Assembly (NCBI GenBank): GCA_964016885.1
Contig: OZ024745.1
Span: forward strand, 7,440,001 to 7,504,000
Length of the DNA stretch: 64,000 bases
Source: Eledone cirrhosa
Taxonomy: Eukaryota
Reading direction: 5' to 3'
The stretch's first letter is position 1; each line of letters opens with the position of its first letter. This document shows, in pieces, positions 1 through 64,000 of the stretch. Position numbers and translations under genes: made by a program. The notes under the pieces were generated by a model, which saw nothing but the letters and a program-made list of their open reading frames with translations, had not been told where the DNA came from and did not search any database.

Positions 1-319
1 AGTCGATATTAAGGGACATGTAGTTCCCCTTTGTTTTTATCCAGGAATAGCAACACAAAAAAAAAAAAAACAATCTGGCTACAGCTACTAACCAATTAAA
101 CTAAACTATCTTCTACAATGGAAACTTCTATGAACAGGTAATATTCCCTGGGCCAACAACAGAACCTTTATACAGTCACGTGACCTACAAGAAATAGCTA
201 TATATCCCCTAAATCACACCTTTCTACCTCAATGTACACATTAGCTAATATTGTCCTAGATGTGTTCTAGGATGACCTACAGTTAAACGACAATATATAA
301 CTGCCTCTAATATAATAAC

Positions 320-503
320 TATTTCTACTTTTGGCACAAGGCCAGCAATTACCCAGTACATTACCGGTACTTTATTGTATCGACCCCGTAAGGATGAAAG
401 GCAAAGTGAACCTTGGCGGGATTTGAACTCAGATCGTAAAGGGACGTAACTATGCTGGAAAGCATGGCGTCCGACTCTCTACCGATACTGCCAATCCACC
501 GCC
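320..503 (-). mobile_element. Full-length tRNA-derived SINE (dominant family in the window)
   Basis: On minus: A-box-like TGGCAGTATCGG, B-box GAGTTCAAATCCC, core GCCTTTCATCCTTACGGGGTCGAT. Target-site duplication CTAATATAATAAC at 307-319 and 504-516. Confidence 0.9.
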
Positions 504-1089
504 CTAATATAATAACATACCTAATCTATAACTTAGGGTGGTAATGTTACCCTCATTTAAGGCCGTATCTTATTCCCATGTTAAACAACACACCAAACTT
601 CATCTCTATTTCCTCAATACAAGAGATGTCATTGACAGAAAGAATCCAATGTAACTCATTAGAAGTTCTAAATGAGTAAAGTTGTCGAGGAATTTTTACA
701 ATGACCACATGCCAGGTCCTTTATACAACAATATCAAACATATGTTCATACATTTTTGTAGTTGATTGAATCAACCCTACACCCGGTACTTGGCTGGTTC
801 TTATTTCATCAAACCCAGAAACAAAAGGCTAAGTCATTACACACGTATGAGAGAAATTCTAGACAAATTATAGAGAGAAAAAGGAGGTAGTTTTCAATCT
901 CAACCAATCAATGAGTAACAATGTCTAACATAACACGACCACAATCCTGAGGGGAAGGGAACATCGGAAAAACCGGCCAGTGTATTACTAGTATTTACTT
1001 TATCGACCTTGAAACTACGAAGTGGACGTCTACGAAATCTAAAGACTCGAATAAAAACCCTTACACAGATTTTGACATCAACCATGATT

Positions 1090-1301
1090 TTAAATTTTAG
1101 GCAAACGACCGGAAATTTTGAGAGGAGAGAAAAGTCGACTATATCGAGCCCAGAACTTGCCTGGTACTTTATTTTATCGAGCCCGGAATAATATAAGGCA
1201 AAGTTGACCTCGGCTGATTTGAACTCAGATCTTAAAGAGCTGAAATAAAAACTGCTAAGCATGTGTCCGACGCTCTAACGACTCTGCCAATAGACCGCCC
1301 T
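1090..1301 (-). mobile_element. Same-family SINE, diverged
   Basis: ggtactttattttatcga...aggcaaagttgacctcgg...tttgaactcaga...ctgccaatagaccgccc. Confidence 0.8.
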
Positions 1302-2954
1302 CAAACCATAATAAAATCAGCGACATATCATTAGAATCACAAAGACCAAGGAAGTAGATTTGCTACAAGATCCAATGAACAAAGAAAAGAGATGTGTTTG
1401 CCCTCTACACACACACACTATTTTTGTGTGATGTAGTCACGGCACTAATAGGTGTTTCAGATAATGATGATGTTGAAATAGTTGATGCAATAAACACATA
1501 AAAGAAATAGAAAAGCCCACCAGGGGAAAGTGTTTCAGTTTGCATTATAGAATTTGGCTATAAGCAAGATTTTTCAGTTTAAGTGTTAGAAATTAGCAGA
1601 CTAAGAAGTGAACATGAGTATTAAATAGCAATGTTATTAGAGAGTCAACAAGTATATCTAGCCTGAAGATAAGATTCCTAGAAAATGAATTGACCAGCGA
1701 AAAATGAAATTAAAGGTTGTGAGAAATGAAAGAAGAAAATGAAGACAACAGCTTCAACTGTTTCATTCGAGATAGAAGCACAAAGTAAATTAGCAATGTG
1801 ATAAGATGGGACTAATATTTGGTGAGAGAGGTGGGTGTGAAAGATGAGGGGGTAGAAGAATGAAAAGAGTGTGAAATGAAAGATAGTGAGGTAGAGGGAA
1901 AGGAAACGTAACGCCAATTAAAAGCGAAACACAGAGGGAGATGCTAGTTCCCCGTTTTTAAAGTAACTGAGCTGTATCTTCCTGGCCAGACTCTTCATCA
2001 AACAAGCTAAACCAGAAGCGAGCAGACTTGCCTTTGATCTACCATCAAATTTCACAACTGAGAAAAATGGGAGAGCCGGTGTGTGGCGTTGGGTGTAAGG
2101 GGGGGTGCGTGAATTTGAAGAGGGCATTGCTAGCTAGTGATAATAGTTGAAAGTCATGCTTATAGCAGTGGTAAGGGTAGAAAGGAACGAGAGAGGAGGA
2201 AAGTGGAGCTCCCCTTCCCAACTGAAATGCCAACTTTCTGTTGCTGTTTGATCAGATCTCAAAAACAAGTCAAAGAAGAGAAACTAGCTTTGATATCCGA
2301 TACTAATAATTACCTCTTACTCAGTTACTATTAATCAGCAGACAGATGGTTGGGGGGGGGGGGGGGGGGGGGCAAAACGGAAACGAACATGAGAGGGAGG
2401 GAGAGGGGGGGGGGGTTTCAGAAGAACTCGATAGAAATAGCCAAAATAAAGACATACGAGCCCCCTCCCACACTGAAGTAACTGTTAGTATTTTTATTAC
2501 ACAAACCAACACAACATAAATCAGTGAAGAGAACATAGGACAACAACAAACTATAAAAAGTAATATAACGGATGAAAACAACAATTATTAAAAATGATGC
2601 ACGAGGAAAATATAGGGATATATTAAAATAAGGTTGAACTATGACCTTAAAAACTGACCCCTTAACCAATTGTAAAAGGGGGAGAAAGATGAGAAAAGGA
2701 ACAGTTTGGAAATAGAGATTCAAATTATTTAAAGTAAAAACAAAAATGCTGTAATAAGATGTGATAACTATTGTCTGTTATATAGCTTGGGACAAACATT
2801 GGTTAGGGGAGAAGGGAGAAGGAAGAGGGAGGGGGGAAAGGATAGGGAGATGGGTGAAGGGATAGGGAGAGGGGGGAGAAGGGAGAGGGATGTGTGTGTG
2901 AAAATTTGAAATCAAGGATTAATGTGCTTAACTTATTCGGCAGTATTAAACGGA

Positions 2955-3175
2955 ATAATTGTTTCTACTTTAGGCACAAGGACAGCAATTTAAAGAGAAA
3001 GGGAAGTCGATTAAATCGACCCCAGTACATTACTAGTGCTTTATTTTATCGACCCTGAAAGGATGAAAGGTAAAGCTAACCTCGACGTGATTTGAACTCA
3101 GAACGTAAAGGGCCGTAAACCCATGTCACTAAGCATGTTGTCCGACGCTCTACCAATTCTGCCAAACCACCGCCC
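2955..3175 (-). mobile_element. Same-family SINE, full length
   Basis: All family blocks present; TATTAAAC repeated on both sides as a probable TSD. Confidence 0.85.
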
Positions 3176-3559
3176 TATTAAACATCTTATAAATAATTTT
3201 AGAAAAGTACAGTTCTTAGTTTCTAGTTAGGTAAATAAAAGTAATGAAATATTTACAGCAGACAATGGCTTCCAAGATGCAATGTGCGGCACATTTGGTA
3301 CCTTCTACCATAGAGTTGACCAATATTCCTGAGGGTGGAATTTGCCAAGAATTGACTAAGACATTTCATGTTACAGCTTTAGACTGAGTCAGGCTGAAAT
3401 CCTCGAGAAAGCATTAAGACTAAACGTGTCTGTGGAATGCTCAGCCATTTGTTAATGAGTAGGCTGATCGATTAATTGATTAACTGGAACTAATCGATTG
3501 ATTGATCAACCGGAACTGTCAGGGTTTGACCGCTGTCGGTCTAACAAACAACAATAATG

Positions 3560-4530
3560 TTCCTCAGCCTTATTTATAGAAACAACTTTACGCTATAACA
3601 TTTAAACATCCGTGTTTTTAAAATATCTAATTTGTCTTTGGAAGAACAATTTTAATTTACTTTTAGTTTCTCTCCGAAGGAAATCATTTGTAATATTTAC
3701 TCTGCAGCTGGTTGCAGATACTTCCTTGTCACTCTCACCGCCAGAAACACAATAATTGGTTAGTTGAAGGCCTGTAAAATATCGACGCTATAGTTCACCA
3801 ATTGTGATCAAATATAAAGTCTGCAATATACCCTCTTAGTTTGCTATATTTAGGTCACTAACCTAGCAAATATCTCTGTAGTGCTGCTTCATCAATAGGC
3901 AACATTTCCCTTTAGGTATAAACTAGTTTATCTGGTGTGAATAGAGACTCTCTCTTAGATAGAACTATATAGACTTCTCTTGGACAGAACTAAATACACA
4001 CCTTATGTGTTGGCTTGTTGAGTTATCCCAGGATTGAACCTGAGATGTGACTGGAGCTTGAGAGTAAAAGGAAGTTTCAACAGAGACATATGTTAGTCTG
4101 ACAACTGAACAACTAAATAGGTCGGTTTATTCAATTTGCATAAATCTTGTCAATCAGTGAAGCCAGCACAGTTCTAAGTCGGTGTCACGGCTCACTCTCT
4201 GTATGTTTAGCTGGGTTTTATGAGGCTGCACCTCATTAGGTCTCTTAAGTGTTTTAAGGACCCCAGTGCTATCACTGTAAGAAATGATTATGTGAAGACA
4301 TTTCACCGATGGTTGAAGCTATATAACCAAACAACCAAATACTTGCTTAAAAACAATACAACCTCCCTCAATCTGTTTACCAACATTTGGATTTTAACTA
4401 TTTGAGCCAATCAAATCATTTCACCACCATTGTTCGTCTGGACATTCTTATATTGGAAAGACCAACGTTTACGACATCTTATTGGATGTTATGTTTTTCA
4501 ACAGAAGAAACTTGGAATTAAAAAGTTCCT
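3560..4530 (+). mobile_element. Highly decayed Penelope-like element (RT and GIY-YIG remnants)
   Basis: Hand translation gives RPVKYRRY at 3768-3791 (like the P..Y.RYVDD RT motif) and HCSSGHSYIGKT at 4428-4463 (GIY-YIG C.CG..YIGKT motif), in the expected order. No intact ORF. Confidence 0.45.
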
Positions 4531-4774
4531 TGTTCATAGTTATTTCATCAAAATGTGAATTCAAAATACCCCCTCCCCCCCAACTCGATACTTTGAGCCT
4601 TCCAGGGTCAAAATACATAGAATTCTTAAAATGTTTCTTTCAACACCACTTAATTCTATGAATCATTTACTCCTCCCTGTCCAAACAGAGGAATTTTAGT
4701 AGATACAAGTCAACCAACTATTATCAACATTTCTAAATCACAAAACAAGGATTCTCCTCAAAATTCCACTGATT

Positions 4775-5900
4775 TATATACAAGAGGTATCGCTATATAC
4801 AAGAGTCATCGCTATATACAAGAGTCATCGCTATATACAAGAGGTATCGCTATATACAAGAGGTATCGCTATATACAAGAGGTATCGCTATATACAAGAG
4901 TCATCGCTATATACAAGAGGTATCGCTATATACAAGAGTCATCGCTATATACAAGAGTCATCGCTATATACAAGAGTCATCGCTATATACAAGAGTCATC
5001 GCTATATACAAGAGTCATCGCTATATACAAGAGGTATCGCTATATACAAGAGTCATCGCTATATACAAGAGTCATCGCTATATACAAGAGGTATCGCTAT
5101 ATACAAGAGGTATCGCTATATACAAGAGGTATCGCTATATACAAGAGGTATCGCTATATACAAGAGTCATCGCTATATACAAGAGTCATCGCTATATACA
5201 AGAGTCATCGCTATATACAAGAGTCATCGCTATATACAAGAGTCATCGCTATATACAAGAGTCATCGCTATATACAAGAGGTATCGCTATATACAAGAGT
5301 CATCGCTATATACAAGAGTCATCGCTATATACAAGAGTCATCGCTATATACAAGAGTCATCGCTATATACAAGAGTCATCGCTATATACAAGAGGTATCG
5401 CTATATACAAGAGTCATCGCTATATACAAGAGGTATCGCTATATACAAGAGTCATCGCTATATACAAGAGTCATCGCTATATACAAGAGTCATCGCTATA
5501 TACAAGAGTCATCGCTATATACAAGAGGTATCGCTATATACAAGAGTCATCGCTATATACAAGAGTCATCGCTATATACAAGAGTCATCGCTATATACAA
5601 GAGTTATCGCTATATACAAGAGGTATCACTATATATCCCGCCGAGGTTGACTTTGCCTTTCATCCTTACGGGGTCGATAAAATAAAGTACCAGTAATGCA
5701 CTGGGTAATTGCTGGCCTTGTGCCTAAAGTAGAAACAACTATATACAAGAGTCATCGCTATATACAAGAGGTATCACTATATACAAGAGGTATCACTATA
5801 TACAAGAGGTATCACTATATACAAGAGGTATCACTATATACAAAAGGTATCGCTATATACAAAAGGTATCGCTATATACAAGAGGTATAGCTATATACAA
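4775..5900. repeat. 19-bp tandem satellite TATATACAAGAG(TC/GT)ATCGC, about 53 units, interrupted by a SINE
   Basis: Directly visible tandem units of two main variants. Confidence 0.97.
5635..5738 (+). mobile_element. 5'-truncated young SINE inserted in the 19-bp satellite
   Basis: Reads identical over 104 bp to 16341-16444; flanked by CTATATA on both sides. Confidence 0.92.
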
Positions 5901-7059
5901 TTGGTAATTTGAGGTCATCTAAGCACAAGAAAAAATGCTTTTGCAATTAAGACATCCGAAGTATGCAGATTTAGTGGCCTACAACCATGTTTAAAAGCAA
6001 GGGTACGTAGCAAGTGTGGTAAATATATTTAAGGATTAATTTGTCCGTGGTGGTGCTGTGCTATCCTGACCCTGAAAACACAATGTTGTAGCAACTTATT
6101 GAAATAAAGTAGTACTTACAGAAGTAGAATTTATAATAAGCAAGATGACTATAAGGTCACTTAAAACCATAATTTAAACGCATTTTCTTTTCGTTTTAAA
6201 TATTGTTATATATAGTTAATGTTTCACATTAGATGCTATGGAATAAGTAAAGAAACGAAAGAATAAATAAAAAAATTAAGTAAAAAAAATTAAGTAAATA
6301 ATGAAAAAAAAAAAGCTAAACAAATAGTAAATTTGCCAGATGAAAGCAGATTCCTTAAATAACGGCGGTTGTTCTCTGTTTTAGATCCCATTTATCATAA
6401 AAGTAGGAAAGAAAATTATATTTTCTGCTACACAAAGGACTTTTTATTTTCCTACTTTTTGTGGAGGATTATCAAATAAGAAGCTAGGCTGTAATCAAAT
6501 CCATTCTACTCAAAGGAAAAAAGGGGACAAGAAAAGAAAGAGAAGCGAGGAGGGAGGCGGTCTCTTGAGAGGAAATGAGAAATCAGAGTAGCCTACAAAG
6601 AGAAAAGTGCCTCTGATTCTTTAGCAAGATAAGAAATAAAGTACTAAAGATGAAATAAATAGGAAGAAGGGAATCAGAAGACACTGCTTGCATTAAACCA
6701 AGGCACATTTTCTCGTGGAAAAACAGCTAAACTCTTCTATCTTCTAATTTTAACAGATTCATATTTACCATTTATTAAATACATAAACTATTGTTATTTA
6801 CTATCTCATTGTATCAGAGAGAGAGAGAGTCATAAATATAATACTTTTTCCTCTCAAGAAAGAAACGATTATGTTTATGAAAGAATAAACGAACAGTGTT
6901 TAGTAATGACAACTTTACCAAAATACATATTTGTTTCTACAACAAAATTCAGATAAAGTCTCCAAGATAAACATTATATATACAGTGTAACATTATATAT
7001 ACAGCATGTGTATGAACAGTTTAAGTTTCTTTCGTTTCTACCCATACTTGTATAGGTAT

Positions 7060-7081
7060 ATCTCTCTCTCTCAGAGAGAGG

Positions 7082-7155
<74 letters not shown>
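7060..7155. repeat. (TC)n/(GA)n microsatellite
   Basis: Direct reading. Confidence 0.97.
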
Positions 7156-7157
<2 letters not shown>

Positions 7158-7430
7158 TCAGGAATTTACCAGTTTAAACTAGTTAGACCATTATTCGGCA
7201 GTGCTCGGGATAGTAGAGTATAAATATATTAAAGAGTCGGGGCCTGATGCCGCAGACTCTAGAATTGGTGTCGAAACGGCAAGAGCTCAGCCGTCGAGCC
7301 CCGACTCTATGAACTTCAGCCGCCACTAGCAATCATGTGTGACTTGGCAGTGTGTACTATGCTTCCGCTATGTTTTAGGTGTCCATACAGTCGTGAGCAG
7401 TCACACACACTCCCTGTTCTAGCGGAACTG
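7156..7430 (+). mobile_element. ~275-bp CpG-rich unit carrying a hammerhead-like motif (Penelope pLTR / retrozyme-like)
   Basis: Bounded by GA repeats on both sides. TATAAATA at 7219-7226 lies just upstream of the hammerhead-like fold. Confidence 0.5.
7233..7308 (+). ncRNA. Type I hammerhead ribozyme-like motif with variant core
   Basis: Stem I AGAGTCGGGGC/GCCCCGACTCT; CTGATG; stem II GAC...GTC; GAAA; stem III ACGGC/GCCGT; GTC triplet at 7293-7295. The core reads CTGATG-CCGC-A instead of CTGATGA. Confidence 0.6.
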
Positions 7431-7469
7431 GAGAGAGAGAGAAAGAGAGAGAGGGGACACCACCAACAC

Positions 7470-7595
7470 TGGGCTGGTAACTTTCCTTTTATCGACCTCG
7501 ATAAAAAGCAAAGTATGTAGACCTCGGTAGAGTTTGAACTAAGAATGCAGAGAGCCGGGACAAATACCTAACCACTCTGCCAAATCGACCGCCTT
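7470..7595 (-). mobile_element. Diverged SINE copy
   Basis: ttttatcgacctc...gtttgaactaaga...ctgccaaatcgaccgcc. Confidence 0.7.
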
Positions 7596-7712
7596 ATATA
7601 TAGCAGCGTCAAAATATATATAATATATATATGTGTGTGTATATAATGTTTGCATGTTGGTATGGATTGCACGGTTCATCATGGTCCGAGCCAGTTCTTA
7701 GCCGGAGCTACT

Positions 7713-7782
7713 GTTCCCCTAGAGGTGTGGTCGGAGGGCAATGTCCCACTCGTGGGGCATGGATTCCGCGACAGAATGCCCT
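7713..7782 (+). ncRNA. HDV-like ribozyme candidate
   Basis: P1 GTTCCCC/GGGGCAT (one mismatch, G1-U wobble), P2 AGGGCA/TGCCCT, P3 ATG/CGT, L3 TCCCACT, P1.1 CC/GG, minimal P4, J4/2 CAGAA. Confidence 0.5.
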
Positions 7783-7817
7783 TAACATCAGTAGCTTTAT
7801 AGCATTTTATCGTGGCA

Positions 7818-7867
<50 letters not shown>

Positions 7868-8177
7868 TTTCTTTGGCATTCGCATGTATGGCGAGACGGT
7901 GCATCTGTATGAGGAATGTGTTGATGGAAGTGAGAGATATACTGTCCAGGGAGCAGGTCTGGTCAAGTTTGTATGGCTAACAGTTGTCTCATCTCTCTCT
8001 CTGAACAAGCAGGTGTTACCATAAGTTAAATACTGTGTAAAACTTAAGGGACTTCAGTTCCCGATATCAAATTGAGTAAATGGATCCCAATTCTGCGTCG
8101 ACCTCAACAGGTTGACAGGCAAAGTTGACCTTAAATTATGTTTCTTACACAGACACAGGACTAGAAATATTTTAAAG

Positions 8178-8780
8178 GCCCCAGTACTTCACTGGTATTA
8201 TATTTTACCGACCCCCTATAATAATTGTTTCTACTTTTGGCACAAGGCAAGCAATTACCCAGTGCATTACTGGTACTTTATTTTATCGACCCCTTAAGGA
8301 TGAAAGCAAAGTTAACCTCGGCGGGATTTGAACTCAGATCGTAAAGGGCCGTAACTATGCTGGAAAGCATGGCGTCCGATCCTCTACTGATACTGACAAT
8401 TCACCCCCTTATATTAATTTTTCTACTTTTGGCACAAGGCCAGCAATTACCTAGTGCACCACCGGTACTTTATTTTATCGACCCAGTAAGGATGAAAGGC
8501 AAAGTTAACCTCGGCGGGATTTGAACTCCTTATAATAATAGTTTCTATTTTACGTTCAAAGGCAGCAATTTTGGGGAGTGATGTGGGGAAAGTTTATCAT
8601 ATCAACCCCAGAACCGTCACTAAATACCATATGACCGATGATCTACCGATTCTGATAACCCCTCAATTTGAGAGTGGATATAACCACAATAGGATTGGTA
8701 GAGGTTGGGAAGAATGAAAAGCAATGTTGACCCAGGAGGAATTTGATACTCAGTAGGTAAAAGGTCGTAATCACCACAAG
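8178..8780 (-). mobile_element. Head-to-tail cluster of 3-4 SINE copies and fragments
   Basis: Repeated tttctacttttggcacaagg...atttgaactc blocks at about 8225, 8418 and 8542. Confidence 0.88.
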
Positions 8781-9639
8781 CCAATGCATTCAATGAAGGG
8801 ACTGGAGCAACGTGAAAATAATGTGTTTTGGGCCAGTCGGCTCAGCTGTAAATGAGAACCACCAACAACTATAGTTAAACTTGGTGACGACCTCGTGTCT
8901 TAATATATCACTCGAAAGTGGGATAGGACCCGGTCACTGTCCAACCCATGTCTGCATGGAAAAACAAACGTATCCGCTCTCTCTCTATGGATAAAAAACA
9001 TAGTTTGGAAGTAGGTGGGAAAGCTAAGGTGGTTAAAGTGAACAACAGTGAAAATAGTCTTAAAAACAAACAGAAAAGAAACAAACACTAAATCAGGTTA
9101 TATAATTTTTACACAAATCTGGGGCCAATAACGGAGCAGCTATGCGGTAGCTCAAACTGCTAGAAATAGCAGCCAAATCTCCCTATTACAAACAATCTTT
9201 AAATAGAATACATAAGATAACACAATCTAGATGGAGGATTGTCTTACAATAAGATGGGATGGTCATGGATAGATTGTCTATTGAGCATAGGTTTGCTAGT
9301 TCAAATCTAGCCTAGGGTTAAATAAAGTTTACACAGTCCAAAAAGTACCTATTTAGGTACATCATTCTATATAAGGAGGTAAAATCAGTCCAATTCACTG
9401 TTAGAAGAGTAGGGGGAAGAGGGGGCAGAGTGATTGTTTCGGTCTTATAGTTACCATATTTTTAATGACAGCCTATAATTTCCAAATAATTTGGTGGGGT
9501 TTAGTGGTTTAACTTTCTCATTAACATGTTTTTAAATAAAATTACGATGGAAAGTTGTTAGATATAACAGTTTTTAGCTCCATGGGAGGTTGGTGTGAAA
9601 AGGGTTAAAGACTGTCAACGAGGGATTCAAAACAAACCA

Positions 9640-9740
9640 TAGAGGTTAACTTTGCCTTTCATCCTTACGGGGTCGATAAAATATAGTACCAGTAATGTAC
9701 TGGGTATTGGCTGGCCTTGTGCCAAGAGTAGAAACAATTA
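9640..9740 (+). mobile_element. 5'-truncated SINE
   Basis: gaggttaactttgcctttcatccttacggggtcgat...gtagaaacaattatt. Confidence 0.88.
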
Positions 9741-9949
9741 TTATTGTTTTTACGTCCACTTTTCCATGCTGGGTTGAACACAATGTTTTGAGAATGTTTT
9801 ACAGTAGGATCTCCTTCCTGACCCCTTATGGGTGGACTCCATGTACCAATTCTAAAATCTGGGATACTATAAAAACTTTACAAGCCACCAACAACAAAAG
9901 ACCATACAAACTGTAACTCTCCACCCCCAAAACAGACATTACTGAAAAT

Positions 9950-10460
9950 ACATTTTAAGGGTGGGCAGAGTTGTATTTTGAATTGATCTCAGAATATAAC
10001 ATAGTACATTACAGGAGATGTAGCCCAGTGCTCTACCGATTCTACCATTCACTAAGATAGTTTTGGTACAAGGCCAACAATTCCTGGGTGGGGGGCGATT
10101 ATATCGACTCCTATAGTGACTGGTACTTTATTTTGTCAACCTTGAAAATGTGAAAAGCTATGTCAACCTTGAAGCGAGAACAATTGCTGCCAAATGTTTA
10201 CCCAGCGCTCTACCGATTCTAACGGCACCGACTTCACTGTGTTAATAATTGCTTCTACTTTTGACACAAGGACAGCAAGTTGAAAAGGGGGGGGGGGGTT
10301 TCGATTAAATTCACCCCAGTGTATTACTGGTACTTTATTTTATCGACCTCGTAAGGATGAAAGGCAAAGTTAATCTCGGTGAGATTTGAACTCAGAACGT
10401 AAAGGGCCGTAACTATATGCCATAAAGCATGATGTCCGACATCTTACCAATCCTACTGAC
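9950..10460 (-). mobile_element. Cluster of SINE copies (best preserved at 10245-10460)
   Basis: Family blocks repeated. TTCACTGTGTTAA on both sides of the last copy is a probable TSD. Confidence 0.82.
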
Positions 10461-10974
10461 AACCGACATTCACTGTGTTAACAACAACAATGAAAACTTT
10501 AGAACAATTAGAATTGTAATTAATTTTTCAAGAGTAGAAAAATTTTAAACTTTGTTTACAGGTGTAAAATCAATGAAATTTGGACAACTCATCAATTAGA
10601 TATACGTCATTATAGGTTATTGAACAGTTCACAGCTTAGTTAAATATAAGCACAGCTACTGCTCAAGAGAAAATGTAGATTTTCAACGAGATTTAAAAAA
10701 CCCAGCAGAATTTTCAGAAATTAAATTAAGGATGTATAAGATGAAATATTAGTGTGGAAGTTGTTGGCAAATCGAGGGCTGAAATATTGATATGTAGTTG
10801 AAACCTGTATATGTAGACTGCAGTAATACTTTGAGGGGCGATGGGAGAATGCAACTATCTAGAAGCCTCTATCCTGAATAATGGCATTAGGCTTAATTAG
10901 GAAATTGCCAATGTCGTTACCATCATCACTGCTGGATTGTCATAATCATGAGTCAGTTGAAATGAAAGTATTTT

Positions 10975-11140
10975 ATTACGGTCCTCTACATTCAGGTTTC
11001 AAATCCCATCAAAGTCAACTTTGTCTTTCATCCTTCTGAGATCAATAAAATTAAGTACCAGTAAAATACTGGGGTGATAATTAACTTTCCCCACTTCCAC
11101 CAAAATTGCTGGCCTTGTACCAATGTTAGAATCATCATCA
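10975..11140 (+). mobile_element. SINE copy about 220 bp from the Axin exon donor
   Basis: ttcaaatccc...ctttcatccttctgag...gtaccag...gctggccttgtacc. Confidence 0.8.
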
Positions 11141-11353
11141 TGGCTGCTATATTGGAAACACTGACTGCAGTACAAAACTTGCGTAGTTTTTAAGAGGGTG
11201 GGTAGAGGGTAAGATAGAGTAGGATAAGTTTTGTATTGTCCGACAAATCTAGCTAGTCTAGCCATCCAACTAAATCTGTTTCTTCAGACACAAGAAAGAA
11301 ATTTCCAATGGATTCTGCAAGAGAGACTAGAAAGAGTAAATGACTTTACTTAC

Positions 11354-12027
11354 TTTTCAGTGGTTGGTGCCGAAAGATTTGGTACTGATGGTAACGTATC
11401 CTTTTCATATATTGTACTAATCCCACTGTCAATATTACTGCTAGCATCTGAATGCTTGCGAACACTGGACTTGCGCACATGACTACGGCCACGTTCTGAA
11501 TCCTTGTGAGCAAGATGATAGTCTGGGTGATTGCGGGATACAGACTCACCCATGTAGCACAACATACTGTGTTTCTGTGCTTCATGTTCTATTTGTTGCC
11601 GACTCTTTCCTTCCCGTGAACTGTGGTGGTGATGGTGGTGGTGGTGATATATTGTAGTCTCCTGATGACCTCCAATTGATTTTTCTTCACCCACACCGCT
11701 GTCATATGACCACATAGAATTTAAGTCCTTGTCTTTCTTCTTATAGAGAGCGTGCACCTTGGAAGCAAGTGCCGGCACTGGAACGGAAGGCATACCAGGC
11801 ACCAACGCTTTGCGGTGAGCACGTTCTGGAGATTTCGGTTTTGGAGAATGACCGCCCGGAGAGCGAAATGGCGTCTGCTGGGCAGAACTCTCCCATATCC
11901 GCGAGCAGTGCTCCTCTAAGATACTATCCGCTAGCTCATCATCAATGGGCACAATTGGAATAAGTGGGGGTAGCTTTGATGAAGCTGTCACATTAGCAAG
12001 GTTTTTACTCTCTTCAATATCATTGCT
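11354..12027 (-). CDS. Axin: Axin exon with beta-catenin-binding region (DSILEEHCSRIW), S/T-P cluster and poly-His tract, 674 bp, phase 0/2
   Basis: Acceptor tttcag|, donor |gtaagt. SILEEHCSRIW resembles Axin SILDEHVQRV. TPFRSPGGHSP and the His run follow in the same order as in Axin1/2. Confidence 0.95.
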
Positions 12028-12626
12028 CTGAAATAGAAATATACAATAATTAGAGAAAATCATATTTTAAATTAAAAGAAAGGGTTATGGATTAGATGGA
12101 TTGCCGATATTTATGTGAATCAAGATAAAACTTATCCAGTAAAATATTGGACATGGAAACCATTGGCAATCATAGAACAAAGTTACAAGTTGGTTTATGT
12201 TGTCACCATGGAGATGAGATAAAGATAAGTTGTAATGTTTACTATAGTTGTAATGTTTACTATTAATATAGTTGAGTAGAAGAAAGGGGGGGGATTAAAG
12301 CAACTCAAGGAAAATTGTAGGTGTGTTATAGAAGAGAAAAACAAAGTTTAGTAAGATCTGTTGAATTGTGTATGATATAGAAACAATGTGGTGATACCTG
12401 GCCTGGGAGCAGACCTATGACAAGGTTTGTAAGTATACACTATGAGAATATCTCGCTGAGCAATGTTCCAGAGGGGAGCCAAACCTGGGAGAAGACTCGT
12501 GACACGGATTGTAAGGGGAGCCAAAAGAAGTAAAAAAAAGGAAAGAATGGCCCCAGTAGACAATCAACGATGTAAAAAGCAGCAAGGATGAAACAGAAAA
12601 AAGGCTAGAGTAATGTAAAAACGTAC

Positions 12627-12773
12627 CCCACTGATACAACGAATACTCTCCCTCAACTTCTCATCTCTTTCTTGTTCCAAGTGAACCTTTTCTAATCTCT
12701 CGATTAACATGGATGCAAACTTTTCAGTATCAACTTCTGCTATGTTACGGTCTTTTGGTGCTCGGTCAGTTCT
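12627..12773 (-). CDS. Axin: Axin exon with GSK3-binding helix (RTDRAPKDRNIAEVDTEKFASMLIERLEKV...), 147 bp, phase 0/0
   Basis: Acceptor tttccag|, donor |gtacgt. KFASMLIERLE matches the Axin GSK3-interaction motif KFAEELIHRLE. Confidence 0.95.
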
Positions 12774-12849
12774 CTGGAAACACAAACAATTTAGTTCAAT
12801 AATACAAACAGTAACTTCAACCACTTCATTAGATACTATTAATATTATT

Positions 12850-13005
12850 AGGATGGTGGATTAACAGAGTCAGTCGAGTGTCAGTGGTATTTATATATTC
12901 TGAGTTCAAATCCTGCCACGGTCATCTTTTGCTGTTTATCTTTCTGGGGTTGATATAACTTTCCTCTTTCCCCAAATTACTGGCCCTGTGCCAATGTTAG
13001 AATTA
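12850..13005 (+). mobile_element. Diverged SINE in a short Axin intron
   Basis: gagttcaaatcctgcc...tactggccctgtgccaatgttaga. Confidence 0.72.
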
Positions 13006-13570
13006 TTAATATTATGGCAGTGAAGATGGTTGATGAAGACGTGGAGCATGATAAATGTAGTCATTTGGTATCTTTATAATTCTGATTTTAAATTGTGGTA
13101 ATTCTGTTCTGTAGGCTTCTGAGAGTAAATCAAAACATTAAGCAGAGGTAGAAGAATATAACAATGTAGAGTAGATTACAGATAAAATTCATCAGCAATC
13201 TTACTACAATGATATAATAACGTGTTTATGCCTGTCCTTTGTATATAATGCTGTTTGGAGGAATTTCCAATTGACAGTCATCAAAAGCAATGTAAAAAAA
13301 GAACACGTAAAGAGAAGTGGTCGATTATTTTCATGTGATAGGAATTTATCACAGAACTTTAAACTGTAGAATTACACGTCAATTTTTAGTTAGACAAACA
13401 AATAAAAATAGAGATAAAGTGAGGAGGTATAAAATGTTTGGAAGAGAAAGTAATTTTCGAAATCATAAACATAATTGAACCAAGAAAATAATAATAATAA
13501 ACAACAGCAATAATAGTGTGGTGAAGGAGTAAGAGGAAGTTGTTTTCAGTGTTTTTCCAGGTATACTTAC

Positions 13571-13682
13571 AGGTATGAACTGTTGGTGAATAGGTGCGTC
13601 CTTACTCTCACGATTCTGTTCCGCTCGCTTCCGTACTGTTCTTCTCTTTTGATATGATTTTGTATGGATTGGAATGCCATCA
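13571..13682 (-). CDS. Axin: Axin internal exon (DGIPIHTKSYQKRRTVRKRAEQNRESKDAPIHQQFIP), 112 bp, phase 2/0
   Basis: Acceptor ttttacag|, donor |gtaagt. Begins DGIP and ends FIP, like the Axin exon DGIPPY...PHIP. Too short for the ORF track; translated by hand. Confidence 0.92.
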
Positions 13683-14127
13683 CTGTAAAAGAGATAAGGT
13701 AGAGTTAGAAAATGATTGGTAGATGGGATAGAGTTAAAAATAGATGAATAATTAAAGAGAGGAGGGGAAGAGAAAAGACAGATATATAGTACAGAAGTGT
13801 AAGGGAGAGAGAGTTATAAAATACGTATATATTATGTAATATATTCACACACAGATATATATATATATATACATACATCATCACAAATATATGTCTAACC
13901 TTTTAACAGAGGGCAAAAAGTGGATGTGAAGTGTATATATGTCAATATATACATGTACATACGTATATGTGCATGTATACATACATATACAAATGCATAT
14001 ATAGAGAGAAATACCAAATATGTACATATGTAAGGGAAAACGGGCAGTAAATGATTATTTCTACGATATATTAGACATTAATGTAGCCACAACGCTACAT
14101 GTTATAGCTTCATGGTTACAAAAGTCT

Positions 14128-14410
14128 ATGTGTAGGTAGATATATGTGTGTGTGTGTGTGTATGTATTGCTATGTGTAGGTAGATATGTGTATGTATTGC
14201 TATGTGTATATATATGTGTGTGTGTATGTGTATGTGTTGCTATGTGTAGATATATATATGTGTGTGTGTGTATATGTATTGCTATGTGTATATATATATA
14301 TATGTGTGTGTATGTATTGCTGTGTAGATAGATATGTGTGTGTGTGTGTATGTATTGCTGTGTAGGTAGATATATATATGTGTGAGTGTATGTATTGCTA
14401 TGTGTAGGTA

Positions 14411-14463
<53 letters not shown>

Positions 14464-14580
14464 GTTTTGTTTTTCTTGTTTAAACAAGCAGGTTACAGCA
14501 CACCAATATACACATATGTACATACACACAAACACATATATACATACACACACACACACATATATATACATACACACATC
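14128..14580. repeat. Compound (TG)/(TA) minisatellite with GTATTGCTATGTGTAG unit, followed by a CA-rich tract
   Basis: Direct reading. Confidence 0.9.
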
Positions 14581-15194
14581 ATTGATTTTCCGTCATGGTA
14601 TATACTTGAGACTACAGCTAGATACCTTTATCAATGTCAATCCATATTTCTACGTATGGTAAATATTCCAGCGACTGTTGTCAAACTTAGAAGCTGCGTG
14701 ACATAAACTAAACGCTGCCAACTTCAGAACATATGCAAAGGTGCACATGCGCACTCACATACACACACACAGTTCTGACTACCAAATTCCACCACCGACA
14801 AGGTATCAGTAAGCTCAAGTCTATTGAGGAAGAACCTTACAGAAGGTGCAACAGATCAAACCTGTATATATTGTCATGGTCCAGTGGCTACGGTGCTGGA
14901 CTTACATAATGTTGTGGGTTCCTGGACTGGGCGGAATGTTGTGTTCATCATCAGCAACACCATTTCATCTTCAGGTTTTCAGTGCCCCCCCATATCTTTG
15001 AAAAACAACGTGATAAGAGCGCAGCTAACCCCACACAGGTGTAACAACAATCACCATTATCAATAATAGTTTCCCAGCTGAGTTGTAAAAGTATTCTACT
15101 AATGTTCCAATTTTTGGTATGGTTTTTACAGCTGGATGCTCTGACACTTCACAATGTCATCTTCATTTCCCATGTTGGCATAGGTTGATTATAT

Positions 15195-15830
15195 AGATAT
15201 ATACCCTTGCCACATTATATATATATATACACTCTCACCCATTATATATATATACCCCTGCCACATTATATATATATATAAATATATACTGCTGCCACAT
15301 TATATATATATATATACACACCCTGACCCATTATATATACACTCCTGCCACATTATATATATATACACCCTGACCCATTATATATATACCCCTGCCGCAT
15401 TTTATATATATATATATACACACCCTGACCCATTATATATACACTCCTGCCACATTATATATATACACACCCTGACCCATTATATATATACCCCTGCCAC
15501 ATTATATATATATACACCCTGACCTATTATATATATACCCCTGCCACATTTTATATATATATATACACACCCTGACCCATTATATATACACCCTGACCTA
15601 TTATATATATACTGCTGCCACATTATATATATATATACACACCCTGACCCATTATATATACACTCCTGCCACATTATATATATATACACCCTGACCTATT
15701 ATATATATACCCCTGCCACATTTTATATATATATATACACACCCTGACCCATTATATATACACTCCTGCCACATTATATATATACACACCCTGACCCATT
15801 ATATATATACCCCTGCCACATTATATATAT
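15195..15830. repeat. Compound minisatellite CCTGCCACAT-(TA)n-CACCCTGACCCAT-(TA)n
   Basis: Two fixed blocks alternate, separated by variable TA runs. Confidence 0.93.
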
Positions 15831-16063
15831 GTGGTGGTGGTATAAACAATATCATTGGATTTACTAATTATGACGTAAGTAAAATTGTGTTTGCCTTTAA
15901 ATGTATTTTTGTTTACTATGCTTGTTTTACTATATATATATGTGTGTTATGGAATACCGTTAGCTTCTCGCTACAACAGTTTCTATACTTTTCATTTATA
16001 TACACACACACACACCTCTGTCCAGCCCTTGCCAGCGAAGAAAACAGATGTTAAATGTTGATT

Positions 16064-16123
<60 letters not shown>

Positions 16124-16278
16124 AGTTTGTATATCAACTGTAGCAATACAGTTAGTCATTACATCACCTCCAGCTATAGGTTGTAACTGTTAAGAACAGG
16201 AGACTATATACTAAAACTTCTAACATATAATAACTACTACAAAGTCTTCTGCTTTTACTTTTGGCACACATTATTTGA

Positions 16279-16600
16279 TGGTAGAGGGTCGGACGCCATG
16301 CTTTCCAGCATAGTTACGTCCCTTTACGATCTGAGTTCAAATCCCGCCGAGGTTGACTTTGCCTTTCATCCTTACGGGGTCGATAAAATAAAGTACCAGT
16401 AATGCACTGGGTAATTGCTGGCCTTGTGCCTAAAGTAGAAACAATTATTTGATGCTTTCCAGCATAGCTACGTCCCTTTACGGACTGAGTTCAAATCCCG
16501 CCGAGGTTGACTTTGCCTTTCATCCTTACGGGGTCGATAAAATAAAATACCAGTAATACACTGAGATAATTGCTGGCCTTGTGCCAAAAGTAGAAACAAT
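16279..16600 (+). mobile_element. Two tandem young 5'-truncated SINEs
   Basis: Near-identical copies, each bounded by ATTATTTG (about 16270, 16444 and 16599). Confidence 0.92.
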
Positions 16601-16654
16601 TATTTGGTTCCTTGTATTTTCAATGTTATTGTCTGACAGTAGGGGGAGGGGTCT

Positions 16655-17075
16655 AATTTAGGCACAAGGCCAACAACTTTAGGAGGAAGTGAAAGTCGAA
16701 TAAATTGACGCAGTGTTTTACTGGTACTTTATTTTATCGACCCCGTAAAGATGAAAGTCAAAGCTAACCCTGGCGGGATTTGAACTCAGAACGTAAAAAA
16801 TATTGCCGCAAAGAATGGTGTTCGACACTATACTGCCCTGGGGGGTGGGGACACGAATGAATACAACTTCTTTCCATTACAATGGAAAATAATTGTTTCT
16901 AGCATATCCACAAGAGCAGTATTTGTGTTTGTGTGTGGGTGATTAAATGGACCTTAGTACTCTACTGGTAGCTACTTTATCGACGAATGAAAGGTAAAGA
17001 ACCAAGGTGAGATTTGAACTCAGAACGTAACGAACCGGAATTCAGTCAGGCGCTCTACCGACTCTACCAATAGAA
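16655..17075 (-). mobile_element. Two diverged SINE copies in the opposite orientation
   Basis: ggcacaaggcc...ggtactttattttatcgaccccg...atttgaactcagaacgtaa, present twice. Confidence 0.82.
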
Positions 17076-18323
17076 AATATTCGTTAAATACTTTAAGAAT
17101 GGGTGATGTTAATGCATTTCCTAAAATAATTTTTAACGAAAACATTTCAATTCAGGAAAGTCTTCATTAAAACACATTTTATTTTTACTTTAGTGATTTA
17201 GGAAATATTTAGGAGCCAATGTTGTGTAGAGCCTTTAATCAGCCCTGAGCTTATGATCAAAAGCATTCCAGCTGTGACCATCTCATCTACATCACACCGT
17301 ATATCTAGGACTACATTATTCAATGAGCACTTTCGCTTTTTTAATTTATTTATTTAAAAAGACAGGAAGATGAAGTATATTTGACTGCTATGTTTAGCAG
17401 GTCCGTCAGTTTAACGGTGTAAAGGGGTGGTAGCGTTAGAGGTGGTGAGAGGTTTCAAAGGTTTATATGTGAAGAGGGTTTTATAAAGAACATCAAAGAG
17501 AAATAGAGAAACAAAAAAAAAAATCACTAAAACAGAAACAAAACACAGTTGACAATGGTTCATTCACGTGAGGGGGGGGGGGTAGAAAGAGGGAGCAGGA
17601 GGGAAATAAGGAAATAAAGTTAATAATTAAATGAATATTGAAATTGAAGAATAAAGGAGAAATGAGTCAAAGAAAGAAAACAAATTAATTTGATAAAAAG
17701 ACAGAAAAGAAGAAAGCAACACACCACCACCACCAACAACAACAACACTATGATTTAAACTATTTACATTTTTTTTTGTTGAAGACGAAAGAAGAGAAAG
17801 GTAACATACACTAGAAACTGTGACAGCCAGTCGGCAGGTGAGATAGATTGGCAATAAAGGGTAATTGTTTGAAGAAGTACCATTAGTTAAGTTGCATGTG
17901 TACAGTAACAACAGTTAAACGATGAAAGGATGTGATGCTGGATGAAAATAACAACGGAAATTATCCCTTTATAGTAAAATAAGGTTTCTATAAACATGAG
18001 GGGCTTTGAAAAAACAGTTACATGTGTGTGGAAAGATCAATGTATAGGTAGGTGTTCGTTTGTGAAACTCAGGTAGACACAGGTAAGCAAGTCATGTAAA
18101 TCCACCTTGTGCAGATTTTATAATATATAAACAGTGGAGTTGTGTTTTTCCAAAGAGCAGAGAAGCTATAGTGGCTGTATTAAACGACAGCCGACAACTG
18201 ACATCTACTGAGTAATGGAGACGGGGATGAAACAATGTTTTAGATGTCCCCAAATTATCTAGACAAATCAAGAGAGAAGGGGGAGATGTAGTGGGAGGAA
18301 GATTTTTCAACTGCACTGAACTT

Positions 18324-18660
18324 CTACCACCACCAACACCACTACCACTACTACCACCACCACCACTACCACCACAGCTGCTGCTGCTGGATCCTAGCAA
18401 TGCAAAACGGCATCAAACAATAAGTGTATCAGTAAAGGTGGTGGTAATGGGAGTAGTGGTGGTGGTGGTTGTAGTGGTGGTAGTGGTGGTGATAGTAGTA
18501 CTAGTGGTAGTAGTGGTGGTGGTGGTCGTAGTGGTGGTAGTGGTGGTGGTGGTGGTGGTGGTAGTAGTAGTGGTGGTGGTGGTAGTGGTAGTAGTGGTGG
18601 TGGTGATGGTGGTAGTAGTAGTGGTGGTGGTGGTGATGGTGGTAGCAACAGCAGCAGAAG
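18324..18660. repeat. (CCA/CTA)n and (GGT/AGT)n trinucleotide tracts in inverted orientation
   Basis: Direct reading; these tracts are the source of the poly-V/T/P ORFs. Confidence 0.93.
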
Positions 18661-19839
18661 GTTGGTCAGAGAACACAAGGAAGATGCCAAGAAGCTGTTT
18701 GCTTTGATGTTGCCGACAAAACGAAATCATAGCTATCAGTTGTGAGGCTAGCTCCTCCCTAGCATCGATTGATGCACACACATATATACACAGACATATA
18801 CACACACACAGATACACAGACAGAACATGGTAACAAACACACGTACACAGTAATTTTATTTATAAACGTAATGATAGCAGAGAAGGACACGGTTGACACA
18901 CAGAAGCCTCATATATAAAAAGGGAAAGTAATAGTGTTAAAAGATTATAGAGAGAGAGAGAGAGAGAGGGGGGGGGAGGGTATTGAGGGAGAAATGCGGG
19001 TGTACAATAGGTAAACCATTGATACAGCGAGATGTCTTGTGTATGTATGTGTGTGTTAGTGTGAATGAGTAGAGTGTAGGTGTGTGTGCGTGAGTGTGCA
19101 CGTGCACGCGCGAAAATCTTTATCTGTCAGCCTTTGAAGTGGTAATAGTAATACATATCTTGTTATGAAGCCGAACATAATAATAATAAAAGGGTGGAAA
19201 AAGAGAGAAGGTGGGGAATGTATTGATTTCTCGTAGGGACCAGACTGGAGTGATTTCACTTCATTAACGCCAATTTCCCTTATAGAGAGAGATCCTACAA
19301 ACGAAGATTTTGTGATGTTCATCATGTAAGGTCCTTAAAGATAGGTTTTGACAATATAACACTAAATCAGTCTGTAGGTAGTCGATCTACTGCAATAGCT
19401 GTCAAATTTCCCTCAAATCACACCGTTACTGTCCTTATGAGACACCACCTTTCATCATACATTAAACACTTCAACAGAAACTCTACATTGGTCAACTTTG
19501 TAGAATTCTGTTAGCAGATGTGACGATATTTCCCTTAGTTTTCAAGTAAAGGATTCAAATTTGTTATAAAATCTAAGATTAAAAAACCTTTAACTCTCCG
19601 TGGAGTGGTAGGTGTGCGGTGATGGTATATGTCGTCTTGGATATTAAACACCTGGCAGAACCCATCCCCCTTCTAATTAGTTAACACAACCAACTTCCAG
19701 AGCGAACGAGAATCGACCCATGTCCTGGACTGGTACTTTATTTTATCGACAGGATTTGAACTCAAGAGAGCAGAAGGCAGGAATAGCGAGCCATTATCAA
19801 TACGATCCCGTAATAACTCCGCAGATTTGTGGTAGAGAC

Positions 19840-20090
19840 TGTAGTAGTGGAGACTTCCGGTGTTCTTGACCCCCAGACTCACTGCTTTCGGAGCGGAGTT
19901 AGCTGCCCTCATGTGTGAGCCCCGTCAGGTGGAGTGGCTGTTTCAGCGTGTCTCCCTTGCCGTCTTCAGGGCAATATATTTTCCATCCTGTCGGCCGGGA
20001 CCTAGAGGTGGACGGTAAGTTAGTTGGAGGTGGAGGGTACTCGTTCGAACGTCACAGACTCAATCACTTGAAAATGGAGAGATGCATAGT
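19840..20090 (-). mobile_element. GC-rich retroelement-UTR-like fragment related to 58300-58780
   Basis: Minus-strand block GACAG.ATGG..AA...ATTGCCCTG(G)AAGA.GG...GGGAGA...AGC.A.TCCA.CTG...AGC.AACTCC is shared by both loci. Confidence 0.45.
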
Positions 20091-20375
20091 CATCTAAAAT
20101 GACCCAAGAATATTACTGGTACTTATTGATCCCAAATGAAAGAAAAATAACTTGTTTCAAACACAAATTCGAAAGTTTACCGTAGCTATTTTCGTAATTG
20201 GACACAAAACAAAAGCTGAAAGACTATGAAATGGCGACTAAAGTTGTTTGCAGATCCACGATATCAAAAGAAAACAAGTTGAGAAGGTTTAGTAAAGCAA
20301 CCGGAAACTCAGATCGATTTTGTGTGTGATTGTTTTTTCACAATTGAAAGACGTACAAGTAATACACACACACAC

Positions 20376-20408
<33 letters not shown>

Positions 20409-20845
20409 AAGTATGTGTGTTTGATTGGACCGTAAAACAAAGAACAAAAACTTGACAAAATTGTCCAAATGGGCAAAACGATATTCTATTTCTTCTGTAG
20501 AATGACAACGGGTCGATATATGAAGGGCAATGGGACAAAGGGGTTGTTATGTAGTGTAAGTTGGACTGAGGATTGAACCTGTAAAGTATCTCCAGATATC
20601 CAAGAACGTACCTCTTGCTTTAATACGCCAGCCAGTAAAACCTGTTACGACCTGCTAAAAATAGCAGCCAAACCTATCAAATCAGACCCTCTTAGGAAAA
20701 GGAAGAATTAGCGTTAGATAGCCTGTCTAGTGACTAGGTCTTTAGATAAACATTCAGTTTTGACGGCCAACAGCAATGTTTTATTACCACCACCTCACTC
20801 CATCTGTCACCCCCCTCAGCAGTCTATTAGAGAGGTATATATATG

Positions 20846-20885
<40 letters not shown>

Positions 20886-21744
20886 AAATGTGTGTGCAAG
20901 TGAATAGAGAACACATATGGAGAGGGGGGCAGAGCATGAGAAGAGAGTGGAAGAGAGGATGAAAAGAAAAATATCCGATGAGGAAGGGGGAGGTCCCGCT
21001 TGTATGTGTATGTGTGTGTGTTTACGCGTGCACACACACACATACAAAGGTATAGTAAAGCCATGTAGAGCAAGTGTCTGTGTGTTCGACATGAAACTGC
21101 ACACATTGCTGATACTTGTGCATGCTTGAACAACATAGCAATTATATATTCAATACATATATTGAACATGCTCTGCAAAAAAGTTACATTATCACCCACT
21201 CCGATCCACATGGCCTCCACCTCACCAACCCAATATACTTTATCCATCAACTTGCAGCAATTCAAAAACAATCAAATGTTATTGCTATCCCTAAAGAGAG
21301 AATTTTTTAAAATTAAATTTAAAAAAATAAATAAATAAAGAGAGAAAGGTCAACAAGTTGTTTAGCCCGAGATTGGTTCATTTTGAGCAGATCTTTGATT
21401 AAAGGTGTTCCGCCAGTTGTACTTTTTACATCATCTACACCAGACTACATTATCTAATGTGTTCTTCCTTTTTGAAAAGTAGTAGTGTGTGATTTGAGGG
21501 AAATTTAGTTGTTTAGAGCAGGTAAGATAGAGAAGGAAAAGTATAGAAGACAGGTTTATAGTGTTACTATATAACCACTTCTATCTTATAAGTACCAGTA
21601 GTTGTCATCCTTATATAATCAGGTTTTAACCCTAACAGCACTGGACCTGACACTTTTTATAATCTTCCACAACTTTCATTACTTAACAGTTTAAGTTGTC
21701 TATTGTAACATCTGTTTTGCCACACATTATATAGGCTACTGCCA

Positions 21745-22985
21745 GGTAGCCATAACCCCCTATAGTATTGATAGGTCATCAAGTTTACCTAGACATAAGG
21801 TTGTCATAACCCCCTATAGTATTGATAGGTCATCATGTTTACCTAGACATAAGGTTGTCATAACCCCCTATAGTATTGATAAGTCATGTTTACCTAGACA
21901 TAAGGTTGTCATAACCCCCTATAGTATTGATAGGTCATGTTTACCTAGACATAAGGTAGTCATAATCCCCTATAGTACTGATAGGTCATGTTTACCTAGA
22001 CATAAGGTAGTCATAACCCCCTATAGTATTGATAGGTCATGTTTACCTAGACATAAGGTAGTCATAACCCCCTATAGTATTGATAGGTCATCATGTTTAC
22101 CTAGACATAAGGTAGTCATAACCCCCTATAGTATTGATAGGTCATGTTTACCTAGACATAAGGTTGTCATAACCCCCTATAGTATTGATAGGTCATGTTT
22201 ACCTAGACATAAGGTTGTCATAACCCCCTATAGTATTGATAGGTCATGTTTACCTAGACATAAGGTAGACATAACCCCCTATAGTATTGATAGGTCATGT
22301 TTAGCTAGACATAAGGTAGACATAACCCCCTATAGTATTGATAGGTCATCATGTTTACCTAGACATAAGGTAGTCATAACCCCCTATAGTATTGATAGGT
22401 CATGTTTACCTAGACATAAGGTAGACATAACCCCCTATAGTATTGATAAGTCATGTTTACCTAGACATAAGGTTGTCATAACCCCCTATAGTATTGATAG
22501 GTCATGTTTACCTAGACATAAGGTTGTCATAACCCCCTATAGTATTGATAAGTCATGTTTACCTAGACATAAGGTCGACATAACCCCCTATAGTATTGAT
22601 AGGTCATGTTTAGCTAGACATAAGGTAGTCATAACCCCCTATAGTATTGATAGGTCATGTTTAGCTAGACATAAGGTAGTCATAACCCCCTATAGTATTG
22701 ATAGGTCATGTTTACCTAGACATAAGGTTGTCATAACCCCCTATAGTATTGATAGGTCATGTTTACCTAGACATAAGGTTGTCATAACCCCCTATAGTAT
22801 TGATAAGTCATGTTTACCTAGACATAAGGTTGTCATAACCCCCTATAGTATTGATAGGTCATGTTTACCTAGACATAAGGTTGTCATAACCCCCTATAGT
22901 ATTGATAAGTCATGTTTACCTAGACATAGGGTAGACATAACCCCCTATAGTACTGATAGATGATGTTTACATAAGGTAGATATAA
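21745..22985. repeat. 51-bp minisatellite (CATAACCCCCTATAGTATTGATAGGTCATGTTTACCTAGACATAAGGTTGT), about 24 units
   Basis: Direct tandem units; occasional 54-bp unit with an extra CAT. Confidence 0.97.
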
Positions 22986-23247
22986 AGATCTATTATTGAG
23001 AGGTCATTATGTTTACCTTGACATAATCACCTATAATATTCAGTTTCATCCTATGGTTGCTAGTTCAAATTCCACCAGGACTATATTTCATTTGTTAGGG
23101 TTACTAAATATAAAGTATGTACTACTGAGATTAATTTCATAATTTATACTTGTCTTATTTAAATGTAACACAGAAGAATCTAATACCACTAGGGTTTTGT
23201 AATTTATCTCAACTTCTAAACTAAAACCACTTTACCCATCAATACCT

Positions 23248-26200
23248 GTCACCTGTGTAGTAATGACTATTGCTAGTATGACACCTGTGTAGTAATGACT
23301 ATTGCTAGTATGACACCTGTGTAGTAATGACTATTGCTAGTATGACACCCGTGTAGTAATGACTATTGCTAGTATGACACCTGTGTAGTAATGACTATTG
23401 ATAGTATGTCACCTGTTTAGTAATGACTATTGCTAGTATGACACCTGTGTAGTAATGACCATTGCTAGTATGTCACCTGTGTAGTAATGACCATTGCTAG
23501 TATGTCACCTGTGTAGTAATGACCATTGCTAGTATGACACCTGTGTAGTAATGACTATTGCTAGTATGTCACCTGTGTAGTAATGACTATTGCTAGTATG
23601 ACACCTGTGTAGTAATGACTATTGCTAGTATGACACCTGTGTAGTAATGACCATTGCTAGTATGACACCTGTGTAGTAATGACTATTGCTAGTATGTCAC
23701 CTGTCTAGTAATGACTATTGCTAGTATGACACCTGTGTAGTAATGACTATTGCTAGTATGTCACCTGTGTAGTAATGACTATTGCTAGTATGTCACCTGT
23801 GTAGTAATGACTATTGCTAGTATGACACCTGTGTAGTAATGACTATTGCTAGTATGACACCTGTGTAGTAATGACCATTGCTAGTATGTCACCTGTCTAG
23901 TAATGACTATTGCTAGTATGACACCTGTGTAGTAATGACTATTGCTAGTATGTCACCTGTGTAGTAATGACTATTGCTAGTATGTCACCTGTGTAGTAAT
24001 GACTATTGCTAGTATGTCACCTGTGTAGTAATGACTATTGCTAGTATGTCACCTGTGTAGTAATGACTATTGCTAGTATGACACCTGTGTAGTAATGACT
24101 ATTGCTAGTATGACACCTGTGTAGTAATGACTATTGCTAGTATGTCACCTGTGTAGTAATGACTATTGCTAGTATGTCACCTGTCTAGTAATGACTATTG
24201 CTAGTATGTCACCTGTGTAGTAATGACTATTGCTAGTATGTCACCTGTGTAGTAATGACTATTGCTAGTATGTCACCTGTGTAGTAATGACTATTGCTAG
24301 TATGTCACCTGTCTAGTAATGACTATTGCTAGTATGACACCTGTGTAGTAATGACTATTGCTAGTATGTCACCTGTGTAGTAATGACTATTGCTAGTATG
24401 TCACCTGTGTAGTAATGACTATTGCTAGTATGTCACCTATGTAGTAATGACTATTGCTAGTATGACACCTGTGTAGTAATGACTATTGCTAGTATGACAC
24501 CTGTGTAGTAAGGACTATTGCTAGTATGACACCTGTGTAGTAATGACTATTGCTAGTATGACACCTGTGTAGTAATGACTATTGCTAGTATGACACCTGT
24601 GTAGTAATGACTATTGCTAGTATGTCACCTGTGTAGTAATGACTATTGCTAGTATGACACCTGTGTAATAATGACTATTGCTAGTATGTCACCTGTGTAG
24701 TAATGACTATTGCTAGTATGACACTTGTGTAATAATGACTATTGCTAGTATGACACCTGTGTAGTAATGACTATTGCTAGTATGTCACCTGTGTAGTAAT
24801 GACTATTGCTAGTATGTCACCTGTGTAGTAATGACTATTGCTAGTATGACACCTGTGTAATAATGACTATTGCTAGTATGTCACCTGTGTAGTAATGACT
24901 TGCTAGTATGACACCTGTGTAGTAATGACTATTGCTAGTATGACACCTGTGTAGTAATGACTTGCTAGTATGACACCTGTGTAGTAATGACTATTGCTAG
25001 TATGTCACCTGTGTAGTAATGACTTGCTAGTATGACACCTGTGTAGTAATGACTATTGCTAGTATGACACCTGTGTAGTAATGACTATTGCTAGTATGTC
25101 ACCTGTGTAGTAATGACTTGCTAGTATGACACCTGTGTAGTAATGACTATTGCTAGTATGACACCTGTGTAATAATGACTATTGCTAGTATGTCACCTGT
25201 GTAGTAATGACCATTGCTAGTATGACACCTGTGTAATAATGACTATTGCTAGTATGTCACCTGTGTAGTAATGACCATTGCTAGTATGACACCTGTGTAG
25301 TAATGACTATTGCTAGTATGACACCTGTGTAGTAATGACTATTGCTAGTATGTCACCTATGTAGTAATGACTATTGCTAGTATGTCACCTGTGTAGTAAT
25401 GACCATTGCTAGTATGACACCTGTGTAATAATGACTATTGCTAGTATGTCACCTGTGTAGTAATGACCATTGCTAGTATGACACCTGTGTAGTAATGACT
25501 ATTGCTAGTATGACACCTGTGTAGTAATGACTATTGCTAGTATGACACCTGTGTAGTAATGACTATTGCTAGTATGTCACCTGTGTAGTAATGACTATTG
25601 CTAGTATGACACCTGTGTAGTAATGACTATTGCTAGTATGACACCTGTGTAGTAATGACTATTGCTAGTATGACACCTGTGTAGTAATGACTATTGCTAG
25701 TATGACACCTGTGTAGTAATGACCATTGCTAGTATGACACCTGTGTAGTAATGACTTGCTAGTATGACACCTGTGTAGTAATGACTATTGCTAGTATGTC
25801 ACCTGTGTAGTAATGACTATTGCTAGTATGTCACCTATGTAGTAATGACTATTGCTAGTATGACACCTGTGTAGTAATGACCATTGCTAGTATGACACCT
25901 GTGTAGTAATGACTATTGCTAGTATGACACCTGTGTAGTAATGACTATTGCTAGTATGTCACCTATGTAGTAATGACTATTGCTAGTATGACACCTGTGT
26001 AGTAATGACTATTGCTAGTATGTCACCTGTGTAGTAATGACCATTGCTAGTATGACACCTGTGTAGTAATGACTATTGCTAGTATGACACCTGTGTAGTA
26101 ATGACTATTGCTAGTATGTCACCTATGTAGTAATGACTATTGCTAGTATGTCACCTATGTAGTAATGACTATTGCTAGTATGACACCTGTGTAGTAATGA

Positions 26201-28265
26201 CTATTGCTAGTATGTCACCTGTGTAGTAATGACTATTGCTAGTATGTCACCTATGTAGTAATGACTATTGCTAGTATGTCACCTATGTAGTAATGACTAT
26301 TGCTAGTATGACACCTGTGTAGTAATGACCATTGCTAGTATGTCACCTGTGTAGTAATGACTATTGCTAGTATGACACCTGTGTAGTAATGACTATTGCT
26401 AGTATGTCACCTATGTAGTAATGACTATTGCTAGTATGTCACCTGTGTAATAATGACTATTGCTAGTATGTCACCTGTGTAGTAATGACTATTGCTAGTA
26501 TGACACCTGTGTAGTAATGACTATTGCTAGTATGACACCTGTGTAGTAATGACTATTGCTAGTATGTCACCTGTCTAGTAATGACTATTGCTAGTATGAC
26601 ACCTGTGTAGTAATGACTATTGCTAGTATGACACCTGTGTAGTAATGACTATTGCTAGTATGACACCTGTGTAGTAATGACTATTGCTAGTATGTCACCT
26701 GTCTAGTAATGACTATTGCTAGTATGTCACCTGTCTAGTAATGACTATTGCTAGTATGTCACCTGTGTAGTAATGACTATTGCTAGTATGTCACCTGTGT
26801 AGTAATGACTATTGCTAGTATGTCACCTGTGTAGTAATGACTATTGCTAGTTTGACACCTGTGTAGTAATGACCATTGCTAGTATGACACCTGTGTAGTA
26901 ATGACTATTGCTAGTATGTCACCTGTGTAGTAATGACTATTGCTAGTATGACACCTGTGTAGTAATGACTATTGCTAGTATGTCACCTGTGTAGTAATGA
27001 CCATTGCTAGTATGACACCTGTGTAATAATGACTATTGCTAGTATGACACCTGTGTAGTAATGATTATTGCTAGTATGACACCTGTGTAGTAATGACTAT
27101 TGCTAGTATGTCACCTGTCTAGTAATGACTATTGCTAGTATGTCACCTATGTAGTAATGACTATTGCTAGTATGACACCTGTGTAGTAATGACTATTGCT
27201 AGTATGTCACCTGTGTAGTAATGACCATTGCTAGTATGACACCTGTGTAATAATGACTATTGCTAGTATGTCACCTGTGTAGTAATGACTTGCTAGTATG
27301 ACACCTGTGTAATAATGACTATTGCTAGTATGTCACCTGTGTAGTAATAACTACTGCTAGTATGACACCTGTGTAGTAATGACTATTGCTAGTATGTCAC
27401 CTGTGTAGTAATGACCATTGCTAGTATGACACCTGTGTAGTAATGACTATTGCTAGTATGACACCTGTGTAGTAATGACTATTGCTAGTATGTCACCTAT
27501 GTAGTAATGACTATTGCTAGTATGTCACCTATGTAGTAATGACTATTGCTAGTATGTCACCTGTGTAGTAATAACTACTGCTAGTATGACACCTGTGTAG
27601 TAATGACTATTGCTAGTATGTCACCTATGTAGTAATGACTATTGCTAGTATGTCACCTGTGTAGTAATGACCATTGCTAGTATGACACCTGTGTAGTAAT
27701 GACTATTGCTAGTATGTCACCTGTGTAGTAATGACTATTGCTAGTATGTCACCTGTGTAGTAATGACTATTGCTAGTATGACACCTGTGTAGTAATGACT
27801 ATTGCTAGTATGTCACCTATGTAGTAATGACTATTGCTAGTATGACACCTGTGTAATAATGACTATTGCTAGTATGTCACCTGTGTAGTAATGACTATTG
27901 CTAGTATGACACCTGTGTAGTAATGACTATTGCTAGTATGTCACCTGTGTAGTAATGACTATTGCTAGTATGACACATGTGTAGTAATGACTATTGCTAG
28001 TATTTCACCTGTGTAGTAATGACTATTGCTAGTATGTCACCTGTGTAGTAATGACTATTGCTAGTATGACACCTGTGTAGTAATGACTATTGCTAGTATG
28101 TCACCTGTGTAGTAATGACTATTGCTAGTATGTCACCTGTGTAGTAATGACTATTGCTAGTATGACACCTGTGTAGTAATGACTATTGCTAGTATTTCAC
28201 CTGTGTAGTAATGACTATTGCTAGTATTTCACCTGTGTAATAATGACTATTGCTAGTATGTCACC
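23248..28265. repeat. 32-bp satellite (CACCTGTGTAGTAATGACTATTGCTAGTATG[A/T]), about 157 units, 5 kb
   Basis: Direct tandem units, highly homogeneous. Confidence 0.99.
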
Positions 28266-28689
28266 AAAAGCTAGTTTAGACACATTTCTACCAAACAATG
28301 CTCCACTTATTCACTCGATACACATGAAACAATGGCATGTCTTTCATCTATACCGCTAATGAATCAATATTTATTTAACAGCAATCACTAAAGTCGAACT
28401 GGGAATCCCGGTAACTGAATACAAGAAGCTGTACATGACGGCCCACCCCACTGGAAAGTGATCAATATATAGACAGGGAGGTTTGAATAAAAGGAAACTA
28501 CAAAACTGTAGCAGAAGATTTTTATCATTGTTATGGTATGGTGTGGCCCCATAACTTCTGATGGAATCATAGGGGTAGTGTAGTGGCATTTTAAGCTTGA
28601 CAGAGCCCATCCCCTCCCCAGCTCTGAATACAGCAGATTTCTTCCAAATAAAGAGAGTGAGAGAATGAAAATGAGAAAGAGATATAGAG

Positions 28690-28830
28690 GAAGAATTGAC
28701 CCAAGACTGGTACTTTTTTATCAATCTCAAAAGGATGAAAGACAAAGTTGACCATGGATTTGAACTCAGAGAGAAGAGATCCAGAAGTATATTGCAAAAC
28801 ACTGACATTCTAATGACTCTCAGTTTGCTG
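28690..28830 (-). mobile_element. Diverged SINE
   Basis: ctggtacttttttatc...ggatgaaagacaaagttgacc...atttgaactcaga. Confidence 0.72.
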
Positions 28831-29142
28831 CCTTTTTATCATTTTACTGAGATAAAAAGGCATACACTTCTATTTATGCAACAACCTAATGAAAGTAGCC
28901 TGTCACTTAACCCTAATTCAAAATATGTTTTATATTACAGAAATATATTACAACATTAAGATCTGACCATGGAAATTAAATATATCTAAAAATAATGAGT
29001 TCCTTTTGATTCAGCACACCATACATATTTTGGTGAGAAGAAATGATTATGTTCATAGCTTAAGGGAGTTAATGACATAAGTAAAACCAATTCACATCCT
29101 GCTACATTTGGTATGTCAATTGGGAAAACCACTTCTGATAGA

Positions 29143-29388
29143 TTAATAAGGGACACTACAATCTATTTCTGCTATATTAATAAGGGACACTACAATCTAT
29201 TTCTGCTATATTAATAAGGGACACTACAATCTATTTCTGCTATATTAATAAGGGACACTACAATCTATTTCTGCTATATTATTAAGGGACACTACAATCT
29301 ATTTCTGCTATATTATTAAGGGACACTACAATCTATTTCTGCTATATTATTAAGGGACACTACAATCTATTTCTGCTATATTATTAAC
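29143..29388. repeat. 34-bp minisatellite, about 7 units
   Basis: TAAGGGACACTACAATCTATTTCTGCTATATTA(A/T) repeated. Confidence 0.96.
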
Positions 29389-29442
29389 AGATGACAAAGT
29401 TGACTCTGGCTGGGAAATAATTCTCCAAATTATCACAAATTA

Positions 29443-29555
29443 GCATGTGGCTTAGTGGTTTGGGAATTGGATTCACAATCACGAGGTCATGAGTTTGATT
29501 CTCGAACCTGATGCGTTATGTCCTTGAGCGAGACACTTTATTTCACATTGCTCTT
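29443..29555 (+). mobile_element. Second tRNA-derived SINE family (5' part)
   Basis: A-box TGGCTTAGTGGT, B-box-like GAGTTTGATTCTC, then GTCCTTGAGCGAGACACTTTATTTCAC, a common SINE central block. Confidence 0.6.
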
Positions 29556-30779
29556 TCTGCCAGGAGTTGTGACTGGTAGATATCAGCAATGGAAAGACCA
29601 ATGGAAATGTTTCCTTTGCGAATGCAGTCTGTTGCCAATCGTCAAAATAAATCACAAATTTAAGAGGGAAAGGGTGTTAACGATACTAGGATTTGAACTC
29701 AGAAGATAGAGAAATGAATAAAGTGTAACATTTAGACAGAATATCCTTTCTGCTATTTCAGCAACTTCCCTTAAAAATAAACAATAACAATAATGATAAT
29801 AAAACAAACATGAAAAGCCATAATTATGATAATATATAATTAAACAAAGGAGGAGGGGAAGTGGTAATGAAATTATACGATATTGGTGTGGCCAGTAATT
29901 ACGAATGCTAAATAACTTCTAAACAAGATAGAACAGGCAAACATATACACTCCTCACATATATATATATATATATATGTATGCATGTACATATATATGTG
30001 TGTAAACAGACTCACCTACACACACGTACATATATATACATGCGTAAACACCTCACACACATATCTACATACATGTAAACAGACTCACATACATGTAAAC
30101 AGACTCACATACACATATATGTACACACATAATCAAAAATATTTCTGCATTATTTATGTGTTGTTATTGTGTGAAGTCTTTGTTCTTGTCCAACTGTACA
30201 AACCAACAAGTTTTGAAATGAATAAATAAAGAGTATTTTAGATCAACTGTAAACGAGGAAGCTGTCCTCCTCTTCCCATTACTGCTGGCCTGAAATAAGT
30301 AGAGTCCATCTCTCTGTAGAAAAGTGGGCGAAGGAAGAGGAAATTTATCTCATCAAAAATTCCCTTTGAAGGTTTTAAACAATAAAAGGAATGGGTTCTA
30401 GTTAGGCAGTATGATCTGTACACTTAGCCACCCTCATCTACCCCTAATGAACTCAACAAAGACCCCCACCTCACTCCAATTACCACCTTTCAATGAGGTG
30501 TTTTTCCTCTCTACTTGCAGGTTCTATGTTAGAAAATACAACAATGAAAAATGAATGAAAAGAAACAACATTTAAAATCTAACTCTTTTTTTATTTATTG
30601 TTCTTTCTTTCTCACCAGTGGGTCTCCACTCCCACCCTAACACCCCCAACACTCATCACTGTCCCACAAAACAACATGTAAAATATGTATAATTCTGATA
30701 GTTATTTGCCAATGTTGCAAGCTATAACAACATTATGTAAAACATGACAGGTTTTATTTTAGATATGTACACCTTCAAC

Positions 30780-30950
30780 TACAGCTTTATGGATTTATTA
30801 TCTTCTAAGTTCAAATCTTGCCAAAGTTAGTTTTGCTTTTCGTCGTTCTGAGGTCAATAAAATAAAGTACCAGTTAAGTACTGGAGTTGTTATAATCAAC
30901 TTCCCCTTCCTAATTGCTGGCCTTGTGCCAAAAGTAGAAACCATTATTAC
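30780..30950 (+). mobile_element. SINE copy
   Basis: gttcaaatc...aaagtaccag...gctggccttgtgccaaaagtagaaa. Confidence 0.8.
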
Positions 30951-31327
30951 TGTGGTGTCTCTTTACATGTTAAGTTTAAATGTCACCTAAGGCACCATCA
31001 ACATTATTTACTGCCTGTTTTCTCTGTTAGAGTTAGACAGGGCACCACAAACCAATTCAGTAGTTACTGACCTCTCAGATGGGCTGTAGGCTCGCATCTT
31101 GTTTACAAAAACCAACATTCTCATGTTCTAACGAGTACATTTTATCATGGCACCAGTACTAGAAAGGTTGTCATGTCTTTGACACAGCTGAAGAGTCCCG
31201 ACACTTTGGCAGGTTTTCTATGACTTATGTTTATCCTATGAACAGTCAACTACTAGAGTGGATTTAATTAACTAACCATTCGTCTTAAAGGCCTTGCATT
31301 GTGTCTATATCAGAAGTATTATTATCA

Positions 31328-31512
31328 TGGATTGGCAGTATTGGTAGAGGGTCGGACGTCATGCTTTCCAGCAGAGTTATGTCCCTTTATGGTCTGAGTT
31401 CAAATCCCGCCGAGGTTAACTTTGCTTTTCATCCTTATGGGGTTGATAAAATAATGTACCAGTAATGTACTGGGTAATTGCTGGCCTCGTGCCAAAAGTA
31501 GAAACAATTATT
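31328..31512 (+). mobile_element. Near full-length young SINE
   Basis: All family blocks present; ATTATTATCAT on both sides is a probable TSD. Confidence 0.9.
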
Positions 31513-32721
31513 ATCATCATCATCATCAACATTAGTGTAAGAAACATTGATGTGTGCTAAGTTGCATCTCTTTATGTTCTGAGTAGAAATCCTGTCATGG
31601 ATTAACAGGAATTGATTGTGGCCTAAGAAATCCTTTTTATCAAGGAAGATAGATAGAAACCACAAAATACAGGACACCTATTTAGTTTCATTCCAATATA
31701 TTTTCCAATTTTATCCCCATATCAGTAAAATAGACATATTCTGGTCTCAATTTAAATGGACCAAAAATCATCATTTTTTTGTCTGCTTTCCAATGTTAGC
31801 ATGGGCAGGATGAAGGCTTTTTTGAGGTAGTATTCTTTGGCTAAATGCTCTTTCTGATACCAACCATTTATTTTGGAGTGTGGCATTTATTCCACTGATC
31901 TTTTTTACCTGCCAAACTTCTGACATGAAGGATATATTGATGCCCACATCATTAAATATGTTACAAAATACTAAGAATTACACGAGTAATTCCAGAGAAG
32001 GGAGGAAATCTAATTAATGAATTGACCCTATTATATTACAGTTACTTTAGTAATGGATTCTTAGAGAGAAATAAGGTGAATTTTGAAGGGTAGCTAGTCT
32101 CTAACTTAAATATTTCTTTCAACTCCGTAGTAGTAGTAAATAATAAATGATAGTAACAATATATTTTTTTCAATGAAAGACAGCTGGAATAGAAATGTCT
32201 ATAAAGTGTAAAAGAATGAGCAGAGGTATTTGCAATGAAGGTATTGGAGCGTGTGAAATAGTGCATCATATCATCCAGCGTACTGGATATTTCTGCTTGG
32301 ACTTGCAGCACATATTGAACACTTCATTCATTGCAGACACCGATAGCTGCATGTTGTAGTGGTAACGACAGCAACTGACAGCATTAGTGGGCGGGACAGG
32401 AGGGCACAGATGGACGATATGTTAATTATAGACTAATTTAAGATGTGATAATGATAGAAAATGGTCGCTGTAATGGGATAATAATTATAAACACACGTGT
32501 AATCGCTATTTTACAAATTCAAATACAAACAAGCATGTGTAACGATTGTAGAGAAAGTGTCAGGCTGAAGAGAAAGAGGTATCATGTCAATAACAGAAGA
32601 GATGTGTTGAGTACAGAGAAACAACCTATTACAACAGCAATACACATCATTTTATATAGGAATTGCTACACTAGAATAGTTAATGCTTGGGTATAGTGGT
32701 TAGTAGAGAGTCTAGGGAAGG

Positions 32722-32842
32722 AGGAGTTAGTTGGGCCTGAGTGATGGTGGGAGGAGGAATTAGATGGGACTGAGTGATGGTGGGAAGAAGAGTTAGTTGG
32801 GCTTGAGTGATGGTGGGAGGAAGAGTTAGTTGGGTTTGAGTG
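32722..32842. repeat. ~33-bp degenerate minisatellite, about 3.5 units
   Basis: GAGTTAGTTGGGCCTGAGTGATGGTGGGAGGA repeated. Confidence 0.85.
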
Positions 32843-33080
32843 TGACTGAAGACAGTTCTGAAGAGAAATAGGTGAAAGGCTAGAGTATGTTGGTAACTCT
32901 ATGGAGTAATCACAAGTCTTTCCCTGTAGTGAAGGGTGTTTACATGTACAGCCTCATCCCAGTTGTGGTGTCTCACCTCAACCTTGTATAGAGTTAATAA
33001 CTGAAATATTTTCTAGCTCTGAAGAGGACAGGTTTTGGAAGGTTCTGGATATAAAATTGCTAGGAAATCAATGAGTGAAA

Positions 33081-33256
33081 CATGTGTAGTGTTGGGTATG
33101 ACTAAAAGAGGTGGGGTACAGGACTGCTTCCTTGCCATGTGTAGTGTTGGGTATGACTAAAAGAGGTGGGGTACAGGACTGCTTCCTTGCCATGTGTAGT
33201 GTTGGGTATGACTAAAAGAGGTGGGGTACAGGACTGCTTCCTTGCCATGTGTAGTG
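33081..33256. repeat. 55-bp perfect tandem repeat, 3 units
   Basis: CATGTGTAGTGTTGGGTATGACTAAAAGAGGTGGGGTACAGGACTGCTTCCTTGC repeated three times. Confidence 0.96.
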
Positions 33257-33442
33257 ATTGTTTATGTATTGTCGATCAGACTGATGTGACCCCATAGGCC
33301 TGGAAAATATTTTGAAGGTCTTTGTTGAAGTCAATGAAGGCTTGGCATGAAGTGCTACATGTAGATGACACTTATGTGTGGAAAATTAGGGAGTATTAAA
33401 AGGAGATATTAGGAGCGGCTATTGTTGGAGATGTACAAAATG

Positions 33443-34222
33443 AGGAGTATAGAGGATATAACAGGAGTATAGAGGATATAACAGGAGTATAGAGGATATA
33501 ACAGGAGTATAGAGGATATAACAGGAGTATAGAGGATATAACAGGAGTATAGAGGATAAAACAGGAGTATAGAGGATAAAACAAGAGTATAGAGGATATA
33601 ACAGGAGTATAGCGGATATAACAGGAGTATAGAGGATATAACAGGAGTATAGCGGATAAAACAGGAGTATAGAGGATATAACAGGAGTATAGAGGATATA
33701 ACAGGAGTATAGAGGATAAAACAGGAGTATAGCGGATATAACAGGAGTATAGCAGATATAACAGGAGTATAGAGGATATAACAGGAGTATAGAGGATATA
33801 ACAGGAGTATAGCAGATATAACAGGAGTATAGAGGATATAACAGGAGTATAGAGGATATAACAGGAGTATAGAGGATATAACAGGAGTATAGAGGATATA
33901 ACAGGAGTATAGCGGATATAACAGGAGTATAGAGGATATAACAGGAGTATAGCGGATAAAACAGGAGTATAGAGGATATAACAGGAGTATAGAGGATATA
34001 ACAGGAGTATAGAGGATATAACAGGAGTATAGAGGATATAACAGGAGTATAGCGGATATAACAGGAGTATAGAGGATATAACAGGAGTATAGAGGATATA
34101 ACAGGAGTATAGCGGATATAACAGGAGTATAGAGGATATAACAGGAGTATAGAGGATATAACAGGAGTATAGCGGATATAACAGGAGTATAGCAGATATA
34201 ACAGGAGCATAGAGGATATAAC
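33443..34222. repeat. 20-bp minisatellite ACAGGAGTATAGAGGATATA, about 39 units
   Basis: Direct reading; source of the 273- and 275-aa repetitive ORFs. Confidence 0.98.
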
Positions 34223-35529
34223 GAAGCCAAGGTTAATGTAGGTCAAAGAGTTCCATTAACAAACGTATAATTTGATAGGGAGCTTCTGTTGAGAGAGGGG
34301 TGAAGTCCATGTCTTTTGAGACAAATCACAACCAGAGCTTACACTTTGCTAACATTGGTTAATTTCTGTTACTAAAGTAATGGTGTAGTAATCAACAATA
34401 TTTAGCCCAGGGGACAATGGTTTGTGATACACATATCTATATGTTGTCTAGACACTGGATATGTACAACAAATTATGATGACTTGAGGTATAAAATAAGG
34501 TATTTTTGAATTAGAACTAGTGAAAATATGAATATGATGAAGATGCTGTGTTGAGAAGAACCATTCTAACCCATGCCAAGTGATGAAAAACATGTAAAAA
34601 TGATGATGATGATGATGATGATGACATACATGATTCTATAGATTCATGGACACATAAATTACTCAAATTTGAAACTCTATTCAGTTACATATATATACAT
34701 ATATATATATATCCACATGCAATGTATTATACAAACCATACTACATATTTTTTGCTCTTTACCCATTTCTGACAAATTTGTTTTACTGAGCAGCTTTATT
34801 CCTGTGGCTGATACAGCGGGTGTCACTGGCTATTCTCTGTAGCAACGCTATCACCATTTTGTCAGTTGAGATACACTTCCTAGACTTGGGTGTACACGAC
34901 AGCCACTTCTTCGCCTCTTTCCCTATTTAATTTTCTTCTTTCCAGTTTAGAATAGTTGCACCATATTCCTGCATGTTCTAAGAAGCAACTAAAAGGGTTG
35001 GTATCAGGAAAGGCATCAGGTAAAACATTGCCTCATTATTATAAGCCTAAATTTTAATTAATGTTCAAATGAATGCCACTCCAATTCAAGATTAAATACT
35101 GACTCCCTTATCTATCAGTTTTTAAACACATCAACAGCAGTGAAATTCTTTATAACATTACTTCTACTGTAACTCAGCAAGACAATCTGGAAAAGCAGAG
35201 GTACTAATGTTTTAAAGGAAGTGAGGAACTCTCTAGAATAAGGGAGATAACTAATTGTTTCCTCTCTTTCATTTCATCCATGTTGGGTCTTGTTGGGTTT
35301 TTATCAAAATTTTTTTTTTTATCCAACGGACCTTTTTTGCCCACCATTTTATCAATAGCAATAAATATTGGCAATTTAATTGATCTATTGAACATTTTGG
35401 CAAATAGGAGAACTAGAAAGTAACATTGCAAAAGTTGACATTGATATATGACATTCTAGCTTCATTTAGCAATAAACGGTCTCAAATCTTTTTAAAAACT
35501 ACACCCCACTAACCAGTATACCCTCTAAG

Positions 35530-35700
35530 GTGCTGGTAGTGTGATAAAATGCTCCCATTATATGCTGTAAAGAGGTTGGCATTAGGAAAGGCATCCAGCA
35601 TATGAACACGACATGATTACCTGACAAGCCTGGCCTCAGTACATGACAGACTGTCTAACCCAAGCAAACATGGAAAATAAGCAAGGATGATGATGATAAA
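35530..35700 (+). mobile_element. Short non-autonomous RTE-related element (further copies near 15090, 31780, 34990 and 55850)
   Basis: GGTTGGCATTAGGAAAGGCATCCAGC (as in the RTE 5' UTR), followed by AACCCA..CA.CATGGAAAA..(GAT)n (as in the RTE tail). Confidence 0.6.
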
Positions 35701-36453
35701 AATATTTTGCCTTTGGAATTGTTTTATGTTGTATGTCTTATTAATTATATTTAATTATGTTATTAATTAACACTTCATATGCAACATTAAATTTAACACA
35801 AATTACATAATATATTTTTTTTATCAGTTCAGCAATACCGTTAATGTTTTACATGTGACCTTGTAGACTACGCATTCTTTTTTATTAAGTTTGCAGAAAT
35901 AATCATGATTATCTAAATTATTTTTCTACTGACTGGTTTCAGCTATGGTAGCTTTGCAAAGTTTCATTTTCTGGTAAATCATTACAAATGTAAATATAAA
36001 TAAAGAGTTAAAAGCTTTCTTTTACAATAGTTTGAAATATTGTATTTGAAATATCACGGTAGAACTGGCATTAGAACAGACATTAGTTTCGATTATTTTG
36101 GAGATTCAATCCATTTCTTAATCCTCTTCTATAGGTGATAAAGAGAAAATTTCATTTATACTGATGTTAAACCAATGTTTAACTCAGTCAATGTCAAACG
36201 GCCACCCATTGGCTTTCTGAATGGCAGGTTTAATTTCAAAATTGCCTTAAAATTTTTAGTAGTGTGGCCCAACTTATGATGAGCCACATCTTATATGGCC
36301 TACTAGTTGAAAAAGGTTGCTGATGCCTGGTTCAACTGATATTAAACAGTTAAAAGATGAGCTCTCTTTTGCAGAAATGTCTTCATGGATTTCATATAAA
36401 CTTTATTTTATTGCAACCTGACAGAATATACTTAGCGTCTTGAGAAATGACTT

Positions 36454-37013
36454 GAAACTAAAGAGTGTATCATTGTATAAGACAGGGAAACTAAAGAGTA
36501 TATAATTGTATAAGACAGGGAAACTAAAGAGTATATAATTGTATAAGACAGGGAAACTAAAGAGTATATCATTGTATAAGACAGGGAAGCTAAAGAGTGT
36601 ATCATTGTATAAGACAGGGAAACTAAAGAGTGTATCATTGTATAAGACAGGGAAACTAAAGAGTATATCATTGTATAAGACAAGGAAACTAAAGAGTATA
36701 TCATTGTATAAGACAGGGAAACTAAAGAGTATATCATTGTATAAGACAGGGAAACTAAAGAGTATATCATTGTATAAGACAGGGAAACTAAAGAGTATAT
36801 CATTGTATAAGACAGGGAAACTAAAGAGTATATCATTGTATAAGACAGGGAAACTAAAGAGTATATCATTGTATAAGACAGGGAAACTAAAGAGTGTATC
36901 ATTGTATAAGACAGGGAAACTAAAGAGTGTATCATTGTATAAGACAGGGAAACTAAAGAGTATATCATTGTATAAGACAGGGAAACTAAAGAGTATATCA
37001 TTGTATAAGACAG
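36454..37013. repeat. 33-bp minisatellite GAAACTAAAGAGTATATCATTGTATAAGACAGG, about 17 units
   Basis: Direct reading; ends about 270 bp from an Axin exon donor. Confidence 0.98.
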
Positions 37014-37286
37014 TGAAAAGATAAGGATGTTGTAGTTTGAAGCATTGAGTAAAGTGTAGCGCAATTGAAGGTTACCACAATATGAATGAGATGGTAAATG
37101 TTAATTATAACAATGTTATTGAGTAACAACAAATACACAGATCCAAACTAGTTTCTTCAATTAATCTGAAATATAAAAAACTGTAAGATAACATTCTAAC
37201 ATTGTTATCATATTTTTAACAATTACTGTCCAATTCATGTTGTGGTAGGTAACCTTCTGATGACTATAGTAAAGAAAACTACTTAC

Positions 37287-37433
37287 AGACTGCTGTCGGT
37301 CATTGATACAGTATCATCATTGGTTGCTTCACTGGATAAACTATGCAGCTCACTATCCTGGGCAGAGACAGGAGCATATGAAATATGCTGCGGGTAATTG
37401 GTTGACTGGTTCCTATCACCGTAACTGCCATAG
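37287..37433 (-). CDS. Axin: Axin internal exon (YGSY...YAPVSAQDSELHSLSSEATNDDTVSMTDSS), 147 bp, phase 2/2
   Basis: Acceptor tttatag| and donor |gtaagt. Translation resembles vertebrate Axin [31 protein letters not shown]. Terminal CT joins the T of the next exon to give Leu-Asp-Gly-Ile-Pro. Confidence 0.92.
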
Positions 37434-39587
37434 CTATAAACAAATAATAAAAATTGGTTAATAGGTAAAAAGTGTGATAATGCCATAAACATTTAACATC
37501 AGTTGACCAAATTATCTCCTATATAATTGTACTTCACAGCAACTGGTTCTTACTAAAGAAAAATAAATAACAGTCTGTCCTAAAGTTCATCAGTGCAGAA
37601 CTTGGCCTGGTTTCATTGATGTGCCTGACAGAATTTTTATTTGAGTTGACTGCAGCAATGTGAAATGAATTGTACAAGAACAACATAATGCCTGGTTTTG
37701 GAAATGATCCCCAAACCATGCAACCATCAGCCTAACACCCAACATTAGGGCCATGAACTTTCATTAGTTTTTACTGTTTATATCATAAACACATTAATAC
37801 ATGGGCTGATGGTGGTGAATGGGCAGAGTCATTAATACGTATTGCGGTATTTATTCTTGTTCTCTGGGTTTAAATCCCACCATCATCAACTTTTCATCCT
37901 TTCGAGGTAGCTAAAAGACGTACTAGTCCAATACTAGTGTTCCATATACCTTTCTCTCTTCTTTAGAAGAAATGAGCTGGAGGGGGGATGGGCTCCACCA
38001 AGTTTAAAATGCTAAAGACATGTCATATGTTATAAAGCTAAGAATTACAGGTACATACACACACATATACAGTATATGTGCCAGCTTCACTGCACCATTA
38101 CTATTATATCTGAAGATTCCAAGAAGTTTCCAGTTTTACCTTTTCTTTACTATCGTTTTCATAATTTCTAGTCATTTGATCATTTCAACCAAGTCTACTT
38201 AAAACCTACTTATCCTTAATGTATGCACAGCCTTTAAATAAACCACTTGTTATAAACCTGTTGTCACTAAAACTAACCTAGTAAGACACTCAGATAATTT
38301 GACATATCTTACAGGTTTACTGCACACCAGCAACGATTCAGTTTCAAATCCACCATTAAATATTATACACACACACACGCATGCATGCATGTATGTATGT
38401 ATGTATTGAACACAGTATTTTCACACACACAATAAGGAAGAGCAATAAAAGCTGTTTATTGATTATTACTAAGTAAAATACATCACTTGAAATAAGATTG
38501 AAAGCTTGAAAGACAGCAAAAGTAAAATAGAATAAAGCTATCATTTCAGAAAATTGACCAAAACATACACCAAATGAATAAAATTATTTAAAATGTAACA
38601 GATGTAAGATAAAATATAATCCAGGCTTTGTGGTATATTTATAAAACAGTATCTATAAAGATTTCACAAAAAGTCACAATCATACATCATCGTTGTCATT
38701 TAATTTCTACTTTGTTAGCAAGGATTGGATGGGTTAACAGAATGGGTGGGTACTTGAGGTGGTACCCAGAGTGAGCCTTACTGAGTGCTGAGATGGGCTA
38801 GTGGCCCGTCACATACTAGGGAGGTTGTCATCTATATCTCAACGAAAGATGGTTAGATCAACATCGCTTTATGCTAATTCTTACACCAAAAACAAGATAT
38901 CTTAGAAACTTTACATGGAAAACTTTAATTGTCAAAGTCTAAAGAAAGCAAATTTCGCAAGATACAACAGCTCGTTAGTAGAAGGTAAACAGATGATCAA
39001 TTAATAATAAATAAATATTCAATGACAAACTTCCTCTTGCAGGAGCAATGCTCTCTTGTTTAAGCTGAAACATGTTTTGAAATACAACAAATGATTGATA
39101 GCATAATATAAAACATCCTAATTTGAAATGGTTTGGCAAATTCTTTGAATTGTTAGAACAAATAATACACAGCATACATAGATACTTAGCAACAAGTGTA
39201 TAGATGGAAATGTTCATATATGTTTTGTGGTAGTGAGAGAAGTTACTAGAATATTTCCAATAGGTTAATTGAAGCAATGTATTGTAGACAATGGAAGTCA
39301 ACATGGTGATTTAGATCTTTCAGGAATAACAAATGGAAAAATATAGTCACTTTTGAACTACTAACTGTAAATAGTACATGGCCAGTGGATTATAAGCCAT
39401 ATTGAATATATAGTTATTGGATTATTGTATCATTAGATGACACGGAGACAAGACTTTATATATTACAAGGACTATGTCAGACCATATATATTAGTATGTC
39501 AGACTCTATATTACAAGGACTATGTAAAACCTAAACATCTGTATAGAAATATAGTCATTCCTCTTCTAAACAGCTCAAAGAATTTAA

Positions 39588-41330
39588 CCCTTTCGTTACC
39601 AAACCGCCCAAAGCCGCCCGAAAAAATTTTGTTTCATGTGACCAAGCCGCCCGTACTCACACATTCATATTTAAATGAGAATATCAGAGCAAATCTCGTT
39701 AGTATAATCACGTGTTTTCACGAATGTACTATGTAAACAATTGAGCTACAGTTTTGGACAAATATCGACGTGTTATTTTAATTCTGTGAATTTTGGTAGA
39801 TTTTTTTCCAAATTTGTTCCTGTTGCGTTTTGAAAATTTGTAATTCTGACAAAAAATGGATATCAATTTCATTCAGTCAAGCAGCGAGTCAGAATTCGAA
39901 TGATTTTCTACTGAAGACCTTGAAAAATCTAATTCTATAACTGAAAAAAAAAAGCACGTGGTATTTGATAATGAATCCGATGTTTCATTTTCCGAAAGTG
40001 AAAACAGTGAATCCGAGAGCTCCGATGACAGCGATAAAGAAAATGAATTGGCACCTGAATGGAGTAAAAATTTAAAAACTGTTTCTTTCAGTGATTTTTA
40101 TGAAGAAACTGAACCAAGTCACAATCTATCCCAGGAGAGCAAAGCTTTAGACTATTTCCTTTTACTTTTTCCTATGAGCTTGTTTGAAATTATTACGGCG
40201 GAAACAAACCGTTATGCTGAAAGTAAACAAAGCGAAAAAAAGGATAGTTTGTGGTTTCCCACAAGCTTAAATGAAATTAGGGCTTATTTTGCCATAAATA
40301 TTATGGGCATTAGAAAGCTACCCAGAATTACAAATTACTGGAGTAGTGATGAACCCTTTGGAGACAAATATGTCTCAAGTATAATGACGAGGACACGGTT
40401 TTTAAAATTGACGCAGTATTTACATGTAAGAGACACAAGCAGTACACCAGTACGTGGAGAACCAAACTATGATCCCTTATTTAAAATAAGACCCCTCATT
40501 GATTGTTTTCAAAACACGTATAAAACAATTTACAAACCAGGGAGATATTTATCTATCGATGAGGGTATGGTGGGCTATAAAGGCTGAGTGCGTTTTCGAC
40601 AATATATGCCAGGAAAGCCCACAAAATGGGGTTTCAAAGTTTGGAAGATTTGCGAATCGAATACTGGGTACTGCTCTGGATTTGAATTTTATACTGGCAA
40701 AAGAGACAATTATGTAAGTCAGCATGGCCTAGGGTATGGTGTGGTCTGGAATTTATCACTTCCATACCATAACCAGGGCCGTATATTATTTTTTTACCGG
40801 TTTTTCAGTTCGGTCAAACTTGCGGAGAATTTAGATACTGTGGCAACACATACATGTGCTACAGTGATCGCTAATAGAAAAGGACTGCCATTGGATATAA
40901 CGAAAGCAAAATAAAAAAAAAGGTGAAATAATTCAACAGCAGAAAAGAAATTTGCTAGCAACCGCATACAGAGATAAGAGGCAGATCAAATTTCTGTCTA
41001 CCTGTGCACGGCCACATGTGGATGAAAATTGCACTCCATTTGTGAATCTCGATTATAACAGGTACATGGGTGGTGTAGATCGGATGAATCAGATGATGTC
41101 TTATTACCCAGTTGGCAGATCGGGGAATAAATGGTGGCGATACCTTGTTTGGTATATAGTAAATATAAGTATTACTAATGCTATATACCAAATCAGGACC
41201 GGCTCAAAAGCGATGCGACCATCTGCAGTTCCGAGCAGATATAGCAACACAATTAAGAGCTGGTTATTCCTAAAAAAAAAAGCCTGCCAGAGAGATATCC
41301 CTCTGAATTCAGCCGATCTCCATAAATTAG

Positions 41331-41365
<35 letters not shown>

Positions 41366-42144
41366 GAGGGTCGCAAAAAGCAGTGTCGTGAATGCCTTCA
41401 TCAAAAAAGGAAAGCTCCTAGTGGAAGGTCTGTTGAAACAACTTTCCAATGTGCATTCTGCAACGTTGCATTATGTAGAGCAGGGTGCTTTACAAGTTTT
41501 CATGATAGGAATATTGTTTGATTTGTATATATGTGTGATTTTATTTTATTAATATTTTCAAATTTACTTCGTTTTTATTTTTCCTGTAAGGTGAGTGACG
41601 AGTTTTGATTAATTTCTTTTGTAAATCATTATTGTATATTTCTTCGTATCTATGTATGTGGGAGAGCTTATTTAATCTAGTTGATGGTGTATGTATTTTG
41701 TTTTCTAGTTTTCTTCACAGACAAATTCCAGTCTTTCATTTTATTTATACCTTTATGGTACACCTGTCTTTTGTGTGTTTAAATTCACCTGATAAATCCA
41801 GTAATGTGCACAACTCTTCTATAGTAAAATTTTGTTGTATACCCAATTGAATATTAGCTAATAACCCATTTTCTATATCGATGTTTGAACAAAATTTAAA
41901 TAATTTCATATTTTGTTGAATTTACCTGTATTTACCTGTAATTAGAGTCACTTTGAGACAAAAATTATGGAATAGAATTGATTGAGAACCTTTCGTTAAA
42001 TTTTCTTCAAAAAAAATCACATTAATATGTTGATAAATAAAAAGTTAGAGTTGTTTAATGAAACCAGACTAAATTTATGAATGTTAGAAATTAATTGAAA
42101 CACATAAGGGGTGTATTTTGGTTAGAAATATGGTAACGAAAGGG
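39588..42144 (+). mobile_element. Full-length piggyBac DNA transposon (2557 bp)
   Basis: TTAA at 39584-39587 and 42145-42148. Perfect 14-bp TIRs CCCTTTCGTTACCA/TGGTAACGAAAGGG. Internal transposase remnants. Confidence 0.96.
39856..41521 (+). pseudogene. piggyBac (PGBD4-like) transposase pseudogene
   Basis: Acidic N-terminus, DPLFKIRPL, SIDEGM, YMPGKPTKWG, YNRYMGGVD and a C-terminal Cys-rich domain. Stops at 39901 and 40585, frameshift near 40912; the second catalytic Asp position reads Y (FFYRFF). Confidence 0.93.
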
Positions 42145-42150
42145 TTAAGC

Positions 42151-42308
42151 ATCAAATATGTATTGCAAGAAATGTCAAGGTCAATCTGTATCAAATATGT
42201 ATTGCAAGAAATGTCAAGGTCAATCTGTATCAAATATGTATTGCAAGAAATGTCAAGGTCAATTTGTATCAAATATGTATTGCAAGGAATGTCAAGGTCA
42301 ATTTGTAA
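42151..42308. repeat. 39-bp tandem repeat, about 4 units, abutting the piggyBac right end
   Basis: ATCAAATATGTATTGCAAGAAATGTCAAGGTCAATCTGT repeated. Confidence 0.95.
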
Positions 42309-42484
42309 GTTATGAAATGTCTGAAGGAATCTGAATCAGGACATTTCTATGTACAAAATTATCATCATCATCTTTTAACTCCCATTTTCCTGGTTATCAA
42401 GGGTAGGAAATGTCATCACAAACTGGTCAGTATTCAAGAGGTCACTGACCCCAGATGGGCTGGGAGTCTGATGTTTGATCTCAC

Positions 42485-42685
42485 ATTGGTCAGTATCAGT
42501 AGAGTGTTGGACACCGTGCTTCATAACATTGTTACAGCCCTTTACGTTCTGAATATCACTGAGGTTAACTTTGCCTTTCATCCCTCGATAAATTAAAGTA
42601 CCAGTAATACAATGGGGGTCAATCTAATCAACTTTCCCCTCCCCCCAAATTGCTGACCCTGTGTCTAAAGTAGAAATAATTATTA
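42485..42685 (+). mobile_element. SINE copy
   Basis: gaggttaactttgcctttcatcc...aagtaccagta...aaagtagaaataatt. Confidence 0.82.
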
Positions 42686-42806
42686 TGCTGGAAGTCACTC
42701 ATGTTTTCTACATTTATTACAGCTTCAACTAACTTTTCTGTCCCTTTGGGTAATTTAACCAATTTTCTTTATTAAAAAAGTAACAAAGCAAGAAATAGAG
42801 AAAATG

Positions 42807-43559
42807 GATATGAATTAGACCAACAAGTGTGTGTAAAAAGATATGAATTAGACCTACAGGTGTGTGTAAAAAGATATGAATTAGACCTACAGGTGTGTGT
42901 AAAAAGATATGAATTAGACCTACAAGTGTGTGTAAAAAGATATGAATTAGACCTACAAGTGTGTGTAAAAAGATATGAATTAGACCTACAGGTGTGTGTA
43001 AAAAGATATGAATTAGACCTACAGGTGTGTGTAAAAAGATATGAATTAGACCTACAAGTGTGTGTAAAAAGATATGAATTAGACCTACAGGTGTGTGTAA
43101 AAAGATATGAATTAGACCTACAGGCGTGTGTAAAAAGATATGAATTAGACCTACAGGTGTGTGTAAAAAGATATGAATTAGACCTACAGGTGTGTGTAAA
43201 AAGATATGAATTAGACCTACAGGTGTGTGTAAAAAGATATGAATTAGACCTACAGGTGTGTGTAAAAAGATATGAATTAGACCTACAGGTGTGTGTAAAA
43301 AGATATGAATTAGACCTACAAGTGTGTGTAAAAAGATATGAATTAGACCTACAAGTGTGTGTAAAAAGATATGAATTAGACCTACAAGTGTGTGTAAAAA
43401 GATATGAATTAGACCTACAAGTGTGTGTAAAAAGATATGAATTAGACCTACAGGTGTGTGTAAAAAGATATGAATTAGACCTACAAGTGTGTGTAAAAAG
43501 ATATGAATTAGACCTACAAGTGTGTGTAAAAAGATATGAATTAGACCTACAAGTGTGTG
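42807..43559. repeat. 33-bp minisatellite GATATGAATTAGACCTACA(A/G)GTGTGTGTAAAAA, about 23 units
   Basis: Direct reading; source of the 261- and 277-aa repetitive ORFs. Confidence 0.98.
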
Positions 43560-45479
43560 CATGTTTTACTGTTGAAAATAAACCAAAACACCAACTTCTA
43601 AAACAAATTTGAAGTAAAATGTTTCATGGTAAACTGTTTCACAACTCCTTTATATTCTCCATACAATTCTAGCCTGCTTTTCTCAAAATTGTAAATTTCC
43701 ATGTAAATTATTGGAGCATTTAAAAAGTCTATTAATATATGCTATTTCTAATACTAACCACTCAACTGTAAAATAGGATATGTATAGTCAACTAGACAGG
43801 AAAGGCAGTAACAAATCTTGTTTTAAGTGAACGTACTACCAACATTATAATATTTTCTTCCCTGGTCCAAATGATTGCAACAATGGACTGCATTAAAAGC
43901 CACTAAGAACCAGGTGGTCATGTCAAACTGTACAACAGTAAAGTCTACTAACCCAAATAGGAATAGTCCCTCAAATGAGTTTCTATATAATTTCTGTCAA
44001 CCTAGTTTCATTGACAAGGTTTTGGACAACCCTAGAGTATGACAGAGGTCACTTTCCTATGGTAATGGGTAGTGGATTGAACCCAAAACCACAATTACGT
44101 CAATCTTAGCCACACAACTTCCAATGTATCTGTTTCCTTATATTTAACATTAAAAGTTGGTATAATACTAGGTGTCGGATCTTTGTAAAAGGAATTCTTT
44201 AAAAGAATATAAAATATTTGTTCATTTCTTTAACATTTTATTGGTCTGAAGGACTGAGTACATAAACCTCTCAGACAAGAGAGACCAACGCCATTAAGGT
44301 GACATTTAAAAACATAACTTATACACAACATTCATATTTATATAGCCTGTTATATTGGTTTTTAGTTAGTACATTTCCTTTAACCAATCCTTAACATTTA
44401 ACAAATGCTGATATCAAATTCCTAAGAAAAGTAAATAAACAGCAATTTACCAATTTGGAGTTTAAAACAACCTTATAATTCTCCAAGAGAGAATATTTCA
44501 AGAATACATAAAACCAATTTAATAATCTTTTCTGGGAAGGTTCTTTATTTCTCTCCTCATCCTCTCAATTATTTCTAGCAGGAATTTTTCATTTAATTTT
44601 TGTCATTTTAAATTATTTCTTCATTTTGTTACTATTTGTTAGTTAGTATAAGGAGGATTTTGTTTCACTCTGGAATATTTTCAGCTAATCTAGAATTTTA
44701 ACTTTCAAAACCTTCACTACAGATCACACAAGAGAGAGGGAGGGGGGGGGGGGTTAGAAAAAGATAGGGGGAAAGAGAAATGCAAAAGAAGCAGATGAGA
44801 GAAAGAGAGAGTAAGTATAAAGGAGATAAGGACACAACCTTCTTCATACTTCTCCCACCCCTACTGATACCCCACTGCACACTACCTTAGTCACTTCAAT
44901 AAACATTCAAATTACAAGTGGCGCCAATGAAATGCTTGGCTGGCATTAAGCCAATTCTGAGGGCATCAGAAGCCTCTACTATCTTTTAATCTTTTGAATG
45001 GCTTACTGGACTAATAGCTCTAAGCAGTGGTGTATTTGAAAACAACAAATAAGTTCTGAGCAATGGTGCATGGCGAAAGACAATGTAGAAGATGAGAGAA
45101 GAGCAGTAGAGAGAAGTTGTGGCTGCTGCAGAATATTAAATCCCAAACAACAAAACTGTTACAACAGATGCAACATTGTCACTGTTGAAGAAAATTAAAG
45201 ATAAAATAATAACATTTTTGAGAAGAAATCTTTACAACTCAGAAAGCAACAAGAGGTCAGTATTGTTTTAAGAGTGATGTTAGTCACAAATATTTCAAGA
45301 AAGAAAGTTAAATATGTTTGCATTTTAAATAATCAGTGTCTAGAGGATTGGAACTGAATTTAGATTCTGAATAGATGGAAGTCACACAATTTCAAATTCT
45401 GCAATCTCCATGCCGTTCAAAGGTTTCAAACTGAAATCTGTCTATTTTCTTTAAGGGCAACATGACCTTAAAGAAGTTA

Positions 45480-46570
45480 CCATCGGTTGTGTCAACTAAC
45501 AACCACTTTTTCTCACATATTAAATCCTCCTCCTTCAATCACCACCAATATGGCCTTTTTATGACTACATCAGTCCTCACTTACATGAATTTGGCAAAAA
45601 CAATGTTGTTGCACTTGACATCAGCAGCAAAACTTTTGACTGTGTCTGACATGTAAACCTCCAAATTAAATTGTCTGTGTATAAGCTCCCTCAAACTCTT
45701 GGATCAGAAGTAAGATTGCAGTGTGTAAATGGAGCTCTTTCTGCTACACACACCTTCAACTCAGTTCTACCTTAAGGTTCAGTTATATCTCTCCCACTTC
45801 CTATACCTGTGTCGATGGCTGACTTATGTTTTAACAATGCCTACTTCTATTCAGACAATATAACCTGTCATTCTTCCCAAATCTGGACTATATATAAACA
45901 TTATTGAGATGAAATCTAGATAACCATACCAAACCTGGACTACATCCATGAAGAGACCCTCAAAAGTATTTTCTAACGGGGTCATAGCCATCTGTTCCCA
46001 TTCAACATCAAAGACACAATCACCTGAAGGACACATTATTGTACCCTATTACCCCTAATAGGGACGAGATACAACTAAAACTTCCGTAAGCTGCTACAAA
46101 TGTTAAGCATCGCAGTCACTGATGATCTCCTCTGGAAAAAGAGATTCTTAAAAACCAGTCTTACTCTGTAGAACCAGATGTACTTCAGCTTTTAACAGAT
46201 AACCCTTTACAAACCTCAAGTGATACCCAACAAAACGGTGGTGCTGTGGCTGCATACAGACATCCCAGGGTTACTAGAATTTATTGATGTGGTGTCATTC
46301 AGCAACACACTCCACTCCTTAGCCTCTTCACATTGACTTTTCTAAAGTTACTGCAGTGGCCTCTGCTTCTCAGAGATGGTTGATCTTGTACTATTTTCAC
46401 TCAGGCAATAAATCAGCTGCCTCCTGCCATTTATAATCTGTTACTTATCTCTCTCAGACTTTGTATTAATCTCTATGTGAGCTCATTCCTCCTCAGAATA
46501 CCATTCTCTGGGACTTACTTTCTGTTCATATTTCTCCTGCAATCCCTGACTCAAATTATTTGAAAATAAC
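45480..46570 (+). mobile_element. Old CR1/Jockey-group LINE RT relic
   Basis: Broken motifs in order: HQYG, VALDIS..KTFDCV, VNG..S....NS..P.GSVIS. No ORF. Confidence 0.55.
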
Positions 46571-46839
46571 ATCAACTGAATTCACCTCAACTATTTTGGG
46601 GAACCTACAGAGGCTTATGGGACATTAACTTCCTCTAAAGCAAACTATTAAAAAGAAAAGGGAAATAAAATATGAAGTACACTTCTAATGATACTAGTAC
46701 AGTTTGGACCTGTAACTCTTGAATGAGTTGTAGGAGCACTGTGGTATCATACAGTGTATTTGGGGCATTTCAAGCTTAGCTGTGACCCCCTTCCAGGTCT
46801 GAACACACCTGATTTTATCAGGTGAGAAAGATACAGAGG

Positions 46840-46995
46840 AAATACTGAATCCAGTACTTGACTGGCACTTTTTTTTTTATTGACCTCAAAAGGGTGAAAG
46901 TTGAAGTTGATTTTGGTAAGTTCTGAACTCGGTAAACAAGGACTAATACTGCAAAGCATTCTATCCTATGTTCTAATAACTGACTATTTGCTACC
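46840..46995 (-). mobile_element. Diverged SINE
   Basis: ccagtacttgactgg...ttattgacc...tgaaag...tgaactc. Confidence 0.65.
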
Positions 46996-47389
46996 TACAA
47001 ATGCTAAAGATTTGAAAGCAATCAAAATGATGAGAATAAATACTGTTATAACACAAAATATCTGAAATGTACTGAAATTAATTTATGTTATTAACTTATT
47101 GTAAAAATAATTGGATCTGATGTTCTGATCAAATATTAATCACCTCAAATTTGTTGAAATTTCAGATTTTTTTTTTATGTCAACATAAAAAATTGCAAGT
47201 GCCTCATTTTTTTTTTCTTTTTGAAGAGAAACCAACAAAAAATGGTGCTGCACTGTTAACTTAGCAATATTTATATCTCAATTTATAAACACTAAATGAT
47301 GCGATCCAAGGGAGTGGAAAAATGATCTTTCAGTTGCTTTTGTTCTTTCTTTAAAGAGATCAAATCAAGTATGTTATTTTTTTTTTTAT

Positions 47390-47545
47390 GAACAACACCA
47401 ACACCACCACCACCAACAACTGCCACCACCAACAACACCAACAACAACTGCCACCACCAACACCAACAACAACAACAACAACAACAACAACAACTGCAAC
47501 AACAGCAACCGCCACCACCACCATCACTGACACCATCCACCACCA
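47390..47545. repeat. (CAA/CCA)n trinucleotide tract
   Basis: Direct reading. Confidence 0.93.
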
Positions 47546-47904
47546 GCGATCAGGCCTAGAAGAAGAAAACAACTATAATACTAAATAACTATTCTGTTCT
47601 TGGCACGGGGCAGCGATTGTCCCAGCACATTGTTGGTGCCTTGTTTTGGGGCCCAGAGCGTGGAGAGCCGTTGCTCTATGCTGTAAAGCAAACAATTATT
47701 ATTATATAAAAACTGAACTGGAAAAGTCAACAGTTGACATGATTTTGAATCAGTACTGACGGTAATATATGTATGCATGAGTGGCATGTGTGTTTGTAAA
47801 CATGAGTGTTGGTGTGAGTGGCATGTGTGTTTGTAAACATGAGTGTTGGTGTGTGTGCCGTGACTGTCAATAAGTGGTGTTTTTTTTTTTTTTTTTATGA
47901 CCAT

Positions 47905-50900
47905 GCTGTAAAATGGAGGGGTAGAGAGGGCCCATGAGTCCAATAAGACAGCCTCTCTAGTGCTGGTGGCACGAATAAAAGCACCCAGTCCATGCTGTAA
48001 AGTGGCACTGGTGTTAGGAAGGGCATCCAACCAGTGTATCAATGCCAAAGCAATTATGAGCACAGCTACAAATATATAGGAACAACAAAAATATGAAGAC
48101 GTCGCATCTCAGAGTTGCAACACTTAATGTTGGCACTCTCACAGGTAGATCTGGTGAAATAGTGGAGATGCTAGAGAGAAGGCATGTGGATGTGTGCTGC
48201 GTGCAAGAGGCGAGATGGAGAGGTGCCTCTGCGAGACTAGTCGCAGGCAAACATCTTAGCTATAAGCTTTTCTGGGTAGGTAAGGATGATGGGTTAGGGG
48301 GAGTAGGCATTTTCCTGGCTGAGAGATGGATCAATAAGACAATAGAGGTAGTTCGAGTTAATAATCGAATAATTAAGCTTAGATTAGTTGTAGGCAGGAA
48401 ACTTTTACAAGCAACTTTTACAAACAACTGCAATGACAGAGGACGGAGACATCGTTATGCTAGCAGGGGACTTCAATGGTCATGTTGGACAGCTCCAGGA
48501 TGGTTACACTGGGGTACATGGTGGGCACAGTTACGGCTCAAGAAATGAAGAAGGAGTGAGACTTCTTGAATTTTGTGATGCAAGTACACTGACTATTTGC
48601 AACACTAACTTCCAGAAACCTGCCAACCACCTAATAATCTACAAATCAGGCGAGCACATAAGCCAGATTGATTTCTTACTAGTTAGGCAGCAGGACAGGC
48701 AGATGGTGTCAAATACCAAGGCATACCCTGGGGAAGAATGCATCCCACAGCATAGGTTAGTCGATAGTGATATCTCAGTAATCAAGAGACAGAATGAGAC
48801 ATACAGGAAGGTGTGGAGAAGAAAGGTCTGGAAGCTAAAAGACCTTTCACTAAAATACAAATTTAGGAAAGCCCTTCAAGATGTGTATGATGAAAAAGAA
48901 GACGATTTAGAGATATATGACATAGATAATAACTGGAATTTTTTACGTCACAACTTACTGCAGGCTACTGATGAAACTTGTGGCTGGAGCAGAGCTCTAA
49001 CCAGACAGAGAGTGACCTGGTGGTGGAACAGCACAGTAGATAAGGCCATTAGAGACAAAAGACTAGCATGGAAGGCTTGGAAAAAGGGTGGGAGTAGAGA
49101 AGGATATACAGCCGCTAAGAGAGAAGCTAGACGTCAGGTGTACTTAGCACGCAGGGAGGCTGAGAGTAGGAGGTTTGCCAATGTTCTGCGACGGGAAGAT
49201 CAGAGGTGTGCGATGTTCCACATTGCAAGGCAGTGTGTCAGTGCAAATCAGGATGTTGTTGGAGATAAATGTGTCCGGAATGATGCCGGTGTACTTAGTG
49301 TCACGAATGACCAAAAAAAAGGAGGCCTGGAAATGTCATTATGAGAGACTGATGAATGTGGAGAACGAATGGGAGAGAGAGAAATTACCCTCAGTAGATC
49401 CGACAGAGGGACCAGCTATTGAGATTGATGAATATAGGGTACAAGAAGCGATTAAGGAAATGAAAAATGGTAAGGCTGCTGGACCGTTGGGGATAGTTGC
49501 TGAGATGCTGAAGTCATCAGGGGGCGTAGGCACTAAACTGGTTGCACGCATCATCAATCAGGCTATATATGGTGGTGTCATACCCAAAGACTGGTGCAGC
49601 AGTATTCTCATAAATTGCTACAAAGGTAAAGGGGATGCTCTGGAGAGGAGCAATTATAGGGGTATAAAACTGATGGATCAGGTTATGAAAGTGGCAGAAA
49701 GGATATTAGCACAACTAATTAGAGAAAGGGTCAAACTAGATGAGATGCAGCTTAGTTTTGTGCCTGGGAAAAGTACAACAGATGCCCTCTTCTTGGTGAG
49801 ACAATTACAAGAGAGGTTCTATACTCAGCCTTTGTTGACCTAGAGAAGGCCTTTGATAGGATACCCCGATATGTCATCTGGTGGTCCCTAAGGAAACTAG
49901 GTGGTGAGGAATGGCTTATGAGGATAGTGCAAACTTTGTACAGACGTGATTTCAGTAAAGTCAGGGTAGGAATGGAGTTTAGTGAGGAATTCCAGATACA
50001 AGTAGGAGTATATCAAGGTTCGGTCCTCAGCCCGCTCTTGTTCATTATAGTCGTCCAAGCCATAACATAGAAGTTTAAGACTGGCTGTCCATGGGAACTT
50101 CTCTATGCTGATGATCTGGTTCTTATAGCAGAATCAGTAGAGGAGCTAGAGAATAAATTCTGGCTATGGAAACAGCAGTTGGCAGCAAGAGGACTGAGAG
50201 TGAACATAGCTAAGACAAAAGTGTTGAGTAGAAAAGTGGACAAAACTCTGATTCCATCGGGGAAATGGCCATGTTCGATATGCAGAAAAGGAACTGGCAT
50301 AAATTCTATAAAATGCACACAATGCAGATCTTGGTACACAAGAGATGTAGTGGGATAGCAGGCAAACTAACAGGTAGGGAGAAATATGTATGCAGTAGAT
50401 GTACAGGGAAATTAGACAGTAGAAGTTGCATTGATAGACACATTTTTCAAATGCAGGCGGGTGCTATAGAAGTGGTGGATAGCTTCCGGTATGTAGGAGA
50501 TCAGACTAGCATGGGAAGGGGGGGGGGGGGGTTCCGAGACCATAGTATCTAGAATAAGGACGGGTTGGAAGAAGTTTAGGGAGCTGCTTCCTCTGCTGAC
50601 GAAAAGCCGGTTATATAAGCCTTGCACACGGAAGGCCGGTTATATGATGCCTATGTGAGGAGCGCGATGCTGCATGGTAGTGAGACATGGGCAGCAACTG
50701 CAGAGGATATGCGACGGCTGGAGAGAAATGAGGTAAGCATGCTCCGTTGGATGTGCAATGTCAATGTGCGTGAACGACCCAGCATGAATGTGTTGAGAGA
50801 GAAACTGTGTTTAAGAGGGATAAGTTGTAGTGTGCGGGAGAGAAGACTGCGGTGGTATGGACATGTGATGTGCATGGAGCATGACCGATGGGTGAAGAAG

Positions 50901-51084
50901 TGCCAGGAAATGCCAGTTGAAGGAAGACGTGGTAGAGGTAGACCATGAAAAACATGGGCGGAGGTGGTGAGAACAGACCTCAGAAGCTCACAGTGAAGAT
51001 GAAGGACCGTGAGATGCTGTGCTGAATAAGACCCGTCCCACACCTTGCAAGCAGGGAAAAGCGGACGTAAAATGATGATGATGA
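47905..51084 (+). mobile_element. Near full-length RTE-clade LINE, disrupted (AP endonuclease, RT, PHD-like finger)
   Basis: ATLNVGTL, VQEARW, GDFNGHVG, QIDF, NYRGIKL, YADD (ctctatgctgatgat at 50101), RLRWYGHV. 5' UTR contains TTAGGAAGGGCATCC; tail is GGACGTAAAA(TGA)n. Several frameshifts and stops. The 5' limit is approximate. Confidence 0.93.
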
Positions 51085-51411
51085 GGAACATACAACAGAC
51101 AATGTACTTGCCAATATATTTGGGAAAATTCCTTTGAAATCTTTGTCAGTGCTGTTTTGGTATTTTACCTCAGGCAACGATTACAACTTCATTTTTGTAT
51201 TTTTCAATAAATTGTTGAAAATATATTTTTAATCAAATCTGTCTTATTTACTTTGTCTAAACCCATTTCACAAACTAAACTAAGATATACCAGTAATGTA
51301 TTTGGCATAAAAGGGATGCGAGATAAAAAAAAATGTACATTTTTAACACTCATCATCATCATTTAACATCCATTTTCCTTGCTAGCAAATGTTGGATGGA
51401 TCAACACAGAC

Positions 51412-51592
51412 AAAGTAGAGCTACTGACGTCTCGGGTTATCACAGACCAAGGTAGTACTCAAGTAGAGCTACTGACATCTCAGATGGGTCATCACAGACC
51501 AAGGTAGTACTCAAGTAGAGCTACTGACATCTCAGATGGGTCATCACAGACCAAGGTAGTACTCAAGTAGAGCTACTGACGTCTCAGATGGG
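51412..51592. repeat. 52-bp tandem repeat, about 3.5 units
   Basis: AAGTAGAGCTACTGACATCTCAGATGGGTCATCACAGACCAAGGTAGTACTC repeated. Confidence 0.92.
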
Positions 51593-51721
51593 TTAAGGGG
51601 TTCAAATCCCAAATAACAGCAGCCATCTTACACAGCAGTTATTACTAAACTTTCAAACTGAGACAAACACAAAAACAATTTTTATGCAACATTCCTGAGT
51701 GCAACAAAACACCTGATACAT

Positions 51722-51895
51722 ACAAACATTGTTAGACTACATGTAGTGTATCACTTCACGTTAAACACTGTTAGACTACATGTAGTGTATCACTCCATGT
51801 TAAACACTGTTAAACTGTAGTGTATCACTCCATGTTAAAACACTGTTAGACTACATGTAGTGTATCAGTCCATGTTAAACTACATGCAGTGTATG
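51722..51895. repeat. ~39-bp degenerate tandem repeat, about 4 units
   Basis: AAACACTGTTAGACTACATGTAGTGTATCACTCCATGTT repeated. Confidence 0.88.
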
Positions 51896-51904
51896 GTTAG
51901 TCTA

Positions 51905-52050
51905 GTTGATCCCAGTACTTGTTTGGTACTTTATTTTATTGACCCTAGAAGGATAAAAGGTAACACAGGATTTGAACTCAAAACACAAACAGCTTGAACA
52001 TCACAAGCTATTTTGTCCCGTTCTCTAACAATTCTGCCAATCCACCATCT
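51905..52050 (-). mobile_element. Diverged SINE
   Basis: cccagtact...ggtactttattttattgaccc...ggatttgaactc...ctgccaatccacc. Confidence 0.75.
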
Positions 52051-52811
52051 TTGTTATCAAAATCTACATGGAAATTGCCCAAACTTATGGAACTACCAAA
52101 CTAAAGTTGCTGCTATGGATGGGGGGGGGGGGGGGGGGGGGGGTCATTAGTCCTCTACCCTGAAATTGTAAATTAGTTTGTGATAAAACAGGAGAGTTGC
52201 AATAGAAACGTGTGTAACTCTTGAGAGAGAGAGAGTGTGTGTTACTAGTATTTAGAGAGAAGATAAAGTAGAGCAAATGCAATGAAAAGATTGGAAGAAG
52301 AAAAGAAAAAAAAAGGGTTTAGAAAGATGAAGTTTAGCAGAAGAGAAGAGAACGTTAGTAGCTGTAAATGTAGGTCAGTGTTGGTAGCAATGTTGGAACC
52401 TGGAAATATTTGATCTAGAAAGCTATTGTAACATAAAAGAGACAAAAGAATGGAGCAACAATGTATTAGATACTGTTGGGTAGTAGAACATACTGAGTAT
52501 TCAACACCTGTGTAAATTTTGGGAGACTTTCAAGAAGAAAGCAATTTAATAGAACTGACATTAAAAGGGGACTAAATACATCTCTGAATTTCCAAGTGTT
52601 TTGGAGGAAATAAATTCCTTTTATCATATTACACAAACAAATGAGAAGTTAACAGAAAAGTAACCGGGGGGGGGGGGGGGGGGGGGGGGGGGATAAAGGT
52701 TTTGGAAAAAGATAAATATATTACCAGCAATCATCGGCAATAAAAAACTAACAAAGTACTCTACATGTATGTATGTGAGTGTATACATATATATAAACAC
52801 ACATATTTATA

Positions 52812-55320
52812 TCATCATCATCATCGTTTTACGTCCGTTCTTCCATGCTACCATGGGTTAGACAGGTTGTCCTGTTGTGGGCAGTGTCTGGTCGGCTGAC
52901 CATATCTTGCTCATACAGGAACTGATTTTGGCTTGATTTCTACAGCTGGATGCCCTTCCTAACACCAACCTCATTTACAGTGAGTGCTGGGTGCTTTTTC
53001 CATGGCGCCTACACGTCCACTTTACAGTGTGGGCTGGGTGCATTTTTGCCGTGGCACCTCCACGACCACCTTGCAGTGGGAGGGTGTGGGGGCATATTGT
53101 CTATATGCTTCAGCTTGTACCCATGGGAGGTCGGGTACTCTATTACTGCGCGACGCCAGAGGTCACGGTCAGCTTTTATCACCTCATCCCAAGTCTTCTT
53201 GGGTCTCCCCACTCCGCGGTTTGCATTGACTTCTAGTGCTCTGCACCTTTTTATGCAGCTGTCATCTTTCATACGCATCACATGTCCATACCAACACAAC
53301 CTCCTCTCCTGCACACAGCATGATTCCTCTTATGCTCAGTCTCTCTCAATTCATTTATGCTTTGTCGTTCGCGTATATTACTATTACACATCCATCGGAG
53401 CATGCAGGCTTCGTTTCTTTCTAATCTACGTAAGTCTTCCACCTTCAGCGCCCAGGTTTCACTACCATGTAACATTGTTGTTCGGATACACGCATCATAC
53501 AGCCTGCCTTTCATTTTGAGGGAGAAGCCTTTTGCAGCTAGCAGTGGCAGTAGTTCCATGAACTTCTTCCATCCCGTTCCTACCCTAGTTATTGTACTTT
53601 CTGAAAACCCACCTCCGCTGCTAATTCGGTCACCTAGGTAGCAGAAGCTGTCTACTGTTTCTACAGAGCCCTCCCAGAGATTGGTGGTACTTGTTTCCTG
53701 TGGCTGTTTGCTGCTTGCTGTCCCACCACAGCTGCTACATGTGAAGCCTACATTCTTAATTAAGCTTCCTGAGATCCCGCTACATCTCTTGTGTACCCAT
53801 TGTTTGCATTTGGGGCAGAGAATGGAGTTCCTACCTGCACCTTTCCTACATACTGAGCAAGGCCATTTCCCTGAGGGGATCTGGGTTCTGTTTTGTCGTC
53901 TACTTACAAGGACCTTAGTCTTTGTCATGTTGACTTTGAGACCCTTTCTTTCTAGTCCCTCCTTCCAAGTTTGAAATTTCTTCTCTAGTTCTACCATAGA
54001 TTCAGCTATAAGTGCGAGGTCATCAGCATACAGGAGTTCCCATGGGCATCCGGTCTTAAACTCCTCCGTTATTGCCTGCAGGACTATGATGAACAGGAGA
54101 GGGCTAAGAACAGAGCCCTGATGGACACCAACCTGTACGCTAAATTCCTCGCTATACTCATTGCTAATCCTAACTTTGCTGACTGCTCCCTTATACATGG
54201 CTTGTACAGCTTTCGCAAGCCATTCATCTACTCCTAGTTTTCTAAGAGCCCACCAGATTACAGCACATGGAACTCTGTCAAAGGCTTTCTCGAGATCAAC
54301 GAATGCCAGGTAGAGTGGCTTACTTTTAGCTATGTACTTTTCCTGTAACTGCCTCACAAGGAAGAGGGCATCAGTGGTGCCTCTTCCTGGTACAAACCCA
54401 AATTGCATCATCTATTTTCACCCGGTCCCAAATCAACTGTGCTATAACTCTTTGTTACTTTCATGACCTGGTCCATCAGCTTTATACCTCTATAGTTTCC
54501 TCTATCTAGTGCATCACCTTTACCTTTGTAGCATTTGACAATGATGCTACTGCACTAATCTTTTGGTATGACACCTAGTATTATCTGGTTAACAATACGT
54601 GTGGTTATAGTGTGATCTACAGACCCAGATGCCTTCACCTAGCTTCCCTCTTGGTCTCTATGTAATGTACCCTGCTCCCACCGTTCTTCCATTCTTTCCA
54701 TGCCTGTCTCATCTACCTTATTGTTCCACCACCAAGTCACTCTCCTTCTGCTTGTGGTCTTACTCCAGCCACAGACCTCATCCGTCGCCTCTAGTAAGTT
54801 ATTTTTTAGGAACTCCCAGTGCTCTTCTACATTGAATGTCTCTATCTGTTCTTCTTTATTGTCGTAGGCGTTGAGTAAAATATCTTTAAATCTGTTACTG
54901 GCTGAGGGGTCTTTCAGCTTCCAGATCTTTCTTCTCCAGGTTGGCCTCTGTTTCCAGGTTCGTCTAGTTCTGACCGTAAGGTCGCTGACAACTGTCCATC
55001 TGTCACGTTCTCTGATGAGGACAAAATCTATCCGACTAGAATGCTCCCCTGATCTATAGGCGATCAGGTGGTTGTCGGGTTTTTTGAAGTTTGTGTTACT
55101 TATCGACATGTCATTGGCATCGCAGAATTCTAGAAGTCTGAATCCTTCCTCATTTCTTGTGCCAGCCCCGTGGCCTGCATGGACTCTATTGAAGCCGTCA
55201 CAGTGTTTACCTACGTGTCCGTTAAAATCTGTGATGATTAGGAAATCATTGTCGTTTGTTAGAGCAGTAGTGTGCATTAGGGACTCGTAAAATCTATCCT
55301 TAAGTTCGTCTGTCAACCCC
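52812..55320 (-). mobile_element. 5'-truncated RTE LINE, copy 1 (internal deletions)
   Basis: ORF 53278-54411 has QFGF, AFVDLEKAFD, GVHQGSVLSP and LYADD; EN remnant DFNGHVG; (GAT)n tail. Confidence 0.95.
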
Positions 55321-56462
55321 GATATATACAACATATTACAAATTGTTTTTGATTGAGGAACTTTGTGTGAAACAACAAACATTTCAAGTTGTAATTACTT
55401 TTAAAAAGAAGTAGGTGGAAAGTTGCAAGAGGGTGAGAGCAGGAGAATCTGAGGGGAAGAACTCACATTAAACAAGTGGGCCCTTGATTAACATTGAGCT
55501 GGGCCCACCTAGATGTCCTCCTCTTGCTTTTCTCCTCCAGCAGATCTTTCCTTTTCCTTATTTTTAGTAACCAAAAGAACTTCTTTCAATAACAAATTAA
55601 GTAATAAATGAGATTTTGGTTTGAGATTTTAATGAAAAATAGGGACTTTTTAATAAGGGTTAGGGTAACAATATAACCAGGAAGGGTTTGTATTGAAAAA
55701 AGTTAAAATCCTGAAATTGTACACAGAGCTTGTGTTTCACTACCAGTAAATATTATCTGCAACAGGTTGTGTACATAAAATCACATCAAGAAGTGCATGC
55801 AGCTGCTGAATATGCTAGAAATAGCAACTCATTTCCATCAAATTATGCCATCATCACTTTTATATCTGTTTACCATGTTAACATTGACAAGTTGTTACAT
55901 TTTTGGTATGGTTTCTACAGCTGGATGCCCTTCTTAATACTAATAAGTTTACAGTATGTACTGGGTGCATTTTATCATGACACCAGCACTATCAGTTACA
56001 GCATAGACTGAGTATGTTTTATATTGTTGCACCACCTTTATACTTTACAGTGTGAATTGGGTGGTCTCCTCAAAAAGACACATTGAACATAATAGTCCAT
56101 GGTATGCCAAATGACACGATGTTCACGGCTATGATGCTTTTGAATATATCTCTGTTTGATTCAAGCTGACTTGGGGTTAAACAATAACCAGAACATGTAT
56201 GTGAGAAAGTGTTAACATTGGCACAAGACCAGCAATTTTGAAGGGATGGTTATATCGACTCCAGTACTTGCCAGATATTTGATCTAACTGATCTCAGAAC
56301 ATAAAGAGCTGGAATAATTACTGCTAATCATTGGTCCAATCCTTTAAAAGAAACTCTACCAATCCATTGCCCTTTTCCTTTCCACCATAATAATAGTAAT
56401 CCTAAGTAATTCAATCCAATCCAGGGCCTTCTTACTCCTGTTGGAGGAACCACTTTCTCTTT

Positions 56463-57445
56463 GTTCTGGTCACGTCCAGAGTGTAGCCACACTAACCCTA
56501 TTTGGCCAACTGCCGGGTGATAAGACTATTTAACCCATCGTTAGTTCTGGTCATGTCCAGAGTGTAGCCATACTAACCCTATTTGGCCAACTGCCGGGTG
56601 ATAAGACTATTTAACCCATCGTTAGTTCTGGTCACGTCCAGAGTGTAGCCATACTAACCCTATTTGGCCAACTGCCGGGTGATAAGACTATTTAACCCAT
56701 CGTTAGTTCTGGTCACGTCCAGAGTGTAGCCATACTAACCCTATTTGGCCAACTGCCGGGTGATAAGACTATTTAACCCATCGTTAGTTCTGGTCATGTC
56801 CAGAGTGTAGCCATACTAACCCTATTTGGCCAACTGCCGGGTGATAAGACTATTTAACCCATCGTTAGTTCTGGTCATGTCCAGAGTGTAGCCATACTAA
56901 CCCTATTTGGCCAACTGCCGGGTGATAAGACTATTTAACCCATTGTTAGTTCTGGTCATGTCCAGAGTGTAGCCATACTAACCCTATTTGGCCAACTGCC
57001 GGGTGATAAGACTATTTAACCCATCGTTAGTTCTGGTCATGTCCAGAGTGTAGCCATACTAACCCTATTTGGCCAACTGCCGGGTGATAAGACTATTTAA
57101 CCCATCGTTAGTTCTGGTCATGTCCAGAGTGTAGCCATACTAACCCTATTTGGCCAACTGCCGGGTGATAAGACTATTTAACCCATCGTTAGTTCTGGTC
57201 ATGTCCAGAGTGTAGCCATACTAACCCTATTTGGCCAACTGCCGGGTGATAAGACTATTTAACCCATCGTTAGTTCTGGTCATGTCCAGAGTGTAGCCAT
57301 ACTAACCCTATTTGGCCAACTGCCGGGTGATAAGACTATTTAACCCATCGTTAGTTCTGGTCACGTCCAGAGTGTAGCCATACTAACCCTATTTGGCCAA
57401 CTGCCGGGTGATAAGACTATTTAACCCATTTTTAACCCATCGTTG
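56463..57445. repeat. 81-bp tandem repeat, about 12 near-identical units
   Basis: GTTCTGGTCA(C/T)GTCCAGAGTGTAGCCATACTAACCCTATTTGGCCAACTGCCGGGTGATAAGACTATTTAACCCATCGTTA repeated. Confidence 0.98.
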
Positions 57446-58299
57446 GGATGAATGGCAATAAAAATAAAAAAATCACGTTACAAATTAGATCCTCAAACAA
57501 AATTGTTTACTTAACAAAAAAGACATGGGAACATAGACAAAACTATTTTGATTCAGTTACATGAGGTCAGAATAGCCATAAAATATTAATGGCTGAAAAC
57601 TGAATACTAAATTTCAAAGTTTCAAGTTAGTAATAACCAGTTATTACATTTGTAATAAACCAGAATATTAAACAGTCATGTAGCAAAGTGTTCAGTTTAA
57701 TTTATGATTAATATAACAACCATCAAAGAAATCAGACATAACTTAGGAAAAAATTTAAATATTAAATGCTATAGTGTAACACCATTTAGATAGAGTAGAA
57801 ATATGTTAGTCTTAAAATTCCTGTTCTTTTCATATGATGTGAATAAGGTTGACTTTGTACTGACTGACTTGTCTGACCTATAACCTTTCTGTTGGCAAAC
57901 TTTCAAAGCATGTCTACTCAACTGAACATTTCCTAAACCATTTCTTTTAGCAGTAATACAGGCTTCATAGTTTCATTAACATCAAGTGTTGTTTCTAGTA
58001 TTAATTAGATGTATATCCACATCTCATTTCATTTACTCTATTTTTGAATATGTACTTTAGCCTAAATTTTGAAAACTGCAGATTATTGCTGCAAATTATA
58101 TACAGTATCACTTAGTTTATTTCTACAAGTGCATGGTCACATTTGAGATAACATGGCTAGAGGTATGTTATATTGATTGTTCATGTGTAATGAACAGTTT
58201 AAAATCACAATAATGTTACATTTTTCTGTGATGCCGATAATACTGTTTATACAAAAGATACGACTGCCTGTGACTTATTTATTAAATCTTGCTAATAGT

Positions 58300-58780
58300 C
58301 GGCTCTCAATGAGATCATAAACCATAGCTTGGACACTGCAGGCTTCCCATCCCAGCAGGACAGGACCAAGGGGACAACAAAAGGTCAGAAAATATAACAG
58401 TCTTCTCATTTTGTAGTGGTTGGCCCTTCATCTGGGCTACCAAATGCTGCAACCTTTTCCAGAAGACAATCTGGTGTATTTGGCAACCCAGTCTTTGCTG
58501 CTCATCAGGCTGAAGAGGGCAAACTATTGAAATATTGGTCACTCTCTGATAGGTTTCTGGTCAAACATGTAGACTTTGGCATGGAGTTGGCTACCCCCAG
58601 GTTGGAATAGCTATTCCAACATCTCCCACACCATCTTCCAGGGCAATGTTTTCTCCATTCTGTCTGTCTGATGGGACAAGGCAACCTACACATGGGCTCC
58701 CGCACACCAGTGAAGACTCCCCAATCCTGCCCAGGCTCGCATCACTGAGACCAACACAACTCTCCTGTATTTTGAGGCCA
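58300..58780 (-). mobile_element. GC-rich decayed retroelement UTR-like segment
   Basis: GC island in AT-rich intron; part of it is homologous to 19840-20090; no coding similarity recognised. Confidence 0.4.
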
Positions 58781-59457
58781 TTTACAAGAGAAATAATTTC
58801 CACAGTTTCAAACTATGCAGTAACCATAATGGTAAGCAATAATCCAACTTATAACTATGGTTAACTTAGTGATACAAGTAAATTTAACATTACTAGAGAT
58901 TATGGTTTAGCTAGATAGTATACAAGATGAACAGAAATAGAATATAACATCATGGAAGTTATAATGACTTGTGAAACTATTGTGTAGATATCATAAATGT
59001 ATTTTTAATAAAGATCATTGAAATCAATTCATAAAGGATTGTCATTCTAACAGTCTCATAAATGTATATATAAACACGTTGGATGGATGTAAAACAAAGT
59101 TCTCGGCCAGTTGTAAAATACTGCATATATTGTTTATCAATCAGGAGTGGCAATTTAAAAGCATTAGTTAATCTGTTTGTTCCTGGCATCGTGGAAACAC
59201 ACATATTATATTATCACTAGTTCCTCAACTTTCACAGATACATTGGCAATAATTAGGATTATTTCAGCTGAATGTGTTTATTACATAAATGCAACTGCAA
59301 GCAAATATGCAAACATTATTCAGGAAAAGCAACATGTGACTTACATATAGATCAAAGGATGAAGCTAAAATATTATGAAGACAAAAGGAGTGAATTATCT
59401 ACCAGAGCAACTTATTTAGATGTATACACAGTATATATATATATACAAGTATACACA

Positions 59458-59494
<37 letters not shown>

Positions 59495-62494
59495 TCATCA
59501 TCATCATCACCGTTTTACGTCCGTTCTTCCACGCTAGCATGGTTAGACGGGTTGTCCTGTTGTGGGCAGTGTCTGGTCGGCTGACCATGCCTTGCTCATA
59601 CAGGAACTGATCTGGCTTGATTTCTACAGCTGGATGCCCTTCCTAACACCAACCTCATTTACAGTGAGTGCTGGGTGCTTTTTCGTGGCGCCTACACGTC
59701 CACTTTACAGTGTGGGCTGGGTGCTTTTTTGGCACCTCCACGACCACCTTGCGGTGGGGGGAGTGGGGGCATATTGTTTATATGCTTCAGCATGTACCCA
59801 TGGGAGGTCGGGTACCCTGTATTACTGCGTGACGCCAGAAGTCACGGTCGTGTGTCATTGTCTTTGAGCGGTGTAGTTAGGTAAGGTCGGCTTTTATCAC
59901 CTCATCCCAAGTCATCTTGGGTCTCCCCACTCCGCGGTTTCCATCAACTTCTAGTGCTCTGCACCTTTTTATGCAGCTGTCATCCTTCATACGCATCACA
60001 TGTCCATACCAGCGTAACCGCCTCTCCTGCACGCAGCATTTGATTCCTCTTATGCTCAGTCTCTCTCTCAATTCCTTTATGCTTTGTCGTTCACGTATAT
60101 TACTGTTACACATCCATCGGAGCATGCAGGCTTCGTTTCTCTCTAATCTACGTAAGTCTTCCACCTTCAGCGCCCAGGTCTCACTACCATGCAACATCGC
60201 TGTTCGGATACACGCATCATACAGTCTGCCTTTCATTCTGAGGGAGAAGCCTTTTGCAGCTAGCAGTGGTAGTAGTTCCCTAAACTTCTTCCATCCCGTT
60301 CTTACCCTAGTTATTGTACTTTCTGAGCACCCACCTCCGCTGCTAATTCGGTCACCTAGGTAGCAGAAGCTGTCTACTGTTTCTATAGGGCCCTCCCAGA
60401 GATTGGTGGTACTTGTTTCCTGTGGCTGTTTGCTTGCTGTTTCAGCACAGCTGCTGCATGTGAATCCTACATTCTTAATTAAGCTTCCTGAGATCCCGCT
60501 ACATCTCTTGTGTACCCATTGTTTGCATTTGGGGCAGAGAATGGAGTTCCTACCTACACCTTTCCTACATACTGAGCAAGGCCATTTCCCTGAGGGGATC
60601 TGGGTTCTGTTTTCTCGTCTACTTACAAGGACCTTAGTCTTTGTCATGTTGACTTTGAGGCCCTTTCTCTCTAGTCCCTGCTTCCAGGTTTGGAATTTAT
60701 TCTCTAGTTCTACCATAGATTCAGCTATGAGTGCGAGGTCATCAGCATACAGGAGTTCCCATGGGCATCCGGTCTTAAACTCCTCCGTTATTGCCTGCAG
60801 GACTATGATGAACAGGAGAGGGCTAAGAACAGAGCCCTGGTGGACCCCAACCTGTACGCTAAATTCCTCGCTATACTCATTGCTAATCCTAACTTTGCTG
60901 ACTGCTCCTCTATACATGGCTTGTACCGCTTTCACAAGCCATTCATCTACTCCTAGTTTTCTAAGAGCCCACCAGATTACCGCATGTGGAACTCTGTCAA
61001 AGGCTTTCTCAAGGTCGACAAATGCCAAGTAGAGTGGCTTACTTTTAGCTAGGTACTTTTCCTGTAATTGCCTCACAAGGAAGAGGGCATCAGTGGTGCC
61101 TCTCCCTAGTACAAACCCAAATTGCATCTCGTCTATATTCACCCGGTCCCTAATCAGCTGTGCTATAACTCTTTCTGTTACTTTCATGACCTGGTCCATC
61201 AACTTTATACCTCTATAGTTTCCTCTATCTAGTGCATCGCCTTTACCTTTGTAGCAGTTGACAATGATGCTACTGCACCAATCTTTTGGTATGGCCCCTT
61301 CTAGTATTACCTGGTTAACGATACGTGTGGTTATAGTGTGACCTACAGACCCAGATGCCTTCAGCATCTCGGCAGCTATACCCGATGGACCGGTTGCCTT
61401 CCCCATCTTCATATCTCTGATTGCCTTACTTACTACGCTGCCGCTGACTTGTACTGCTGGTCCCTCTATAGGGTCTACATGGGGTAGGGTCTCTTCTTCC
61501 CATGCATTCTCCTCATTTTGTAATCTATCATAATGACTCTTCCATGTATCTTTCTTCTCAGCACTTGTGAGGGCAAGCTCACCTTTATCATTCCGGATAC
61601 ACTTCTCTCCAATGACATCACAACTATCTCTGACACACTGCCTCGCAATCTTGAATACCTCCCGTTTCTGGTCCTCACGTTGTAAAACATGCTTGAATTT
61701 TCTATCCTCTGCTTCCCTCCTAGTTAAGTATACTTGTCGCCTAGCTTCCCTCTTGGTCTCTATGTAATGTACTCTGCTCCCCCCGTTCTTCCATTCTTTC
61801 CATGCCTGTCTCTTGGCCTTGACTGCTTCATCTACCTTATTGTTCCACCACCAAGTCACTCTCCTCCTGCTTGAGGTCTTACTCCAGCCACAAACCTCAT
61901 CCGTCGCCTCTAGTAAGTTATTTTTTAGGAACTCCCAGTTCTCTTCTACGTTAAATGTCTCTATCTGTTTTTCTTTACTGTTGTAAGCGTTGAGTAAAAT
62001 ATCTTTAAATCTGTTACTGGTTGAGGGGACTTTCAGCTTCCAGATCTTTCTTCTCCAGGTTGGCCTGTTTCCGGGGTCGTCTAGTTCTGACCGTGAGGTC
62101 GCTGACAACTAAGCTATGTTGGGATGTACATTCCTCACTAGGGAAGGCTTTTGTGTTTACGACCGTCCATCTGTCACGTCCTCTGATGAGGATAAAATCT
62201 AACTGACTAGAGTGCTCCCCTCTGATCTATAGGTGATCAGGTGGTTGTCGGGTTTTTTAAAAGTTTGTGTTACATATCGACATGTCATTGGCGTCGCAGA
62301 ATTCTAGAAGTCTGAATCCTTCCTCATTCCTTGTGCCAACTCCATGGCCTCCATGTACTCTATTGAAGCCGTCGCAGTGTTTACCTACGTGTCCGTTAAA
62401 ATCTGTGATGATTAGGAAGTCATTGTCGTTTGTTAGAGCAGTAGTGTGCATTAGGGACTCGTAAAATCTATCCTTAAGTTCGTCTGTCAACCCC
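59495..62494 (-). mobile_element. 5'-truncated RTE LINE, copy 2, with a 743-aa open RT reading frame (59877-62108)
   Basis: RT motifs intact (NYRGIKL, QFGF, DLEKAFD, QGSVLSP, YADD) plus a C4HC3 finger. EN region frameshifted and truncated; (GAT)n tail. Confidence 0.96.
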
Positions 62495-63209
62495 GATATA
62501 TACAACATATTACAAATTGTTTTTGATTGAGGAACTTTGTGTGAAACAACAAACATTTCAAGTTGTAATTACTTTTAAAAAGAAGTAGGTGGAAAGTTGC
62601 AAGAGGGTGAGAGCAGGAGAATCTGAGGGGAAGAACTCACATTAAACAAGTGGGCCCTTGATTAACATTGAGCTGGGCCCACCTAGATGTCCTCCTCTTG
62701 CTTTTCTCCTCCAGCAGATCTTTCCTTTTCCTTATTTTTAGTAACCAAAAGAACTTGTGAGGTAGAAACTGAGGGTCGCATGGTAAATAACTGAGAGAGA
62801 TACAATAGAATTAGAATACAGCATGGTAAATATCCAAGTTAATACTACATCAGTAAAATTAACAATAATAACGTCATGAAAACTACTAAGAAAAACCCTC
62901 GAAAATTTATCGCTAATACAGCAGGGAACATCATTAATATTAACAACAATATGTAGGCTAAAATACCTTCGGAGATTAGTAAGGATGGATGGATGGCTGG
63001 AACAATTGGAATCAACTCTAGTGATACATTTTAGCAGAGAAGAATGGGAAAGTGTCTTATCTCTTCAATATTTTCAGATTGAATAGGTTAAAGACAGGGT
63101 AGTAAACCTTAAAGAGATGCATAGAGAGAGGGGGGGGGGGGGGTAGGAACTGAGGGTCGCATGGTAAATAACTGAGAGAGATACAATAGAATTAGAATAC
63201 CGCATGGTA

Positions 63210-63444
63210 AATATCCATATATATACGCATATATATATACATATATACGCATATATCCATATATATACGCATATATATATACATATATACGCAGTATATA
63301 TATAGAAGTCTACAGTATATATATATATACAAGTATACACAGTATATATATATACATACATGTATACACAGTATATATATATATATATATACATACAAGT
63401 ATACACAGTATATATATATATATATATACATACATGTATACACA

Positions 63445-63478
<34 letters not shown>

Positions 63479-63498
63479 TGTGTATACATGTATGTATA
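63210..63498. repeat. Compound (TA)n minisatellite ending in a 74-bp perfect palindrome
   Basis: GTATACACAG(TA)n units; the last arm is inverted. Confidence 0.9.
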
Positions 63499-64000
63499 CA
63501 GGTTGTATGATGCCTGCATACGAACAGCAATGTTGCATGGCAGTGAGACCTGGGCATTGTGTGCAGAGGATATACGCAGACTAGAGAGGAACGAAGCTTG
63601 CATGCTCCGCTGGATGTGTAATAGTAATATACGTGAACGGCAAAGCATAAACGAACTAAGGGAAAAATTAGAAATAAGAGGGATCAGATGTTGTTTACTC
63701 GAGAGAAGGCTACATTGGTATGGTCACGTGATGCGCATGAAAGAAGACAGCTGTATAAAAAAGTGCAGGGCAATAAAGATAGACGGTAGCTATGGAGTAG
63801 GCAGACCTAGAAAAACCTGGGACGACCCGATAAATTCCGACCTCACACACTTACACCTCTCCAAGACAATGTCACTGGACCGAGACCTTTGGCGCTACTC
63901 AGTAATAGAGAAAACCCGCCTTACCTAAATACAAAGTAAAACCTACTACAGTCAGTAGGCACCTCTCACAAAATACACCCCCGTCCCACCACCCCCACCC
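63499..64000 (+). mobile_element. 3' fragment of an RTE LINE (related subfamily), running off the window
   Basis: [18 protein letters not shown]...[11 protein letters not shown]...GRPRKTW. Confidence 0.92.

Follow-up and report, generated by a model that had tools for sequence, protein, structure and literature searches.

A head-to-head Penelope-like stump between Axin exons with half a hammerhead and a probable CpG-decayed core look-alike

An old Penelope-like element (PLE), by its motifs likely of the Hydra clade, has left hundreds of short head-to-head insertions, and the element at positions 7156–7308 of the window (the whole 64,000-nucleotide stretch of DNA analysed here) is one of them. 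What it carries is a real, Penelope-derived half hammerhead, neither a variant ribozyme nor a retrozyme. We hold it very probable that this stump keeps only the rear half of a canonical hammerhead, that its apparent front half is an inverted arm, likely altered by CpG decay, and that the whole is predicted not to cleave. A preliminary description made from the sequence alone had proposed a variant-core hammerhead marking a retrozyme family; its attribution to a Penelope pseudo-LTR hammerhead was right, and the GAAA, stem III and GTC half that it drew is genuine. The features are listed below.

7073–7155, no strand assigned: (GA)n microsatellite adjoining the tail end of the insertion; likely target
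7156–7247, minus strand: inverted arm, the PLE pseudo-LTR 3′ end, family positions 113–216 (two-arm alignment)
7156–7224, minus strand: optional element tail of about 80 nt, on one arm only, here with 7-, 2- and 1-nt deletions
7244–7249, plus strand: CTGATG catalytic-core look-alike, aligning with inverted-arm CCGACG, two CpG-type transitions away (direct comparison)
7248–7257, no strand assigned: inter-arm junction, 10 nt left over by the best two-arm fit, containing CCGC-A-GAC
7258–7308, plus strand: direct arm, family positions 76–127, the real hammerhead 3′ half, stopping at the tail-less end
7312–7600, plus strand: separate older dispersed repeat outside the PLE piece, 62–80% identity among copies
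11350–12066, minus strand: Axin exon frame with the beta-catenin-binding motif (PF08833, E 1.4e-15)

The motifs that had been reported at this locus are present, and the two-arm alignment reassigns several of them. The direct arm supplies the 3′ strand of stem II (7267–7272), GAAA (7273–7276), stem III (7276–7280/7290–7294, ACGGC/GCCGT around the palindromic GAGCTC loop), C17 at 7295 as the end of GTC, and the 3′ strand of stem I (7296–7299) with one change. From GAAA through stem III to the NUH cleavage triplet (7273–7295) this arm agrees with the family consensus and forms a hammerhead 3′ half. The 11-bp inverted repeat (7233–7243/7298–7308) and the adjacent CTGATG (7244–7249) had been taken as the front half of the ribozyme; both trace to the inverted arm. 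The 11-bp "stem I" is a pairing between the two arms, and it is perfect since the arms are complementary to one another; its 5′ strand, the TATA-like word and CTGA all come from the inverted arm at 7156–7247, and TATAAATA, found at 7219–7226, is one letter off the inverted-arm consensus TGTAAATA. The inverted arm possibly continues in decayed form to 7249–7250.

The youth ascribed to the unit held for one arm only. The right arm differs from the family consensus by 2 mismatches in 44 positions and keeps 5 of 5 CpGs, against 10 mismatches and 12 gap columns in the left arm. Among 62 right-arm matches, a query-biased set that includes the window's own copy and duplicates, 3 have at most two mismatches and 4 keep all five CpGs. 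The right arm ranks with the best-kept copies, which under plain decay would be luck only and is a point against the stump reading. Nor does the unit extend over 275 bp with GA on both sides, as had been described. The left (GA)n tract at 7073–7155 adjoins the tail end, which here meets (GA)n and not (TA)n, and the element ends at 7308; from 7312 a separate repeat begins, whose purine-rich middle is the right-hand GA tract (7431–7452). At the other loci of this repeat a PLE piece lies within 1.5 kb in only 1 of 19, and not adjacent. The repeat, perhaps SINE-like, has a sharp 5′ start and shares its 3′ part with a very abundant short repeat (39 matches scored). Three contig sets from one sample cover both flanks of the element with no listed letter differences, but the unit itself is spanned by none of them. 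The sequencing runs listed include no RNA run.

A search of the 3.0-Gb genome with 7156–7430 returned 733 candidates, 40 of which were scored. Nearly all of these 40 cover only the first 153 bases of the query, at 70–82% identity over long matches, and the best other copy of the unit is 78% identical. No tandem array of the short unit was found at the site or among the genome loci retrieved with this query, and the arms lie head to head, so the proposed retrozyme family was not borne out. The copies are lopsided palindromes, many of them shorter than 200 bp. Since a pooled consensus mixes the arms, direct and inverted arms were given separate consensus sets. In two-arm fits at 32 loci, 25 have an inverted arm that extends to the tail end; the direct arm ends about 80 nt earlier, at family positions 125–140, also in 25, one of these being a spurious low-score match; and 4 loci have no real second arm. 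Arm junctions scatter over positions 65–141, usually with gaps of 0–19 nt, and the hammerhead core falls within the direct arm in only 4 of the 32. Inverted arms seem to start preferentially near the cleavage site (6 of 32 at positions 113–118, the cut lying before 115, against about 2.5 expected if even over 65–141); this excess was discounted because the query itself starts at the same place. Tail-bearing ends, read by eye, adjoin GA repeats in 8 of 25 cases and TA repeats in 9, and the earlier suggestion that copies favour microsatellites is borne out. Several more tail-bearing ends adjoin (GATA)n (flanks of L001–L032); the tail-less ends nearly all adjoin (TA)n and none (GA)n. This difference between end classes could reflect 2–3 nt of primer-template homology.

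Longer copies reveal what the hammerhead of this family looks like. One copy with a complete CTGATGA core (L011) served as the query for full motifs, and after duplicates were dropped and one locus was kept for each of two segmental arrays, 20 of 30 loci provided independent full copies. All three stems are present around a canonical core (C3 in 17, U4 in 19, G5 in 19, A6 in 20, G8 in 18 and A9 in 20 of the 20), and none has an insert between G8 and A9. The motif is a type I hammerhead with a 4-bp stem I, CTGATGA, a 6-bp stem II capped by about 40 nt of loop, GAAA, a 5-bp stem III with a palindromic loop, and GTC. The preliminary description had stated that a canonical CTGATGA family consensus would make this locus only a dead copy, and that is the consensus found; a family with a variant core is not what these copies represent, with the proviso that they were retrieved with a canonical-core query and that a rare variant subfamily could escape, given that 40 of 733 candidates were scored. 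Compensatory changes accompany the stems: across 22 copies from both lineages 85.2% of cells are paired; at pair 3-8, 9 copies have UA and 8 have CG, and at the outer stem I pair 11 have CG and 6 have GC. As the tree shows two lineages, these changes would amount to about one event for each pair.

An exact pattern for the intact old-family hammerhead gave 0 matches, consistent with the age of the family. The old family also yielded no intact ORF of its own, which counts against the stump reading. A literature search turned up no paper on its hammerhead; supplements S1 and S2 of PMC8557442 may list the family. Two further arrangements were seen. One palindromic copy (L047/L078, G000:C3:180380417-180384524) has an inverted arm of about 900 bp and two hammerheads on opposite strands, separated by 1.5 kb. 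Segmental arrays with a period of 20–25 kb hold the same old PLE copy in each unit, at G000:C5:30.05-30.46 Mb (L038, L041, L045, L046, L049, L053, L057, L062–L077) and on C440.

We next consider where the odd core came from. Just inside stem I, the consensus of the inverted arm has CCGACG, which is complementary to the cleavage-site region of the family itself, and CTGATG of the window copy is two CpG-type transitions from it. Among 27 anchorable arms of 29 examined, CTGA occupies the core site in 9 and CTGATG in 3; in the other two CTGATG arms (L012 and L030) the word runs on into an inverted stem III, which shows that the look-alike originates in the inverted arm. We infer that the look-alike core arose by later CpG decay, and the final TG of CTGATG may instead be junction filler, given the 10 leftover junction bases. 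The CCGC insertion, which had been suggested as a possible family variant, is part of an arm junction: the CCGC-A-GAC core occurs in 0 of 26 other anchored arms and in 0 of 5 copies sharing the GGTGTC variant of the window copy (one of which, L017, is also among the anchored arms). A GGTGTC subfamily with its own core was considered and rejected, as the junctions of the 5 copies are unrelated.

The same PLE stump could also have kept CTGATG as a true remnant of the sense core, still predicted to be inactive, if the inverted arm had joined the sense strand at a GGCC/GCCC microhomology and deletions had then trimmed the core and stem II. All 7 of 7 positions of CCTGATG agree with the sense consensus, and a GATG repeat there could yield CTGATGC by slip deletion. 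This route requires at least two further deletions before the right arm is reached, whereas the inverted-arm reading costs two common transitions, and in L012 and L030 the word clearly continues as inverted arm; we consider a sense remnant very unlikely. The inverted-arm origin of CTGATG is the reading followed below.

Folding calculations bear on whether the window copy could act as a ribozyme. Its hairpin is far beyond chance (z −4.7, 0 of 200 shuffles), and the minus strand folds almost equally well (z −3.6). The predicted fold is one long hairpin rather than a hammerhead, in which CUGAUG pairs with the 3′ strand of stem III; pairing probabilities are about 0.02 for stem III and about 0.13 for the 3-bp stem II. 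The letters also depart from the hammerhead core, C3-U4-G5-A6-N7-G8-A9 leading into stem II: CCGC separates CTGATG from the next A, and in place of a three-way junction with stem I directly after C17, 2 nt are unpaired past C17. Folding alone does not dispose of the copy, because the consensus of the old family likewise prefers a fold other than the hammerhead (0.11 for stems I and III). The misplaced A9 and the absence of a second copy weigh more against a ribozyme here than folding does. An Rfam hammerhead search gave no match at the window copy, which is uninformative because the full canonical copies L011 and L044 were missed too, as was the young copy L176.

An active variant-core hammerhead, whether fixed in a short retrozyme family or rebuilt accidentally in one copy, would account for several of these observations. 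Every core letter is present apart from a correctly placed A9, the structure as drawn is legal (−28.8 kcal/mol, against −36.3 kcal/mol for the best fold), preservation is good in the 3′ half, CpGs included, and natural core variants of low activity are described in part of PMC3088659. Among the copies examined, no second one has the same core and no tandem array of the unit was found; 4 nt lie between G8 and A9, 2 unpaired nt follow the cut, stem II has 3 bp, and stem III pairs at about 0.02. Core inserts reported in the same part of PMC3088659 sit elsewhere, none between G8 and A9, and they lowered activity. We therefore give an active variant core only a slight chance. It is equally improbable that fold-back and CpG decay accidentally built a new front half (the 11-bp stem I and CUGAUG) and with it a ribozyme weakly active in place. 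RNA of the stump is predicted not to self-cleave.

The parent of the stump is an element encoding reverse transcriptase (RT) and endonuclease (EN). Long old-family copies extend more than 1.5 kb upstream through AC-rich sequence, and RT or EN remnants lie upstream of the old-family hammerhead in three separate regions (L075, L086 and L062/L045). RT is followed by C-terminal GIY-YIG remnants, and the pseudo-LTR with hammerhead, the inverted truncated copy and the optional tail complete the features of an EN+ PLE. With the upstream RT remnant of L075 as query, a young tandem family was retrieved (L176 at G000:C1:437199000-437208900; also L165, L166, L170 and L185–L214), with a period of 3531 bp and a 784-codon stop-to-stop frame (P0001) to which the old-family RT/GIY-YIG remnants are 50–57% identical. 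The pseudo-LTR ends of the old and young families are 74% identical over 112 nt; all 40 of 40 scored young copies are identical or near-identical over 211 nt. The spacing between their two end classes is exactly 80 nt (in 14 of 20 distinct ends), and ends with visible flank adjoin (TA)n. The young hammerhead core is U3-U4-G5-A6-N7-A8-A9, with any of the four letters at N7 among relatives, and its best fold is the hammerhead, as a monomer, with a 5-bp stem III (0.98 for stem I, about 0.76 for stem III and about 0.63 for stem II); it is no more stable than shuffles (z −0.15). A mismatched C3-A8 core occurs in 3 of 12 young-lineage hammerheads (L125:2706-2803, L157:2112-2209 and L159:389-486). 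These copies were considered as intermediates between C3-G8 and U3-A8, and no such role is claimed for them: the tree puts them within the A8 lineage, at two positions and with weak support.

P0001 has the motifs DKT and RWR, a CxCx5C linker, and CxxC and CxH around conserved E and N, with no CCHH; from its motifs as compared with section 11 of PMC8557442, the young PLE likely belongs to the Hydra clade. Only CxxC/CxH of these motifs is visible in the old-family remnants. A Pfam search of P0001 gave no match, and a protein homologue search gave 637. In a GIY-YIG family search, 30 loci of 150 matches proved to be other PLE types and none was tied to the old-family end; one short match (L117) is a sister-family stump. 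Other GIY-YIG elements are very many (10,595 candidates, with CxxC before the YIG motif; L091–L120), and in a relaxed scan of L091–L120 the 1.5 kb next to the endonuclease ends showed no clear hammerhead.

MITE or Helentron-type DNA elements, whose inverted repeats are asymmetric, can also take the form of short palindromic units extended at one end; on that reading the hammerhead-like words would be due to chance, and many copies here are indeed under 200 bp. Against this, the arms come in any length from below 20 to about 900 bp (L047), single-armed copies exist, a tandem RT-EN element carries a homologous end, and the stems and pair 3-8 covary between lineages. The long copies leading into RT and GIY-YIG remnants already contradict such an origin, which we regard as hardly credible, and we retain the PLE assignment.

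Taken together, a model for the insertion emerges. Both arms derive from one element end, the tail is on one of them, the 5′ core strand is lost, and the parent is an RT-EN element. For an anole PLE in vitro, part of PMC11167929 describes two internal RT start sites that bound a tail and the nicking and extension of both target strands; inverted truncated copies and microsatellite targets are described for PLEs in parts of PMC8557442 and PMC3846280. By analogy with the anole PLE, the element protein would nick the microsatellite, and reverse transcription would be primed twice, from two RNA sites 80 nt apart. Both cDNA copies would stop early and be joined at their 5′ ends, head to head, with loss of the CUGAUGA strand. 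Later CpG decay would then turn CCGACG of the inverted arm into the CUGAUG look-alike.

Axin had been named at this locus, and it is confirmed: the beta-catenin-binding exon (11350–12066) and the DIX exons, about 112 kb downstream (G000:C5:7334190-7335549, minus), are on the same strand, and the site between these exons is likely intronic. Long homogeneous minisatellites occur within or beside Axin at 23250–28265 (32 bp ×157), 21744–22970 (51 bp ×24), 4775–5900 (19 bp ×58) and 56463–57429 (81 bp ×12). The window also holds LINE-type frames at 59877–62108 (minus), 53278–55394 (minus) and 48394–49843 (plus), in which a PHD finger comes after RT (open frame of 743 codons), with AP-endonuclease remnants nearby, and a piggyBac-like transposase (DDE_Tnp_1_7 and a zinc finger) in two frames at 39904–41521 (plus).

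The locus itself is minor, one of hundreds of dead stumps. Its wider import is a warning for ribozyme scans. CCGAC, the complement of the hammerhead cleavage-site region, is one CpG transition from CUGA, so that fold-back Penelope insertions keep yielding false variant-core hammerheads with a perfect stem I; here the false core appears as CTGA in 9 of 27 arms. The young, intact, likely Hydra-clade PLE, with its identical tandem copies, its 80-nt tail and a U3-A8 hammerhead for which monomer folding is predicted, is the better experimental object and a good substrate for work on PLE hammerhead function and the origin of the tail.

The insertion resembles inverted 5′-truncated insertions of EN+ PLEs. 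As in the figure 2 legend of PMC8557442 and in part of PMC3846280, the arms lie head to head and just one of them bears a tail; heavy 5′ truncation and microsatellite targets recur as in the relevant parts of both sources, and the partial tandems described there are matched by the young sister family. The tail is about 80 nt here against the 30–40 nt given in those parts, and both arms of the window copy are extremely short. With the Hydra clade of section 11 of PMC8557442, P0001 shares DKT, CxCx5C, CxxC/CxH, the lack of CCHH, the hammerhead and (TA)n ends; it differs in RWR instead of RWK and in a 3.5-kb unit against "generally <3 kb". Insertion at (TA)n, as in the Hydra clade, is seen at ends of the family, and the tail end of the old family is often at (GA)n. 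Type I PLE pseudo-LTR hammerheads (Cervera and de la Pena 2014, PMC4209133, in part) have in common with the old family a 4-bp stem I, a long stem II, a palindromic loop III, G10.1-C11.1 and opposite-strand hammerhead pairs (here L078). The U3-A8 swap of the young sister recurs in the Schistosoma Cercyon elements covered there, and a swap of this kind also appears in part of PMC3088659. The family motif, with its 5-bp stem III and loop II of about 40 nt, differs from the minimal helix III of that part of PMC4209133, and the window copy is without the 5′ half. Animal non-LTR retrozymes, as outlined in part of bioRxiv 10.64898/2026.07.22.740005, are likewise PLE-derived, non-coding and of type I hammerhead ancestry. 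In that account they are head-to-tail tandems with a complete hammerhead in each unit, whereas the window holds no tandem unit of this kind and has a single head-to-head stump with half a hammerhead.
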